Below are positions 1 to 64,000 of a stretch of 64,000 bases of DNA, in pieces. The first letter of the stretch is position 1; each line of letters starts with the position of its first letter. The notes below the pieces were generated by a model that saw only the letters and a list, made by a program, of their open reading frames with translations, did not search any database and was not told the origin of the DNA. A program made the translations under genes and the position numbers. The DNA is from Octopus sinensis. Lineage: Eukaryota. The DNA is taken from positions 172,670,001 through 172,734,000 of the forward strand of contig NC_042997.1 in assembly GCF_006345805.1 (NCBI RefSeq), given 5' to 3'.

Positions 1-94
1 ATCTCACTGCCTTCTTAGGACTAAATAATACCAAAGACAACAGTAAGTATGATGTTCGTAAAGTAAAGTCTACCAAAAATTCTTTCCCTTACAT

Positions 95-557
95 CAGTGC
101 TTCTCAACCATTTTTTTTCTATAGACCCCCTCCACCTCCCTTGATTCTTGTTTGCCCAGATCAGTGCTTTTCAAACTTTTGCTGGAGCGGAACCCCAAGG
201 AAACATTCCACTGGCTAGAGGAACCCCTGTGCAATAATTTAATAGTCTTATGCACACATATCTGCACAGGAGAATTAAAAATTACTGCCGATTTTAGCAG
301 TTTTGTAACTTCTTGCGGAACCCCTGGACTGTACTGGCGGAACCCTAAGGTTCCGAGGAACCCTGGTTGAAAACCACTGGCCCAGATGGATCCTCATAAC
401 CATTTGATATTCAAAAAAACTCCTATTATATTTTTATAATTAAATATTATAAGGAATTGTGTTTTGTTGAAGTATAACCAATTTATTGTACATAAATTTT
501 AACAACTAAATCTCATATAGACCCCCAAGGGCCATATTGTCCCTCTAGGAAACACTG
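95..557. mobile_element. hAT-type MITE (outer), interrupted by a second hAT MITE
   Basis: CAGTG...CACTG termini; degenerate 8-bp TSD ccttacat/ctctacat. Confidence 0.75.
162..379. mobile_element. hAT (Charlie-like) MITE nested in the outer MITE
   Basis: TIR cagtgcttttcaa / ttgaaaaccactg; perfect 8-bp TSD GCCCAGAT (154-161, 380-387). Confidence 0.9.
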
Positions 558-692
558 CTCTACATCATACAGCAATGGTCCCTTGTCCTTAAGAACTTCA
601 GTGAAAGCAGTGTTATTCTCCGCATAGCATAAACGGTGCTGTTGATAATGTTTTGTAAAGATATGAGCTCCAACTCTTTTATTTCTCTCTCA

Positions 693-1590
693 CTTGGGCA
701 AGTGTCTTCTACTATAGCCTTGGGCCGACCAAAGTCTTGTGAGTGGATTTGGTAGACGGAAACTAAAAGAAGCCTGTCATATGTGTGTGTGTGTGTGTGT
801 CCCTTCATCAGCACTTGACAACTGTTGTTAGTGTTGTAGCAGAATGATTTACACTGTCATTATGTATGAGATGTTTTCGTTGAGTTGTCTAGGCTTAAAT
901 ACCCGGGTATCGGCTCCACAAGCCTGTCATTCCAGCAGGTCACACGACCTTGTGATTAGCTGAATTTGTTGTTTGTATTGGTTGATTTCCCGCCATCCAA
1001 TCATGTTGGCGCAACAGTGCGTTTTTCCTTATACAGGAAATTAATCACCAGCTCTAGGGAGTCTTCTGAACTCTACAAGAGCAACAATTCTCAACTGCTC
1101 TACGTCTTTGGCACATGCCAGTGACCACACACAACTCGTCCCTGAAAACGATGTATCTGACACCAGCCAGTCTCCGCTTTCATCTTCTCCACTAGACACC
1201 TGCCTACGTCGTTGCTGTATGAACATCACATGGCCAACAGACCATTGGCTGCCTCTACACACCACCACCAAACAGTACGTCAACTACATCTACAAGATCA
1301 ACAGTCCAGCCTAACCACAAAGTCTCTCACACATTTTGTTGTAACCTGTTACATTTATTTTATTTCATGTATGGCAATCATTGTATTTTATAACGGAGAA
1401 TAAATTGTTGCTTACCAGTTCGTTTCATCTGAAATTGTATATCATTCACAATTTCCTTATTATGCATCTTTATTATAGTGTGTTTACGTCTCCATAACTT
1501 AGCGGTTCTGGAAAAGAACCGATAGAATAAGTACTAAGTTTAAGGAATAAATCCTGGGGGTCGATTTGCTCGACTAAAAACCCTTCAGGT
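693..1590 (+). mobile_element. SINE family A copy split by the 835-1477 insertion
   Basis: Matches other family A copies (gggcaagtgtcttctactatagcc...gacggaaactgaaagaagcc) and resumes at 1478 with gtgtgtttacgtc. Confidence 0.85.
835..1477 (+). mobile_element. Probable solo LTR
   Basis: Starts TGTAGC, ends TATTATA (probably a mutated ..CA); 4-bp TSD GTGT (831-834, 1478-1481); AATAAA at 1399-1404; cleanly interrupts a SINE. Confidence 0.6.
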
Positions 1591-1835
1591 CCTTGTGAGT
1601 GGATTTGGTAGACGGAAACTGAAAGAAGCCCATCGTATATATATATGTGTGTGTGTGTGTTGTAAGTATATGTTTGTGTGTCTGTGTTTGTCCCCCCAAC
1701 ATCGCTTGACAACCGATGCTGGTGTGTTTATGTCACCGTCACTTAGCGGTTCAGAATAAGTCCTGGGGTGGATTTGCTCGACTAAAGGCAGTGCTCCAGT
1801 ATGGCCGCAGCCATATGACTGAAACAAGTAAAAGA
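1590..1835 (+). mobile_element. SINE family A, 5'-truncated
   Basis: Family A body, central TA/TG microsatellite and tail gactgaaacaagtaaaaga. Confidence 0.85.
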
Positions 1836-2149
1836 ATAAAAGCATGGAGAAAGCGGGATTTAATAAAATACTGGAATTTTGAAGAGCTCGCAACCAACTA
1901 AACACAGCTTGTGCAGCTGGAAAATGTATGAAAAGCTTTTTGATGTTCCCATCCACTTATCGTTGGGAAAGGTTTCCAGCAACGTTTATAAGTGAAAACA
2001 TGTTTCATGCAAAACTGTCAACTGAGATTAATATGTGGGTGTACCCCTTTGAAACTGTGCCAAGAATGGAGTTGCTTGTTAGAAAGAGACAAGTTAATTC
2101 ATCTCTCAAAGATGTTGCATCAAATTAAAAGAAATTAATTTTTTTATAT

Positions 2150-2515
2150 AGGTGCAGGTGTGGGTGTGGGGTTAAGAAGCTTGCTCAGAATCTTTGGGCA
2201 AGTATCTTCCACTATAGCCCAGGGCCGACCAAAACCTTGTGAGGGGGATTTGGTTGATGGAAAGAGAAACCCGCTGTATATCTTTGTGCGTGGTGTATGT
2301 TACATGTGTGTTTGTGCTGTGTTTGACCCTCAGCACCGCTTGACAACCGATGATGGTTTGTTTACGTCTTAGTAACTTAGCCGGAACTTAAAAGGAGACC
2401 GACAGAATAAGTACCAAGATTAGAAAAAAGTACTGGAGTCAATTTTTTCGATGAAACTCTTGAATGCGGTGCCCCAGCATGGCCGCAGCCCAATGGCTGG
2501 AACACGTAAAAAAAG
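2150..2515 (+). mobile_element. SINE family A (diverged)
   Basis: Head ggtgcaggtgtgggtgtggggttaagaagcttgc, plus family body and tail. Confidence 0.8.
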
Positions 2516-2578
2516 ATAATGCCAGGAATTTTCACAGAGGGAATAATCAATTATATCAACTCTCATACTTAACTGGTA

Positions 2579-2990
2579 TTGGGCCGTTCGGAAAGTTCTA
2601 AATGTTTTTGAAGATCAGAAATAAAACAAAATTATTTGCATTACAATAATTTTTATTCATCAAAATACCCTCCAGTTTTGTTAATGATTCTAGTCCATTT
2701 ATTGAGCAGCTTCAAAATTCCATCTGCCGGTGGCACGTAAAAAGCACCCACTACACTCACGGAGTGGTTGGCGTTAGGAAGGGCATCCAGCTGTAGAAAC
2801 ACTGCCAGATCAGACTGGAGCCTTGTGCAGCCTCCTAGCTTCCCAGACCCCGATCGAACCGTCCAATCCATGGAAAACAGACGTTAAATTATGATGATGA
2901 TAGAAATGAACTGTCTTGGGAAAAAAAGAAGTTATTAGAATGGTTTTTGATTGCTCTGAAATCATTTTCCATTTTAAAAATTTTGTGAGG
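2579..2990 (-). mobile_element. mariner 3' remnant interrupted by a SINE B fragment
   Basis: C-terminal DGILKLLNKWTRIINKTGGYFDE; TIR-like tattgggccgttcggaaagttc. Confidence 0.7.
2723..2902 (+). mobile_element. SINE family B 3' fragment with (GAT)n tail
   Basis: ggttggcgttaggaagggcatccagctgtagaaac motif shared with about 8 other copies in the window. Confidence 0.85.
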
Positions 2991-3399
2991 ACCTAAACAG
3001 ACAGAAGCCAGATGATGTAATATCAGAAGAGTATAATGGATGCAGAAAGAGATCCCACTCAATTTTATGCAACTTTATGTGGGTAACCAAAGACACACGG
3101 GGTCTGGCATTGTGCTTTTGGAACACAGCCTCTTACCTATTGGGTAGTTCTAGCCTCATCTCTTCTTTTATCTTTTACTTCTTTCAGGCATTAGATTGCG
3201 GCCATGCTGAGACACTTCCTTGTGGTAATTTTTTAATCAAATGTATCGACCCCAGTGCTTACTTTTCCAAAGCCTGGTGCTCATTCTATCGGTCTTCTTT
3301 ACCGAAGCGCTAAGTCACGGGGATGCAAACACACCAGCACTGGTTGTCAAGCAATGGTGGGGAGAACAAACACAACACACTCATATATATATATATATC

Positions 3400-3690
3400 T
3401 GTAAATGTAATATGTGACAATTATTCGATAGCCACGATAAAACTCCGAGTTTTGGATGTCATGGTGGAAATTCACATCGCCATCTCTTCAGTTATCTGGC
3501 CATCGGAAAAAATGCTCTTTTTTCCGATGGCCGGATAACTGAAGAGATGTCGGTGTGGATTTCCACCCCGACATCCAAAACTCGGAGTTTTATCATGGCT
3601 ACTGAATAATTGTCATATATTACATTTACAAATAAATTCCTCTATTTACATAATATCGAGGTCTCTTTCATTCTTTCGTTGTCTTACCAT
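3400..3690. mobile_element. Long hairpin element (inverted pseudo-LTR of a PLE-type element) plus ~60-nt tail, in (TA)n
   Basis: Arms 3400-3512 and 3518-3630, 5-nt spacer tgctc; each arm holds an HHR-like fold. Confidence 0.75.
3534..3594 (+). ncRNA. Type I hammerhead-like fold, probably inactive (G12 lost); mirror copy at 3436-3496 on minus
   Basis: stem I gataa/ttatc, CTGAAGA, long stem II, CAAAA in place of CGAAA, near-palindromic stem III actcggagt. Confidence 0.55.
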
Positions 3691-3721
3691 TTCTATCAAC
3701 ATATATATATATATATATATA

Positions 3722-3870
3722 GGGAGAGTTTATGAAAAAAACAAAAGACGAAGACAGGTGGTGTACAAAACAAACAGATGTATTAGTATAACACTCAGGA
3801 ATAGAAAAAGTCTTTTACATTTCGAGCCTACGCTCTTCTACAGAAAGGGACACAGAAAAAAAAAAGGAGA
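3722..3870 (-). mobile_element. PLE-type terminal fragment with degenerate HHR-like motif (3812-3847)
   Basis: minus strand: cttt CTGTAGA a gagc-gtag-gctc GAAA tgta aaag. Confidence 0.5.
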
Positions 3871-4089
3871 GAAAAAATGTGTGCAGTGGCTGATGGGTTT
3901 CTTTCAGTTTCTGTCTACGAAATCCACTCACAAGGCTTTGGTTGGTCTGAAGCTATAGTAGAAGGCTCTTATCCAAGGTGCCACACACTGAGACTGAATA
4001 CTGAGTCATGTGGCTGGGAAGCAAGCTTCTTACCATGCAGCCAGGCCTGCGCCTGGTGATTTTTTCTTTTTCATTCACTTTCTCCAACT

Positions 4090-4450
4090 GATGGCAGTAC
4101 ACATCAGAACTGATGGTTTGATGTGTCAAATTAGCTCATAATAAATAACGTCTTTGAAATCCCACCAGACAACAAAACATAATTTTGTACATTACTTTTT
4201 GGAACTTTCAAAATCTTTGCAAGCTTCTTGGTCATGATTTTTGGTTTGACTTCAATGTTTACCTTCAACAGGTCGTCACTTGAACTGAAATGCCTGCATA
4301 TCTTAACTGTTGGTTTTCTTATAACACCTTTACCATACATCTCACAAGTGGTTTTACGTGTTTCTGTGGTGTGTTCAATCTTATTTAAAGAAAGAAAGCA
4401 TTATGTATCGAATATGCAACTTTTGGTTATCCAGTTTTTACTTTGATAAG
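4090..4450 (-). pseudogene. Decayed mariner transposase N-terminal fragment
   Basis: YGKGV...IEVKPKIMTKKLAKILKVPKSNVQNY resembles the mariner HTH region. Confidence 0.55.
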
Positions 4451-4589
4451 AGATGTCAAAAATAAGAGATATACTGGCTTTTTGCGTGAGATATAATCGG
4501 TAGGGGCCTTAAACAACAATATCAACAACGATGACAACAACAGCTCGTACTGACTTCTGTTTCATTTTCTGTTATTTGCAGTATTGTAG

Positions 4590-4915
4590 CTAAAACCCTA
4601 CCCCTAAAGCCTTAAAACCAGTACAGACACAAGAACGATGTCATAAAAATCAGTGACAAACGAAAAATACACCGCCGATAGTTGTTGACAAACAACGGCA
4701 GTAATTTTATTCAGCTGAATACACGTCATTGATTGGTTGAAATTACCGAAATACGAGAATTTTACGGTGAAATTACTTCGTAAGTATAAGTGTTTCTCAA
4801 AAATGCTAACAGTAAAACATGTTTTATATGACACATTCTACTAGTGTCCGAAGTTTTAAAGTGTTTAGTTACAAAAGATTATTTTTTAAATCTGTAGGTC
4901 AAAAGGTAAAGATCC
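4590..4915. mobile_element. Solo arm related to the 6413-7216 foldback element
   Basis: tgacacattctac...gaagttttaaagtgtttagtta...caaaagg(t/a)aaagatcc terminus shared with 7130-7216. Confidence 0.65.
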
Positions 4916-5584
4916 TAAATTTACTATAACGATACTAATTTAATGCATGGAATTCATTGAATGATTCAGCAAAGGGCAACTGTTTCGATGTTAGACATGC
5001 AGTATCAGCTGTATGCATTAACACATAACACTGTTAAAAGCACGGGACAAGAGTTCAACTCCATAAATACATAAAATATATCAAGACAGAGGCAGATGTT
5101 AAACTGCTTTCTTTAGGTGTCATAATAAAAGGAAAGTGTGCATGTGTGTATTAAGTTGCTTGCTTGTTCGTTTTGCTTTTAATGATTAGGCTAATTTAAA
5201 GAGGTATTTAATTCTATGAGAGTGTATAAAACAGTAATAATTATTTCTTTTATTGACCACAAGGTTATAAAATACTAATAATGGATATATATAATATTGT
5301 ATGTGTATGTATGTATGTATGTGTAAAAAGGAAGTCTTTGAAAATACAAATATATACATATGTATATATAATACTGTTTGTATTATTGTTTTCAGGCAGA
5401 CGTAGTTACAGTCCACTGAGATTCTTTCGTCCTTACAGACAAGTGTGCGTGTGTGATTGCTGGTCTCTGTGTTTATGTGTGTGTATGTATGCATCTGTAT
5501 ACATACACATACATATTTAAATTTGTAACCTTCTGTTTCATTCTTTTAAATTCATAAACGTATGTGTTGGGGTACATGTGTGTG

Positions 5585-5590
<6 letters not shown>

Positions 5591-5616
<26 letters not shown>

Positions 5617-5673
5617 TAATAATAATAATAATAATAATGAAATTATTGTATACAGTGCTCAGGTGCACCACAA
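5591..5673 (-). mobile_element. 36-nt CR1 LINE 3' end plus (ATT)n tail
   Basis: Reverse complement of 5638-5673 is identical to the CR1 3' end at ~26465-26501. Confidence 0.9.
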
Positions 5674-5680
5674 AAAAAAA
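5672..5680 (-). terminator. Pol III oligo-T terminator (T9) of tRNA-Gln
   Basis: T9 lies 5 nt downstream of the discriminator base. Confidence 0.75.
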
Positions 5681-5685
5681 TACTT

Positions 5686-5757
5686 AGGTTCTACCGAGAC
5701 TTGAACTCGGATCGCTGGATTCAGAGTCCAGAGTGCTAACCATTACACCATAGAACC
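5686..5757 (-). tRNA. trnQ-CTG: tRNA-Gln (anticodon CTG), intact cloverleaf, no encoded CCA
   Basis: GGTTCTATGGTGTAATGGTTAGCACTCTGGACTCTGAATCCAGCGATCCGAGTTCAAGTCTCGGTAGAACCT; 7-bp acceptor, 5-bp anticodon and T stems fully paired; A and B boxes present. Confidence 0.97.
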
Positions 5758-6412
5758 TCACTTATAAACATTATATATATATATATATACATGTATATGT
5801 GTGTATACACATACATACATATATATGTATGTGTATACATACTTATGTATATATGTATATGTATGTATATATACACACGTGTCTGTATACATACATATAT
5901 ATGTGTGAGTGTATATATATATAATTTCTGTAATATTTTGCTTCTATACTTTTTAAAAATTTAGATGAGTGTATACATTATATTTTATCTCTGCATATAT
6001 ACACACATAACCGCTCACACACGCGCAGCCCATTTATGGGATAGGAAATATTCTTTAAGATCGTCTCTAAACCTACATTGATTTCATTCTCGCTAAAATC
6101 AATTTTGTCAGTGTAACAGACGTATATTAGTTGGGGTCGATGAAACTTACGTTTTAAGCCAATATACGTAATATTGGATCGGAAGCTGTAGATTTATAGT
6201 CTGGCAGCTTGTAAACAGCCGTTATTACATTACAACCACGTTATTTCCATATAACGTATAGGCGGAGAGAAAGCTATCGATTTATTTATGGCTAGCGGAT
6301 AGTTGAATAGCTTAGTGGGTAGTTTCTATTAAAGACTGGCTTTTGGTTAATCCGTTGTCCAAGGTAAAACCATCACATGGCCATACGATGTCTTTGTAGG
6401 AGTTAACTTTGT

Positions 6413-7216
6413 GGATCTTTTCCTTTTGAACGGCATATGTCAACACAATTTCTAGTTAACTAAACACTTTAAAACTTCGTATACTGGTAGAATGTGTCAA
6501 AACAAAACATTTTTTTCTCTTGGCTTTCTTGAGAACATTGTAATTTGTTTGTTTAACGTAGTTTAATTTTTCGAATTTTAACCAATGAATTGCCTCTAAT
6601 TGAGCTAAAATCATTTGCTGCGTCTAAAAGTGAAACAACATCCTGTCACTAACCCCCACCCTCACCCTAACCCTAAATTTTAGCCTTTCGTTTTTTTTTC
6701 TTAATTGTTAAATTAATTTAAGGATAACAATTAAGAAAAAAAAAACCGAAAGGCTAAAACGAAAGCAATGGAAAATAATTTAAACAATTAACAAACAAAA
6801 TAATTCTATAATTTTATGCTCACGCTTTCCGTACGTATACATATACGAAAGGCTAAAATGAAAGCAAAAACTCAAAACAAAAACAAAATGAATAATTTTA
6901 GACACACGCGTAACAATTAAATTAATTTAACAATTAAGAAAAAAAAAAAAACGAAAGGCTAAAATTTAGGGTTAGGGTTAGTGACAGGATGTTGTCTCAG
7001 TTTTAGACGCAGCAAATGATTTTAGCTCACTAGAGGCGATTCATTGGTTAAAATTCGAAAAATTAAACTACGTTAAACAAACAAATTACAATTTTCTCAA
7101 GAAAGCCAAGAGAAAAAAATGTTTTATTTTGACACATTCTACCAGTATACGAAGTTTTAAAGTGTTTAGTTAACTAGAAATTGTGTTGACATGTGCCGTT
7201 CAAAAGGAAAAGATCC
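6413..7216. mobile_element. Foldback / large-TIR non-autonomous DNA element with internal TTAGGG repeats
   Basis: ~300-bp inverted arms (6413-~6720, ~6915-7216) starting ggatcttttccttttgaacggc; ccctaaccctaa / ttagggttagggttag at the inner ends. Confidence 0.85.
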
Positions 7217-7736
7217 CAATTTACTCCGTTTCATAGACTCGCTGAAATGTAAATATGAATAGATAAGTAACAATAATTATAGTAAATAATCTCTACAAAA
7301 ACAGAAATCAGAAATAATTATGTGGGAGCGGGGAAAGGATATTTTTTTTTAAATGGCGTAAGAATAAAAATGTAGAAAATACATGCATGTAAATTTGGAG
7401 TAAAAATATCAGCCAATTAGCAACACTGATTTCAGACTCAACAGCATTTAGCTATTAAAAGGATGGTTGTTACGTGCATGTAACATTCAAACATCCATTC
7501 GAATATGCTGTGTCAGCTATCACATTTTCCAATCATAAATGCGTTGCTTCTTATAGATCGGATACAAAATGGTTTAACATGCAGTTAAGTGTCTTAAAGA
7601 TATGAAAATATATTGTGTCAGAGACCGGAAGTGATGACAGTGAAACTCCATAAATTCTTCATGAAAACGATACATAGAATTTTTTCAGGATCTTTGAACC
7701 TATATTGTCACACGTGCTCATACAGATATGATATTA

Positions 7737-7975
7737 ACAAGGCGGCGAGCTGGCAGAAACGTTAGCATGCCGGGCGAAATGTGTAGCCGTATTTCGTCTG
7801 CTGTTACATTCTGAGTTCAAATTCCGCCAAGGTCGACTTTGTCTTTCATCCTTTCGGGGTCGATAAATCAAGTACCAGTTACGCACTGGGGTCAATGTAA
7901 TCGACTTAATCCGTCTGTCTGTCCTTGTCTGTCCTCTTTATGTTTAGCCCCTTGTGGGTAATAAAGAAACAGATA
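7737..7975 (+). mobile_element. tRNA-derived SINE family C
   Basis: A box ggcgagctggcagaa, B box gagttcaaattcc; homologous to the 28680-29480 array. Confidence 0.85.
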
Positions 7976-8553
7976 TTAACAAAGCAGCATTTGTTCTGCA
8001 TTGTCACCTGAGTTTCTTCTTGGCGTTCACCGCCTTTCGAAAGTCTATTAATGGATGTTCACATAGAGCAACAACATTTAAGAATGGTTTACACTTCACA
8101 ACTAAATATGCATCCTAAACTAATATTTGATGTCTACTTATCAGATATTGAACACGTCTCTGGTAATATCCTCCAAAGTATTTCGTGTGCATGATTGAGG
8201 ATATCAATTGGACAGCATTTTCCTGTTCTCTTTCTTCTGCATCAAACACCCAATTCCTTTTATTTACTTATCCTGATGATATTCCTGGTGCATGTATTTA
8301 TGAATTTAAGGGATTTTAGTATCGTCACTTCCGGTGCAATTCACTTTCACTTTGTTTTTACAACACTAAACTGTACGCTAACCCAAATTGTAACCAGGTT
8401 AAAGAAAAGTACAAAAATGATAGAAATTACCAAAGGATGTCGATTATGCAAAGATTTAATAACTATAAACTCTAAAACACCAAAAATTCAATAATAAACA
8501 TATGCTCGTCTTTGGAAATTCCACTTTTGAATGGACGCATTAATCTATGACTA

Positions 8554-8657
8554 CTATTTGTTGTTGACATTGAATTCTGTGTTTGCTTTGATATATATCT
8601 TAGGACAATTTTCGTGTGATGTAGTAACAGTCAGACACAAATTTTGAAATATATAAC
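8554..8657 (-). CDS. Candidate terminal coding exon (GYIFQNLCLTVTTSHENCPKIYIKANTEFNVNNK*), product unknown
   Basis: Acceptor ttcttgtacag; phase-compatible with 8748-8823 across a 90-nt intron. Confidence 0.35.
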
Positions 8658-8747
8658 CTGTACAAGAATTGTATTGGTTCATTTTGCACAAAAAAAAAAA
8701 ATGTTTGACTATTCAGGCCAGCATTAAAAAAAAAAATAATAATTTAC

Positions 8748-8823
8748 CTAGAATATATGTTGAATTTTTTGAAGAGGATTCAAAAAGTGTGATGTACGTG
8801 ACATTGCATAAAAGTTTTTCTAC
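8748..8823 (-). CDS. Candidate internal coding exon (VEKLLCNVTYITLFESSSKNSTYIL), product unknown
   Basis: tattttcag acceptor and ctag|gtaaat donor; only one of three frames is open; unique sequence. Confidence 0.4.
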
Positions 8824-9261
8824 CTGAAAATATGAACAGCTAATTCTTCTGAATTTCTCTAGAGCAGCATAATAAAGCATCACGGTACTGATTTACATTG
8901 ATCTCGAAATTTCAGAAAATGCTAATAAGTTTGGTGGACAACAATGTCTGAAGTCAAAAGTTCTCATTTACCTGATGTGATGTGTGTGACAAAAATGGAT
9001 GTGACATTTTCAAGAAACAATATTTTCAATATCTTCCAAGTTGCATAGATCTGGAAGAACTTGCCCTAGTATTGACATCTGGTTGAAAATGAACCATTTC
9101 AACATAACTTTAGAGGTATATAATGATTTTTTCGAGCATTCTAAAAATTTTTGAAAATTCATGAGAACGGCCCCTGAGCATAAAGTTCACTTCCATTTAT
9201 GTTGCACAATTTCTGAAGCAGTCTGTATAACTGGAACTTTCATAGTTTCATACTTTTAATA

Positions 9262-9638
9262 AAGCGGAGGCGCAATGGCCCAGTGGTTAGGGCAGTGGAC
9301 TCGCAGTCATAGGATCGTGGTTTCGATTCCCAGACTGGGTGTTGTGAGTGTTTATTGAGCGAAAACACCTAAACCTCCACGAGGCTCTGGCAGGGGTTGT
9401 GGCGAACCCTGCTGTACTCTTTTACCATAACTTTCTCTCACTCTATCTTCTGTTTCTGTTGTACCTGTATTTCAAAGGGCCAGCTTTGTCACGCTGAATC
9501 TCCCCCGAGGACTACGTTAAGGGTTCACATGTCTGTGGAATACTCAGCCACTTGCATGTTAATTTCACGAGCAGGCTGTTCCATTGATCGGATCAACTGG
9601 AACCCTCGTCGTCGTCGTAACCGACAGAGTGCCAACAA
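9262..9638 (+). mobile_element. tRNA-derived SINE family D
   Basis: Head ggaggcgcaatggcccagtggttaggg...ggtttcgattccc; ~10-bp TSD acttttaata. Confidence 0.85.
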
Positions 9639-9731
9639 CTTTTAATAGAATCTGACCCAAGAAATAAGCTGTTCCTTAATACATCCCATCATGCTGATAC
9701 ACAGTTGTAATAAAATGTTCTCTGTCTACAC

Positions 9732-9915
9732 CAGTGCTCTGCAACTGGTATGTTGCGGAACACTGGTGTGCCACAAGCTGATGCTAGGCATGCTGCAGTG
9801 TAACTTGAATATAATTTTTTCCACGATACTTTTAGTTATATTTTTGATTCAGGTGTACTGCCGAATTTTGTTAAAAATAGTGTAGCGCAAGGGAAAAAAA
9901 GGTTGTGGAGCACTG
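9732..9915. mobile_element. hAT-type MITE
   Basis: TIR cagtgctctgcaac / gttgtggagcactg; TSD gtctacac/gtctacat. Confidence 0.8.
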
Positions 9916-10045
9916 GTCTACATGGCATGGATATAGCGACCTGTCACTGTTGAAGCTCGGTGAGGTAGTGTTTCGAAATACTTAGTAAAATAACTTTTGA
10001 GAACAATTATAAATTAATATTCAACGACATGGCACAGTTCTAAGT

Positions 10046-10383
10046 CAATTGGCTCTCAACGATATTTTGTCTATGGAGCCCTTTAATTATTATTTTATTC
10101 TGGTGAACCCCATAGCTATTCAATGTTTAAAAACTAATTTTATCTATATACTTCTTTCAAAATTCTTATTTTACTTTTCACACATTGTGCAGGTTAAACT
10201 ATGTAAAATGTCAGAAAAAGAAACTAAGTGGTTTCTTGCAATAAATACATCTAAAGCAAAGTTTTTTCACGAACTCTTAAAATATTACTGTAAGTCTCCA
10301 ATTTACTATTTTGTTTGTGGACCCCACCTCACATCTTATATGGATCACCAAGGGTCGCATTGACCCCCAGTTGAGAACAATTG
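10046..10383. mobile_element. Diverged hAT-type MITE
   Basis: caattggctctcaac / gttgagaacaattg termini; similar to 95-557. Confidence 0.6.
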
Positions 10384-11019
10384 CTTTAAGATAAAGTATC
10401 ATGTCTCAATATACAATGTCTCCTTTCCAATTCTCTATTACTGTTAGCATTGATGTTTAAGTAAAGGAAACAATAACCAATAAACTTTTATAGAAGAGTC
10501 GATAAAACTTTCAAGAAAAACTATGAACCACCCAAGAGAGACGCACAGAAACAGAGTAAGACAGGGAGAAAGAGGAGAAGGAGGGGGATTTAGCTGGCTT
10601 ACCAAATGTCCCGAAATTAGCCGGAACAGACCTGATTTAGAGTCTTTGCACTGATCTGTCTATAAGCTCATTCAGGAAAGATATATTAATGTCTAATGTA
10701 ATGGGGACCTTTTAAAACTTAATGGGATATTAAGAGATTATAGAATTAGTCGTACGTGTGATTCTGTATGTCCAATAAATACTAAAACAAGAGAGTCAGA
10801 AGAATGAAAGAGGAAGTTTGCGAAACTAATGCAGGCGTATAGAGAGGAACTAAAGCAGATACTGCGTTAGTTAGAAAGTGGGTTACTGTGATATACATAC
10901 TGAAAATTCTTCTTTCTTTTAAGATACATAATAATATGTATCTCTTTTGAGATTAATAATAATAATAGCAACAACAACAACAACAACAACAATAATAATA
11001 ATAATAATAATCCTTTCTA

Positions 11020-11215
11020 CTATAAGTACAAGGCCTGTAATTTTATGGGAGGGGAGCTAGTTAATTACATTGACTCCAGTGCTTGACTGGTGCTTAATTT
11101 ATCGACCCTGAAGGATGAAAGACAAAGTCGACTTCGGCGGAATTTGAACGTAGGAACTAAGACTGATGAAATGCCGCTTAGCAGTCTATCTGGTGTGCTG
11201 AAGATTCTGCCAGTT
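11020..11215 (-). mobile_element. SINE family C-related copy
   Basis: tttatcgaccctgaaggatgaaagacaaagtcgacttcggcggaatttgaac is the reverse complement of the family C core. Confidence 0.75.
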
Positions 11216-11476
11216 CGTGAATTTTTGTTTCCTTTTTCCCCTTTATTTTCTTTGGTTTCTTGTTTTCATTTTTCCCTTTTTTTTCTCTTTCTTCCTTTTT
11301 CTCTGTCTTTCTTAACCCTTTTTTTTTCTATCACATAACTTTGTGAATGAACAAGCTGGTGTCTTTATTTTAATGGCCTACCAATGTATACAGTGAGTTT
11401 CTTTGTTCCAAGTGTCGGGAAGACACTTAGCAAGAAATGGAAACAAAATTGAAAGACGATGATGATGATGATGAGG

Positions 11477-11529
<53 letters not shown>

Positions 11530-12075
11530 TGCCCTGATGCAGTACCAGGCAGTGGCTTCATGGCTTCTGATCTTAAACTGATTGGAAGTATTATCATGTA
11601 CATTGTTTGTCTTGGTATAAAGATGGGCTACAGCAAATATTCTGCTCAATACCACAGATTTGCTTGTCAGTTGTTGACCTTAACCAGTTGAGCATGTCCT
11701 TAGTGGCTGACGATATGTGCATCTCTGATCAGAGCAGAAGTAGAAGTAGTGGGGGAGCATCATAGCCATGTGTTGAGAGGGATCTTTGGGTTGAATAGTT
11801 CACCTCTGGAAACATGGGTGGTTCTTTCAACATCCTTAAACAACCCTTTCAGGAACCGTTTGAGCGGGATGGGCTACTCAACTGAAGAAAATTTAACTGG
11901 GCCCCACCTGCAAGGTCATGCTGTTTATCTTGATATGATAACCATGTCGCGCACATTGGTTGTGATGCATGTGCCTAGTGTACCTTTATCAGACGGGTAG
12001 TCATGATGGGTATATTGGGCTTCGTAATTACCCCAGTGTCACTTTGATGGCATGAACTGCTCTCTCACTCAATAA
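11530..12075 (+). mobile_element. SINE-like family F embedded in (AAT)n
   Basis: Homologous to 39673-40146 (minus); flanked by (AAT)n on both sides. Confidence 0.8.
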
Positions 12076-12084
12076 TAATAATAA

Positions 12085-12520
12085 TAACTGACAATAGGTG
12101 GTATAAACATGTGCCAAACAAGGTACAAGACAATGACCAGGCCACAATTATCTGGGATATGCCAGTTCAAACCGACATAGAAATAAAAGCTAATTGCCCA
12201 GACATAATAATCGAGGACTGGGGTTGGGGGAACACTTGCTTACTGATAGACATTGCAGTCTTTTCAAATCAAAATATTGTCCAAAAAGGAGTGGAGAAAT
12301 TGTCAAAGCACAAAGACCTCAAAATTGAAGTATTCAAGACTTGAGGCATGAAGGTGAAAACAATACCAGTAATAATTGGAGTACTGGGCATAATAAAAAA
12401 AAAAGACATATGAACAAAAACGTAGAAGCTATACCTGGATCCTCAAGTCTACACACTATCCAAAAAATAGCCCTGCTAGGAACAACCCACATCCTACACA
12501 AGACATTATCAATTCAATAA
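12085..12520 (+). pseudogene. R4/Dong-like non-LTR retrotransposon 3' end (restriction-like endonuclease)
   Basis: IIWDMPVQTDIEIKANCPDIII...LIDIAV...EKLSKHKDLKIE...KTIPVIIGVLG is an RLE PD..D motif region. Confidence 0.85.
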
Positions 12521-12599
12521 TACAATCTAAACAAAATAACCCACAAACACAAGACACACTCTATAAAGCAATTATCCAGTGAAATAAACTTCCACTAGC

Positions 12600-12972
12600 A
12601 AACTAGATAACCAATGCATTACACACTCAACACACAATACAAGCCGTAATACAACAAAAGACTGCACCATACCTCAAGAGAAAAAAAAAGCTAACACAAT
12701 ACAATACTGGGAAGAGTTTGTGCACTCCCAACAATGGAAAAGAACACACAATATTGTACATACCCCAACAATACAGAAGTATAGCAGATGATGCAGTAGA
12801 AATTTGCCTCAAACTATCAAATGTTAAACAATTACTATATTTTAACGTAACATAAAATTTGGAAAAAAAGGTTTTGTAAGGAATTATAATACTATCCATG
12901 TATAAGAAACTCACATATTTTAAGCCTAATTTTTGACAAAAAAGGGTTCCTTATACACGTTAAAATATGGTA
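12600..12972 (+). mobile_element. pogo/Tc1-like DNA transposon remnant
   Basis: Ends cttatacacgttaaaatatgg-TA, which resembles a pogo-type TIR. Confidence 0.4.
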
Positions 12973-13589
12973 TATAATAATGATAATAACGTGGTCACAA
13001 AAAAGCCATATTTGCATATGCGGACATCACCTTCATGGAGATTGAACACTTAAGGTATAGGGGCGCTCAGCAACATACAGGAAGCACACATGGCATTAAC
13101 AGAATGACGTATCGACTGAGAAACAAGCGTGAAGTTGCAATCTGTGGGCTTGCAACTTTGCATTTGGAGAGGCAAGTTCTTGACAGCCGGTAGGTGTTCC
13201 TTAGTTTTTAACCCTCGATTATGGGGGTTAAGAACTGAGAAGTGATCACAAGCTGCTGGCCAGTCCCATTAAAAAATTGACCAGAAGAAAGTTATCCCTG
13301 AAAGGTCAGGCGGAAGTGTAAACGTTTACACATCTCGGTGATGTACCAATGCCTGAAGCGGAATGTTTTACAAGAAGAATCTAGTCAAATGTCTGTCAGG
13401 AAATTCATCTAATACTAACACACATTCACTCCTATCATTGCATGCACCAGAGACTGATGCAACTGGGAAATACCTTGACCACTGCAACAATGACTATCAC
13501 AACCAAAGCAAATCCAAATTATTGTGGGTTCCTTTTGTGAAACACGTCTTTCTGCAACACATCTCTTTGACCGAACTACAACTATGGGC

Positions 13590-13995
13590 CAAGGGTGTGG
13601 CTGTGTGGTAAGTAGCTTGCTTACCAATCACATGGTTCCAGGTTCAGTCCCACTGTGTGGCACCTTGGGCAAGTGTCTTCTACTATAGCCTCGGGTCGAC
13701 CAAAGCCTTGTGAGTGGATTTGGTTGACGGAAACTGAAAGAAGCCCGTCATATATATGTATATATACGTGTATGTGTGTGTATATGTTTGTGTGTCTGTG
13801 TTTGTCCCCTCCAACATCGCCTGACAACCGATGCTGGGGTGTTTATGTCCCCGTAACTTAGTGGTTCAGCAAAAGGGACCAATAGAATAAGTACTGGGCT
13901 TACAAAGAATAAGTCCTGGGGTAGATTTGTTTGACTAAAGGCAGTGCTCCAGCATGGCTGCAATCAAATGACTGAAACAAGTAAAAGAGTAAAAG
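13590..13995 (+). mobile_element. SINE family A, near full length
   Basis: tRNA-like head gtggctgtgtggtaagtagcttgc...ggttcagtccc, central microsatellite, tail. Confidence 0.9.
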
Positions 13996-14035
13996 AATTG
14001 GGTGTTTGTCATCTGCAGTGTTGTCAGGTACTCAC

Positions 14036-14062
14036 GGTTCTCTATCCACTGGTCAATGCAGT
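14036..14062 (-). CDS. Candidate 27-nt micro-exon or exon 3' end (xCIDQWIEN)
   Basis: Branch-like cactaat, acceptor ggtttttctacag, strong donor gtgagt; only one frame is open. Confidence 0.4.
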
Positions 14063-14379
14063 CTGTAGAAAAACCTAGCATTCTATATAATATTAGTGAA
14101 GGGTATGTGCGGCGATGGGTGTTGCCGAGAACAATTTGCATAGTCTCTTTTGGAGGGCTTTCAAGATGAAGACTATAGCCAACTCCCAAAAGCTTTTGAC
14201 ATAGCAATGATACAGGAGAGGCAAGTGGGCATTGGGTGTTACTAAGCTCTACAGGAATGAAGTGCCAACAAGCAAACTTTTATGACTTGCAAGCTGAGCG
14301 ACGAAACCATTCTGCACACCATCAGTCAGTCAGTGTCCATGCATAACTGACTTGGGGACTTAGATCGAACAGCTAAAAT

Positions 14380-14451
14380 CTGTAGTGTGATGGAGGAAAA
14401 GGACAACAGATAAAAGAAGCAAACAGGAGATAGAAATACAAAAGGCCTTAC
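14380..14451 (-). other. Candidate 72-nt spliceosomal intron
   Basis: cag|gtaagg donor, ~45-nt polypyrimidine tract, ctacag acceptor. Confidence 0.55.
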
Positions 14452-15589
14452 CTGTTAACCTCGGTGGAATGAGCGATCACTCTCAAGAAATAAATCCGAA
14501 TCCAAATTCGGATTCTCACGAAATAAACACGTCCTTTCACGCTACCGTCTCTGCTCGAACTGACCACACGTGCTTCCTGCCCACGCATGCCCCGTGCCTG
14601 AGCCACCTGCCCCTGCAGTGCTCACTTTCGTCTACCTCATCTGCAATCCCCTCCACCAACACCACATAGCTCCATCACAGCCCATAGCACTACTAACACC
14701 ACAAAATCAATCCTCATCCCTCCTTTGGTTGGGAACAACAACCATTCTTCCTCTACCTAGTGGCTGTGGTGAAAGAAGTAAGGATATTGCATTTGAAAGT
14801 TTGAAGGCCAGTGATTTCCCTTTCAGTCCACGTTCTCATCAACTTTTTCAAGATAAGAGTAGAAAGGGAAAGACTTTAACGAAAGATGGGTGAAAACAGA
14901 AGATCTGATGAGGTTGATGGGGCCTTCTCCAAATAAGCTTTTCTGAATAGTAGATACTAGGAGAAGGCCTTTTAATGTCTTCAATGCACTGAGTAATTCA
15001 GGACTTTGCATAGGTTTATAACCCAGGTCGGCTTCAAACTAAGAAGCCTATGATGAAAGACGTTCAAGTCATGACTATCAGTCCTTTTTCTTTCTTTTTT
15101 TTTTTCCTTTCTCAAATGTATTTTATTTAGAGCTATATTATTGAACTTGTGAGACCTTTCATATGTCACAAGAGAGATTTGGTTGTCGTTTCTAGGTGGT
15201 TGAACGACCTATTAGAGGCGCTTTTATAGACTTGATCTTAGTTTGTTTTCACTGGTTGCAACCGGCTAGTAGTTTTTTCTTTTTTTTTTTTTACTTTTAA
15301 AGTTTCATCTATAAATCAGTGCAGTTTTTCAACACTCCTGTTGGAATAATAATCCTTTGAAATTTGGTGGGAGGGGGCCAATCGATTAGATCGACCTCAA
15401 AAGGATGAAAATAAAGTTGACCTCAGCAAAATTCAAACTCAGAACATAAAGACAGGCGAAATATCACTAAGCATTTCGGTGGGATAATGATTCTGCCAGC
15501 TTGCCACCTTCCTATTTGAATAATAGTAACACAGATGGAGTATCCACGGATTTAGATATCCAGCTTATACGTACATTTGATTCTACCAT

Positions 15590-15829
15590 AGGCACAGGCA
15601 TGGCTGTGTGATAAGAAGTTTCCTTCTTAACCACATGGTTCTGAGTTCAGTCCGACTGTGAGACACCTTGGGCAAATGTTTTCTGCTGTAGTCTCATGCC
15701 AACCAAAGCACTGTGAGTGCATTTGGTAGACGGAAACTGAAAGAAGCTTATCGTATATATATATGTGTGTGTGTGTGTATGTATGTATACACATATATAT
15801 ACTAAACATAAATGTATACATATATGTAT

Positions 15830-15867
<38 letters not shown>

Positions 15868-16080
15868 TCTTTACTCTCTTTTACTTGTTTCAGTCATGTG
15901 ACTGTGGCCATGCTGGAGCACTGCCTTTAGTCGAGCAAATCCATCTACCAAATCCACTCACAAGGCTTTGGTTGGCCCAAGGCTATAGTTGAAGACACTT
16001 GCCCAAGGTGCCACGCAGTGGGACTGAACCCAGAACCATGTGGTTCGTAAGCAAGCTACTACACAACCACTCCTGCGCCT
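15590..16080. mobile_element. Two SINE A copies in inverted orientation around (TA)n
   Basis: Plus-strand head at 15590-15790; minus-strand internally deleted copy at 15865-16080. Confidence 0.8.
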
Positions 16081-17072
16081 ACATATATATATATATATTT
16101 ATATATAAATGGTACCTTTCTAATTTGGTAACAGTTGAAATCTCAGGCAGATATTTTAACAAAATGCATTTTTTCTTACAAGGGAGAATACTCTTAGCAT
16201 CAGCTTGTATTATCTCCCTTCTCAACAGCCTTAACTGTAACATTTGTGAGAGTCAAGTTAGACTCCAGTCTTTTTCGGTGCGATATCTATTACACTTTCG
16301 CCACTGCTCTAAGTAAATTACAGGGGAGTATTTATTACTAACTTCTAATCCAAACTGGTTGAGTAGTTAAGGTGTCTTCCAGCTTGACTCACCAGTCTAC
16401 TGTTCACACCCTGCAGTATCTCTGAACCATTCACGTACGTCTAAACGCATCGGCTAACTCCGTTGGGGCAATAAACATTTAATACTATGATGCGACAAGG
16501 GAACCTCTATGCGGTCGCTCGACCTGCTAGAATTAACAGCCAAATCTAATTCAAATCACATCTTAAAAAGAGGGAAGGACATTAAATAATGTAATCTGAG
16601 ATACTCCTAAAAACGCGGGACGGACATAGCAGAAAGGCGTTTATTTGGTCGCAAGTCTGCTCAATCAAAGTTCATTTGAGTTTGACCGACATCATAATAC
16701 TCCACGAAGGTTACCGAGGATGGCCTAGAATCTTCTCCGATCGGTCTCATCTACTAAAACAAATAGAAATCAGATTCAAACAGCATTTACTTGGACAATG
16801 CACAAGCAATGTTTGCTGGGCCGCTAATTGCAAGGTTCTTGTCATCGTTTGCGGCTCGCTTTACCGAGATGGCAGATGATGCCCGTGAAGGGTGCTTGGC
16901 TTTTTCAACGCCTAAGTCTTGCCATCGCCAGTGGTAAATGCCGCGAGAGTGTTTGCTTGCTTCAGTAGGTGTGCGACCAACTGTGGCACTTGGTACTGCA
17001 TCGATGTTTTCCCTTTCTCCTTTTATTTTTGTTTGTTTTTGGTCTGTATAGATTATACAACAAAATATTAGC

Positions 17073-17107
<35 letters not shown>

Positions 17108-17199
17108 ATGATAAGAAAGAAAAAAAGATTCAGGTACCTGAAGTAGTAACTAATTCGATCGTGGGTTTCATATATCATTGAAAGTTTGACTATTATTTC

Positions 17200-17880
17200 T
17201 CACTCATCGAACAGCCACTTTAGAAGCTCCCTCGATGGCTGAGCATGCAGAGGCAAAGGAAGGAGAATAATTTGATGAGCTTGAGTTGAAAGGGTATGCA
17301 GATAGCTCCCAGGAGTAGAAGCTGTTGTAAAAAAGCGGAGTTTGTAGTTATAGTGTGTGTACACATGCGTGCGTGTGTGAGTGAGGGAATTTATCATTCA
17401 CACTCAGTCAAATAGTCACCTTTCAGATTTATTCTGGGATATACAGTAGCTGCATTATCCCATAAATGTGAGCACTATTTTTGTGTGGATCTTACTTGAG
17501 GGTTTGTAACTGATCAGGGCTGATGTATATTTCCTGGTTCTAGAAATTCTCACCATTGTGATACCATTATAAAGATGATATATATGTAGAGCTACCATAA
17601 GAGATTGTGAAGTCTAGTATTTGTAACAATTTTGATGGTTTTAAGTATGTCTTATTTATGACTAACCAGTGTGAGGTACAAAGCAGTTTGCTGTTTAATC
17701 ATAGAGTGCTATTGAAAAGACAAGAGTATCAAATTCTTGCTGAAGGATCTTCTCGAAATATCTGCTGAGGGTTCAGTGTATGTTTGGTGTGTGGTGTTTA
17801 AAAGCATGTAGATAGCTCCCAGGTGTAGAAGAGTAAGAAACAATAAATGGTGAGATCAGCTATATAGGTGAAGTGATTAT
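17200..17880 (-). pseudogene. Possible PLE reverse-transcriptase C-terminal fragments (two PGSYLH-like copies)
   Basis: TPGSYLHTLSTQAH resembles the PLE thumb motif SYLHxxSxHP; motif repeated near 17820. Confidence 0.35.
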
Positions 17881-18830
17881 AAGATTATCTGAAGTGATTA
17901 TAAGGTGTATAGAAGGAACAATGTTGGAAACATAACAGAACCTTGAGATACACCAGAGATAGTAGAATGTGAAATGGAGAGAGTCTTTTTGGTGCTCTGC
18001 GCAAAGTTGCTGTCTAACAGGTAATGTCTAACTTAAGAAATGAAAGATAGTCAGAGACCATAGGCAGGCAATTTAGCTTGGAAATTTTCATCATTTCATT
18101 GCTTATTTGAAGCAAGTATGGTGATCATTTAGCAGTTTCTCACCTCTCCACACAGCTTTTTGCATTTTCTTCAACAATAGGAAGTATGGAAGAGGTACAC
18201 CAAAGTTGATAGAGTATGACATCTTTTGAACCACAGGGTTTAGGTGGCAGAGAGGAGACGAAGCAGTGTTCCACCGTCCGGATTGTTTCTCTTTATTGGC
18301 AAGTAGCTGAGCCACAGCTGTAATCCCATCTAAGTGAAGTAGATATTGATGATCCCACTCATTGTTCTTAGATAAATGAGTATATTCCAATGATCCCATA
18401 GTGCTTCTGAATCAGGAATGAGATCTTTGACAGGGGCAGAAAAAGTACCCATCTTGGAGAAAGATTGTTCTGAAACTCCCCCTGCCAAAACCTAAAGTTT
18501 GGTCTCTTCTCAAAGTATTGGACATGGATGAGGAAGCTTCTTCATAATTTCTGTCATTAAGCTAGCCTGAAGTTGATATCCATGGAGAAAATGATGTTTC
18601 TCATTAACAGCTTTCTCATCTTGACTCAACTGGCAACTTCTTACCTGATATCAGCAGGGCCAATGCCAGCAAGGAAATGCAAGTTGAGTTTATTGGTGAG
18701 TTTCAAGCAACCAGTAATTAGGGAGCTTGTATTGTTCAAATCCAAGTCAAGATTCTTAACATGGGTTGATCCTCCCCGAACAGGACATGCATATTCCGTA
18801 GTGGAATAGTGCTAGATGTGAGAGGTATGT
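17880..18830 (-). pseudogene. Highly decayed LINE ORF2 3' region (I/Nimb-like, possible RNase H)
   Basis: Fragmentary coding-like sequence with an RNase H-like segment and many stops. Confidence 0.4.
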
Positions 18831-19099
18831 TCTGTGTGATATTATTTTGATAACTGGCTTTCAATTTGCTTTCTTTCTTTCTTTCTTTATTTATTTATTT
18901 ATTTTTCTTCCTCTCTTCCTCCCTCACTTGCTTTTTTTTTTTCACATGCAATTTATACAAGAGAGTGTAATCAAAGGATTTACTAATGTCAAAAGCAACA
19001 ACATTAATTTCACCAAAGTTCTTAAGGTTTACAGAGCTCTGTTAAAAGACATAAAGAGAAGTCTTTGATGAGTCGGAGCTATACCAATGACCACTGAGC

Positions 19100-19105
19100 A
19101 GGGAG

Positions 19106-19188
<83 letters not shown>

Positions 19189-19191
19189 GAT

Positions 19192-19229
<38 letters not shown>

Positions 19230-19230
19230 T
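19100..19230. repeat. (GATA)n + (GA)n microsatellite
   Basis: Directly visible. Confidence 0.98.
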
Positions 19231-20199
19231 TGGGGAGGAGAACATATATGTATTGAAATATAAATAACTTAATGCTTAGGCAAATGTAGTGTCATTCCTC
19301 TCTAGTTAAGAGTTCAAATTTCACTGGTACCAGTGAAATAAGTTATAACTGATCAATTCAATGAATTTGTACTCCTTCACCTCTTTTTGCCTAATGTCAA
19401 CAGCAGTTGAACTCTCAACTATTCAAACTAAATAATTATCACAAAGGTGGGATAACTCTCTGCTGTAAGAAGTGATATCAGTGTAAAGTTGAGTGTTTCC
19501 TTTAGCTTGTAGTGCTGATTTCAGAGTCTCTTGTTAACTCTGCTAACAACACAGCCTTGCTTTGACTCTGTGTATGTGTGTGTGTGTGTAGCTACACTAA
19601 AGAGTCCTCAAAAATGATTTCAATAACTGGGAGTTTTTTTAACCCAAAATGATACAGGGAAAAAGGTTAATGGATTACATAGGAACTAAAATCAGATCCT
19701 TTACCTGGTCATTAGACCAGCTAGAAATAGCAGCTAAATACTCCTCAAATCATACACTACCATTTTATTTTTTTTTTAAAAAAAGGTAAAACACACTGGA
19801 CAATATAGTCTTCAGTACTCAAAAAGATTAGTATGGATGAAGCTTTTTAATCAAATTACAGTTTGACTATGACTGATCTAGAGATAAATGACCGGCATAC
19901 AAAAATATCTATGAATAAATCTATGAATAATCATTCCAGATCTTGCTGTACACAGTGCAAATAATGATTTTTTATTGGTTGGCAGATATAAATACTGATC
20001 AGCAAACAATTTTTTCACAAAGTATAAACACACTTTCATCTTAAAAGGGCGGAGGTATTTTCCTCTGACACACACAACAGCAACTCATATTTTGAGTCTA
20101 AGCCAGCCTACATAAGTTAAAAATAAATATGCGAATAATATCTCTAAGTATATAAATTTCTCAAAATGCATACACCTACACACATGCCTTATATTTATT

Positions 20200-20585
20200 T
20201 GTAAAGTCCAACCCCTCCTCAAAGCGGTAGGGTGGTGTAAATGGACAGTGTCAGAGCTATGCCGTTGGGAACTTAGGTTCCTGGTAGGGCCACCCAAGGC
20301 GGATTAGTCTGGCACCGAGCGGTATTAGGGCCACAGCCTGGCCAACGGGTCTCTGGGGAAAATTCGAAGAGGCATCTGATCAGCAGCCAGTGGCTTCGAG
20401 GTTGTTCTGTCCCTGCATCTGTGGAGACTTCGCGGCAAACAGGGCGTCCCGTCACTCGGGATATGCATGCGGAATGTCGGGGACTGCTTGTGAATTCAAT
20501 ATTCCCACGAAACTTTTTTTATGAGAAGAAGCTGGTTCAACCCGCCCTGGGCGAATGCCATCACAAGTACAAGTAAGTAAAGTAT
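20200..20585. mobile_element. CpG-rich interspersed element resembling an RTE 5' UTR
   Basis: ggtggccctaccaggaacc...cggcatagctctg on minus; gtaagtaa-like tract at the right end. Confidence 0.4.
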
Positions 20586-21103
20586 GTATGGGTTGAGGTT
20601 TCTTGTTTTTCTCAAGAGTTACTTGTGTTTTAACTCTAGATCAGAGTTTCTCAAATTTTTACCTGTAGAGCCATTTGGTTCCTGTTTTACTCAGATGGAT
20701 CCACATAACCATTCAATGTTTAGCCATTTAGCATTTAAATCAGCCATATCTGGCAAAATAATTCTACCTGTTTTATGTTCAAACTGGCAAGATTTGGCTT
20801 CTCCCATCAACCCTACTATGTAATTCTAAAAATAAACAATCACATCATTAAAATCTCAAAATAACAGAATAATGCTTGATTAATTGAAAACAATATGAAT
20901 TAATAAGTATTATTTTTGACAGAATTTTCTAAATATACTAAAGGGATAAAAAACCATATTATAGTTTTATAATAATTAAATATTATTAAGAATTGCATTT
21001 TAAAAATTGTTAAAATATTTTGTATATAATAGAAGTTTAATCAATTTTTATGAATTTGTGTTGCAAGATTCCTGATGTCAAGTTGTGTGTTGAAACAAAT
21101 ATT

Positions 21104-21376
21104 ATACAGTTCTATATTTAAGAGATGAGGAACTATGTACAATATTTACATTTGACGGATATTTGTCCTCATTTTGGTTGTTGTTAACACAACGTTTCAG
21201 CTGATATACCCTCTAGCCTTCATCAGGTGTCTTGGGGAAATTTCGAACCAGAGTTCTCATTCCTTAGGTATTTTTCAATGTTATTATTATTATTATTATT
21301 ATTCAGGTCACTGCCTGGAATCGATCTTGGAGTTAGTAGCCCGCGCTCTTAACCACTACGCCATATGCCCGTGGGC
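21104..21376 (-). mobile_element. Composite SINE: tRNA-like head + (AAT)n + PLE-type tail with hammerhead
   Basis: Head gggcatatggcgtagtggttaagagcgcgggctactaac..gatcgattcc, then (aat)n, then the HHR-bearing segment. Confidence 0.75.
21186..21231 (-). ncRNA. Minimal type I hammerhead ribozyme (dimer-type stem III)
   Basis: GACAC CTGATGA a ggct..agct GAAACGTT GTGTT: 5-bp stem I, palindromic AACGTT. Confidence 0.7.
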
Positions 21377-21429
21377 ATTTCCACCATCCATACAGTGTAA
21401 AGAGAGGGATTGCTCAGTGCCTAAAACAT

Positions 21430-21690
21430 TGAGCTAAGTATATTAGTAGCGATCATGATACACACCACGAAGAAATGATCATGCTCAGTAACAATCTATT
21501 AAGCAACAACAACCCTAAAAACGTACTATCCGCTCCAATTATGAAGAAAAGAGGGGATGAAACCAATAAACTATCCACAGTCTGTCTACCCTATGTGAAT
21601 GGCCTCTCCAAAAAGATGCAAAAGATATGTGGCCCATATGACATCAGGACAGTATTCAAGAGTAATACAACACTTTGTCACCAGCAGAGG
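21430..21690 (+). pseudogene. Penelope-like RT to GIY-YIG linker fragment
   Basis: VCLPYVNGLSKKMQKICGPYDIRTVFKSNTTL is the typical PLE LPY..G.S motif. Confidence 0.7.
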
Positions 21691-24529
21691 TAGGAGTTTG
21701 AGTAAAACAGATTTAGCTTTCATTACCTCTAGTTTTACCATTGTTGATGAAATAAGTTATAATAAGACAAAGAGTGTGTCTCCTTTGGTAACCTTGATCG
21801 CTAGAAATAGCAACCAAATATCTTTTAAATCACATACTACCACAGATCTTTCTCATATAGTACTCCCTGTTGCATCAGTATGCCACAGATCTTTCAAAGT
21901 TTAATTTAAGATTTTAGATAATCTTCACAAATGCTTGAGCTTCTAGAAAAATATGTTATTAGATACATTATTAATAATTTTGTTATACATGAATATAATA
22001 AATAAAAAAATAACCAAGCAATAGTTTTTAATATTTTCCTGATTTTTAAACCTTAAAACAATTCTTACTTTTTTTTTTAACTTTCCATGCAAAGGGTGAC
22101 AGTAATTTTTATTTATTTGAGCACCAGAGAACCACAAATTTAAAATGATTAAGATCATTGTCTTTAAAAAAGTATGACATTGGTTAATGTAGTCTAGGGT
22201 AAACTATGCCTTGAAAAACAATTGTAGGATTGTCACAGTGACTATAATAGTTTTGATCACAGGTAGCTCAATTTAAGACTATGTGGGGAGTTAAACAACA
22301 ATAAGAGCAACAAATATATGGTGGCTTGACATTCTATAAACAACAACTAAATCACCTTCCAATCATAATTTGACATCTTATTAAAAAAACAAACAAGATT
22401 TAGATAATGTAGTCCTAAATAGTTTTAGAAGGACAGGATAATCATAGCAAGAATCCCTTAAATCACAGGTTTGATGGGTAGGGGGTTAAAGAAAAACAAC
22501 ATCAAATCATAATAGCATTGGTTTCAGATTTTGATGCAAGGACAGCAATTTTAACGGGAGGGTTTAATCAAAACCTTCAACTTCAATACTTGGCTAGTAC
22601 TTTATTTTATTGACCCTGAAGGAATGAATGGTAAAATTGTTGACTCCAATGCAATTTGATCTCAAGATGTAATGAGTCAGAAGAAGTACTGCTAACCATT
22701 TGTCTTATGTTCTAATGATTCTGCCAGTTGGTCACTTTACAAGTTCTTTGAATTTGATTGAAAATATTGAAGTCCTTCCTTGATAAAAGAATCAGTACAG
22801 GAAAAGGATGGGTCAGCAGAAATGGTACAATAGCATTTTGTTTCATTCCTTTACATCTCGAGTTCAAATCCCATTAAAACATTTTTAGTTGTCTTCAAGA
22901 AATCAATAGAATAATTACCAGTCAAATACCAGGGTTGGTTCATTGAATGTTTCCTCTCTTCAAAACTATGTCCTTGTTCTTACCTCAGAAGCTGATACTT
23001 AATTCTTGAGTATGGTAAGCATTGATGAGTAATAAGGAAACTCTCAATGCCATTTCCATTCTCATTTGAAACCCATTCATTTCCTTTATACTTCTTGTGC
23101 TCTCAAGAAAGGTATGATGACCAAAATTTAGATTCCCTTGCTCTCTTAACCTTTAGTACACTGCATTTGCTCTGGAATTGTTTTTCCTGCCACTGCCCTG
23201 TTACTACAGGGGAGAAAACTCATATGGTGACATGATACACCTACAGTGTACTAAAAATTAAACTTACAAGATTTGTGCTCAGTCAAAAGAAATATATATC
23301 TTTAATGCTTATATGAAATAAATTATTCTCGCACTGCCTTAAACTTATGATATTATCCTTTCCTTTTACATAAATACTAAATGAGTTTATAGCATTAACT
23401 ATGATATTCCTTAATATTATGAAATATGACAGGAATAAACAGCTCACAGATGATTTGTAATTCCCTTAATTATACATATGTAAATTTACATAAATGTCAT
23501 TTAACTCTATATTACTTCTATCTTGTCATAATTTTAAAATATGCTGTAGTAGCTGGTACATGATCATGTGACTTGTATCTGAACAGTGTGTTCACAGCAA
23601 GGGTGGGCAAAGACACGTGAAAAGTATTCATGAATCCTTTGAACCATCAGGTAGTTGTTGAAGCACTGCTGAAGACTTTGTCTTCAAGTAAAATGTCTTG
23701 ATGTAATCTCTTCTTCAGGTATAATTGAAATCCTTTTAGCTTGACAAAGTCCATTTCTCTCCGAGCTGAACTGAACTTCTTAGAGTTTGATGGAATCTCT
23801 CTCTCTCTCTTTCTCTCTCTCCCTCTCTAAACTGAACCAAAATCTATTCAGCTTGGTGGAAATCCTTTTCCTCCAAGCTAACCTAAAGTCCATTGAATTT
23901 GGTAGAGTTCATCACCCTCCAAGATGAACTGATCTTTATTGAATTTGGTGGGATCCATTTTCTCTAGGCTAAATTTAACTTCATTCAGCTATGTTCACAT
24001 AAAAACATTTAATATTGAACTACAAATTAGCATGACACATCAATTTTACAATGATCTCATGACTTTGAGAAGCTGAAATTGCCCAATTCTATGCTACCTC
24101 TTTCTAGTTAACTTCTAGCTGACTTCCTATTCAGTTTTAGTCCATGGCCAATTTCAAATATCTGATAGAAGCATTGTAATTCACATATATTACCAGGACA
24201 CTTAGGTAAAGCTTGAATATCACAATATCTTACTCAACTGTTCTCTTAAAAACGTAGGGGTTTTGTGTCAAATAAAATTCAATATTTATATTTGTTTATC
24301 TCATGCTGTGTGATCAAGAGGTATAGTATCTGGTGAATTGAATTCATGCTCTTTCAATTCCTGGCTGAATGCTTTTTCAATTCACTTTTGTTGCTAAAAT
24401 ATTTGAGGCAAGCATGACTGACACACAACTCTTCATTGTCCCCCATGTTTTGTTCTTAGTGAGAAATGAAACCGATGTTTACCTTAAGTTAGATTTATTC
24501 TTCAATTATCCTTGTACCTTGAAAACAAT

Positions 24530-24895
24530 AAACCCTGTTGATCTCAGGGCCATTGACTGGCTCCTGTGCTGGTGGCGTGTAAGAAGCACCATTCAAGCAT
24601 GGTCGTTACCAGCGTCGCCTTACTGGCTCCTGTGCAGGTGGCACATAAAAAACACCATTTGAGCATGGCCGTCACCAGTACCACCTGACTGGCCCTCATA
24701 CCGGTGGAACATAAAAGCACCCACTACACTCTCAGAGTAGTTGGCATTAGGAAGGGCATCCAGCTGAAGAAACTCTGCCAGATCAGATTGGAGCCTTGTG
24801 CAGCCATCTGGCTCACCAGTCCTCAGTCAAACCATCCAACCAATGCCAGCATGGAAAGCATACATTAAACAATGATGATGATGATGATGATGATG
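24530..24895 (+). mobile_element. SINE family B
   Basis: Diverged internal ~60-bp units, aggaagggcatccagc core, (GAT)n tail. Confidence 0.85.
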
Positions 24896-25964
24896 AGCAC
24901 AAATCCAGTAAATTTAAGAGAGCAAGGGATTATAAATTTTGGTCAATATACCTTTTTTGAGTGCATAATGAGTGTAAAAGAAATTAATGGGTTTCAAATG
25001 AGAATGGAAATGCATTGAGAGTTTACCTGTTGTTCTTTGATGCTTGACATACTCAAGAACCATAAAGAATTTAATCGTAACTCTCACAGACCTATGTAAT
25101 TTACTCCTGATATTATTGAACACAGCAATTAATTTTATATAATTTTTATTTTCTTCAAATGTTGTTAACAAAAATCTTAAGATGCATTTATACACACACA
25201 CACACACACACACAAATGCACACACACAAATGCACACACACAAATGCACAGTCATCAAAAAGAAAGACTTCGGAATGTTTCATCAAATTATTGATCTTTG
25301 CTATAAATGCACACCTATACATCCATATCTCTTCAAAAAGAGGATTATTCTCCATCTTTTATGCTTTGACCAGTTTTTCCTCATGTCGCTATCATCATCA
25401 TTAAACTTCATTCTTGAAATAACTTCAGAAATCTTAACGTTGAACAAAGAGAATTTTCAGCCTAAAATACTGGAACCAAACCTTTCTGTAAAATCACAAT
25501 TCCGTGCGTCAAAGAAAATAAGAACGAAAAAGCAGAAACAAAAACAGAGGCAAAAATTCACGCCAGAAACATGAAAATGGCATCTATATTTAGATTGGCT
25601 TCCATATTTAAAGGCTTCACTTAATTCTTCTGTTTATAGAAATTGTAAATTTTGCGAACGAAATAAATTCTTGAAGATTTCGATTAATGTTGAGATTTGT
25701 TCAAATCAAGTAGCAACTACTTGACAAGAGACAAAACTAGATTTCTGTTGAAGGCTTCTTTCTGTTAGCATATTGTTTAGCACTTCAGATCTTTACATGG
25801 TTTGTTTTAACCATCGTGTCTAAGGCCATGCTGGAACACTGCATAGTGTTATAACAGATGTGGGTTGGAATTGTGAATGGATAGGCAAACAGTACAGGTG
25901 TGGCTATATGGTTAAGAAGCTTGTTTCCAGGCTCCTCATTCCTTAAGAAATGTTTCATTAATCT

Positions 25965-26515
25965 TGCCCAGGATATTAATTGTCTGGAAACCGTTCAGTG
26001 ACGTGCAACCAAGAGAAACCCTCCATCAGGCATTTGCCATATTCTGAATGCCTTACTTCCCTGGGCATGGATACATTGAAACTCTGACGTCTGGCAGTTG
26101 ACTTGGCAGACATCCATAACATCATTAACCATCTTAAAAACAATAACTCTGAGCACCTTTTCAAACTCCACCTGTCTAACACCTGCGGACATATTTACAA
26201 AGTCAGAAAACAACACAGCTCCCATGACTTTCGGAAACATTTTTTCACGCTAAGAGTTGCTGAAGCATGGAACAAACTGCCGGCATCAGTTGTTAGTTGT
26301 CGGAGTACTACATCCTTCAAAACTTCCATGCTTCCTGAGATTCGCCAACACTACACCTGATTTTCTCTCCTCCATACACATGCAAGCATGTATCTGACTC
26401 ATACACTGTTCATTTCCCAGACATTTGTACATTACTGCGTATGCTTTATATGCACTTTTGACAAGTTGTGGTGCACCTGAGCACTGTATACAATAATTTC
26501 ATTATTATTATTATT
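25965..26515 (+). pseudogene. CR1 LINE 3' fragment with (ATT)n tail
   Basis: TCGHIYKVRKQHSSHDFRKHFFTLRVAEAWNKLPASVV...FKTS matches the CR1 ORF2 C-terminus. Confidence 0.9.
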
Positions 26516-26964
26516 TAATTTTTGCACCCTTACTACTATCACATTTCAAAATAAAGAATGTCAATTTCCCAATTAATTATTATTTTTTGTAATCGAATCA
26601 CATATAATACTGTGGCACAATATAGTTATTGATGTGTGGAATAGATTAAAGCTATTTTTAGGGTAAGTTAATAATTTTAATTTGAAAAGCAATCTTAATA
26701 AAGAATTATCTTTTTCTCTTTGTCACACTCACTGAAACACCATCATGCACGCACTGAGGCTGAGGGCACCTCAGCTTGGGAACACTTGGTGTTGGACAAC
26801 ATTATGCAATTTGCTGTTTCCATATTCATGTCAGCATGATCTGATTTGCAGAAGATTAGGTTGTTATTTCTTGCAGGCTGTGTGACCACATAGATACTAT
26901 CTTTCTGTGTTCATATGCCAGCTGTTGTAGTTGTGGTTTAACCCGCAGGCCACCCTGTAATATT

Positions 26965-27121
26965 GGCATAGCCATGTGGTAAGAAGTTTGCTTCTCAACC
27001 ATATGGTTCCATGTTCAGTCCCACTGTATGGTACCTAGGCAAGTATCTACTGCTAAAGCCTGGGGCCAACCAAAGCCATGTGCGTGGATTTGGTTGATAG
27101 AACTAAAGGCAGCCTGATGCT

Positions 27122-27157
<36 letters not shown>

Positions 27158-27385
27158 TGTCTTTGTGTATGTGTTTGTTCCCCCACCACCATCATTGCTT
27201 GACAACTGGTGTTGGTTTGTTTACACACCTTTAACTGAGTGGTTTGGTAAAAGAGAACAATAGAATAAGTATATCAGGCTTTAAAAATAAGTACTGGGGT
27301 CAATTTGTTAAACTAAATCCTCCAAGGCAGTGCTCCAGCATGGTCACAATCCAATCACTGAAACTAGTAAAAAATAAAAGATAAA
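26965..27385 (+). mobile_element. SINE family A (diverged)
   Basis: Head, microsatellite and tail all present. Confidence 0.8.
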
Positions 27386-27664
27386 ATTTATTGAACATCC
27401 TTGATCCTTGACCTCTGGAACAAAATCAAAGCGGCTTGTACAAATAAAAACATGATTCTACATAAGAAACTGCTAAGGTTAATTAAAATGACTTAACGAC
27501 CATTTTATAGTATATTCCATTAACATAAAACATTATATTTAAGAATTTTGGTAGACATTCAGGGATTCCAGTATTGCGTACATTTAGTGCATAAACAATT
27601 GTTTAGGCGTCCACAAGGAAGCCTATAATTACTGGTTTTAAATTTTGGCACACAGCCAGCAATT

Positions 27665-28060
27665 TCAGGGAGTGGGGCAAGTTCATCATCATCGTTTAAT
27701 GTTCGTTTTCCATGCTAGCATGGGTTGGACGGGTCAACTGGGGTCTGGGAAGCCAAAAGGCTGTGCCAGGCCCAGTCTGATCTGGCAGTGTTTCTACAGC
27801 TGGATGCCCTTCCTAACACCAACCACTCTGAGAGTGTAGTGGCAAACGAGGCTGGCAAACGGCCATGATCGGATGGTGCTTTTTATGTGCCACCGGCACG
27901 GGGGCCAGACGAGGCTGGCAACGGCCACAATCGGATCGGGCTTTTTATGTGCCACCGGCACGGAGGCCAGTCGGGGCGGAGCTGGCAACGGCCACATTTG
28001 GATGGTTCTCTTACGTGCTACCGGCACTGGTATCTCAGCTACAATTTCCATTGATGTTGA
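27665..28060 (-). mobile_element. SINE family B
   Basis: Reverse complement of the family B core and (GAT)n tail. Confidence 0.85.
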
Positions 28061-28679
28061 ACGATTTTAATTTCGATTTCGATTACATTAACCCCAATAT
28101 TCAACTGGTACTTACTTTATTGACCATAAAAGGGATAAAAGGCAAAATTGACCTTGATTGAATTCTAACTCTAAACATAAAGACAGACAAAATGCTGCTA
28201 AGCATTTTGTCAAGCACAATAATGATTCTGCCAGCTTGTTTTTCTAGAAGCCTGTAATTATTAAGATTAATTAAAATGACTTAATGACCGTTTTATAGCT
28301 GTTTCATAAGCATTAGAATTTTTATAGATATTTGGGGATTCCAGTATTGTTTATACATGGCGTATAAACAATACTTTAGGAGCCCAAGAAGAAGCATGTG
28401 ATTACTAAGATTAATTAAAGTGACTTAATAGCTATTTTATTATATGTTATATAAACATAAAAAGGGTCAACATGCAGTTTAGAGGTTTTAAATAAAACGA
28501 AAGTAAATTGACTGGAAGTGATGCCAATATCATCTCATAATTCCATAAAAAAGAACGCGAGAACATAAAGAAAATTATTGAAATCCCTTAATTTTATTTA
28601 CAGAATTCCTTCATTATGCAGCTTCTACAAGCACCAACTAATACAGTGTCTTTAATAATGTTTTAAGTATTTCAAGGCA

Positions 28680-29480
28680 GTGAGCATGCCAGGTGAAATG
28701 CATAGTGGTATTTTGTCTACCTTTGCGTTCTGAGTTCAAATTCCGCTGAGGTCAGCTTTGCCTTTCATCCTTTTGGGGTCGATAAATTAAGCACCAGTTA
28801 TGCACTGGGGTCAATGTAATCGACTTAATACCTTTGCCTGTCCTTGTTTGTTCCCTCTGTGTGTAGCCCCTTGTGGGCAGTAAAGAAATAAGAAATGTTA
28901 GCACACCAGGCGAAATACTTAGTGGTATTTTGTCTGCTGCTACATTCTGAGTTCAAATTCCGCTGAGGTCAGCTTTGCCTTTCATCCTTTTGAGGTTGAT
29001 AAATTAAGCACCAGATATGGACTGGGGTCGATGTAATCGACTTAATCCCTTTGTCTGTCCTTGTTTGTCCCCTCTATGCTTAGCCCCTTGTGGGCAATAA
29101 GGAAATAAGAAATGTTAGCACACCAGGCGAAATACTTAGTGGTATTTTGTCTGCTGCTACATTCTGAGTTCAAATTCCGCTGAGGTCAACTTTGCCTTTC
29201 ATCCTTTCAGGGTCGATAAATTAAGTACCAGTTATGCACTGGGGTCGATGTAATCGACTTAATCCCTTTGCCTGTCCTTGTTTGTCCCCTCTATGTTTAG
29301 CCCCTCGTGGGCAGTAAAGAAATAGGTATTTCGTCTACCTTTGCGTTCTGAGTTCAGATTCTGCCGAGGTCAGCTTTGCCTTTCATCCTTTCGGGGTCGA
29401 TAAATTAAGTACCAGTTGTGTACTGGAGGCGATCTAATCAATCTGCCCCTTTCCCAAAATTTTCTGGCCTTGTGCCAAGA
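28680..29480 (+). repeat. Tandem array of four SINE C units (~218-bp period)
   Basis: aagaaatgttagcacacc recurs at ~28890 and ~29108; four gagttca(a/g)att B boxes. Confidence 0.9.
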
Positions 29481-30134
29481 GGAGAAAAGAATATTCTAAG
29501 TATTTCAGAAAAAGCTGCCTAGGTACACTATTCCAATGTAATACACTCAGCAATACACACCACAGTGAAAGCAATACATTGGCTTGCATGTCAATGCATG
29601 GAAGTCAATACAGTTACATATAAACAATGCTATAACCCTGCATGACAAATGAGCTGCACAGAGGGAACCAACAGGAAGCAGTGTTGCTGTTCCGGTTGAT
29701 TCTCATTCTATACATTGGTTATGCTGCACAGATTATTTACAAGAAATTATAAGATTTCATTGTTGTAACCTCTGGTCATTTTACTGTCATAATCATCATC
29801 ATCATTTAATGTCTGTTTAGCATGCTGGCATGGGTTGGATGGTTTGACAGAAGTTGACCAGCTGGAGAGCTGCCTGGGTTCTATTTGTCTTTCAGCATGG
29901 TTATGATGCCCTTCCTAATGTAAATCACTTTACAGTAGTGTGGTAGGTGCTTTTATGTGGCACTGACATGAGCACTTTTACATGGCACTGACACAGACAC
30001 TTTTACATCGCACTAGCACAGGTACTTTCATGTGGTACCAACACAAGTGCTTGATGGCACTAGCATGGGTGCCTTCACATGGCACCATTATGGATGACCA
30101 TTAAACTGCATGTTAACCTATAAAAGATAATGCT

Positions 30135-30375
30135 CTTTTACTTTTTTACTTGTTTCAGTCATTTGACTGTGGGCATGCTAGAGCACCGCATTTAGTCGAG
30201 CACATCAACCCCAGGACTTATTCTTTGTAAGCCTAGTACTTATTCTATTGGTCTCTTTTGCTGAACCGCTAAGTTATGGGGATGTAAACACACCAGCATT
30301 GGTTGTCAAGCGATGTTGAGGGGACAAACACAGACACACAAACATATACACATACACACATATACATACATATAC
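30135..30375 (-). mobile_element. SINE family A 3' half
   Basis: Reverse complement of the family A tail. Confidence 0.85.
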
Positions 30376-30379
30376 AATT

Positions 30380-31239
30380 GACAAACTTGTTTATATGACT
30401 GGTGTGTCCTGGAACTCTTACCAATGAATTTTGAGTGAGGAATTGCAAATGAAAAGAGTTGCAGCAAAGTTTGTACTTCGCTTGTTCACAGGAGATCAAA
30501 AGCAGTCACATCTCAGTGTATGCCGGGAACAGGAAGAACAGTCAGAAGTTGATCTGGACATTTTTATGAAGGTCATCACTGGTGATGAAAATTGCTGCCA
30601 TGGTTACAACCCAGAAATGAAGCAACAATCAAGTCAATGGAAACATTTAATGTCACCACGACCCCAAAAAGAACGTCAAGTGAAGTCTAATGCCAAGACA
30701 ATACTGGTTTGTTTCATCAATGTGAAAGGAATTGTCCGCATAGAATTTCTTCCTCTTGGTCAAACTGTTAAACAGACATTTTACTTGGCAGTTCTGAAAT
30801 GTTTGTGAGACGTGGTGAGACGAAAATGCTCCAATCTGTAGCAAAGTGGAGAGTGGCGGTTTCATCATGACAATGCACCTGTGCACACCGCCTTGAGTGT
30901 GAGACAGTTTTTGGCAAAAATGGTATGAATCCACTTACCCACCCTCCCTATTCATCCAGTTTTGCTCCCTGCAACTTTTTTTGTTCCTCACAATGAAAAA
31001 AGAGAACTTAAAGAAAAGCGTTTTAACGATGTGGAAGAGGTGAAGGAAAAAAAGACAGACGTGTTAGAAGATGTCACTTCACAAGAGTCCCAGAACCGTT
31101 TTGAATGGTAGGAAATGTGTCTGGACTGATGCATTTCTTCAAATAGAGAATACTTTGGAAGTAATAAAAGTGTAAACATGTAAAGCTATGTGAATAAAAT
31201 GATATTGCAAAATTCCGGTTTCTTTTCAGTACCCCCTTG
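30380..31239 (+). mobile_element. Decayed mariner, 5'-truncated
   Basis: KRVAAKFVLRL...VITGDE...KQQSSQWK...HHDNAP; right TIR ttcttttcagtacccccttg-TA. Confidence 0.9.
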
Positions 31240-32239
31240 TATGTGTACATATAGATGCATACATGCATATATTTATATGCACATATGCACATACATGCAC
31301 GTTCATATATGCATGCATGCAGACACACACACAATTACAAATATATATTATTATTTACAAATCATATTTAGCTAGACACCATTTGTTAGATTTGTAATCA
31401 AAGTTCAAAAAAGTGTTACAAAAAGAGAGAGAGGGATGGGAGAGTGTGTGTGTGTGTGTATGTGTGTGTGTGTGTGTGTGTGTATGTGTGTGAGTGCATA
31501 TGTGAGTGTATACATAATAGGAATAATGTAGGTATAACACTACTAAGATTGCTCCTTTGAAAACAATAAAATTTCAATCAGCTGATTTTGTTGGAGTTAA
31601 CTCCCTTGCTTGTTTTTCTTTTCTAAGACACTTAAAGACTCCTTGAGGGAAATTTCATCTACTAACTGCATGAATAACCTCAGTTAATTGAAGTTTTTTT
31701 TTACTCATTATAGTACATATGTTAGACCCTTCAGTATATATGTTTAGTGTGCAGAACACGCCCCTGGGGTACACAACATTGCTTGCTCTTCCATGTCTTT
31801 CTTCTATCTGATTGGCTAAAAAAAAATGAAATAAGGACCCAAAATAAAAAATTGCTTGAAACTGGAATTTGATTAGCTAATCAACCATTGCACTAGAATT
31901 GTTGATCACTCACTCACACATACATTCTCTCTTTCTCTCTCTTCTCTCTCACTCATGCAGAAATGTATCCTTTCTCTCTCTGTCCTTCTCTGTAAATTCT
32001 TTTCCTATTTGTTCTGTTTGTCAGTTAATCCATCATTAACAGCATGCTACCACTTTCTCATTTGTCTATTCTGCAGGGGTTTGGTTAGTTGGTTGGTCTG
32101 TTGGAGAGGATTTTTGTTTTTTGACCTTATTTTTTTTTTCTTACCCTTCCTCTTTACTTGATTTATCTATAAATAGAACATTAGGTGCTTACAAGATAGA
32201 TAATGTGAACTACAAAAGTCCTTATACCTATTGATCCAG

Positions 32240-32330
32240 TGCTCTCCAATACAGCCAGCCAGCCAACCAGCCAACCAGCCAGCCAGCCAGCCAGCCAACC
32301 TGCCAGCCAGCCAGCCAACCAGCCAGTTAG
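32240..32330. repeat. (CCAG/CCAA)n microsatellite
   Basis: Directly visible. Confidence 0.9.
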
Positions 32331-32484
32331 ACTCCAGCCCACTTCACTGGAATGTGATTCTTTTCAGTTCCACTTTGTCACTGTATTTGAAACTTTCTGA
32401 ATCATTTTGAGGTGAGTTGCAAAAAAGTTGATACAGTTAAATAATAGGATGAAATGTATATATATATATATACACATATAAAGT

Positions 32485-32895
32485 TACAGGAGCGGCTGTG
32501 CGATAAGTAGCTTGCTTACCTACCACATAGTTCCGGGTTCAGTCCCACTGCATGGCACCTTGGGCAAGTGTCTTCTACTATAGCCTCGGGCCAACCAAAG
32601 CCTTGTGAGTGGATTCGGTAGTCGGAAGCTGAAAGAAATCCGTCGTATATATGTATATGTATAGAAATGTGTGTGTGTATATGTTTGTGTGTCTGTGTTT
32701 GTCCCCCCAACATCGCTTGACAACTGATGCTGGTGTGTTTACGTCCCCGTAACTTTGCAGTTCAGCAAAAGAGACTGATAGAATAAGTACTAGGCTTACA
32801 AAGAATAAGTTCTGGGGTCGATTTGCTTGACTAAAGGCGGTGCTCCAGCATGGCCGCAGTCAAATGACTGAAACAAGTAAAAGAGTAAAGAGTGG
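32485..32895 (+). mobile_element. SINE family A, full length
   Basis: Complete head, body and tail. Confidence 0.9.
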
Positions 32896-33285
32896 ATGGA
32901 TGGAAGCACTCCGTCGGTAATGACGATGAGGGTTCCGGTTGATCCGAATCAACGGAACAGCCTGCTCGTGAAATTAACGTGTAAGTGGCTGAGCACTCCA
33001 CAGACACGTGCACCCTTAATGTAGTTCTCGGGGATATTCAGCATGACACAGAGAGTGACAAGGCTGGCCCCTTGAAATACAGGTACAACAGAAACAGGAA
33101 GTAAGAGTGAGAGAAAGTTGTGGTGAAAGAGTACAGCAGGGATCACCACCATCCCCTACTGGAGCCTCGTGGAGCTTTTAGGTGTTTTCGCTCAATAAAC
33201 ACTCACAACGCCCGGTCTGGGAATCAAAACCGTGATCCTATGACCATGAGTCCACTGCCCTAACCACTGGGCCATTGCACCTCCA
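32896..33285 (-). mobile_element. SINE family D inserted in the tail of SINE A
   Basis: Reverse complement of 9262-9638; aaagagt repeats on both sides. Confidence 0.85.
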
Positions 33286-33389
33286 CTAAAAGAGTAAAGA
33301 GTATAGGATTTTCTTCCCATAGTTTTAGTTGCTTTAGTTATCTTATTTATTTATTTATAGTAAAAGAATAAAAGAATAAAGGAATATAT

Positions 33390-33792
33390 AAGATGATTCC
33401 AGAAGTTTTGAGACTTTTTTCAGAAGAGACATTTCTTGATTTCAAAAAAATTTCAAAATTCTAATCTCCTTCAGAGTAGGACTCTCTGACTTTAATGCAC
33501 TTGTTGTAGTGCTTCGGCGACTTTGTGAAAATCTCAAAGAAGCCCTACAAAGTGAAGGTGTCTTAGACCCTAGTCACAGCTTCTTTTATCTTCCCCTTGT
33601 GGCCTAGTGCTTAGGATGCTGCACTCATGATTGTCAGATAGTGGGGTTCAATTCCTGGACCAGGTGGTGCTCTAGTGTTGTGTGTCAAAGAGTAGACTCA
33701 GCAGTTTCTCTGCATGTTGTAAGAGGCAAATGAAAATGGTTGAGGTAGGATTTGCATTTCGATATATCTGTACAGAAGGTATTGAGTTAACA

Positions 33793-33836
<44 letters not shown>

Positions 33837-33849
33837 CACTACCACTACC

Positions 33850-33907
<58 letters not shown>

Positions 33908-34330
33908 TTACTACTACCACCACCCACCACCACTTCATAATTAAACTCCGCCTTGAATTTTGACAAAAATACAGCTGATTCTTACTAACTTGGAATATTT
34001 TGCTTGGGAAACAATGAAAAGTCACAGAGAGCATGGTCTGAACTGTGGGGAGTTTGAGGGACAGTTTTGATGCCCATCTTTGTTAAGTAGTTGGTTACCA
34101 GGATGGAATTGTGGACTGATGCATTGGCCTGGTGCAGGAGCTCTGATGTTTTGCAACGAAATATCTTTATGAATTCCCTCCAAACCTCCTCAGGGTACTC
34201 TTTGTCAACGATCTAGCCAGAAAGAACCCAATGGGTGTAGATAATGCTCTTTTTACTGTAAAAGGGATCGTCATGAGCTTTCCCATGGACTTGCTTTGCC
34301 TGGCTTCTTGTGCCAGCAAAAAAAAAAAAA
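33390..34330 (-). pseudogene. Decayed mariner interrupted by SINE G
   Basis: HQANASVHNSILVTNYLTKMGIKTVPQTPHSSDHALCDFSLFP is a decayed DNAP..PPYSPDLAPCDF region. Confidence 0.75.
33595..34005 (+). mobile_element. tRNA-headed SINE family G with internal (TAC/CAC)n
   Basis: Shares head and post-microsatellite tail with 37988-38440. Confidence 0.7.
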
Positions 34331-34823
34331 CAGATACTCAGCACATACAAGTTAATTCATAAGCAATCTGGAGCAGTTCATAAGTTTCTGTAGCATTTTT
34401 AAGCCAGTTTAACAGAAAACTTCATTGCATATCAAACTTCCAAATTGTCTTCATGTCCTGACTGCTATCTGCAGATTAGTGAGCTGTGACATGCAATGGT
34501 TAGTGATGTGTGTTCAAAGTGCTTTTACAGCTGTCTCCATCAATCTGGAATTACAGAAGTAGGCAGATCAGCTTACTAAAAATATAGTAAGGATATGCTA
34601 AAACCACAATAATCTAGAACAGTTAATACTTCCACTCCTAAAACAATCTTAAAGCTTCTAGAATGCACCTCATATATATCTATATTGGGTTCAGTCTCAG
34701 TGTGTAGCACCTTGGGTAATTGCCTTCTACTATAGCCTCAGACAGTCAAAGCCTTGAGAGTGGATTTGGTTGATGGAAACTGAAAGAAACCTGTCATTCA
34801 TTCATTCACACATACATACTTAA

Positions 34824-35042
34824 CCCTTTAGTATTTAAACCGGCCATATCCGGCCAAAATAGTTAATCTGTTTTATGTTCAAACTGACCAGATCCAGGCT
34901 CTCACAGCTACCCTACAATGTTATTCTACATTAAGTAATTACACCATCAAGATCTTGAAGATATGAGATAATGCATGATTAATTCAAATCAATGGGAATC
35001 AATAGGCATTATGTTTGATAGAATAATCTGAATGCTAAAGGG
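34824..35042. mobile_element. piggyBac-type MITE
   Basis: TTAA-CCCTTTAG...CTAAAGGG-TTAA. Confidence 0.85.
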
Positions 35043-35139
35043 TTAAATACATAGTTTCATACACATACATACAGTCCTATATACACACACACATACATAC
35101 TTATATACACACACATATACATACACATACATGTATATG

Positions 35140-35557
35140 TGTGTGTATGTATGTATTGGCCAACAGGAAGAGTGTTGTTTTCCAACATGATAATGCAAGA
35201 CCGCAAGTTTCTTTGGGAGCCAGACAAAAATTGCTGCAGCTCGGCTGGGATGTGTTACCCCACCCTCCATATTCACCAGATATTGCTCCTTCGGACTTCC
35301 ACTTATTCAGGTCTCTGCAGAATAGTCTTAATGGTAAAAATTTCAATTCCTTGGATGACGTAAAAAGATACCTTGATGAATTATTTGCTATGAAACCACC
35401 TCAATTCTGGGAAGAGGGTATTTTCAAGTTAAAGGAAAGATGGAGACGCATTGTACAACAAAATGGTTCGTATTTGGTTGATTAAAATGTAATGGCAAGT
35501 ATTTATTTACCTTTTTCTTTCCTTTAAAAATCGGCACGAACTTTTGGGACAACCCAA
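35140..35557 (+). mobile_element. mariner DD34D 3' fragment (uninterrupted ~110 aa) with TIR
   Basis: QHDNARP...YSPDIAPSD with 34 residues between D2 and D3; TIR cacgaacttttgggacaacccaa-TA. Confidence 0.95.
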
Positions 35558-36089
35558 TAATTGTATGACAGCTACATCAAGTTTAGTTTTTTGTTACACT
35601 CTAACCTTTCATCATCTGGCACAAGCTCATCTCATCCAATGCCTCCTCTCCTCGCTAAGGATCTTTGTCTTACAAGCTACTTGGTGACGCTACCCATGCT
35701 GATGACATGTAAAAAGCATCCAGTCAACACTGCAAACTGGTTGGCATTTGGAAGGGCATCCAGCTGTAAAAATCATGCCCAAACTGACCTTACATGTGCT
35801 AGTGGCACATTAAAGACTCTCAGTTTATTCTGTAGGGTGGTTGGATTTAGGAAGGGTATCCAGCTGTAAAAGCCATGCCAAAGCTGACAGCAAAGCCTGG
35901 TGCGGTCTTCTGCTTAGCCAGCTCCTGTCAAACCATTCAACCCATGCCAGAATGGAAGGTAGATATTAAACAATGATGATGATGATGACGATGATGAAGT
36001 AATTTAAACGTTTTTAGCATTGAGATTACTCTGTCAAATGTAATGCGTATTTATCCACATTCTTTTGAATTTATCATCATCATCGTTTA

Positions 36090-36385
36090 ACGTCCATTTT
36101 TCATGCTAGCATAGGTTGGATGGTTAGACTGGGGTCTGGGAAGCCAGGAGACTGCACCAGACTCCAGTCTGATCTGGCAGTGTTTCTACAGCTGGATGCC
36201 CTTCCTAACGCCAACCATTCCGTGAGTGTAGTGGGTGCGTTTTACATGCCAGGTGAGGCTGGCAATGGCCACGATCGGTTGGTGATTTTTGCGTGCCACC
36301 GGCACGGTGGCCAATCGAGGCAGTGCTGGCAACAGCCACATTCGGATGGTTCTTTTACGTGCCACCGGCACTGGTATCACAACTA
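36090..36385 (-). mobile_element. SINE family B
   Basis: Family core and (GAT)n tail. Confidence 0.85.
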
Positions 36386-36839
36386 TTAATCGTGAATTAT
36401 CTTGTAGCTTTGAGATTTCAAAGATGTGACCATTTACTTTTAGAATGGCATTGTTGTGTATGTGTCAGAGTGTGGATTTGGCTGGTTTGAACTTAAAACA
36501 GAATATTTGGCCTGGGTATAGCTGGTTTAAATGCTAAAGGGTTAAAACAGTATTATTTTGATGCTAAGTCTCCTCCTGCTGAAAACCATGTGTGGCGTTT
36601 GATTGTGCACAGCAATCTATTGTTTTGCTGTCATATTTAGTCTTGCATGATTATCTGTTGATTTATAATTATTTTATGGCATGTATTTTAAATTCTTTAT
36701 TCTTTATGTTCAGTCTCTACTTTATTATTTATTTAATTTATTTTTTTTAAATTTTCAGTGTTCATTTTCTGATAAATTAATTTCGTTGAATACAAAAACA
36801 GTGAAATTATCTTGACGATTACGTTCAATTTGGATATGT

Positions 36840-37985
36840 ACTGCTCTGGAAATCTGATACAGAGGTATCCCAAGGCGTTGTAATATGTTTTGGGATTCTG
36901 AGCAATGATGCAATTCACCCCACACATTTAGAACATCATCTGATAACACATTCTGATTTAGCTGATAAACCATGGGAAGTCTTTCAGTTACAAATTCACT
37001 CATTAAAACATGGTAAAATGGACATTTGTGGATCATTTCATTCACAGACATGAAAAGCTGTCGAAGCATCACATGAAATGGCCTTATTGATTGCAAATAT
37101 CAAAAAATGCCGTCACAGGGAAAGATTCTCATAAAACCAAGTTTATTGTGAGCATTAAAACTCATCATTGGTAAGGACTGTACAAATAAACTTTGTGTCA
37201 AATAATACTGTCATGGATAGGACTGCCAAAATGTCCGTGGGCCTCAAAAATCAAGTTCTTGACTAATTAAGATCTTCTGTGTTTACCACTCATTTGGATG
37301 AAATGATTGACATTGTTCAATGCTTGCCACTAATTGTTTGTTAGTCTCATCTCAGACAATAGTCTTAAAGAAGAATGCTATTTTTTTCATTCCATAGAAA
37401 ATTTTGCAATGTCACAGATATTTTTCAAGTAGTTATGAAGTTCTTTTTTAGTACAACCAGCTTTTAGTAAAACTGGCTCTTTTGTAGGGATCTCTACTGA
37501 TGGAAGCTCAATAATACTTAGTATGCAACCTGCTTATATAAAAGCAGTGTAAGAAAAAAAACCCCCATTATCTGAAAATATGCATTGCATCCTTCATCAG
37601 GAATTGGAAGATGTAATGAACCTAGCTGCTAAGGCAGTCAGTTTTATTAAAGCTAGATTTTTATGCAATCATCTCTTCAAAAGATTGTGTAAGATATGGA
37701 TTCAGAGAATCAAACTCAATTTTTTCATATGAATATGTAATGGCTTTCAAATGGAAACATGCTTTGAAGGCTATATGAATTATAAGAGGTGGCAATATTT
37801 CTAAATTCACATTAGAAAGCAGATCTACCCGATAAGTTTAGATTAAAAGAATTTGTTTTCTGCCTCTTGCACATGTAGTGAACATCTTTGATGGAACTCT
37901 CAATTCACTTAACCTTAAAGTTCAAGAAGAAAATATGAACATAATTTTGCACCATAATTTTATTCAAATCTTCATGACTGCTGTG
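36840..37985 (+). pseudogene. Decayed hAT Buster/Charlie-type transposase
   Basis: CVICFGILSNDA..HL.....DLADKP...KAVEASHEMALLIA...SNNTV..R....LDE motifs across frameshifts. Confidence 0.75.
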
Positions 37986-37987
37986 TG

Positions 37988-38336
37988 AAAGCATGTGGCC
38001 TAGTGCTTAGGATGCTGCACTCACGATTGTCAGATAGTGGGTTCAATTCCTGGACCAGGTGGTGCTCTAGTGTTGTGTATCAAAGAATAGACTCAACAGT
38101 TTCTCTGCATGTCGTAAAAGGCAACTGAAAATGGTTGAGGTAGGATTTGCACTTTGACCTCATAAAACCCTCACCAGCAACAGACCCATGGGTTGGAGGG
38201 TTGTCACCTGAGTGGTGCAAAGGTTATCCACCGGGAGTAGGGAATCACAAACAAATGGTGGACGCCGCAATGTGCATTCTACCATACTACTACTACTACT
38301 ACCACCACAACCACCACCACCACCACCACCACCACC

Positions 38337-38377
<41 letters not shown>

Positions 38378-38440
38378 ATAATTAAACCTCAGCTTGAATT
38401 TTGACAAAAGATCCAGCCGATTCTTACTAACTTGGATTAT
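37988..38440 (+). mobile_element. SINE family G, longer copy
   Basis: Homologous to 33595-34005 with an extra ~120-nt middle. Confidence 0.7.
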
Positions 38441-38844
38441 TATGCTGTCAACGATAATTTCCGTACTTCAATATAAAACATGCCTGAGTATGGCCACAGC
38501 TCGTGAGCTGAAACTAGATAAAATAAATAAAAAAATTTTTTTAGAATAAATAAATCACTCATCTAATAGGATTAATCAGATACTTTGCAAATATCTATGT
38601 TTGTAAAGTATATTTATAAAGAAACAAATGTCAGTGTGAGGAAATCTGATGTTTCTGATGAAGTCCGAGAAAGGTTTCTTGAGTTAAGTTTAGTACATCA
38701 GCTGAAGAAGACTACGAAACACTTGATATAGAAATATTCTGGATGAAATACCTTCCTATTCATCTCTTGATATCAAATTGGTCTTTTAAAATTCTGTTGT
38801 TTGTTTCTTTGTAAAGCCGCATTTTCAGTGCTTGCTGCTGTCAA

Positions 38845-39305
38845 TACTAAATTCTGAATGCCTTACTTCTCTGGGCATAGATACATTGAAACTCCGACAT
38901 CTGGCAGCTGACTTGGCAGACACCCATAAAATTATTAACCATCTTACAAACAATAACTCTGAGCACCTTTTCAAACTCCACCTGTCTAAAGTCAGAAAAC
39001 AGCACAGCTCCCATGACTTTCGGAAACATTTTTACACTCTAAGAGTTACTGAAGTATGGAACAAACCGCCGGCATCAGTTGTTAGTTGTCGGAGCACTGC
39101 ATCCTTCAAAACTTCCATGCTTCCTGAGATTCGCCAACACTACACCTGATTTTCTCCCCTCCATACACATGCAAGCATGTATCTGACTCATACACTGTTC
39201 ACTTCCCAGACATTTGTACATTACTGCATATGCTTTATACGCACTTTTGACAAGTTGTGGTGCACATGAGTACTGTATACAATAATTTCATTATTATTAT
39301 TATAA
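38845..39305 (+). pseudogene. CR1 LINE 3' fragment
   Basis: Closely matches 26040-26515; (ATT)n tail. Confidence 0.9.
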
Positions 39306-39603
39306 ATACAGAAACAAGCTGAATGTCAAAACAGACTTATGCTGTACTCTAACAACAATTTAATCATGCATTCAAAACCTTGTAGCTATGAGGCAATGTC
39401 AGGTGTGTCATTAAATTTTATGTCAATAATATATTTCTTTTTCGAAATTTTTTGGTAGTCACTGGTTCTGCTAATCTCATATTTCAATTGCATTTTTTTT
39501 TCATTTCATATTATGTTTATGATTTTTAATAAATCTGTTTTAATTAGATATGTTGTATATATGATTGTTGGCTTTACTCTTTATTATCGATACTATTATT
39601 ATA

Positions 39604-39672
<69 letters not shown>

Positions 39673-40145
39673 GAGTGAGAGAGCACTTCATGCCATCAAA
39701 GTGACACTGGGGTAAAATATACAAAGCCCAATACACCCACCATGACTACCGTCTGATAAGGGTACACCAGGCACATGCATCACAACCATATGTGCGCAAC
39801 ATGGTGATCTCATATCAAGATAAACAGCACATGACTTTGCGGGTGGGGCCCAGTTAGAATTTTCTTCTGGTTGGGTAACCCATCCCACTCAAAAGGTCCC
39901 TGATTAAGGGTTGTTTAAGGATGTTGAATGAAACACCCATGTTTCCAGAGGTGAATCATTCAAACCCCAAAGAATCCCTCTCAACACATGGCTATGATGC
40001 TTCCCCACTACTTCTACTCGTGATCAGAGATGCACATATCGTCAGCCACTAAGGAACATGCTCAACTGGTTACGGTCAAACAACTGACAAGCAAATCTGT
40101 GGTATTGAGCAGAATATTTGCTGTAGCCCATCTTTTATACCAAGA

Positions 40146-40185
<40 letters not shown>

Positions 40186-40212
40186 GTTGTTGTTGTTGTT
40201 GTTGTTGTTGTT

Positions 40213-40260
<48 letters not shown>

Positions 40261-40362
40261 GAGTGAGCGAGCAGAGCATGCCATCAAAGTGACACTGGGG
40301 TAAAATATACGAAGCCCAGTATACCCATCATGACTACCCGTCTGATAAGGGTACACCAGGCA
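39673..40362 (-). mobile_element. SINE-like family F: 5'-truncated copy (39673-40146) plus 3' fragment (40260-40362) in (AAT/AAC)n
   Basis: Homology to 11600-12075. Confidence 0.85.
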
Positions 40363-40499
40363 TTATTATTATTATTGTTGTTTTTATTATTATTATTATT
40401 ATTATTATTAATATTATTTGATGAAAACTGTTGGCTTATTTTGCTGGGAATGATAGAAAGTGCCAGCTGTCTACAGCCAGCAGGCTAAGGTAACACTTG

Positions 40500-41030
40500 T
40501 TTACTTGTCAAGCTCCAAGAACCCTGCAAAGAATTCCTGCAGTTCCAAGCAATACTGATTTTTGTAGGTGTTCTATCCTTATTTTGCACCACTCTTTTTG
40601 CGCCATGTTGATAGTTGAGTGCTGATACTTCCAAATGCACCGATTGCTATTGGTATTGAATCTAGTCTCCTCATTGTCCAAAACATTCATATTTCCTACT
40701 TCAAATCTTCATAATTGTTCAATTTTCCTTCTTTTTTTCTCTTTGATCCTGGTGTCTCAGGACATGCTATGTCGATTATCATACAATTTTTTTCTTTTTT
40801 ATTCATCATAATAATGTCTGGTTTCCAATGTTTTGTCAGGTGATTTCACTGAATCATTCCACAGTATTTTGCAATCTTCATTCTCAGTGACTTCTTCTGC
40901 GGTTTTCTCATACCACATCTTTGCTCCTTGTTGGTTGTAGTTTCCACAGTGCTCCCTCTGGATCATTCTTGCCACATTGTCATGTCAGCTTTTGGATTCG
41001 TGTTGTAGTACCTTCACATAGACACATATG
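40500..41030 (-). pseudogene. R4/Dong-like LINE RLE 3' fragment
   Basis: KILWND...TRPDI...IIDIACP...HLQKSVLLGTAGILCRVL. Confidence 0.8.
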
Positions 41031-41064
41031 TCTTCACATTTACACATAGACATATCTTTCTTTT

Positions 41065-41269
41065 ACTTTCTTTTATTTGTTTCAATCATTTGACTGTGGC
41101 CATGCTGGAGCACCACCTTTAGTTGAACAAATCAACCGCAGTAATTATTATTTGTAAGCCTAGTACTTATTGTATCGGATCTCTTTTGCCAAACTGCTAA
41201 GTTACGGGGGCGTGAACACACCAACATTGGTTGTCAAGCGATGGTGGTGGGGACAAACACAGACACACA

Positions 41270-41304
<35 letters not shown>

Positions 41305-41350
41305 CGCACACACACACATCTGTATATATATGACGGGCTTCTTTCGATTG
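41065..41350 (-). mobile_element. SINE family A 3' part
   Basis: Family homology. Confidence 0.8.
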
Positions 41351-41559
41351 TTTTTATTTCAATTGGTGGGATTCTTCTGTAATTTGTTTATATTCATATG
41401 TTAAAGATATTTTATAATCCACATCATTAATTGGTAAACCATGATGTTTGAGCTGCATGCAGATTGGACAAAATCATATTCCAAACATACATACATACAC
41501 ACACATACATACACACACAAACATACATACATACATGCATACATACATACATACATATA

Positions 41560-41756
41560 TCTTTTATCTTTTACTTGTTTCAGTCATTAACTGTGGCCAT
41601 GCTGGGGCACCACTTTAAGAATTTTAGTTCAACTTATTGACTTCAATACTTATTTTTTGTAAGGCCTGTTACTTATTCTATTGGGCTCTTTTGCTGATCC
41701 GCTAAATTATGGGGACATAAATACACCAACACTAGTTGTTAAGCAGTGGAGGGAGA

Positions 41757-41802
<46 letters not shown>

Positions 41803-41970
41803 ACAGGCTTCTTTCAGTTTCCATCTATCAAATCCACTCATAAAGCTTTGATCAGCTCGAGGCTATAGTAGAAGACATTTGCCCAAGTTATCACACAGGC
41901 TGACAGAACCCAAAACCATACAGTTGAGAAGCAAGCTTCTTACCACACAGCCATGCCTATAGCCACGCCT
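41560..41970 (-). mobile_element. SINE family A
   Basis: Family homology. Confidence 0.8.
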
Positions 41971-42039
41971 ACACCCATTATCATCAATAATAATGAAATA
42001 TGTATTACATACATATATATGTGTGTGTGTGTGTGTATA

Positions 42040-42116
<77 letters not shown>

Positions 42117-42119
42117 TAT

Positions 42120-42495
42120 ATGTCTGTGCCGGTGGCACGTTAAAAGTACCATTCAAACGTGATTGTTACCTGTGTCGCCTTACTGGCATGTGAAAAAACA
42201 TTCGAGTGGGGTTGTTGCCAGTGCTGCTGGACTGGCTCCTGTGCAGATGGCACATAAAAAACACCACTTGAGCGTGGCCGTTGCCAGTACCGCCTGACTG
42301 GCACTCGTGTCGGTGGCAAGTAAAAGCACTCACTACACTCTCAGAGTGGTTGGCGTTAGGAAGGGCATCCAGCTGTAGAAACTCTGCCAGATCAGATTGG
42401 AGTCTGGTGAAGTCATCTGGTTCACCAGTCCTCAGTCAAATCGTCCAACCCATGCTAGCATGGAAAGCAGACGTTAAACGATGATGATGATGATA
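42120..42495 (+). mobile_element. SINE family B
   Basis: Three diverged internal units, core and (GAT)n tail. Confidence 0.85.
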
Positions 42496-43446
42496 TATAT
42501 ATATGTATATATATGCATGTGTGTGTGTGTACATACATACATACACACATACATACATACATTCATACATACATACATACATACATATTTATAGCTTCAG
42601 AAAATTATAAACCATGGTTTGATAGTCTTTTTATTCATATATGTACAAGTATGTACAAATATATATGAATATGGTCACACATATACTACTACATGCATCA
42701 ACATACATACATAACCACACACATTAACAATACTTATACACACACTGACACAGACACAGACGCACATGCACACACTTATGAACATGCTCTCACATGTATG
42801 TATATATATGCACACACTCATATACACACAGTTATAAGCTAGCATACACACATGTGTTTATATGCACATGTATACACATTCTCACACAGCGCATAGAAAT
42901 ACATTGCTCAACACATGCCCATAACCATTGAAATTGTGCCCATAAATATGCAGATACCCACAAAAACATGTTTGTGTGTGTGTAGGTAAGTGTGTGTGAG
43001 TGGTATATGTTAGTTTACACGCACATGTATGCGTGGGGAGGATGTGTGTATGTGTGTGTGTGTGTGTGGCTTCATTCTCATGACATCATTCATGGGAGGT
43101 TTCTGCTTCTGTTGGTCTGTTAGGCTGCAGTTTGGGCAGTGAGGCATGTAGACATGCATCAGAATACATATGTACATGCATACATGCGTACATACATATA
43201 CATACATACATACATACATACAGTCATACATACATACATACATACATACATACATACACACATATATATTTCTATATATACTTCTCTCTTTCTCCCTCTC
43301 TCTCTCTCTTTATCTCTCTCTCACTCTCACTTTCTCTCTTTCTCTTTCTCTCTCTCTCTCTCTATGTGTTTGTATGTGTGAGTGCGTGTGTGTAAACAAA
43401 TATAGAACATATATACATTTGTATATATACTTGTCTCTCTCTCACG

Positions 43447-43482
<36 letters not shown>

Positions 43483-43860
43483 ATATATATATATATATAT
43501 ATATGTAGATATATATACATATATATACACACACACATAGTATATACAAAATATATATATCATATAATAAATACATAAGATATTATATAATATATATATG
43601 CATGTATGTATGTATGTATGTATGTATGTATATATGTATGTATGCATCTATATATATATATATATATATAAAATAGATCTCTATTTATCTATATATATAT
43701 ATATATGTATTTACTTGTCTGTGTGTATGGATGTATGTATGTGTGTGTATATATATATGTAATATATATATATTTATATCTATATACATGTATATATAGA
43801 TATATATATATATATATACTATATATATATACATACACACACTCACACACACATACATGC

Positions 43861-43902
<42 letters not shown>

Positions 43903-44227
43903 CTGATAACTGTGTAACAATATTGATAAATTTTCATTTTGAAGCAAAGAATGGCAAAGCCAAAGCTGTGAGCCAGGAAGCGAATGGAACTAAACCAAGC
44001 ATCCAAGCTGAGGCCGAGCGAATGGCATTGAGTAGATTGGATGTAAGTTTTGACAGGATGAGAACAGAGATCATCAATCACAGACACGAAGAATCTTTGA
44101 AGGTGAAAATAATAACAGTAACAATAACAACAACAACGATAATAATAATACTAGTAATAATAATACTAATGATGATAATAATGATGACAAGTAAAACTAT
44201 AAATATTGATAGTAATAATAATAATAA

Positions 44228-44258
<31 letters not shown>

Positions 44259-44377
44259 AATGATTAATAATAATAATAATAATAATAATAAAAATAATAA
44301 CAATAACAATAATAACAATAATGATAATAATAATAATAATAATAATATAATAATAATGATAATGATAATAATATATA

Positions 44378-44418
<41 letters not shown>

Positions 44419-44619
44419 TAATAATAATAATAATAATATAATAATAATAATAATAATAATAATGACAATAGCAGCAATAATAATGATAACAATAACAATA
44501 ATAAAAGTTGTAATAATAATATAATGATAACAATAGTAATAATAATAATAATAACCACAATTCCAATAAGAATAATAATATGATAATAATGCTGCTGCTG
44601 ATGTTTATGATGATAATAA

Positions 44620-44684
<65 letters not shown>

Positions 44685-44799
44685 TGATGATGTTAACAGT
44701 AACAGTCCTAAAAACCATAATGATAATAATAATGACAATCATAACAATAACAACAACAACAACAACAGCATCAACAACAACGTCAACAACAATATATGC

Positions 44800-44832
<33 letters not shown>

Positions 44833-44885
44833 TATATGCATATGTGTGTGCGTGTGCATGTATGTATTTATTTGTTTTACAAATA

Positions 44886-44917
<32 letters not shown>

Positions 44918-45734
44918 CCATTTATTATATGTGTGTTGTGTTATATATATATATATATATATACATGTAGAGGTAGGTAGGTACATATATAATATATATA
45001 TATATATATATATACAGACACATACACATACACATATGTAAAACAAATAAATGCAATAAAATAAAATATATAGAAAAAAAACCGTTGCCATCCATAGCTG
45101 ATCTAATGAAGACTGATTCTTGATTCCCTGAAACTGGGTGGAGCATGTGAAAGGCTCCTTTGCCATGCCTGGCTGCATCTTCTTTGGTCTCAACAAGCCA
45201 ATCCATCTCTGTCAAACCCCTCCCCTCCAAAATGGGTGTTCTACTTTTGTTGTTTTCTTTCTTTTTTTCCTTCTTCTCTCTTTCATTGCTTGCCCACATA
45301 CCCCGTCCCTGCCGCCCACCTCACCCTCCACCGTCTCTTCTGTTGCACTGCTTGCCACCCAGTGCAGTATTGCGTTTGTGTTTCTGCCGTGTTGCCATTG
45401 CCATTCGTTGGGTATTTGGGATGCAGGTTTAGGGTTGGCTGTACCTTCTTTTTTTTTCTTTCCCCCCTTTACAACCCCCCCCCAGTGTCTTCCCCCCCCC
45501 AACTTCTTCATCCTCAACCAGCTTTGTTTTCAATGGGAATGGACTTATGTGACATTGGAATACCACAAATAGAAGAAATCTAAAGTGTAATGGGTGGGAA
45601 TGAGGTGTGGAAAGTGGAGAGAGTTAGAAGAATATACAAAAAAACAAAACAAATGTTGATGGTAACAGTAATGGTGGTGGAGGTGGTGGGATGAAAATAT
45701 CTGCTTTTAATTATTTTCTAAGATCATATATATA

Positions 45735-45775
<41 letters not shown>

Positions 45776-45845
45776 GCATATATATGTATATGTATATATA
45801 TGTAAATGTAGATATATGTATATGTATATATATGTATATGTATAC

Positions 45846-45890
<45 letters not shown>

Positions 45891-46111
45891 ATATACACAT
45901 ACATATATGTATATAACATACACATACTTGTATATATTATATACATAATATATATATATATATATATGCATATATATGTATATGTATATATATGTAAAAA
46001 TGTATATATATGTAAATGTATATATATGTATATGTATATATATGTATATGTATACATATATATATAATATATATACACATACATATATGTATATATACAT
46101 ACACATACTTG

Positions 46112-46157
<46 letters not shown>

Positions 46158-46306
46158 ATACATTTGGATTGTGTGTATACTTATATGTATTTATGCATAT
46201 ATGTCTTCATGCATGGGTCTGTATATGAATGTATGTTTATGGTTGAGGTAAGCCTATAACAGCTGTACAGTTCCAGATATGTTTGCAAACCTCATTTCTA
46301 TTTGTG

Positions 46307-46359
<53 letters not shown>

Positions 46360-46360
46360 A
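42495..46360. repeat. ~3.9-kb microsatellite mosaic: (CATA)n, (CA)n, (CT)n, (TA)n, ~650-bp (AAT)n; two unique islands (43900-44110, 45080-45660)
   Basis: Directly visible. Confidence 0.97.
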
Positions 46361-46362
46361 CA

Positions 46363-46958
46363 CAGGCATACCTTGGCTTAAGTTGTTTCAGTTTAAGTTG
46401 TTCTCGATTATATGTTGTTTTCAAAAATATATGGAAAAATAAAAATCAAGGTATGTCATTTTACTCGACTTTATGTCATTGTCACTTGTGATTCCCACAA
46501 TGGTTTCAAATTCAGATTTGATTATGCCTGTTTATCGGCTGCTTTTTCATTCTTATTTATTTGTGACTATTTTTTGCCCCGGTGGCTCCTAAGAAAATTC
46601 ATAGTGAAAGTGCTAAGCATCATGCTATAATGTGGGAAGATAAACTGCCTACAATAAAACATCACAAGAAAGGCGAAAAACTGGTAGCAATTGCACAATC
46701 TTTTGGGATAAGTTGGACAACTGTGTTGGTGATTGTATATAATAAGGACAAGGTTTTAACACACATCAAACACACCAAACCATGTTTTATTGAAAATGCA
46801 TTCATAAATAAGCACAGACCTGGGAATGGTTATTGCTGGTTTAGCCTAGAGACAAGTAAATTCGGCCTAGCATAGCTTAGAGACAAGTTAATTCAACTTA
46901 ACCAGTTAACAACGTAGGGTCTCCTGGAACCAATTAACAATGTAGGGTGAGGTATACT
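46363..46958 (+). mobile_element. Tigger/pogo deletion derivative
   Basis: TIR caggcatacc... / ...gtgaggtatact; CENP-B-like HTH (KGEKLVAIAQSFGISWTTV). Confidence 0.8.
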
Positions 46959-47355
46959 CTTTTACTCTTTTACATGTTTCAGTCATTTGACTGCGGCCAT
47001 GCTGGAGCACCGCCTTTAGTCGAGCAACTCGATCCCGGGACTTATTCTTTGTAAGCCCAGTACTTATTCTATCGGTCTCTTTTGCTGAACTGCTAAGTGA
47101 CGGGGACGTAAACACACCAGCATCGGTTATCAAGCAATGCTAGTTGGACAAACACAGACACACAAACATACATGCACACATATATACATATATACGACAG
47201 GCTTCTTTCAGTTTCTGTCTACCAAATCCACTCACAAGGCTTTGGTCAGCCCAAGGCTATAGTAGAACTTGCCCAAGGTGCCAAGCAGTGGGACTGAACC
47301 CGGAACCATGTGGTTGGTAAGCAAGCTACTTACCACACAGCCGCTCCTGCGCCTA
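46958..47355 (-). mobile_element. SINE family A, full length
   Basis: Family homology. Confidence 0.9.
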
Positions 47356-47358
47356 TAC

Positions 47359-47391
<33 letters not shown>

Positions 47392-47392
<1 letters not shown>

Positions 47393-47715
47393 TGCTGTGT
47401 CTGGGGAGAGTCATTCTCTTTTAGTGCCTTATAATTTAACACACTCACCGATAAAATTTCCACTTATTTCTTTTATATTTTTCTAACATTTTTGTTGTGT
47501 GTTCCATCATTTTCAATAGTTAAAAGTGTTGAAAAGGTTGCAAGACACAACGAAAATTTTAGAAAAATAAAAAAGAAATAAGTGGAAATTTTATTGGTGA
47601 GTGTGTTGAATTATAAGGCACTAAAAGAGAATGACACTCCCCAGACACAACAGAATATGCTTCAACACGCGAACTCACATAAAGAAACTTGCAAACCGAA
47701 TCCAAAAACGATATA
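47392..47715. mobile_element. Hairpin element (arms 47392-47653) plus ~60-nt tail, next to (TA)n; same architecture as 3400-3690
   Basis: ctgctgtgtctggggagagtcattctc... / ...gagaatgacactccccagacacaacag. Confidence 0.8.
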
Positions 47716-48669
47716 TACACATACACACAGGGTACAATAAATATATTGTTGTTTAAATTACGATAAAATGAAAATAACACTGACATCTCATTTTAACAGA
47801 TATATTTACCAAAATTACATAAAAATATATATATATCTATTCAATAAAATCGCCATTGGCTTCAACCAGATGACTTCGGAATCTCCTGAAGCTCTTCTGG
47901 ATGGTCTCCTTGTTTAAGGTAGTGAATGCTGCCATAATCCTTGCCTTTTGTTCATCTTTGGTGTTACAAAGAGTTTTGTTGGTCACTTGCTCAACTGTGT
48001 CATACACATTTTAATCAAGAGGGTTGCAGTCTGGGGAGTTAGGTGGCCAGATGTTAGGGGTGATGTATTAGGTTGGCAACTAAGTTCCTGCCGTTTTTTT
48101 TAATTTAAATTTTTTAAAAGGTTTAATAAAAAATAACAAGTAATTAATCAATAATGTATTCACCTTTGTTGTTTACAACTTCTTCCCAACGTTCAACAAG
48201 ATTTTCAATATCTCGTTGGTAGATATCACCTGATTTTGACTCAAAAAATTGATCCAATCAAGCTCTCAATTCTGCATCAGAATTGAACGAAACTCTGCGC
48301 ATAGCATTTGAAAGAGATCAAAAGAGGTGGAAATCCATTGGTGCCAAATCAGGAGAGTACGGCGGATGTGGCAGCACTTCGCAGCCATGCATTTAAATGG
48401 CTTCCTTGGTCATATTGGCAATATGAGGGCGGGCGTTGTTGTGCAACAGAACTCCATGCTGATGATTAGGTCTTTTCTCTTTAATAGCCTTGTTGAGTCG
48501 TTCGATCTGTTGAACATAGAGTTCCATGTTGACCGTTTGGTTCTGTTCAAGTAATTCCTAATGGATAATCCCTTCCCAGTCCCACCATATGCACAACATC
48601 GTTTTACGCGATCTTGTTTCACACGCAGTGTCGCTGTTTACTGGGGCTAAGCCATTCCTTACATGCTTC

Positions 48670-48701
<32 letters not shown>

Positions 48702-48760
48702 ATATATATATAATACATATACATATATACATATATATATTATATATATATATATATATA

Positions 48761-49201
48761 ACATAAGGGGCATCAGCCATCTGAATGTGGCTAGGGACAG
48801 GGCAGGGTGGTGGGGGTGTTACTGATGCATTTAGCCCCAGGTGATCATCGACGGTTTTTCTACATCAGTAAATGTGTTTACTGTGAAAATCCTTAAATAT
48901 ATAGCCTGTACGGAGAGTCATTCGTCGGAGAACGGTGCTTACCATGCGTTGATAAGAGGCAAATACCTTGAAACCTGGTCCGTATGTGGTATCCGCGTCT
49001 TCGGGGAATAATCTCCCTTTGCAGGCTAGAGGACACCGAGATGGTGTCAGCCCTCCTGGTGATGTCGATGATCGCCTGGGGCTAAATGCATCAGTAACAC
49101 CCCCACCACCCTGCCCTGTCCCTAGCCACATTCAGATGGCTGATGCCCCTTATGTTATAGAGCAGTTAATGTTTATATCTCGTTTAGAGATTTATTATTG
49201 C
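48761..49201 (+). mobile_element. Retrozyme-like element: ~350-nt monomer with HHR, preceded by a 92-bp inverted copy
   Basis: 48761-48852 matches the reverse complement of 49064-49155 at 91/92; homologous to 52103-52563. Confidence 0.75.
48943..48986 (+). ncRNA. Type I hammerhead ribozyme, U3-A8 variant, GUC cleavage site (after 48980)
   Basis: CATGCG TTGATAA GAGG-caaata-CCTT GAAA CCTG GTC CGTATG. Confidence 0.75.
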
Positions 49202-49220
49202 TATATATATATACATATAT

Positions 49221-49400
49221 TATAATAAATTAGAGACAAAACCACTATTATGCAAATCAAACAAAGAAAGACTTAAGCCAATACATAAAATAAATTTATA
49301 TAAATTAAAATTTAACAAATGAATAACCACTACGATCGTTTCGTGTCAGCACATCTTAGACATTCTTCAGGTGGTTTCTAAACCTTCTTAGTGAGTTTTA
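49221..49400 (-). mobile_element. PLE pseudo-LTR fragment
   Basis: AT-rich PLE-like terminus between (TA)n tracts, carrying an HHR. Confidence 0.6.
49325..49376 (-). ncRNA. Minimal type I hammerhead (GUA site, palindromic stem III ACGATCGT)
   Basis: AACCAC CTGAAGA a-tgtc..gaca-c GAAA CGATC GTA GTGGTT; perfect 6-bp stem I. Confidence 0.7.
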
Positions 49401-49403
49401 AAC

Positions 49404-49492
<89 letters not shown>

Positions 49493-50697
49493 CATACCAC
49501 ATATATATATTACATATATATATATGTATACTCTCCATTGCTCTTATATTGATGTACAGGCACAATTTTTCATCATCAGTAATGATTCGGTAAAGAAATT
49601 GTTGCTTGTGTCCATGAGTTGAGCGGTGCTGAGCAAGCAAACCAGCAGAGATTGTGGCTCATTGATTTTGTTGTCACTTAAAGAATGTGGAACCCATGCT
49701 CCATACTTCTGAACCTTTCCCAATGAGTGAAGATGCTTCTCTATAGCAGTGTGGGAGCATTTCATTAACTCTGCCAGTTCCCTTGCCATTTGATGAGAAT
49801 TTTCGTGCAAAGGTTGGTTTAATTTCTCTTCATCAAACTCAACTGGACAGCCTGAACAAGGTGCATCTTTGAGGTAAAAATTTCCATTTTTGAACTTGGC
49901 ATACCAATCTCGAGTGGTTCTTTCAGCTATGGCACCCTCTCTATACACAGCATAAATATTAGAACCATGATTAAAAGCAAGAAGAAGGAAGTGTTGAAAA
50001 TACTTGTTTTTCTTAACTTGACATTCCATTTTAATGATCTGAAAATAAACAAAAATTAATTAAAATTAGCTAGAAAAGAAAAACAAAATAGTATCCAAAA
50101 TGATTCCAAAATAGAATTCTTGGAAAAAATAGATTCCAAAATTTAAAAACGCAGTTAATTCCAAAACTGGAAAAAACGTCGGGAACTTAGTTGCCAACCC
50201 AATAATTTCAGAAATTGTCTGACAGCCATGACTGGGTTCTTCTGCTTGTATGGCAGGATGCAGAGTCCTCTTGCCAGACATAGGGTTTTCCAGCAGCCAC
50301 CCTCTTGATCCAAGTCAGCACTACCTCCTCCAGGCACTTGATGTAGGCCTCCATGTTGAGGGTGAGGCTGTGTAGGAAGATGAATGGAGACATAACGTTG
50401 CCATCAGTAGTGATCACTCCAAACACCATGATGTTGACCGGATGTTTGATTTTTGTCACTCTTAGTAAATGTTTTGGCAGCACAGCAAGCCAACGGTAGT
50501 TCTGTATGTTCACTATCAGTTTGTAATGGAGCTTCTGGCATGAATACCAAGCAGCGCAGCATATCATTTCCAAATTTCTGGCAGAGTGAACTGTGTCATG
50601 GTGCGGTTTTTCTCATAATGGTGCCCAACTGACCCTACTATACCGCGTAGTCAACAAAGTCAAAAACAAACAATGCGCATGCATGAAATTAAAAATA

Positions 50698-51671
50698 GTC
50701 TGCTATCATAGTCTGCTATCATTGTAAAGTGAGGGGCCACATGAAGGATGTGTGCCCGCTGGAGAAGACGAAGGCACCGGAGGCTGTAATAGAGGAGTGT
50801 AAGGATACGTGTGTGGAGGAGGGAGAAGTGCAGGAGGAAGCGAAAGCAGCAGAGGCACAAATGGAGGAGCAGCTAAATGAGGATACGGAAGAAGAACGAG
50901 CAAGTGCAGAGGAGGAAAGAACAGAAGATAGGAAGAGAACAAGGGTGGAATCACCACCGAAAGTTCTAAAAAAGAAAAAAATCAAAAGCAAGATAACAGA
51001 AGAAAAAGAAGAGAGAACATGCAAAGAAAGGAAGTAAAAGAGAAGGCGAGAGAGCAGACAAGGACAGAGTTTGACCAAGAATGGGAGAGAAAGTGAAAGA
51101 GCAGTTGGAAGCGTGTAACAGGGAAGAAGCCTGCAGGAAAAAACCTGAAAGCAGTTGTGATGTATATCAAGATACAGAAGTGGAAAAGAGACTTGTAGGT
51201 AGGAAAGGGTTGGTCAGGGTGAAGTTGACCCAAACTGTATGGTGACGATGTAAAAGGCGCAGTTATAGAAAAAGAAACATTCACAAAATTGAAAAAGATA
51301 TTTAATGCTATTTATATAACGCATTATGTACGGTATGACAATTTACCAAATATAATAGACCAAATGGACTTAATAGAATATATGACGGACGAACGTCCAA
51401 TATAAAAGAATTGGAATATATGTAATGTTAAAATGTAAAATTGTTAATTGTAAAATTGTAAAATGTAAAATTGTATTTTGAACTGGAATATATGTAATTG
51501 TAAAATGTACAATTGTATTTTAAATGGAACTGCGAGTTGGGGGTTCGTAAGCCGTTCCATCTCATTATATATAATTCATCTTTATTTCATATTTTATTTT
51601 TACTTTATGTACCCCACGTCCCGTCTTGTAATGTCCCCTCTGAATTAGGGCCATCGTGCCCATAATAAAGA
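50698..51671 (+). mobile_element. Non-LTR retroelement deletion derivative with a CCHC zinc-knuckle ORF1 remnant
   Basis: CYHCKVRGHMKDVC (CX2CX4HX4C); 8-bp TSD TAAAAATA (50690-97, 51672-79); AATAAA at the 3' end. Confidence 0.75.
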
Positions 51672-51708
51672 TAAAAATATAAAATGGTAACAATTTATCC
51701 ATCGCACC

Positions 51709-51806
<98 letters not shown>

Positions 51807-51807
51807 A

Positions 51808-51838
<31 letters not shown>

Positions 51839-51889
51839 TGTATTATGTATGTGTCTGTCTATGTGTATATATATATATGTGTATGTGTA

Positions 51890-51920
<31 letters not shown>

Positions 51921-51964
51921 GTATGTATATATATATGTATATATATATATAATATATATATATG

Positions 51965-52022
<58 letters not shown>

Positions 52023-52035
52023 ATATATATATGTA

Positions 52036-52102
<67 letters not shown>

Positions 52103-52107
<5 letters not shown>

Positions 52108-52563
52108 ACACAAAGTGTGTCAAGAGCCAGCTGGAGAAGATGTTCTCCTGGGGCTACAAGCTACAGTTGCATCCACCCTTAGTGGTTAGCCACATTTAAG
52201 TGGCAAATATACTTCAAATTGTTGTGCAGCTACTGTTTATGCCTCGTTCAGAGATTTATTATTGCTTGTTTACACTTTTTTGAGATCAGTGACTTTTCGT
52301 TACTGGAAAAAGGATATATGTATTTGCATTGGGACCCCTTTGCATCAAAGACCGGTGATTGTCATGCGCTGACGACAGGTAAATACCCAGAAACCCGGAT
52401 CCGTGCGTATCACGTCAGGTCGACGATGGGAAGGATGGCTTCCTTTGGCAAATACTGATAGGACACAGAAAGTGTGTCAATAGCCAGCTGGAGAAGATGT
52501 TCTCAAGCTACAGTAGCATTCACCCTTAGTGGTTAATCACATTTAAGTGGCAAATATACTTCA
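52103..52563 (+). mobile_element. Retrozyme-like element, 1.3 monomers (355-bp period)
   Basis: Direct repeat ggacac...tacttca at 52106 and 52461; internal HHR; follows (TA)n. Confidence 0.75.
52363..52407 (+). ncRNA. Degenerate type I hammerhead (C3-G8 core)
   Basis: CATGCG CTGACGA caggt-aaat-accca GAAA CCCGG ATC CGTGCG; stems partly broken. Confidence 0.6.
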
Positions 52564-52958
52564 CACACACACCCACACACATATATATATATTCTAGTGT
52601 AAACATGCTATCTCAAAGATAACATATTTAGCAGTGATAATAGGATTTGTATACTCTCATTATCTAGTGTACATTTCTTTTTGTGTGTGTGTGTGTCTGT
52701 ATTTATTTTCTTTTACTTGTTTTACTCATAGGATTGAACCTTGGCCATGCTGGAACACTACATTGAAGGGTTAAATTAATCAAATCAGCTCTGATACTTA
52801 TCTAAAGTCATTACTACTGTTATTCTGTCAGTTACTTCTGTCAAACTGCTGAGTATTTGGGAAGTAAACAAAAAAATACTGTTTGTCAAGTGTTGACAGA
52901 ACCACGTGCGCACACACACACACACACACACATCTATTGGATCTCCCTTGGTTTAAAT

Positions 52959-53171
52959 CAGTGGCTCTCAACCATTTTCTACACATTGATTCCTTTTTAC
53001 TTGGGTGGACCCTCAGAGCCATTTTTTGGCTAAAATGATCCTATTATATTTGTATGAGCAAAAGGCCCCCCACCGTCCAATGGACGGTGCTGAGTTGTCA
53101 AACATTTAAACCAAATTTTCTCAAAACAACTTGCCTCACCGTCCCATAGGCCTCCCCTTTGAGAAACACTG
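52959..53171. mobile_element. hAT-type MITE (copy at ~57960-58170)
   Basis: cagtggctctcaa / ttgagaaacactg termini. Confidence 0.75.
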
Positions 53172-53214
53172 ATTTAACCTAAATTTGAGACACCAGCAAA
53201 AGAAGAAATAAAGA

Positions 53215-53447
53215 TAGACTTTTTTTCTATTCCAAGAAAAACGATTTTATAAATGCACGTTCCCACGGCTATATCGATCGCGTTCTCACCTGGAATCGAT
53301 TTTTGTAATTTTTTCAAGACTTATACACACCCCGATACCGTCGGTATCTACATATCAAATTTGAGCGCAATCGGATAGGGGATGCCTGAGATCCTAGAAG
53401 ACACACACACAGACAGACAGACAGAAAGGATTTTATATAATAGATGA
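53215..53447 (+). mobile_element. Helitron/HINE-like non-autonomous fragment (copy at ~58210-58440)
   Basis: caaatttgagcgcaatcgg...(ACAG)n...ttttatataatagat resembles DINE-1/Lep1-type ends. Confidence 0.5.
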
Positions 53448-54347
53448 TTAAGTATTATAATAAATTGTATTAAAAATTTGTTAAAATATTTTGTGTATTG
53501 TAGAAGTATAAACAGTTTATTTCACATGAATTTTAACAATGATGTGTTTTGCGGACCCCCAAAGGTCATATGAACCTTGTTGGAGAACCACTGGTTTAAA
53601 CAATGAGGATTCACTCATTCTATGCATACCCATAACACTATTCTTGGGCAAAATCAGCATAATACTCAATGGACTGGCAAAGGTTGCCTTGAACTGTACT
53701 TTAAAGGGCATCATGAAAACCCCTATGGCTTTGTCAAAGCTCACATAAGTTACTGTTCTTTCTTTAAGTACCTGTATGGTGACCTCAGGTAAAAAAAATA
53801 CCATATAGGCAGCAATGTTTGTGGTTATGAACTTGGGTTTCGCCTACCTGTGTATTATGGAACCGTATTGTAAATAGTTGTGTAACACTTGCCTTCTCGC
53901 TACATCCTGAATCTGAAATGATAGGTATGTGTTTATATATACTCTCTGTCTGTCAAGGGAGTATATATCTTGTCATATCTGACATACATCGTCCAGAAGC
54001 CTCCACCTTTCTTGACATTATGTGAAAATCACTAGTTTTTTTTAAATTTTCTAAAATTTTTATTTTATATTTATTTATTTATTCTTTTATTTATTTATTT
54101 ATTTATTTATTTTGAAAACCAGAAATATTTTACTTTCCTCTTTGCTCTTTCCTGTGATGACCATACTGAACCACTCATGTATATATTAATAAATATGCAA
54201 AACTAAGAATAGATATTTACAAAAATATATGTACACAAATTCCAAGGATGAACCTTCTTTTCTACCCTATTACATAGGATAGACATTTAAATATTCCAAA
54301 ACCCTTTGCTTATGAAAAAACAAACCAAAAATTCTATTTTGCCTTAA

Positions 54348-54568
54348 CCCTTTAGTGTTCACATTATTCTGCCCAAATTAATGCTTTTTCATCCACATCG
54401 TTTTGAACTAATTATGCATTATCTTGTAGCTATGAGATTTTGATGAGGTAGCTGTTAATTTTTAAAGCAATATTGTAGGGTTGGTGTGAGAGATCGGATC
54501 TGGCCATTTTGAACATAAAACAAGCAGAATACTTTTGGCTGGATATGGCCGGTTTAAATGCTAAAGGG
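54348..54568. mobile_element. piggyBac-type MITE (copy at 59333-59552)
   Basis: TTAA-CCCTTTAG...CTAAAGGG-TTAA. Confidence 0.85.
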
Positions 54569-54739
54569 TTAAAGTAACCCTGAGGGAAATCACCTTCAAA
54601 ACAGAATATCTGTAAATGTGTGTACCCACAACAAACAACATCAACAAAATAACAAGTGCAGTATCAGCCTGAGCACTAATAATAATGGTTTCTAACCTGT
54701 GCGCAGAGCCAGAAATTTCAGTGGGGAGAATGTTAGTAA

Positions 54740-54955
54740 TGTGTTTGTGTGTTTGTGTTTGTCCCCCCAACATTGCTTAACAATCGATGCTGGTGTGTTT
54801 ACATCCCCGTAACTTAGCGGTTCGGCAAAAGAGACCGATAGAATAAGTACTAGGCTTACAAAGAATAAGTCCTGGGGTCGATTTGCTCAACTAAAGGCGG
54901 TGCTCCTGCATGGCCGCAGTCAAATGACTGAAACAAGTAAAAGTAAAAGATTATA
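54740..54955 (+). mobile_element. SINE family A 3' half (copy at ~59725-59935)
   Basis: Family homology. Confidence 0.85.
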
Positions 54956-55079
54956 TAGACACCAGTACTTGACTGGTCCACTTCCACTTATAGAGCTTCA
55001 TTAATCCTGAAAAAGGAACCCCTCCCTGAACTCCTTTTACTGCCATCTATTTCTAGCCAGTTATGAGCATGTAGGCCTC

Positions 55080-55500
55080 TGGTAACTGGTGAGATCATCT
55101 TGCTATCTTGTCTTTGGTCAGCCTCTTGATCTTGTCCATTGTCTTGGTGTCAATTCCGTCATCCTGATTGTCCATCTGTTGTCTTTCAGTCGCATGATGT
55201 GGCTGACCCATCTATATTTGTTCTCCTTGATGATTCTTATGATGTCATTGACCCTCATCTGCTGTTGTACCCAGGTGTTGGTTTTCTTGTCCTGCAATGT
55301 GATATTGAGCATGATTTGTTCCATTTTTCATTGGGTTACAATAAGGGCATTCGTGATGGTAAAGCTGAGAGCCTGCGTTTCACAGCCATAAATCATCACT
55401 GGCAGGATGTACTTGCTGAAGGTCTTTCTTTTAATTTTCATGGAAGCCTTGGGACTTCTCATAAGGTTTTCCACTCGTCTGATACTTAATTCAATTGACC
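55080..55500 (-). pseudogene. RTE-clade LINE RT C-terminal fragment
   Basis: KRKTFSKYILPVMIYGCET...MEQIMLNITLQDKKTN...RWVSHIMR..DNRWT. Confidence 0.85.
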
Positions 55501-55861
55501 CTCCAAGAGGAGAAATCAAATTTGCCTTTCATTCTTTTGGAGTTGATAAAGTAGGGAACCAGTCAAGCAGTGGGGTCAATGGTCTCAACTAACCTTCTCC
55601 CCTTGAAGTTGCAGGCTTTGTACCAGTTTTTAACCATAGGATGAAAGTTAACTTGAATCTACCTTGCTGGAATTGCACAGATTTTGAGCAGCTACATTGA
55701 ATTTTCAACAACAAATGATTCTTTGCTTGCACTTTGATCAGAACCTTTTACAGAATTATATCTACTGCATATCCATAGTCCTTGTTATTCCTTAGCAATT
55801 TACCACTCTATTGCTCACATACATGGCTCTATCCATTCATTACCTTATGTATCAGTACAGG

Positions 55862-56106
55862 TTCATGAGATTTAAGGAGCGAAAAAGTTTTCACTCCATT
55901 AAGAAGCAAGGTGAAAGTACAAACAAGCAGCAACGGAATTTGCAAATGCATTAAAGAAAATCATTGAAGAATATGGGTTTCTTCCCGAACAGATTTTTAA
56001 TGTATTGGAAAAAATTGCCAGACCATTATTTCATTTCCAAGGAGGGTAAAACTATTCCAGGCTACAAGGTCTTAAAAGAACATGTGACCATTATGTAGGG
56101 TGGTAA
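55862..56106 (+). pseudogene. Tigger/pogo transposase fragment truncated at the duplication junction
   Basis: RFKER..FHSIK.QGE...PEQIFNV..KK.P..Y.ISKE.K..PGYK. Confidence 0.7.
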
Positions 56107-56538
56107 CATTCACAAAATTGAAAAAGATATTTAATGCTATTTATATAACGCATTATGTACGGTATGACAATTTACCAAATATAATAGACCAAATGGACTT
56201 AATAGAATATATGACGGACGAACGTCCAATATAAAAGAATTGGAATATATGTAATGTTAAAATGTAAAATTGTTAATTGTAAAATTGTAAAATGTAAAAT
56301 TGTATTTTGAACTGGAATATATGTAATTGTAAAATGTACAATTGTATTTTAAACGGAACTGCGAGTTGGGGGTTCGTAAGCCGTTCCATCTCATTATATA
56401 TAATTCATCTTTATTTCATATTTTATTTTTACTTTATGTACCCCACGCCCCGTCTTGTAATGTCCCCTCTGAATTAGGGCCATCGTGCCCATAATAAAGA
56501 TAAAAAATATAAAATGGTGACAATTTATCCATCGCACC

Positions 56539-56622
<84 letters not shown>

Positions 56623-56738
56623 TGTATGTGTATGTGTATATATATATGTGTATGTGTATGTGTGTGTGTATATATAATATATATATATGTATGTATATAT
56701 ATGTAATATATATATATAATAATATATATATATATATG

Positions 56739-56788
<50 letters not shown>

Positions 56789-56810
56789 ATATATATATAT
56801 GTATATATGT

Positions 56811-57452
56811 ACCAAATCAAATCAAAACAAATCAAAATAGATGAACATCAATGGAATTTGTATCTTTGTGGTACCAGTGCCGGTGGCACGTGGCACATAA
56901 GAAAACCATCCGAACGTGGCCGTAGCCAGTACCGCATCGATTGGCCTCCGTGCTGTGGGCACGTAACAAGCACCATCCGATCGTGGCCGTTTGCCAGCCT
57001 CATCTGGCACCTGTGTCGGTGGCACATAAAAACACCCTCCGAGCGTGGCCGTCTGCCAGCCTCGTCTGGCACCTGTGTCGGTGGCACATAAAAAACACCA
57101 TCCGAGCGTGGCCGTCTGCCAGCCTCGTCTGGCACCTGTGTCGGTGGCACATAAAAAACACCATCCGAGCGTGGCCGTCTGCCAGCCTCGTCTGGCACCT
57201 GTGTCGGTGGCACATAAAAAACACCATCCGAGCGTGGCCGTTTGTCAGCCTCGTCTGGCACCTGTGTCGGTGGCACATAAAATCACCCACTACACTCTCG
57301 GAGTGGTTGGCGTTAGGAAGGGCATCCAGCTGTAGAAACACTGCCAGATCTGACTGGACTGGTGCAGCTTTCGGGCTCCCCAGACCCCAGTTGAACCGTC
57401 CAACCCATGCTAGCATGGAAAGCGGACGTTAAATGATGATGATGATGATGAT
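56811..57452 (+). mobile_element. SINE family B with an internal 63-bp VNTR (~5 units), present only in duplicate copy 2
   Basis: ctcgtctggc-type unit starts at 56999, 57061, 57124, 57187 and 57250. Confidence 0.92.
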
Positions 57453-60059
57453 ATATATATATAGGACACAGAAAGTGTGTCAATAGCCAGCTGGAGAAGA
57501 TGTTCTCAAGCTACAGTAGCATTCACCCTTAGTGGTTAATCACATTTAAGTGGCAAATATACTTCACACACACACCCACACACATATATATATTCTAGTG
57601 TAAACAACATGCTATCTCAAAGATAACATATTTAGCAGTGATAATAGGATTTGTATACTCTCATTATCTAGTGTACATTTCTTTTTGTGTGTGTGTGTGT
57701 CTGTATTTATTTTCTTTTACTTGTTTTACTCATAGGATTGAACCTTGGCCATGCTGGAACACTACATTGAAGGGTTAAATTAATCAAATCAGCTCTGATA
57801 CTTATCTAAAGTCATTACTACTGTTATTCTGTCAGTTACTTCTGTCAAACTGCTGAGTATTTGGGAAGTAAACAAAAAATACTGTTTGTCAAGTGTTGAC
57901 AGAACCACGTGCGCACACACACACACACACACATCTATTGGATCTCCCTTGGTTTAAATCAGTGGCTCTCAACCATTTTCTACACATTGATTCCTTTTTA
58001 CTTGGGTGGACCCTCAGAGCCATTTTTGGCTAAAATGATCCTATTATATTTGTATGAGCAAAAGGCCCCCCACCGTCCAATGGACGGTGCTGAGTTGTCA
58101 ACATTTAAACCAAATTTTCTCAAAACAACTTGCCTCACCGTCCCATAGGCCTCCCCTTTGAGAAACACTGATTTAACCTAAATTTGAGACACCAGCAAAA
58201 GAAGAAATAAAGATAGACTTTTTTTCTATTCCAAGAAAAACGATTTTATAAATGCACGTTCCCACGGCTATATCGATCGCGTTCTCACCTGGAATCGATT
58301 TTGTTTAATTTTTTCAAGACTTATACACACCCGATACCGTCGGTATCTACATATCAAATTTGAGCGCAATCGGATAGGGGATGCCTGAGATCCTAGAAGC
58401 CACACACACCGACAGACAGAAAGGATTTTATATAATAGATGATTAAGTATTATAATAATTGTATTAAAAATTTGTTAAAATATTTTGTGTATTGTAGAAG
58501 TATAACAGTTTATTTCACATGAATTTTAACAATGATGTGTTTTGCGGGTCCCCCAAAGGTCATATAACCTTGTTGGAGAACCACTGGTTTAAACATGAGG
58601 ATTCACTCATTCTATGCATACCCATAACACTATTCTTGGGCAAAATCAGCATAATACTCAATGGACTGGCAAAGGTTGCCTTGAACTGTACTTTAAAGGG
58701 CATCATGAAAACCCCTATGGCTTTGTCAAAGCTCACATAAGTTACTGTTCTTTCTTTAAGTACCTGTATGGTGACCTCAGGTAAAAAAATACCATATAGG
58801 CAGCAATGTTTGTGGTTATGAACTTGGGTTTCGCCTACCTGTGTATTATGGAACCGTATTGTAAATAGTTGTGTAACACTTGCCTTCTTGCTACATCCTG
58901 AATCTGAATGATAGGTATGTGTTTATATATACTCTCTGCCTGTCAAGGGAGTATATATCTTGTCATATCTGACATACATCGTCCAGAAGCCTCCACCTTC
59001 TTGACATTATGTGAAAATCACTAGTTTTTTTTAAAATTTTCTAAAATTTTTATTTTATATTTATTTATTTATTCTTTTATTTATTTATTTATTTATTTAT
59101 TTTGAAAACCAGAAATTTTACTTTCCTCTTTGCTCTTTCCTGTGATGACCATACTGAACCACTCATGTATATATAATAAATATGCAAAACTAAGAATAGA
59201 TATTTACAAAAATATATGTACACAAATTCCAAGGATGAACCTTCTTTTCTACCCTATTACATAGGATAGACATTTAAATATTCCAAAACCCTTTGCTTAT
59301 GAAAAACAAACCAAAAATTCTATTTGCCTTAACCCTTTAGTGTTCACATTATTCTGCCCAAATTAATGCTTTTTCATCCCATCGTTTTGAACTAATTATG
59401 CATTATCTTGTAGCTATGAGATTTTGATGAGGTAGCTGTTAATTTTTAAAGCAATATTGTAGGGTTGGTGTGAGAGATCGGATCTGGCCATTTTGAACAT
59501 AAAACAAGCAGAATACTTTTGGCTGGATATGGCCGGTTTAAATGCTAAAGGGTTAAAGTAACCCTGAGGGAAATCACCTTCAAAACAGAATATCTGTAAA
59601 TGTGTGTACCCCAACAAACAACATCAACAAAATAACAAGTGCAGTATCAGCCTGAGCACTAATAATAATGGTTTCTAACCTGTGCGCAGAGCCAGAAATT
59701 TCAGTGGGGAGAATGTTAGTAATGTGTTTGTGTGTTTGTGTTTGTCCCCCCAACATTGCTTAACAATCGATGCTGGTGTGTTTACATCCCCGTAACTTAG
59801 CGGTTCGGCAAAAGAGACCGATAGAATAAGTACTAGGCTTACAAAGAATAAGTCCTGGGGTCGATTTGCTCAACTAAAGGCGGTGCTCCTGCATGGCCGC
59901 AGTCAAATGACTGAAACAAGTAAAAGTAAAAGATTATATAGACACCAGTACTTGACTGGTCCACTTCCACTTATAGAGCTTCATTAATCCTGAAAAAGGA
60001 ACCCCTCCCTGAACTCCTTTTACTGCCATCTATTTCTAGCCAGTTATGAGCATGTAGGC

Positions 60060-60480
60060 CTCTGGTAACTGGTGAGATCATCTTGCTATCTTGTCTTTGG
60101 TCAGCCTCTTGATCTTGTCCATTGTCTTGGTGTCAATTCCGTCATCCTGATTGTCCATCTGTTGTCTTTCAGTCGCATGATGTGGCTGACCCATCTATAT
60201 TTGTTCTCCTTGATGATTCTTATGATGTCATTGACCCTCATCTGCTGTTGTACCCAGGTGTTGGTTTTCTTGTCCTGCAATGTGATATTGAGCATGATTT
60301 GTTCCATTTTTCATTGGGTTACAATAAGGGCATTCGTGATGGTAAAGCTGAGAGCCTGCGTTTCACAGCCATAAATCATCACTGGCAGGATGTACTTGCT
60401 GAAGGTCTTTCTTTTAATTTTCATGGAAGCCTTGGGACTTCTCATAAGTTTTTCCACTCGTCTGATACTTAATTCAATTG
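60060..60480 (-). pseudogene. RTE LINE fragment (duplicate of 55080-55500)
   Basis: Near-identical sequence. Confidence 0.85.
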
Positions 60481-60842
60481 ACCCTCCAAGAGGAGAAATC
60501 AAATTTGCCTTTCATTCTTTTGGAGTTGATAAAGTAGGGAACCAGTCAAGCAGTGGGGTCAATGGTCTCAACTAACCTTCTCCCCTTGAAGTTGCAGGCT
60601 TTGTACCAGTTTTTAACCATAGGATGAAAGTTAACTTGAATCTACCTTGCTGGAATTGCACAGATTTTGAGCAGCTACATTGAATTTTCAACAACAAATG
60701 ATTCTTTGCTTGCACTTTGATCAGAACCTTTTACAGAATTATATCTACTGCATATCCATAGTCCTTGTTATTCCTTAGCAATTTACCACTCTATTGCTCA
60801 CATACATGGCTCTATCCATTCATTACCTTATGTATCAGTACA

Positions 60843-61217
60843 GGTTCATGAGATTTAAGGAGCGAAAAAGTTTTCACTCCATTAAGAAGCAAGGTGAAAG
60901 TACAAACAAGCAGCAACGGAATTTGCAAATGCATTAAAGAAAATCATTGAAGAATATGGGTTTCTTCCCGAACAGATTTTTAATGTATTGGAAAAAATTG
61001 CCAGACCATTATTTCATTTCCAAGGAGGGTAAAACTATTCCAGGCTACAAGGTCTTAAAAGAACATGTGACCATTATGTAGGGTGGTAATTTTTGGTTTA
61101 GCCTAGAGACAAGTAAATTTGGCCTAGCCTAGAGACAAGTTAATTCAACTTAAGTCGTTTTTCGACTTAAGTCATGTCTCCGGAAACCAATTAACGACGT
61201 AAGGTGAGGTATGCCTG
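60843..61217 (+). mobile_element. Tigger/pogo fragment with 3' TIR
   Basis: Ends gtgaggtatgcctg-TA; same 3' end as 46363-46958. Confidence 0.8.
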
Positions 61218-61567
61218 TAGTCTGTTTGAGGAGACCTATGCAGAACTTCCAGAGAGATCCTAAAGATCACAGGCTTCAGTCTACTACTCTAGCTAAGCAT
61301 TTTTGTAAAATGCTGTTGAAATGCTGAAACAGCCATTTGGTCAGATATCACATGGCCATTATAATCAATCAACGACTATACAGTGAATGTGTTGCCACTT
61401 CACATTTCTGGTAGCTAGGCATTTCAAACAGCTTTTCACTTTTATGTCTCAGTGCAATCAGCACAACTTTCATGTTCAGCATTAGGAAAATTGTCAAAGG
61501 GTTATTTTCCCTACTGTATGAGCTACAATCTCTCTTTCTCTCTCTCCCTCTCCCTCCCCTCTCTCTC

Positions 61568-61639
<72 letters not shown>

Positions 61640-61663
<24 letters not shown>

Positions 61664-61910
61664 GAGGCATATGGCTTAGTGGTTAGGGTGTCAGCACCAT
61701 GATCGTAAGATTGTGATTTCGATTCCTGGACCGGGTGACGCATTGTGTTCTTGAGCAAAACACTTCATTTCATGTTGATCCAGTCCACTCAGCTGGCAAA
61801 AATGAGTAATGTTGCGATGGACTGGCGTTCCGTCCAGCTGGGGTACACATACATTATAGAAACTGGGAAACCGGGCCCATGAGCCTGGCTAGGCTTTAAA
61901 AGGGCGAATT
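61640..61910 (+). mobile_element. tRNA-derived SINE with a CORE-like central segment
   Basis: A/B boxes tggcttagtggtt / ttcgattcc; ccagtccactcagctgg..aaatgagta. Confidence 0.7.
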
Positions 61911-61921
61911 TATTTATTATT

Positions 61922-61961
<40 letters not shown>

Positions 61962-61963
<2 letters not shown>

Positions 61964-62275
61964 GAGGTGCAATGGCCCAGTGGTTAGGGCAGCAGACTCG
62001 CGGTCATAGGATCGCGGTTTCGATTCCCAGACCGGGCATTGCAAGTGTTTATTGAGCAAAAACACCTAAAGCTACATGAGGCTCTGGCAGGGGGTGGTGG
62101 TGATCCCTGCTGTACTCTTTTGCCACAACTTTCTCTCACTCTTTCTTCTGTTGGCCTCCTCGCTTAGCCAGCAGGGTGGCGTCATTTGAAGGCTAAAACA
62201 ATGCGAAGCGCATTGTGACTAGCGATGTATAGCAACATCTGATAGCCTGGTCGGTCATGGTGATCATGGTGATCC
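61962..62275 (+). mobile_element. SINE family D head with an alternative tail
   Basis: Head matches 9262-9430, then diverges. Confidence 0.7.
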
Positions 62276-62819
62276 TATATGTGGGAGACACAGGACTACA
62301 ATATATTGTTCCAATATATTCATTTTAAAGGTAACAGAGTGTTTTATCTGAGGGAGATTTGGCTACTATTTCTAATAGGTTCTAACACATAGAGACTCCA
62401 TCATTAACTCACTCACTAGTCATTTGTTTATAGATTCAGGGTCTGAAGATTACTTGATATCTTGGAGTTTTCCTAGACCTACATCTCTAAAGCAAGAGAC
62501 TACCAGTATTTTATATCTTTATACTGTGTACATTAAATGCTGTTTATATCTCACTGGATGGGATATTTTTTCCTTTGTTGGAACAGTAAACTTAGTAGTT
62601 TGGTAAAAGAGAGTGATAGAATAAATACCAGGCTTGATCTGTTTGACTAAAATTCATCAAGGTGTTGCTCCAGCTGCAGTTTAATATCTAAAACAAGTAA
62701 AAGAGCGAACAATATGTAACCCCTACTAAATGTATTGAGACCCCTTTTCTTTCATTTGTCACTTCTGTATAGATAGATAGATAGATAGATATAAATACAG
62801 ATATGAATATACACACATA

Positions 62820-63129
62820 TACCTGTGCCGGTGACATATAAAAAGCACTGTCTAAACATGGCAGATGCCAGTGCCGCCAGCCTGGCGTCCATGTCGGTGA
62901 CACACAAAAGCACCAACCGATCATGGCCATTTGCCAGCCTCCCCTGGTTGGCCCCTGTGCCTGTGACACATAAAAATCACCCACTACACTCACAAGTGGT
63001 TGGCATTAGGAAGGGCATCCAGCTGTAGAAACACTGCCAGATCAGACTGGAGCCTGGTGCAGCCTCCTGGCTTCCCAGACCCTGGTTGAACTGTCCAACC
63101 CATGCTAGCATGGAAAACTGACATTAAAC

Positions 63130-63165
<36 letters not shown>
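62820..63165 (+). mobile_element. SINE family B
   Basis: Core and long (GAT)n tail. Confidence 0.85.
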
Positions 63166-63167
<2 letters not shown>

Positions 63168-64000
63168 CACACGCACACACACACACAATGGAGTTACTTC
63201 AGATGACTCAAGTGTATCTCTATAAAATTGGTTCTTTCAACCTGAAAGTGAAACTATTTTTATTGTGTGCAGTTTTATTACAATTTCAAAATAATGTATT
63301 TTGTTTCATGGCTTGGAGGGAGACAAAGATGAAATTGGCATAATTCATGGGTGGTGACTCTATTTAGACAAGTGACTCTATTTAGACAAGCTAGGTCAGA
63401 ATATTTCTTGTAGATAGTTAAGAGGTGAGATAAGAGAGACATAAGTATTACACACATCTGTTGCAGGGGGTGCCATGGTGGTTAGATTTCTGGGTGGGGA
63501 CAGAATCAGGAAAAAAAGTTAAAAGAGAAGGAACACCCTTTTTTTTAAAAAAAAATTTATGAACAGATAAATAATTCAGTAGAATGATTAATCACTTGCA
63601 AAGCAAACTTTCTTAACCAAGATCCAAAGATCTAAGAAACCATAATGTATGTTTTTTTTTCTTGGCTTTTCCCGGCATCCCATCTCACCTAAAAAATAAA
63701 CCTGCTCTCTGAGTAAAGGTTGAAAGGAGGAATATGAAATAAATATACACACGTACATATATATAAACAAACATATTTATGTGTGTGTGTGTCTATCTGT
63801 CTGTGTGTGTGTATGTGTGTGTGTGTTCATATTTATAGATATATATGTTTGGTAATTTAAGAATCCATAAGTCAGAATAAATATATAATACACACAAATA
63901 TAGATAGATATATACATATAAATATAAATACATATAACCATACGTATATGCATACATACACAGACATACATGTACACATACACACACATGCATGCACACA

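Follow-up and report, generated by a model that had tools for sequence, protein, structure and literature searches.

An intact tRNA-Gln(CUG) gene joined at its oligo-T terminator to the 3′ end of a CR1-like LINE in Octopus sinensis

The stretch of Octopus sinensis DNA analysed here (64,000 nucleotides of contig NC_042997.1; hereafter, the window) holds an intact tRNA-Gln(CUG) gene whose terminator-type run of T residues passes directly into the last bases of a LINE. The locus raises the question of whether the two were joined in a single retrotransposed molecule, before they reached this site, or at the site itself, by two separate events. The first-pass annotation, made from the letters of the DNA alone, had offered the same choice, between a chimeric retrocopy of a pre-tRNA and a CR1 element and a CR1 stub inserted at a tRNA terminator; the anatomy and this framing hold, but the preference given to the chimera is not demonstrated. 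Both main readings are known kinds of event. In our assessment, the chances are about even that a resident tRNA-Gln(CUG) gene received, at a later time, a very short and young insertion of a CR1-like LINE at its terminator.

The elements of the cassette, as read on the minus strand, are listed in Table 1, together with the two longer copies of the same LINE that are present in the window. Their order (leader, tRNA-Gln, AAGTA, T9, LINE end and ATT tail) agrees base for base with that described in the first-pass annotation. The LINE part is in the sense orientation relative to the tRNA gene, and the two meet in the T-run, where they share 2 nt: the last two T's of the run (5673-5672) can equally well be assigned to the LINE, in which TT stands before GTGG. 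The tail, described earlier as a single (ATT)n, does consist of ATT repeats, but these form two arrays parted by an odd AT, at which the insertion may in reality end and border on a pre-existing ATT array; in the window, there are 21 independent ATT or AAT arrays of five or more units, both halves of the cassette tail counted. The 14 nt that had been designated as a leader are also present, and end in ..TGTTTATAAGTGA, but their 5′ limit is arbitrary, being simply the point where the pure (TA)n stops, and they are partly purine/pyrimidine-alternating like the flank (ATAAGT within the 14 nt may be set beside ATAAGTATG, which lies in the flank at about 5845-5837). A second copy of the leader, ATGTTTATAAGTGA, was found neither in the window nor in the octopus loci that were fetched.

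Table 1. Elements of the tRNA-Gln/LINE cassette and longer copies of the LINE in the window
Feature	Positions	Strand	Remarks
(TA)9	5772-5789	−	directly upstream of the 'leader'; inside the purine/pyrimidine-alternating tract 5762-5926; TRF rows 5772-5904
ATGTTTATAAGTGA, 14 nt between (TA)n and the tRNA	5758-5771	−	pre-tRNA 5′ leader or gene-proximal flank
tRNA-Gln(CUG), 72 nt, intact, CCA not encoded	5686-5757	−	ARAGORN; Rfam RF00005, 67.7 bits
Trailer AAGTA, 3′ of tRNA-Gln	5681-5685	−	sequence read
T9, Pol III terminator-type T-run	5672-5680	−	sequence read
GTGGTGCACCTGAGCACTGTATACAATAATTTC, 33-nt terminal module of CR1-like LINE	5639-5671	−	holds the predicted terminal hairpin
Microsatellite tail (ATT)7 AT (ATT)8 A	5591-5638	−	TRF: 16.7 copies, 95% matches
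Downstream flank TATATACACACACATG, TATATA(CA)4TG..., purine/pyrimidine-alternating tract	5558-5590	−	putative 3′ copy of the TATATA duplication
Longer 5′-truncated LINE copy	26006-26514	+	ORF2 C-terminus (...HDFRKHFFTLRVAEAWNKLPASVVSCRSTTSFK...), 3′ UTR, identical 33-mer, (ATT)4-5
Second 5′-truncated LINE copy	38851-39303	+	90.7% identical to 26006-26514, 2 mismatches in the 33-mer, (ATT)4

The tRNA gene is the only one detected by ARAGORN in the 64-kb window (anticodon CTG; 5685-5758, minus strand). It matches the Rfam tRNA model over its full length (1-71) at 5757-5686 of the same strand, with 67.7 bits against a gathering score of 29 (E = 1.3e-12), and no non-standard pairs are flagged. The earlier description of a perfect tRNA-Gln(CUG) without CCA is confirmed. 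As expected of a nuclear tRNA gene, it has a canonical cloverleaf, lacks an encoded CCA and is followed by a short trailer and at least four T's; visual inspection placed the A and B boxes in TGGTGTAATGG and AGTTCAAGTCT. From human tRNA-Gln-CTG, the octopus gene differs only at one compensated acceptor-stem pair and at one T-loop base. Judged by its sequence, the gene is apparently functional. T9 would halt Pol III ahead of the LINE module; with this terminator between the tRNA and the LINE module, the cassette in its present form would be unable to behave like a SINE.

The stub is formed by the last 33-35 bases of the LINE and by the ATT-repeat tail. Three occurrences of its 33-mer were found in the window, against an expectation of 0.00 from shuffled sequences; the other two, on the plus strand, have no mismatch (26468-26500) and two mismatches (39257-39289), respectively. 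A BLAST comparison of 5624-5673 with 26515-26466 showed identity at 50 of 50 positions, spanning the TT overlap, the 33-mer and (ATT)5, in full agreement with the match to a CR1 3′ end, with TT overlap, that had been noted at about 26465-26501. In both longer copies in the window, the end of an ORF (...HDFRKHFFTLRVAEAWNKLPASVVSCRSTTSFKTSMLPEIRQHYT, followed by the stop) is succeeded by a 3′ UTR of about 110 nt and then by the 33-mer with its four to five ATT units. When the 90-residue C-terminus of the LINE was used as a protein query, only five relatives were returned; two come from Octopus vulgaris (chromosome record OX597841.1), where they are annotated as 'hypothetical predicted proteins', and three are on short ENA metagenome contigs. 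In the O. vulgaris locus L001, an identical 33-mer at position 10475 ends another truncated copy, and a version with three mismatches is found on the opposite strand. The long ORFs beside this copy were considered as possible LINE ORFs and rejected, as they belong to C2H2 zinc-finger genes. A more distant relative (L005) has kept the same terminal block. The 3′ ends run from ...TTTC or CTTC into ATT repeats, which are fully developed in four of five; the plus-strand copy of L001 has only ATTAT. None of the other LINE copies seen, whether in the window or in the octopus loci that were fetched, has a tRNA gene beside it.

The motif RKxFFTxRVxxxWNxLPxxVVxxxSxxxFK, putatively that of the ORF2 C-terminus of CR1 elements such as chicken CR1, is encoded by the copies at 26088-26357 and 38790-39146. 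The O. vulgaris homologue of this C-terminus is named 'Tick transposon' in UniRef, and a Pfam search with the C-terminal domain matched 0 families. A 3′ end made of a hairpin and a microsatellite is typical of the CR1 group (PMC5729268). On the strength of the C-terminal motif and the hairpin/microsatellite 3′ end we regard the LINE as CR1-like, every copy seen being 5′-truncated, about 200 to 520 bp in length, and devoid of RT. CR1 LINEs are reported to have been recently active in O. vulgaris, where 13 families and 787 insertions close to their consensus are known (PMC13282606).

A fold of the alignment of five LINE 3′ ends predicts a two-step hairpin of 10 bp, GUUGU-GGUGC ... GCACU-...-ACAAU. 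Counted as sequence-by-pair cells, 50 of 50 are paired in this hairpin; one pair is changed on both sides (U-A to G-C, in L001 at 16568-16600), two are changed to wobble pairs among the five sequences, and when the alignment is slid to other registers only 24-63% of the cells are paired. As to covariation, 92 of 500 shuffles of the five sequences were as good, and the single-sequence fold was no better than that of shuffles (z = −0.7); on these two values the hairpin was rejected as a significant structure, and the conservation of a terminal hairpin, as modelled, is suggestive. In the stub, the hairpin is predicted to comprise GGUGC/GCACU and an outer UUGU/ACAA stem that draws on the T-run. 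The start of the stub coincides with the base of this predicted hairpin, and the T-run gives the two U's of the outer stem; thus, if the fold is right, the stub is the minimal terminal module of the LINE, made of the hairpin, an AAUUUC spacer and the tail.

If the cassette had been inserted as one piece, traces of this might be sought in its flanks. TA/TG microsatellite had been reported on both sides, with TATATA as a possible target-site duplication; the flanks are as reported, but the 'duplication' is six bases of TA repeat. TATATA, within TA/CA microsatellite, is the only candidate common to both sides, and removal of the whole cassette leaves a seamless (TA)n(CA)n tract. The locus itself (5281-6027) is a patchwork of six purine/pyrimidine-alternating TA/CA tracts over 750 bp, with islands of 38-157 bp between them, and the cassette is one of these islands. 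In the window, a random point falls inside a tract in 5.5% of cases, whereas a random segment of 188 bp is flanked by tracts on both sides in 2.2%. Thus, the two-sided flanks favour the insertion of the whole cassette in one event by only about 2.5-fold, a small likelihood ratio on which, given the six-tract patchwork, we rejected them as proof of such an insertion.

Target-site duplications were also dropped as a discriminator, because this LINE family gives at most four to five A/T-rich bases. Clear duplications are absent from the two other copies whose 5′ end can be defined, which show at most AATAC/AATA, and at the five 3′ junctions of the family the boundaries are hidden inside the ATT tail. 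It follows that the stub could have been inserted separately even though no duplication surrounds it by itself. No paralogous empty site was found in the window, where the flanks (4500-7000) have no other copy except for a foldback-type repeat. The possibility that the cassette is the cargo of a DNA transposon was considered and rejected, the inverted arms that bracket it (4794-4915 and 6413-6535, 79% alike) being a separate foldback repeat.

For the addition of the stub to a resident gene, we infer the order of events, with the tRNA gene first, and the site of the nick. The tRNA-Gln gene would end in its own terminator, AAGTA-T9, and a recently active LINE would insert immediately behind it. 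The LINE endonuclease would nick the bottom strand at the AT-rich site beside A9, between 5′-...TATA and AAAAAAAAA-3′, or in the adjacent ATT/TA array; the (AUU)n tail of the LINE RNA would anneal, and reverse transcription would start. Synthesis of the cDNA would be abortive, passing the terminal hairpin only, for about 35 nt. The cDNA, ending in ...CCACAA-3′, would then use its AA to pair with the T-run of the genomic DNA, exposed at the break, and microhomology-mediated joining would seal the insertion.

This sequence of events is consistent with the recent activity of CR1 elements in O. vulgaris and with what is seen of the LINE family, in which all copies are truncated and a copy of 35 nt would be the short extreme of the size range. 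The insertion is probably young, as suggested by the absence of mismatches over the 33 nt of the stub and by a tail that is the longest and purest among all the LINE copies, three times the length of the other tails ((ATT)4-5). The odd AT fits a LINE tail of (ATT)7 primed on an existing (ATT)8 array, and the absence of a duplication matches the other copies of the family. As genomic DNA T9 is ordinary, since the window, of 36.6% GC, contains 24 runs of nine or more A's or T's; in addition, an A-run beside TA is the typical nick target of APE-type endonucleases, as known from L1, and the A-run beside TA at this site resembles such targets. A 5′ junction with 2 nt of microhomology is normal for truncated LINEs and usual where they are joined. 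By chance, microhomology of 2 nt is expected at about 16% of junctions, according to the Roth formula quoted in PMC4476161.

We also estimated how often a LINE would come to abut a tRNA terminator, within 10 bp and in the same orientation, by chance. The expectation is about one case per genome, an order of magnitude only, which assumes a few hundred thousand LINE insertions (about 5e5), about 1e3 tRNA genes and a genome of 2.7 Gb; it excludes any preference of the endonuclease for A-runs, which would raise it. Against the later insertion of the stub stands the precision of the junction, with the LINE beginning right at the final T of the terminator and in the same orientation, which is what a template switch onto an oligo-U 3′ end gives, as in U6/L1. 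Moreover, the whole cassette, and not the stub alone, is bracketed by TA/CA DNA, although at about 2.5-fold this has small weight. If the stub did arrive later, the tRNA gene would be untouched and would still terminate at T9, and the LINE stub would be inert.

The principal alternative, which we regard as possible but doubtful, is that a template-switch chimera of pre-tRNA-Gln and the LINE was inserted as one piece in (TA)n(CA)n microsatellite. The RT of the LINE would copy its own tail and hairpin, jump via AA/UU pairing to the oligo-U of the pre-tRNA, and copy this to its 5′ end. Mechanistically, this and the insertion at a resident gene are alike and differ only in the partner of the nascent cDNA, which is the U-tail of a pre-tRNA in the former and the genomic T-run in the latter. 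Template switching is reportedly how U6/L1 and other snRNA/L1 chimeric retrogenes are made, as described by Buzdin and co-workers in 2002. The cassette has a similar architecture, in that U6/L1 chimeras consist of a complete, sense Pol III RNA with its oligo-U and of a truncated LINE end (PMC4476161). At our locus, a complete Pol III RNA with oligo-U is indeed in sense with the LINE, but a resident gene would look identical; the 5′-truncated LINE 3′ end with its tail is represented by the 33-mer plus (ATT)n. Differences from the U6/L1 chimeras are a CR1-like element with a microsatellite tail in place of the L1 poly(A), an unprocessed pre-tRNA and the lack of an unambiguous duplication. Genuine U6 chimeras are recognised by a duplication that encloses both parts together (Doucet et al., 2015; PMC4476161), and by this measure six microsatellite bases in a patchwork of six tracts are ambiguous at best. 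The first-pass annotation had seen in such a chimera an intermediate in the birth of a SINE, but the features offered for it, TATATA as a duplication and a leader with no definite start, are weak.

Evidence for the insertion of a chimera as one unit includes the TATATA on both sides and the seamless TA/CA tract that would have been the pre-insertion site (5.5% against 2.2%, see above), and also the position of the LINE boundary, right at the base of the predicted hairpin. If the leader is taken to be some 8-14 nt long with A as its first base, it would, like the trailer, fit a primary Pol III transcript. However, T9 would correspond to 7-9 U's as RNA, a longer U-tail than is usual when Pol III releases its transcript. 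A template switch of a CR1 RT to a tRNA has a proposed precedent in the passerine PittSINE, thought to have started as a tRNA/CR1 chimera of this kind (PMC5729268). In primates, tRNA/L1 chimeras are known from 21 loci, but are mostly antisense tRNA halves, produced by twin priming and flanked by duplications of 9-19 bp (PMC13174262; bioRxiv 10.1101/2025.02.02.635956). Like these, the cassette combines a tRNA with a LINE; here, however, the tRNA is full length and in sense, and has a leader and a trailer, an arrangement that departs from the primate pattern, appears to be rare even for L1, and thereby argues for the separate insertion of the stub. In addition, neither a parent gene nor a second copy of the chimera was seen, and the junction T4-GTGGNGCNC has a single occurrence, in the 64-kb window and five loci (about 22 kb of non-overlapping octopus DNA).

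It is improbable, in our view, that the cassette is a copy or the master of a dispersed, minimal SINE with a tRNA-Gln head and a CR1 tail (tRNA-Gln + T-run + GTGGTGCACC). A tRNA head, with an internal promoter, is indeed combined with a LINE-derived 3′ module in which a hairpin is predicted. A tRNA head with A and B boxes followed by a hairpin-microsatellite module is the minimum for a SINE of the stringent type (PMC5729268), and a SINE of this kind might find its place in O. vulgaris among the SINEs that make up 11.6% of the genome, most families of which are unclassified (PMC13282606). However, head and tail of a tRNA-derived SINE are transcribed together by Pol III, which requires that no terminator intervene, and here T9 (5680-5672) lies between them, ending transcription ahead of the LINE module and making the whole unit uncopyable. 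Besides, one tRNA and one junction were found in the window and the fetched loci. Metagenome contigs gave 0 matches to the tRNA 3′ end with trailer and T5, or to the LINE 33-mer; the absence of the latter implies that this collection is without DNA of the octopus LINE family and evidently holds no octopus DNA. Prokaryotic genome contigs gave no match to tRNA-Gln. As possible leads to the orthologous region, the 102-residue ORF just downstream of the cassette and ten other ORFs of the window had no exact match in the protein collection, and a protein search with 3,375 residues of concatenated unique ORFs (1-15.2 kb of the window) gave no matches.

A direct fusion of the tRNA 3′ end to ...AAGTTGTGG of the LINE, with A+T8 inserted later, is highly improbable, for while the comparison of CCT-AAGT-A-T9-GTGG in the cassette with GAC-AAGT-T-GTGG in the LINE copies allows a 9-nt gap to extend the LINE homology by 4 nt, to the discriminator base of the tRNA, this 4-nt match is post hoc and, alternative offsets allowed, about a 1-2% coincidence, slippage does not turn TT into AT8, and a short trailer plus a T-run is the normal ending of a tRNA gene.

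As a truncated insertion behind a resident gene, the stub resembles other 5′-truncated CR1 and LINE insertions in its intact 3′ end and tail, its truncated 5′ end and its 2-nt overlap, and differs from the usual ones in that it consists of hairpin and tail only and in that its 5′ junction is exactly on a tRNA terminator. The TRE5 and TRE3 LINEs of Dictyostelium, as well as Ty1 and Ty3 of yeast, target tRNA genes systematically, via contacts with TFIIIB/TFIIIC; as in those systems, a retroelement is found here beside an undamaged tRNA gene, but the LINE of the stub is without sign of targeting. The combination of a tRNA head with a CR1 hairpin/microsatellite tail is found as a working SINE in the passerine TguSINE1 and PittSINE (Suh et al., 2017; PMC5729268). 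In these SINEs no terminator parts the head from the tail, and copies are numerous, whereas the cassette has T9 between the two and is known from one copy.

The meaning of the locus depends on which of the two main readings is true. If the stub was inserted behind a resident tRNA gene, the locus would be ordinary repeat-rich octopus DNA, of use at most as a presence/absence marker, with a hint that oligo-T terminators are good targets for LINE endonucleases. If, on the other hand, the cassette is a chimera, it would be direct evidence that CR1-type RTs switch onto primary Pol III transcripts, a step that accounts of how tRNA-derived SINEs arise take for granted although it has rarely been seen. 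It would also be the first fusion of a tRNA head and a LINE tail, long postulated for the birth of SINEs, to be caught in a mollusc, for a stringent, CR1-type LINE. The terminator that it retains would keep such a chimera from propagating, as it uncouples the promoter from the LINE recognition module; a product of this kind need not become a SINE.

The tRNA-Gln(CUG) cassette lies close to two arms of a foldback repeat, and a third, older arm is oriented like the right arm of this pair, so that the cassette is located between inverted arms 1.5 kb apart. The arms near the cassette look like copies of a MITE/foldback repeat, rather than the ends of a single transposon carrying the tRNA. Among the other repeats in the window are ORF remnants of a putative mariner/Tc1-like transposase, identified solely by visual inspection of HTH-like and DDE-like stretches, such as ...YAVYREGAIAERTTRDWYAKFKNGNF..., as well as an abundant SINE-like repeat. 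The latter does not carry the 3' module of the CR1-like LINE (the terminal 33-mer and ATT tail), and therefore depends on another partner or tail. The window also holds a ~5-kb tandem duplication, with units 100% identical over the 300-nt stretches compared; it arose either very recently, by segmental duplication, or in the assembly.

Repeats and related features in the window and, where indicated, at the Octopus vulgaris locus L001
Feature	Position	Remarks
Foldback arms	6413-6598; 7031-7216	186 nt each; 98% complementary; spacing 432 nt
Third foldback arm, older	4794-4915	79-80% identical
Tandem duplication	54626-54925; 59609-59908 (compared)	unit spacing 4983 bp
Same ORFs in each unit	55121-55528; 60104-60511 (minus strand)	nearly identical products
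Putative transposase remnants	49547-50612 (-); 30428-30934	
63-bp tandem repeat	56903-57342	6-7 units; inter-unit identity up to 99%
Repeat family enclosing the 63-bp array, further copies	2740-2872; 24583-24882; 36073-36242 (inverted); 42192-42491; 62842-63141	
217-bp tandem array	28674-29439	3-4 units; 80-90% identical
Lone relative of the 217-bp unit	7755-7977	21 kb from array; ~2 kb from tRNA
SINE-like repeat	1661-1760; 13776-13993; 32672-32889; 54732-54949; 59715-59932	~200-240 nt; 83-91% identical
SINE-like repeat, inverted copies	30134-30372; 46958-47194	
Partial copies of LINE 3' region (L001, OX597841.1)	9716-10011; 10011-10527	head to tail

Just 5' of the T-run of the cassette, the sequence AAGT (5681-5685) is the same as the four bases preceding TGTGG in the LINE copies (26461-26467); if a 9-nt gap were allowed, the LINE homology of the cassette would extend to the discriminator base of the tRNA. 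The match is probably due to chance, at about 1-2% when assessed after the fact.

Outside the window, the two head-to-tail LINE copies at L001 are surrounded by a C2H2 zinc-finger gene cluster, and each has its own annotation as a 'hypothetical predicted protein' (P0003 and P0001); the first lacks its final ~120 nt. The C-terminus of the octopus LINE is also encoded, at 71-79% identity, on short contigs from two ENA metagenome assemblies (L003 and L005 from ERZ27277065, L004 from ERZ23499306), so that both metagenomes contain cephalopod DNA, from host or prey.

The last ~35 nt of the LINE family are predicted to form a 10-bp, two-step hairpin, kept in all five copies compared (window, 26468-26500 and 39257-39289; L001, 10475-10507 and 16568-16600; L005, 474-506). 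One compensatory change, from U-A to G-C, was found among them, a level of support that is not significant with n=5. The predicted hairpin at the 3' end of the LINE is a candidate for the site recognized by the reverse transcriptase.
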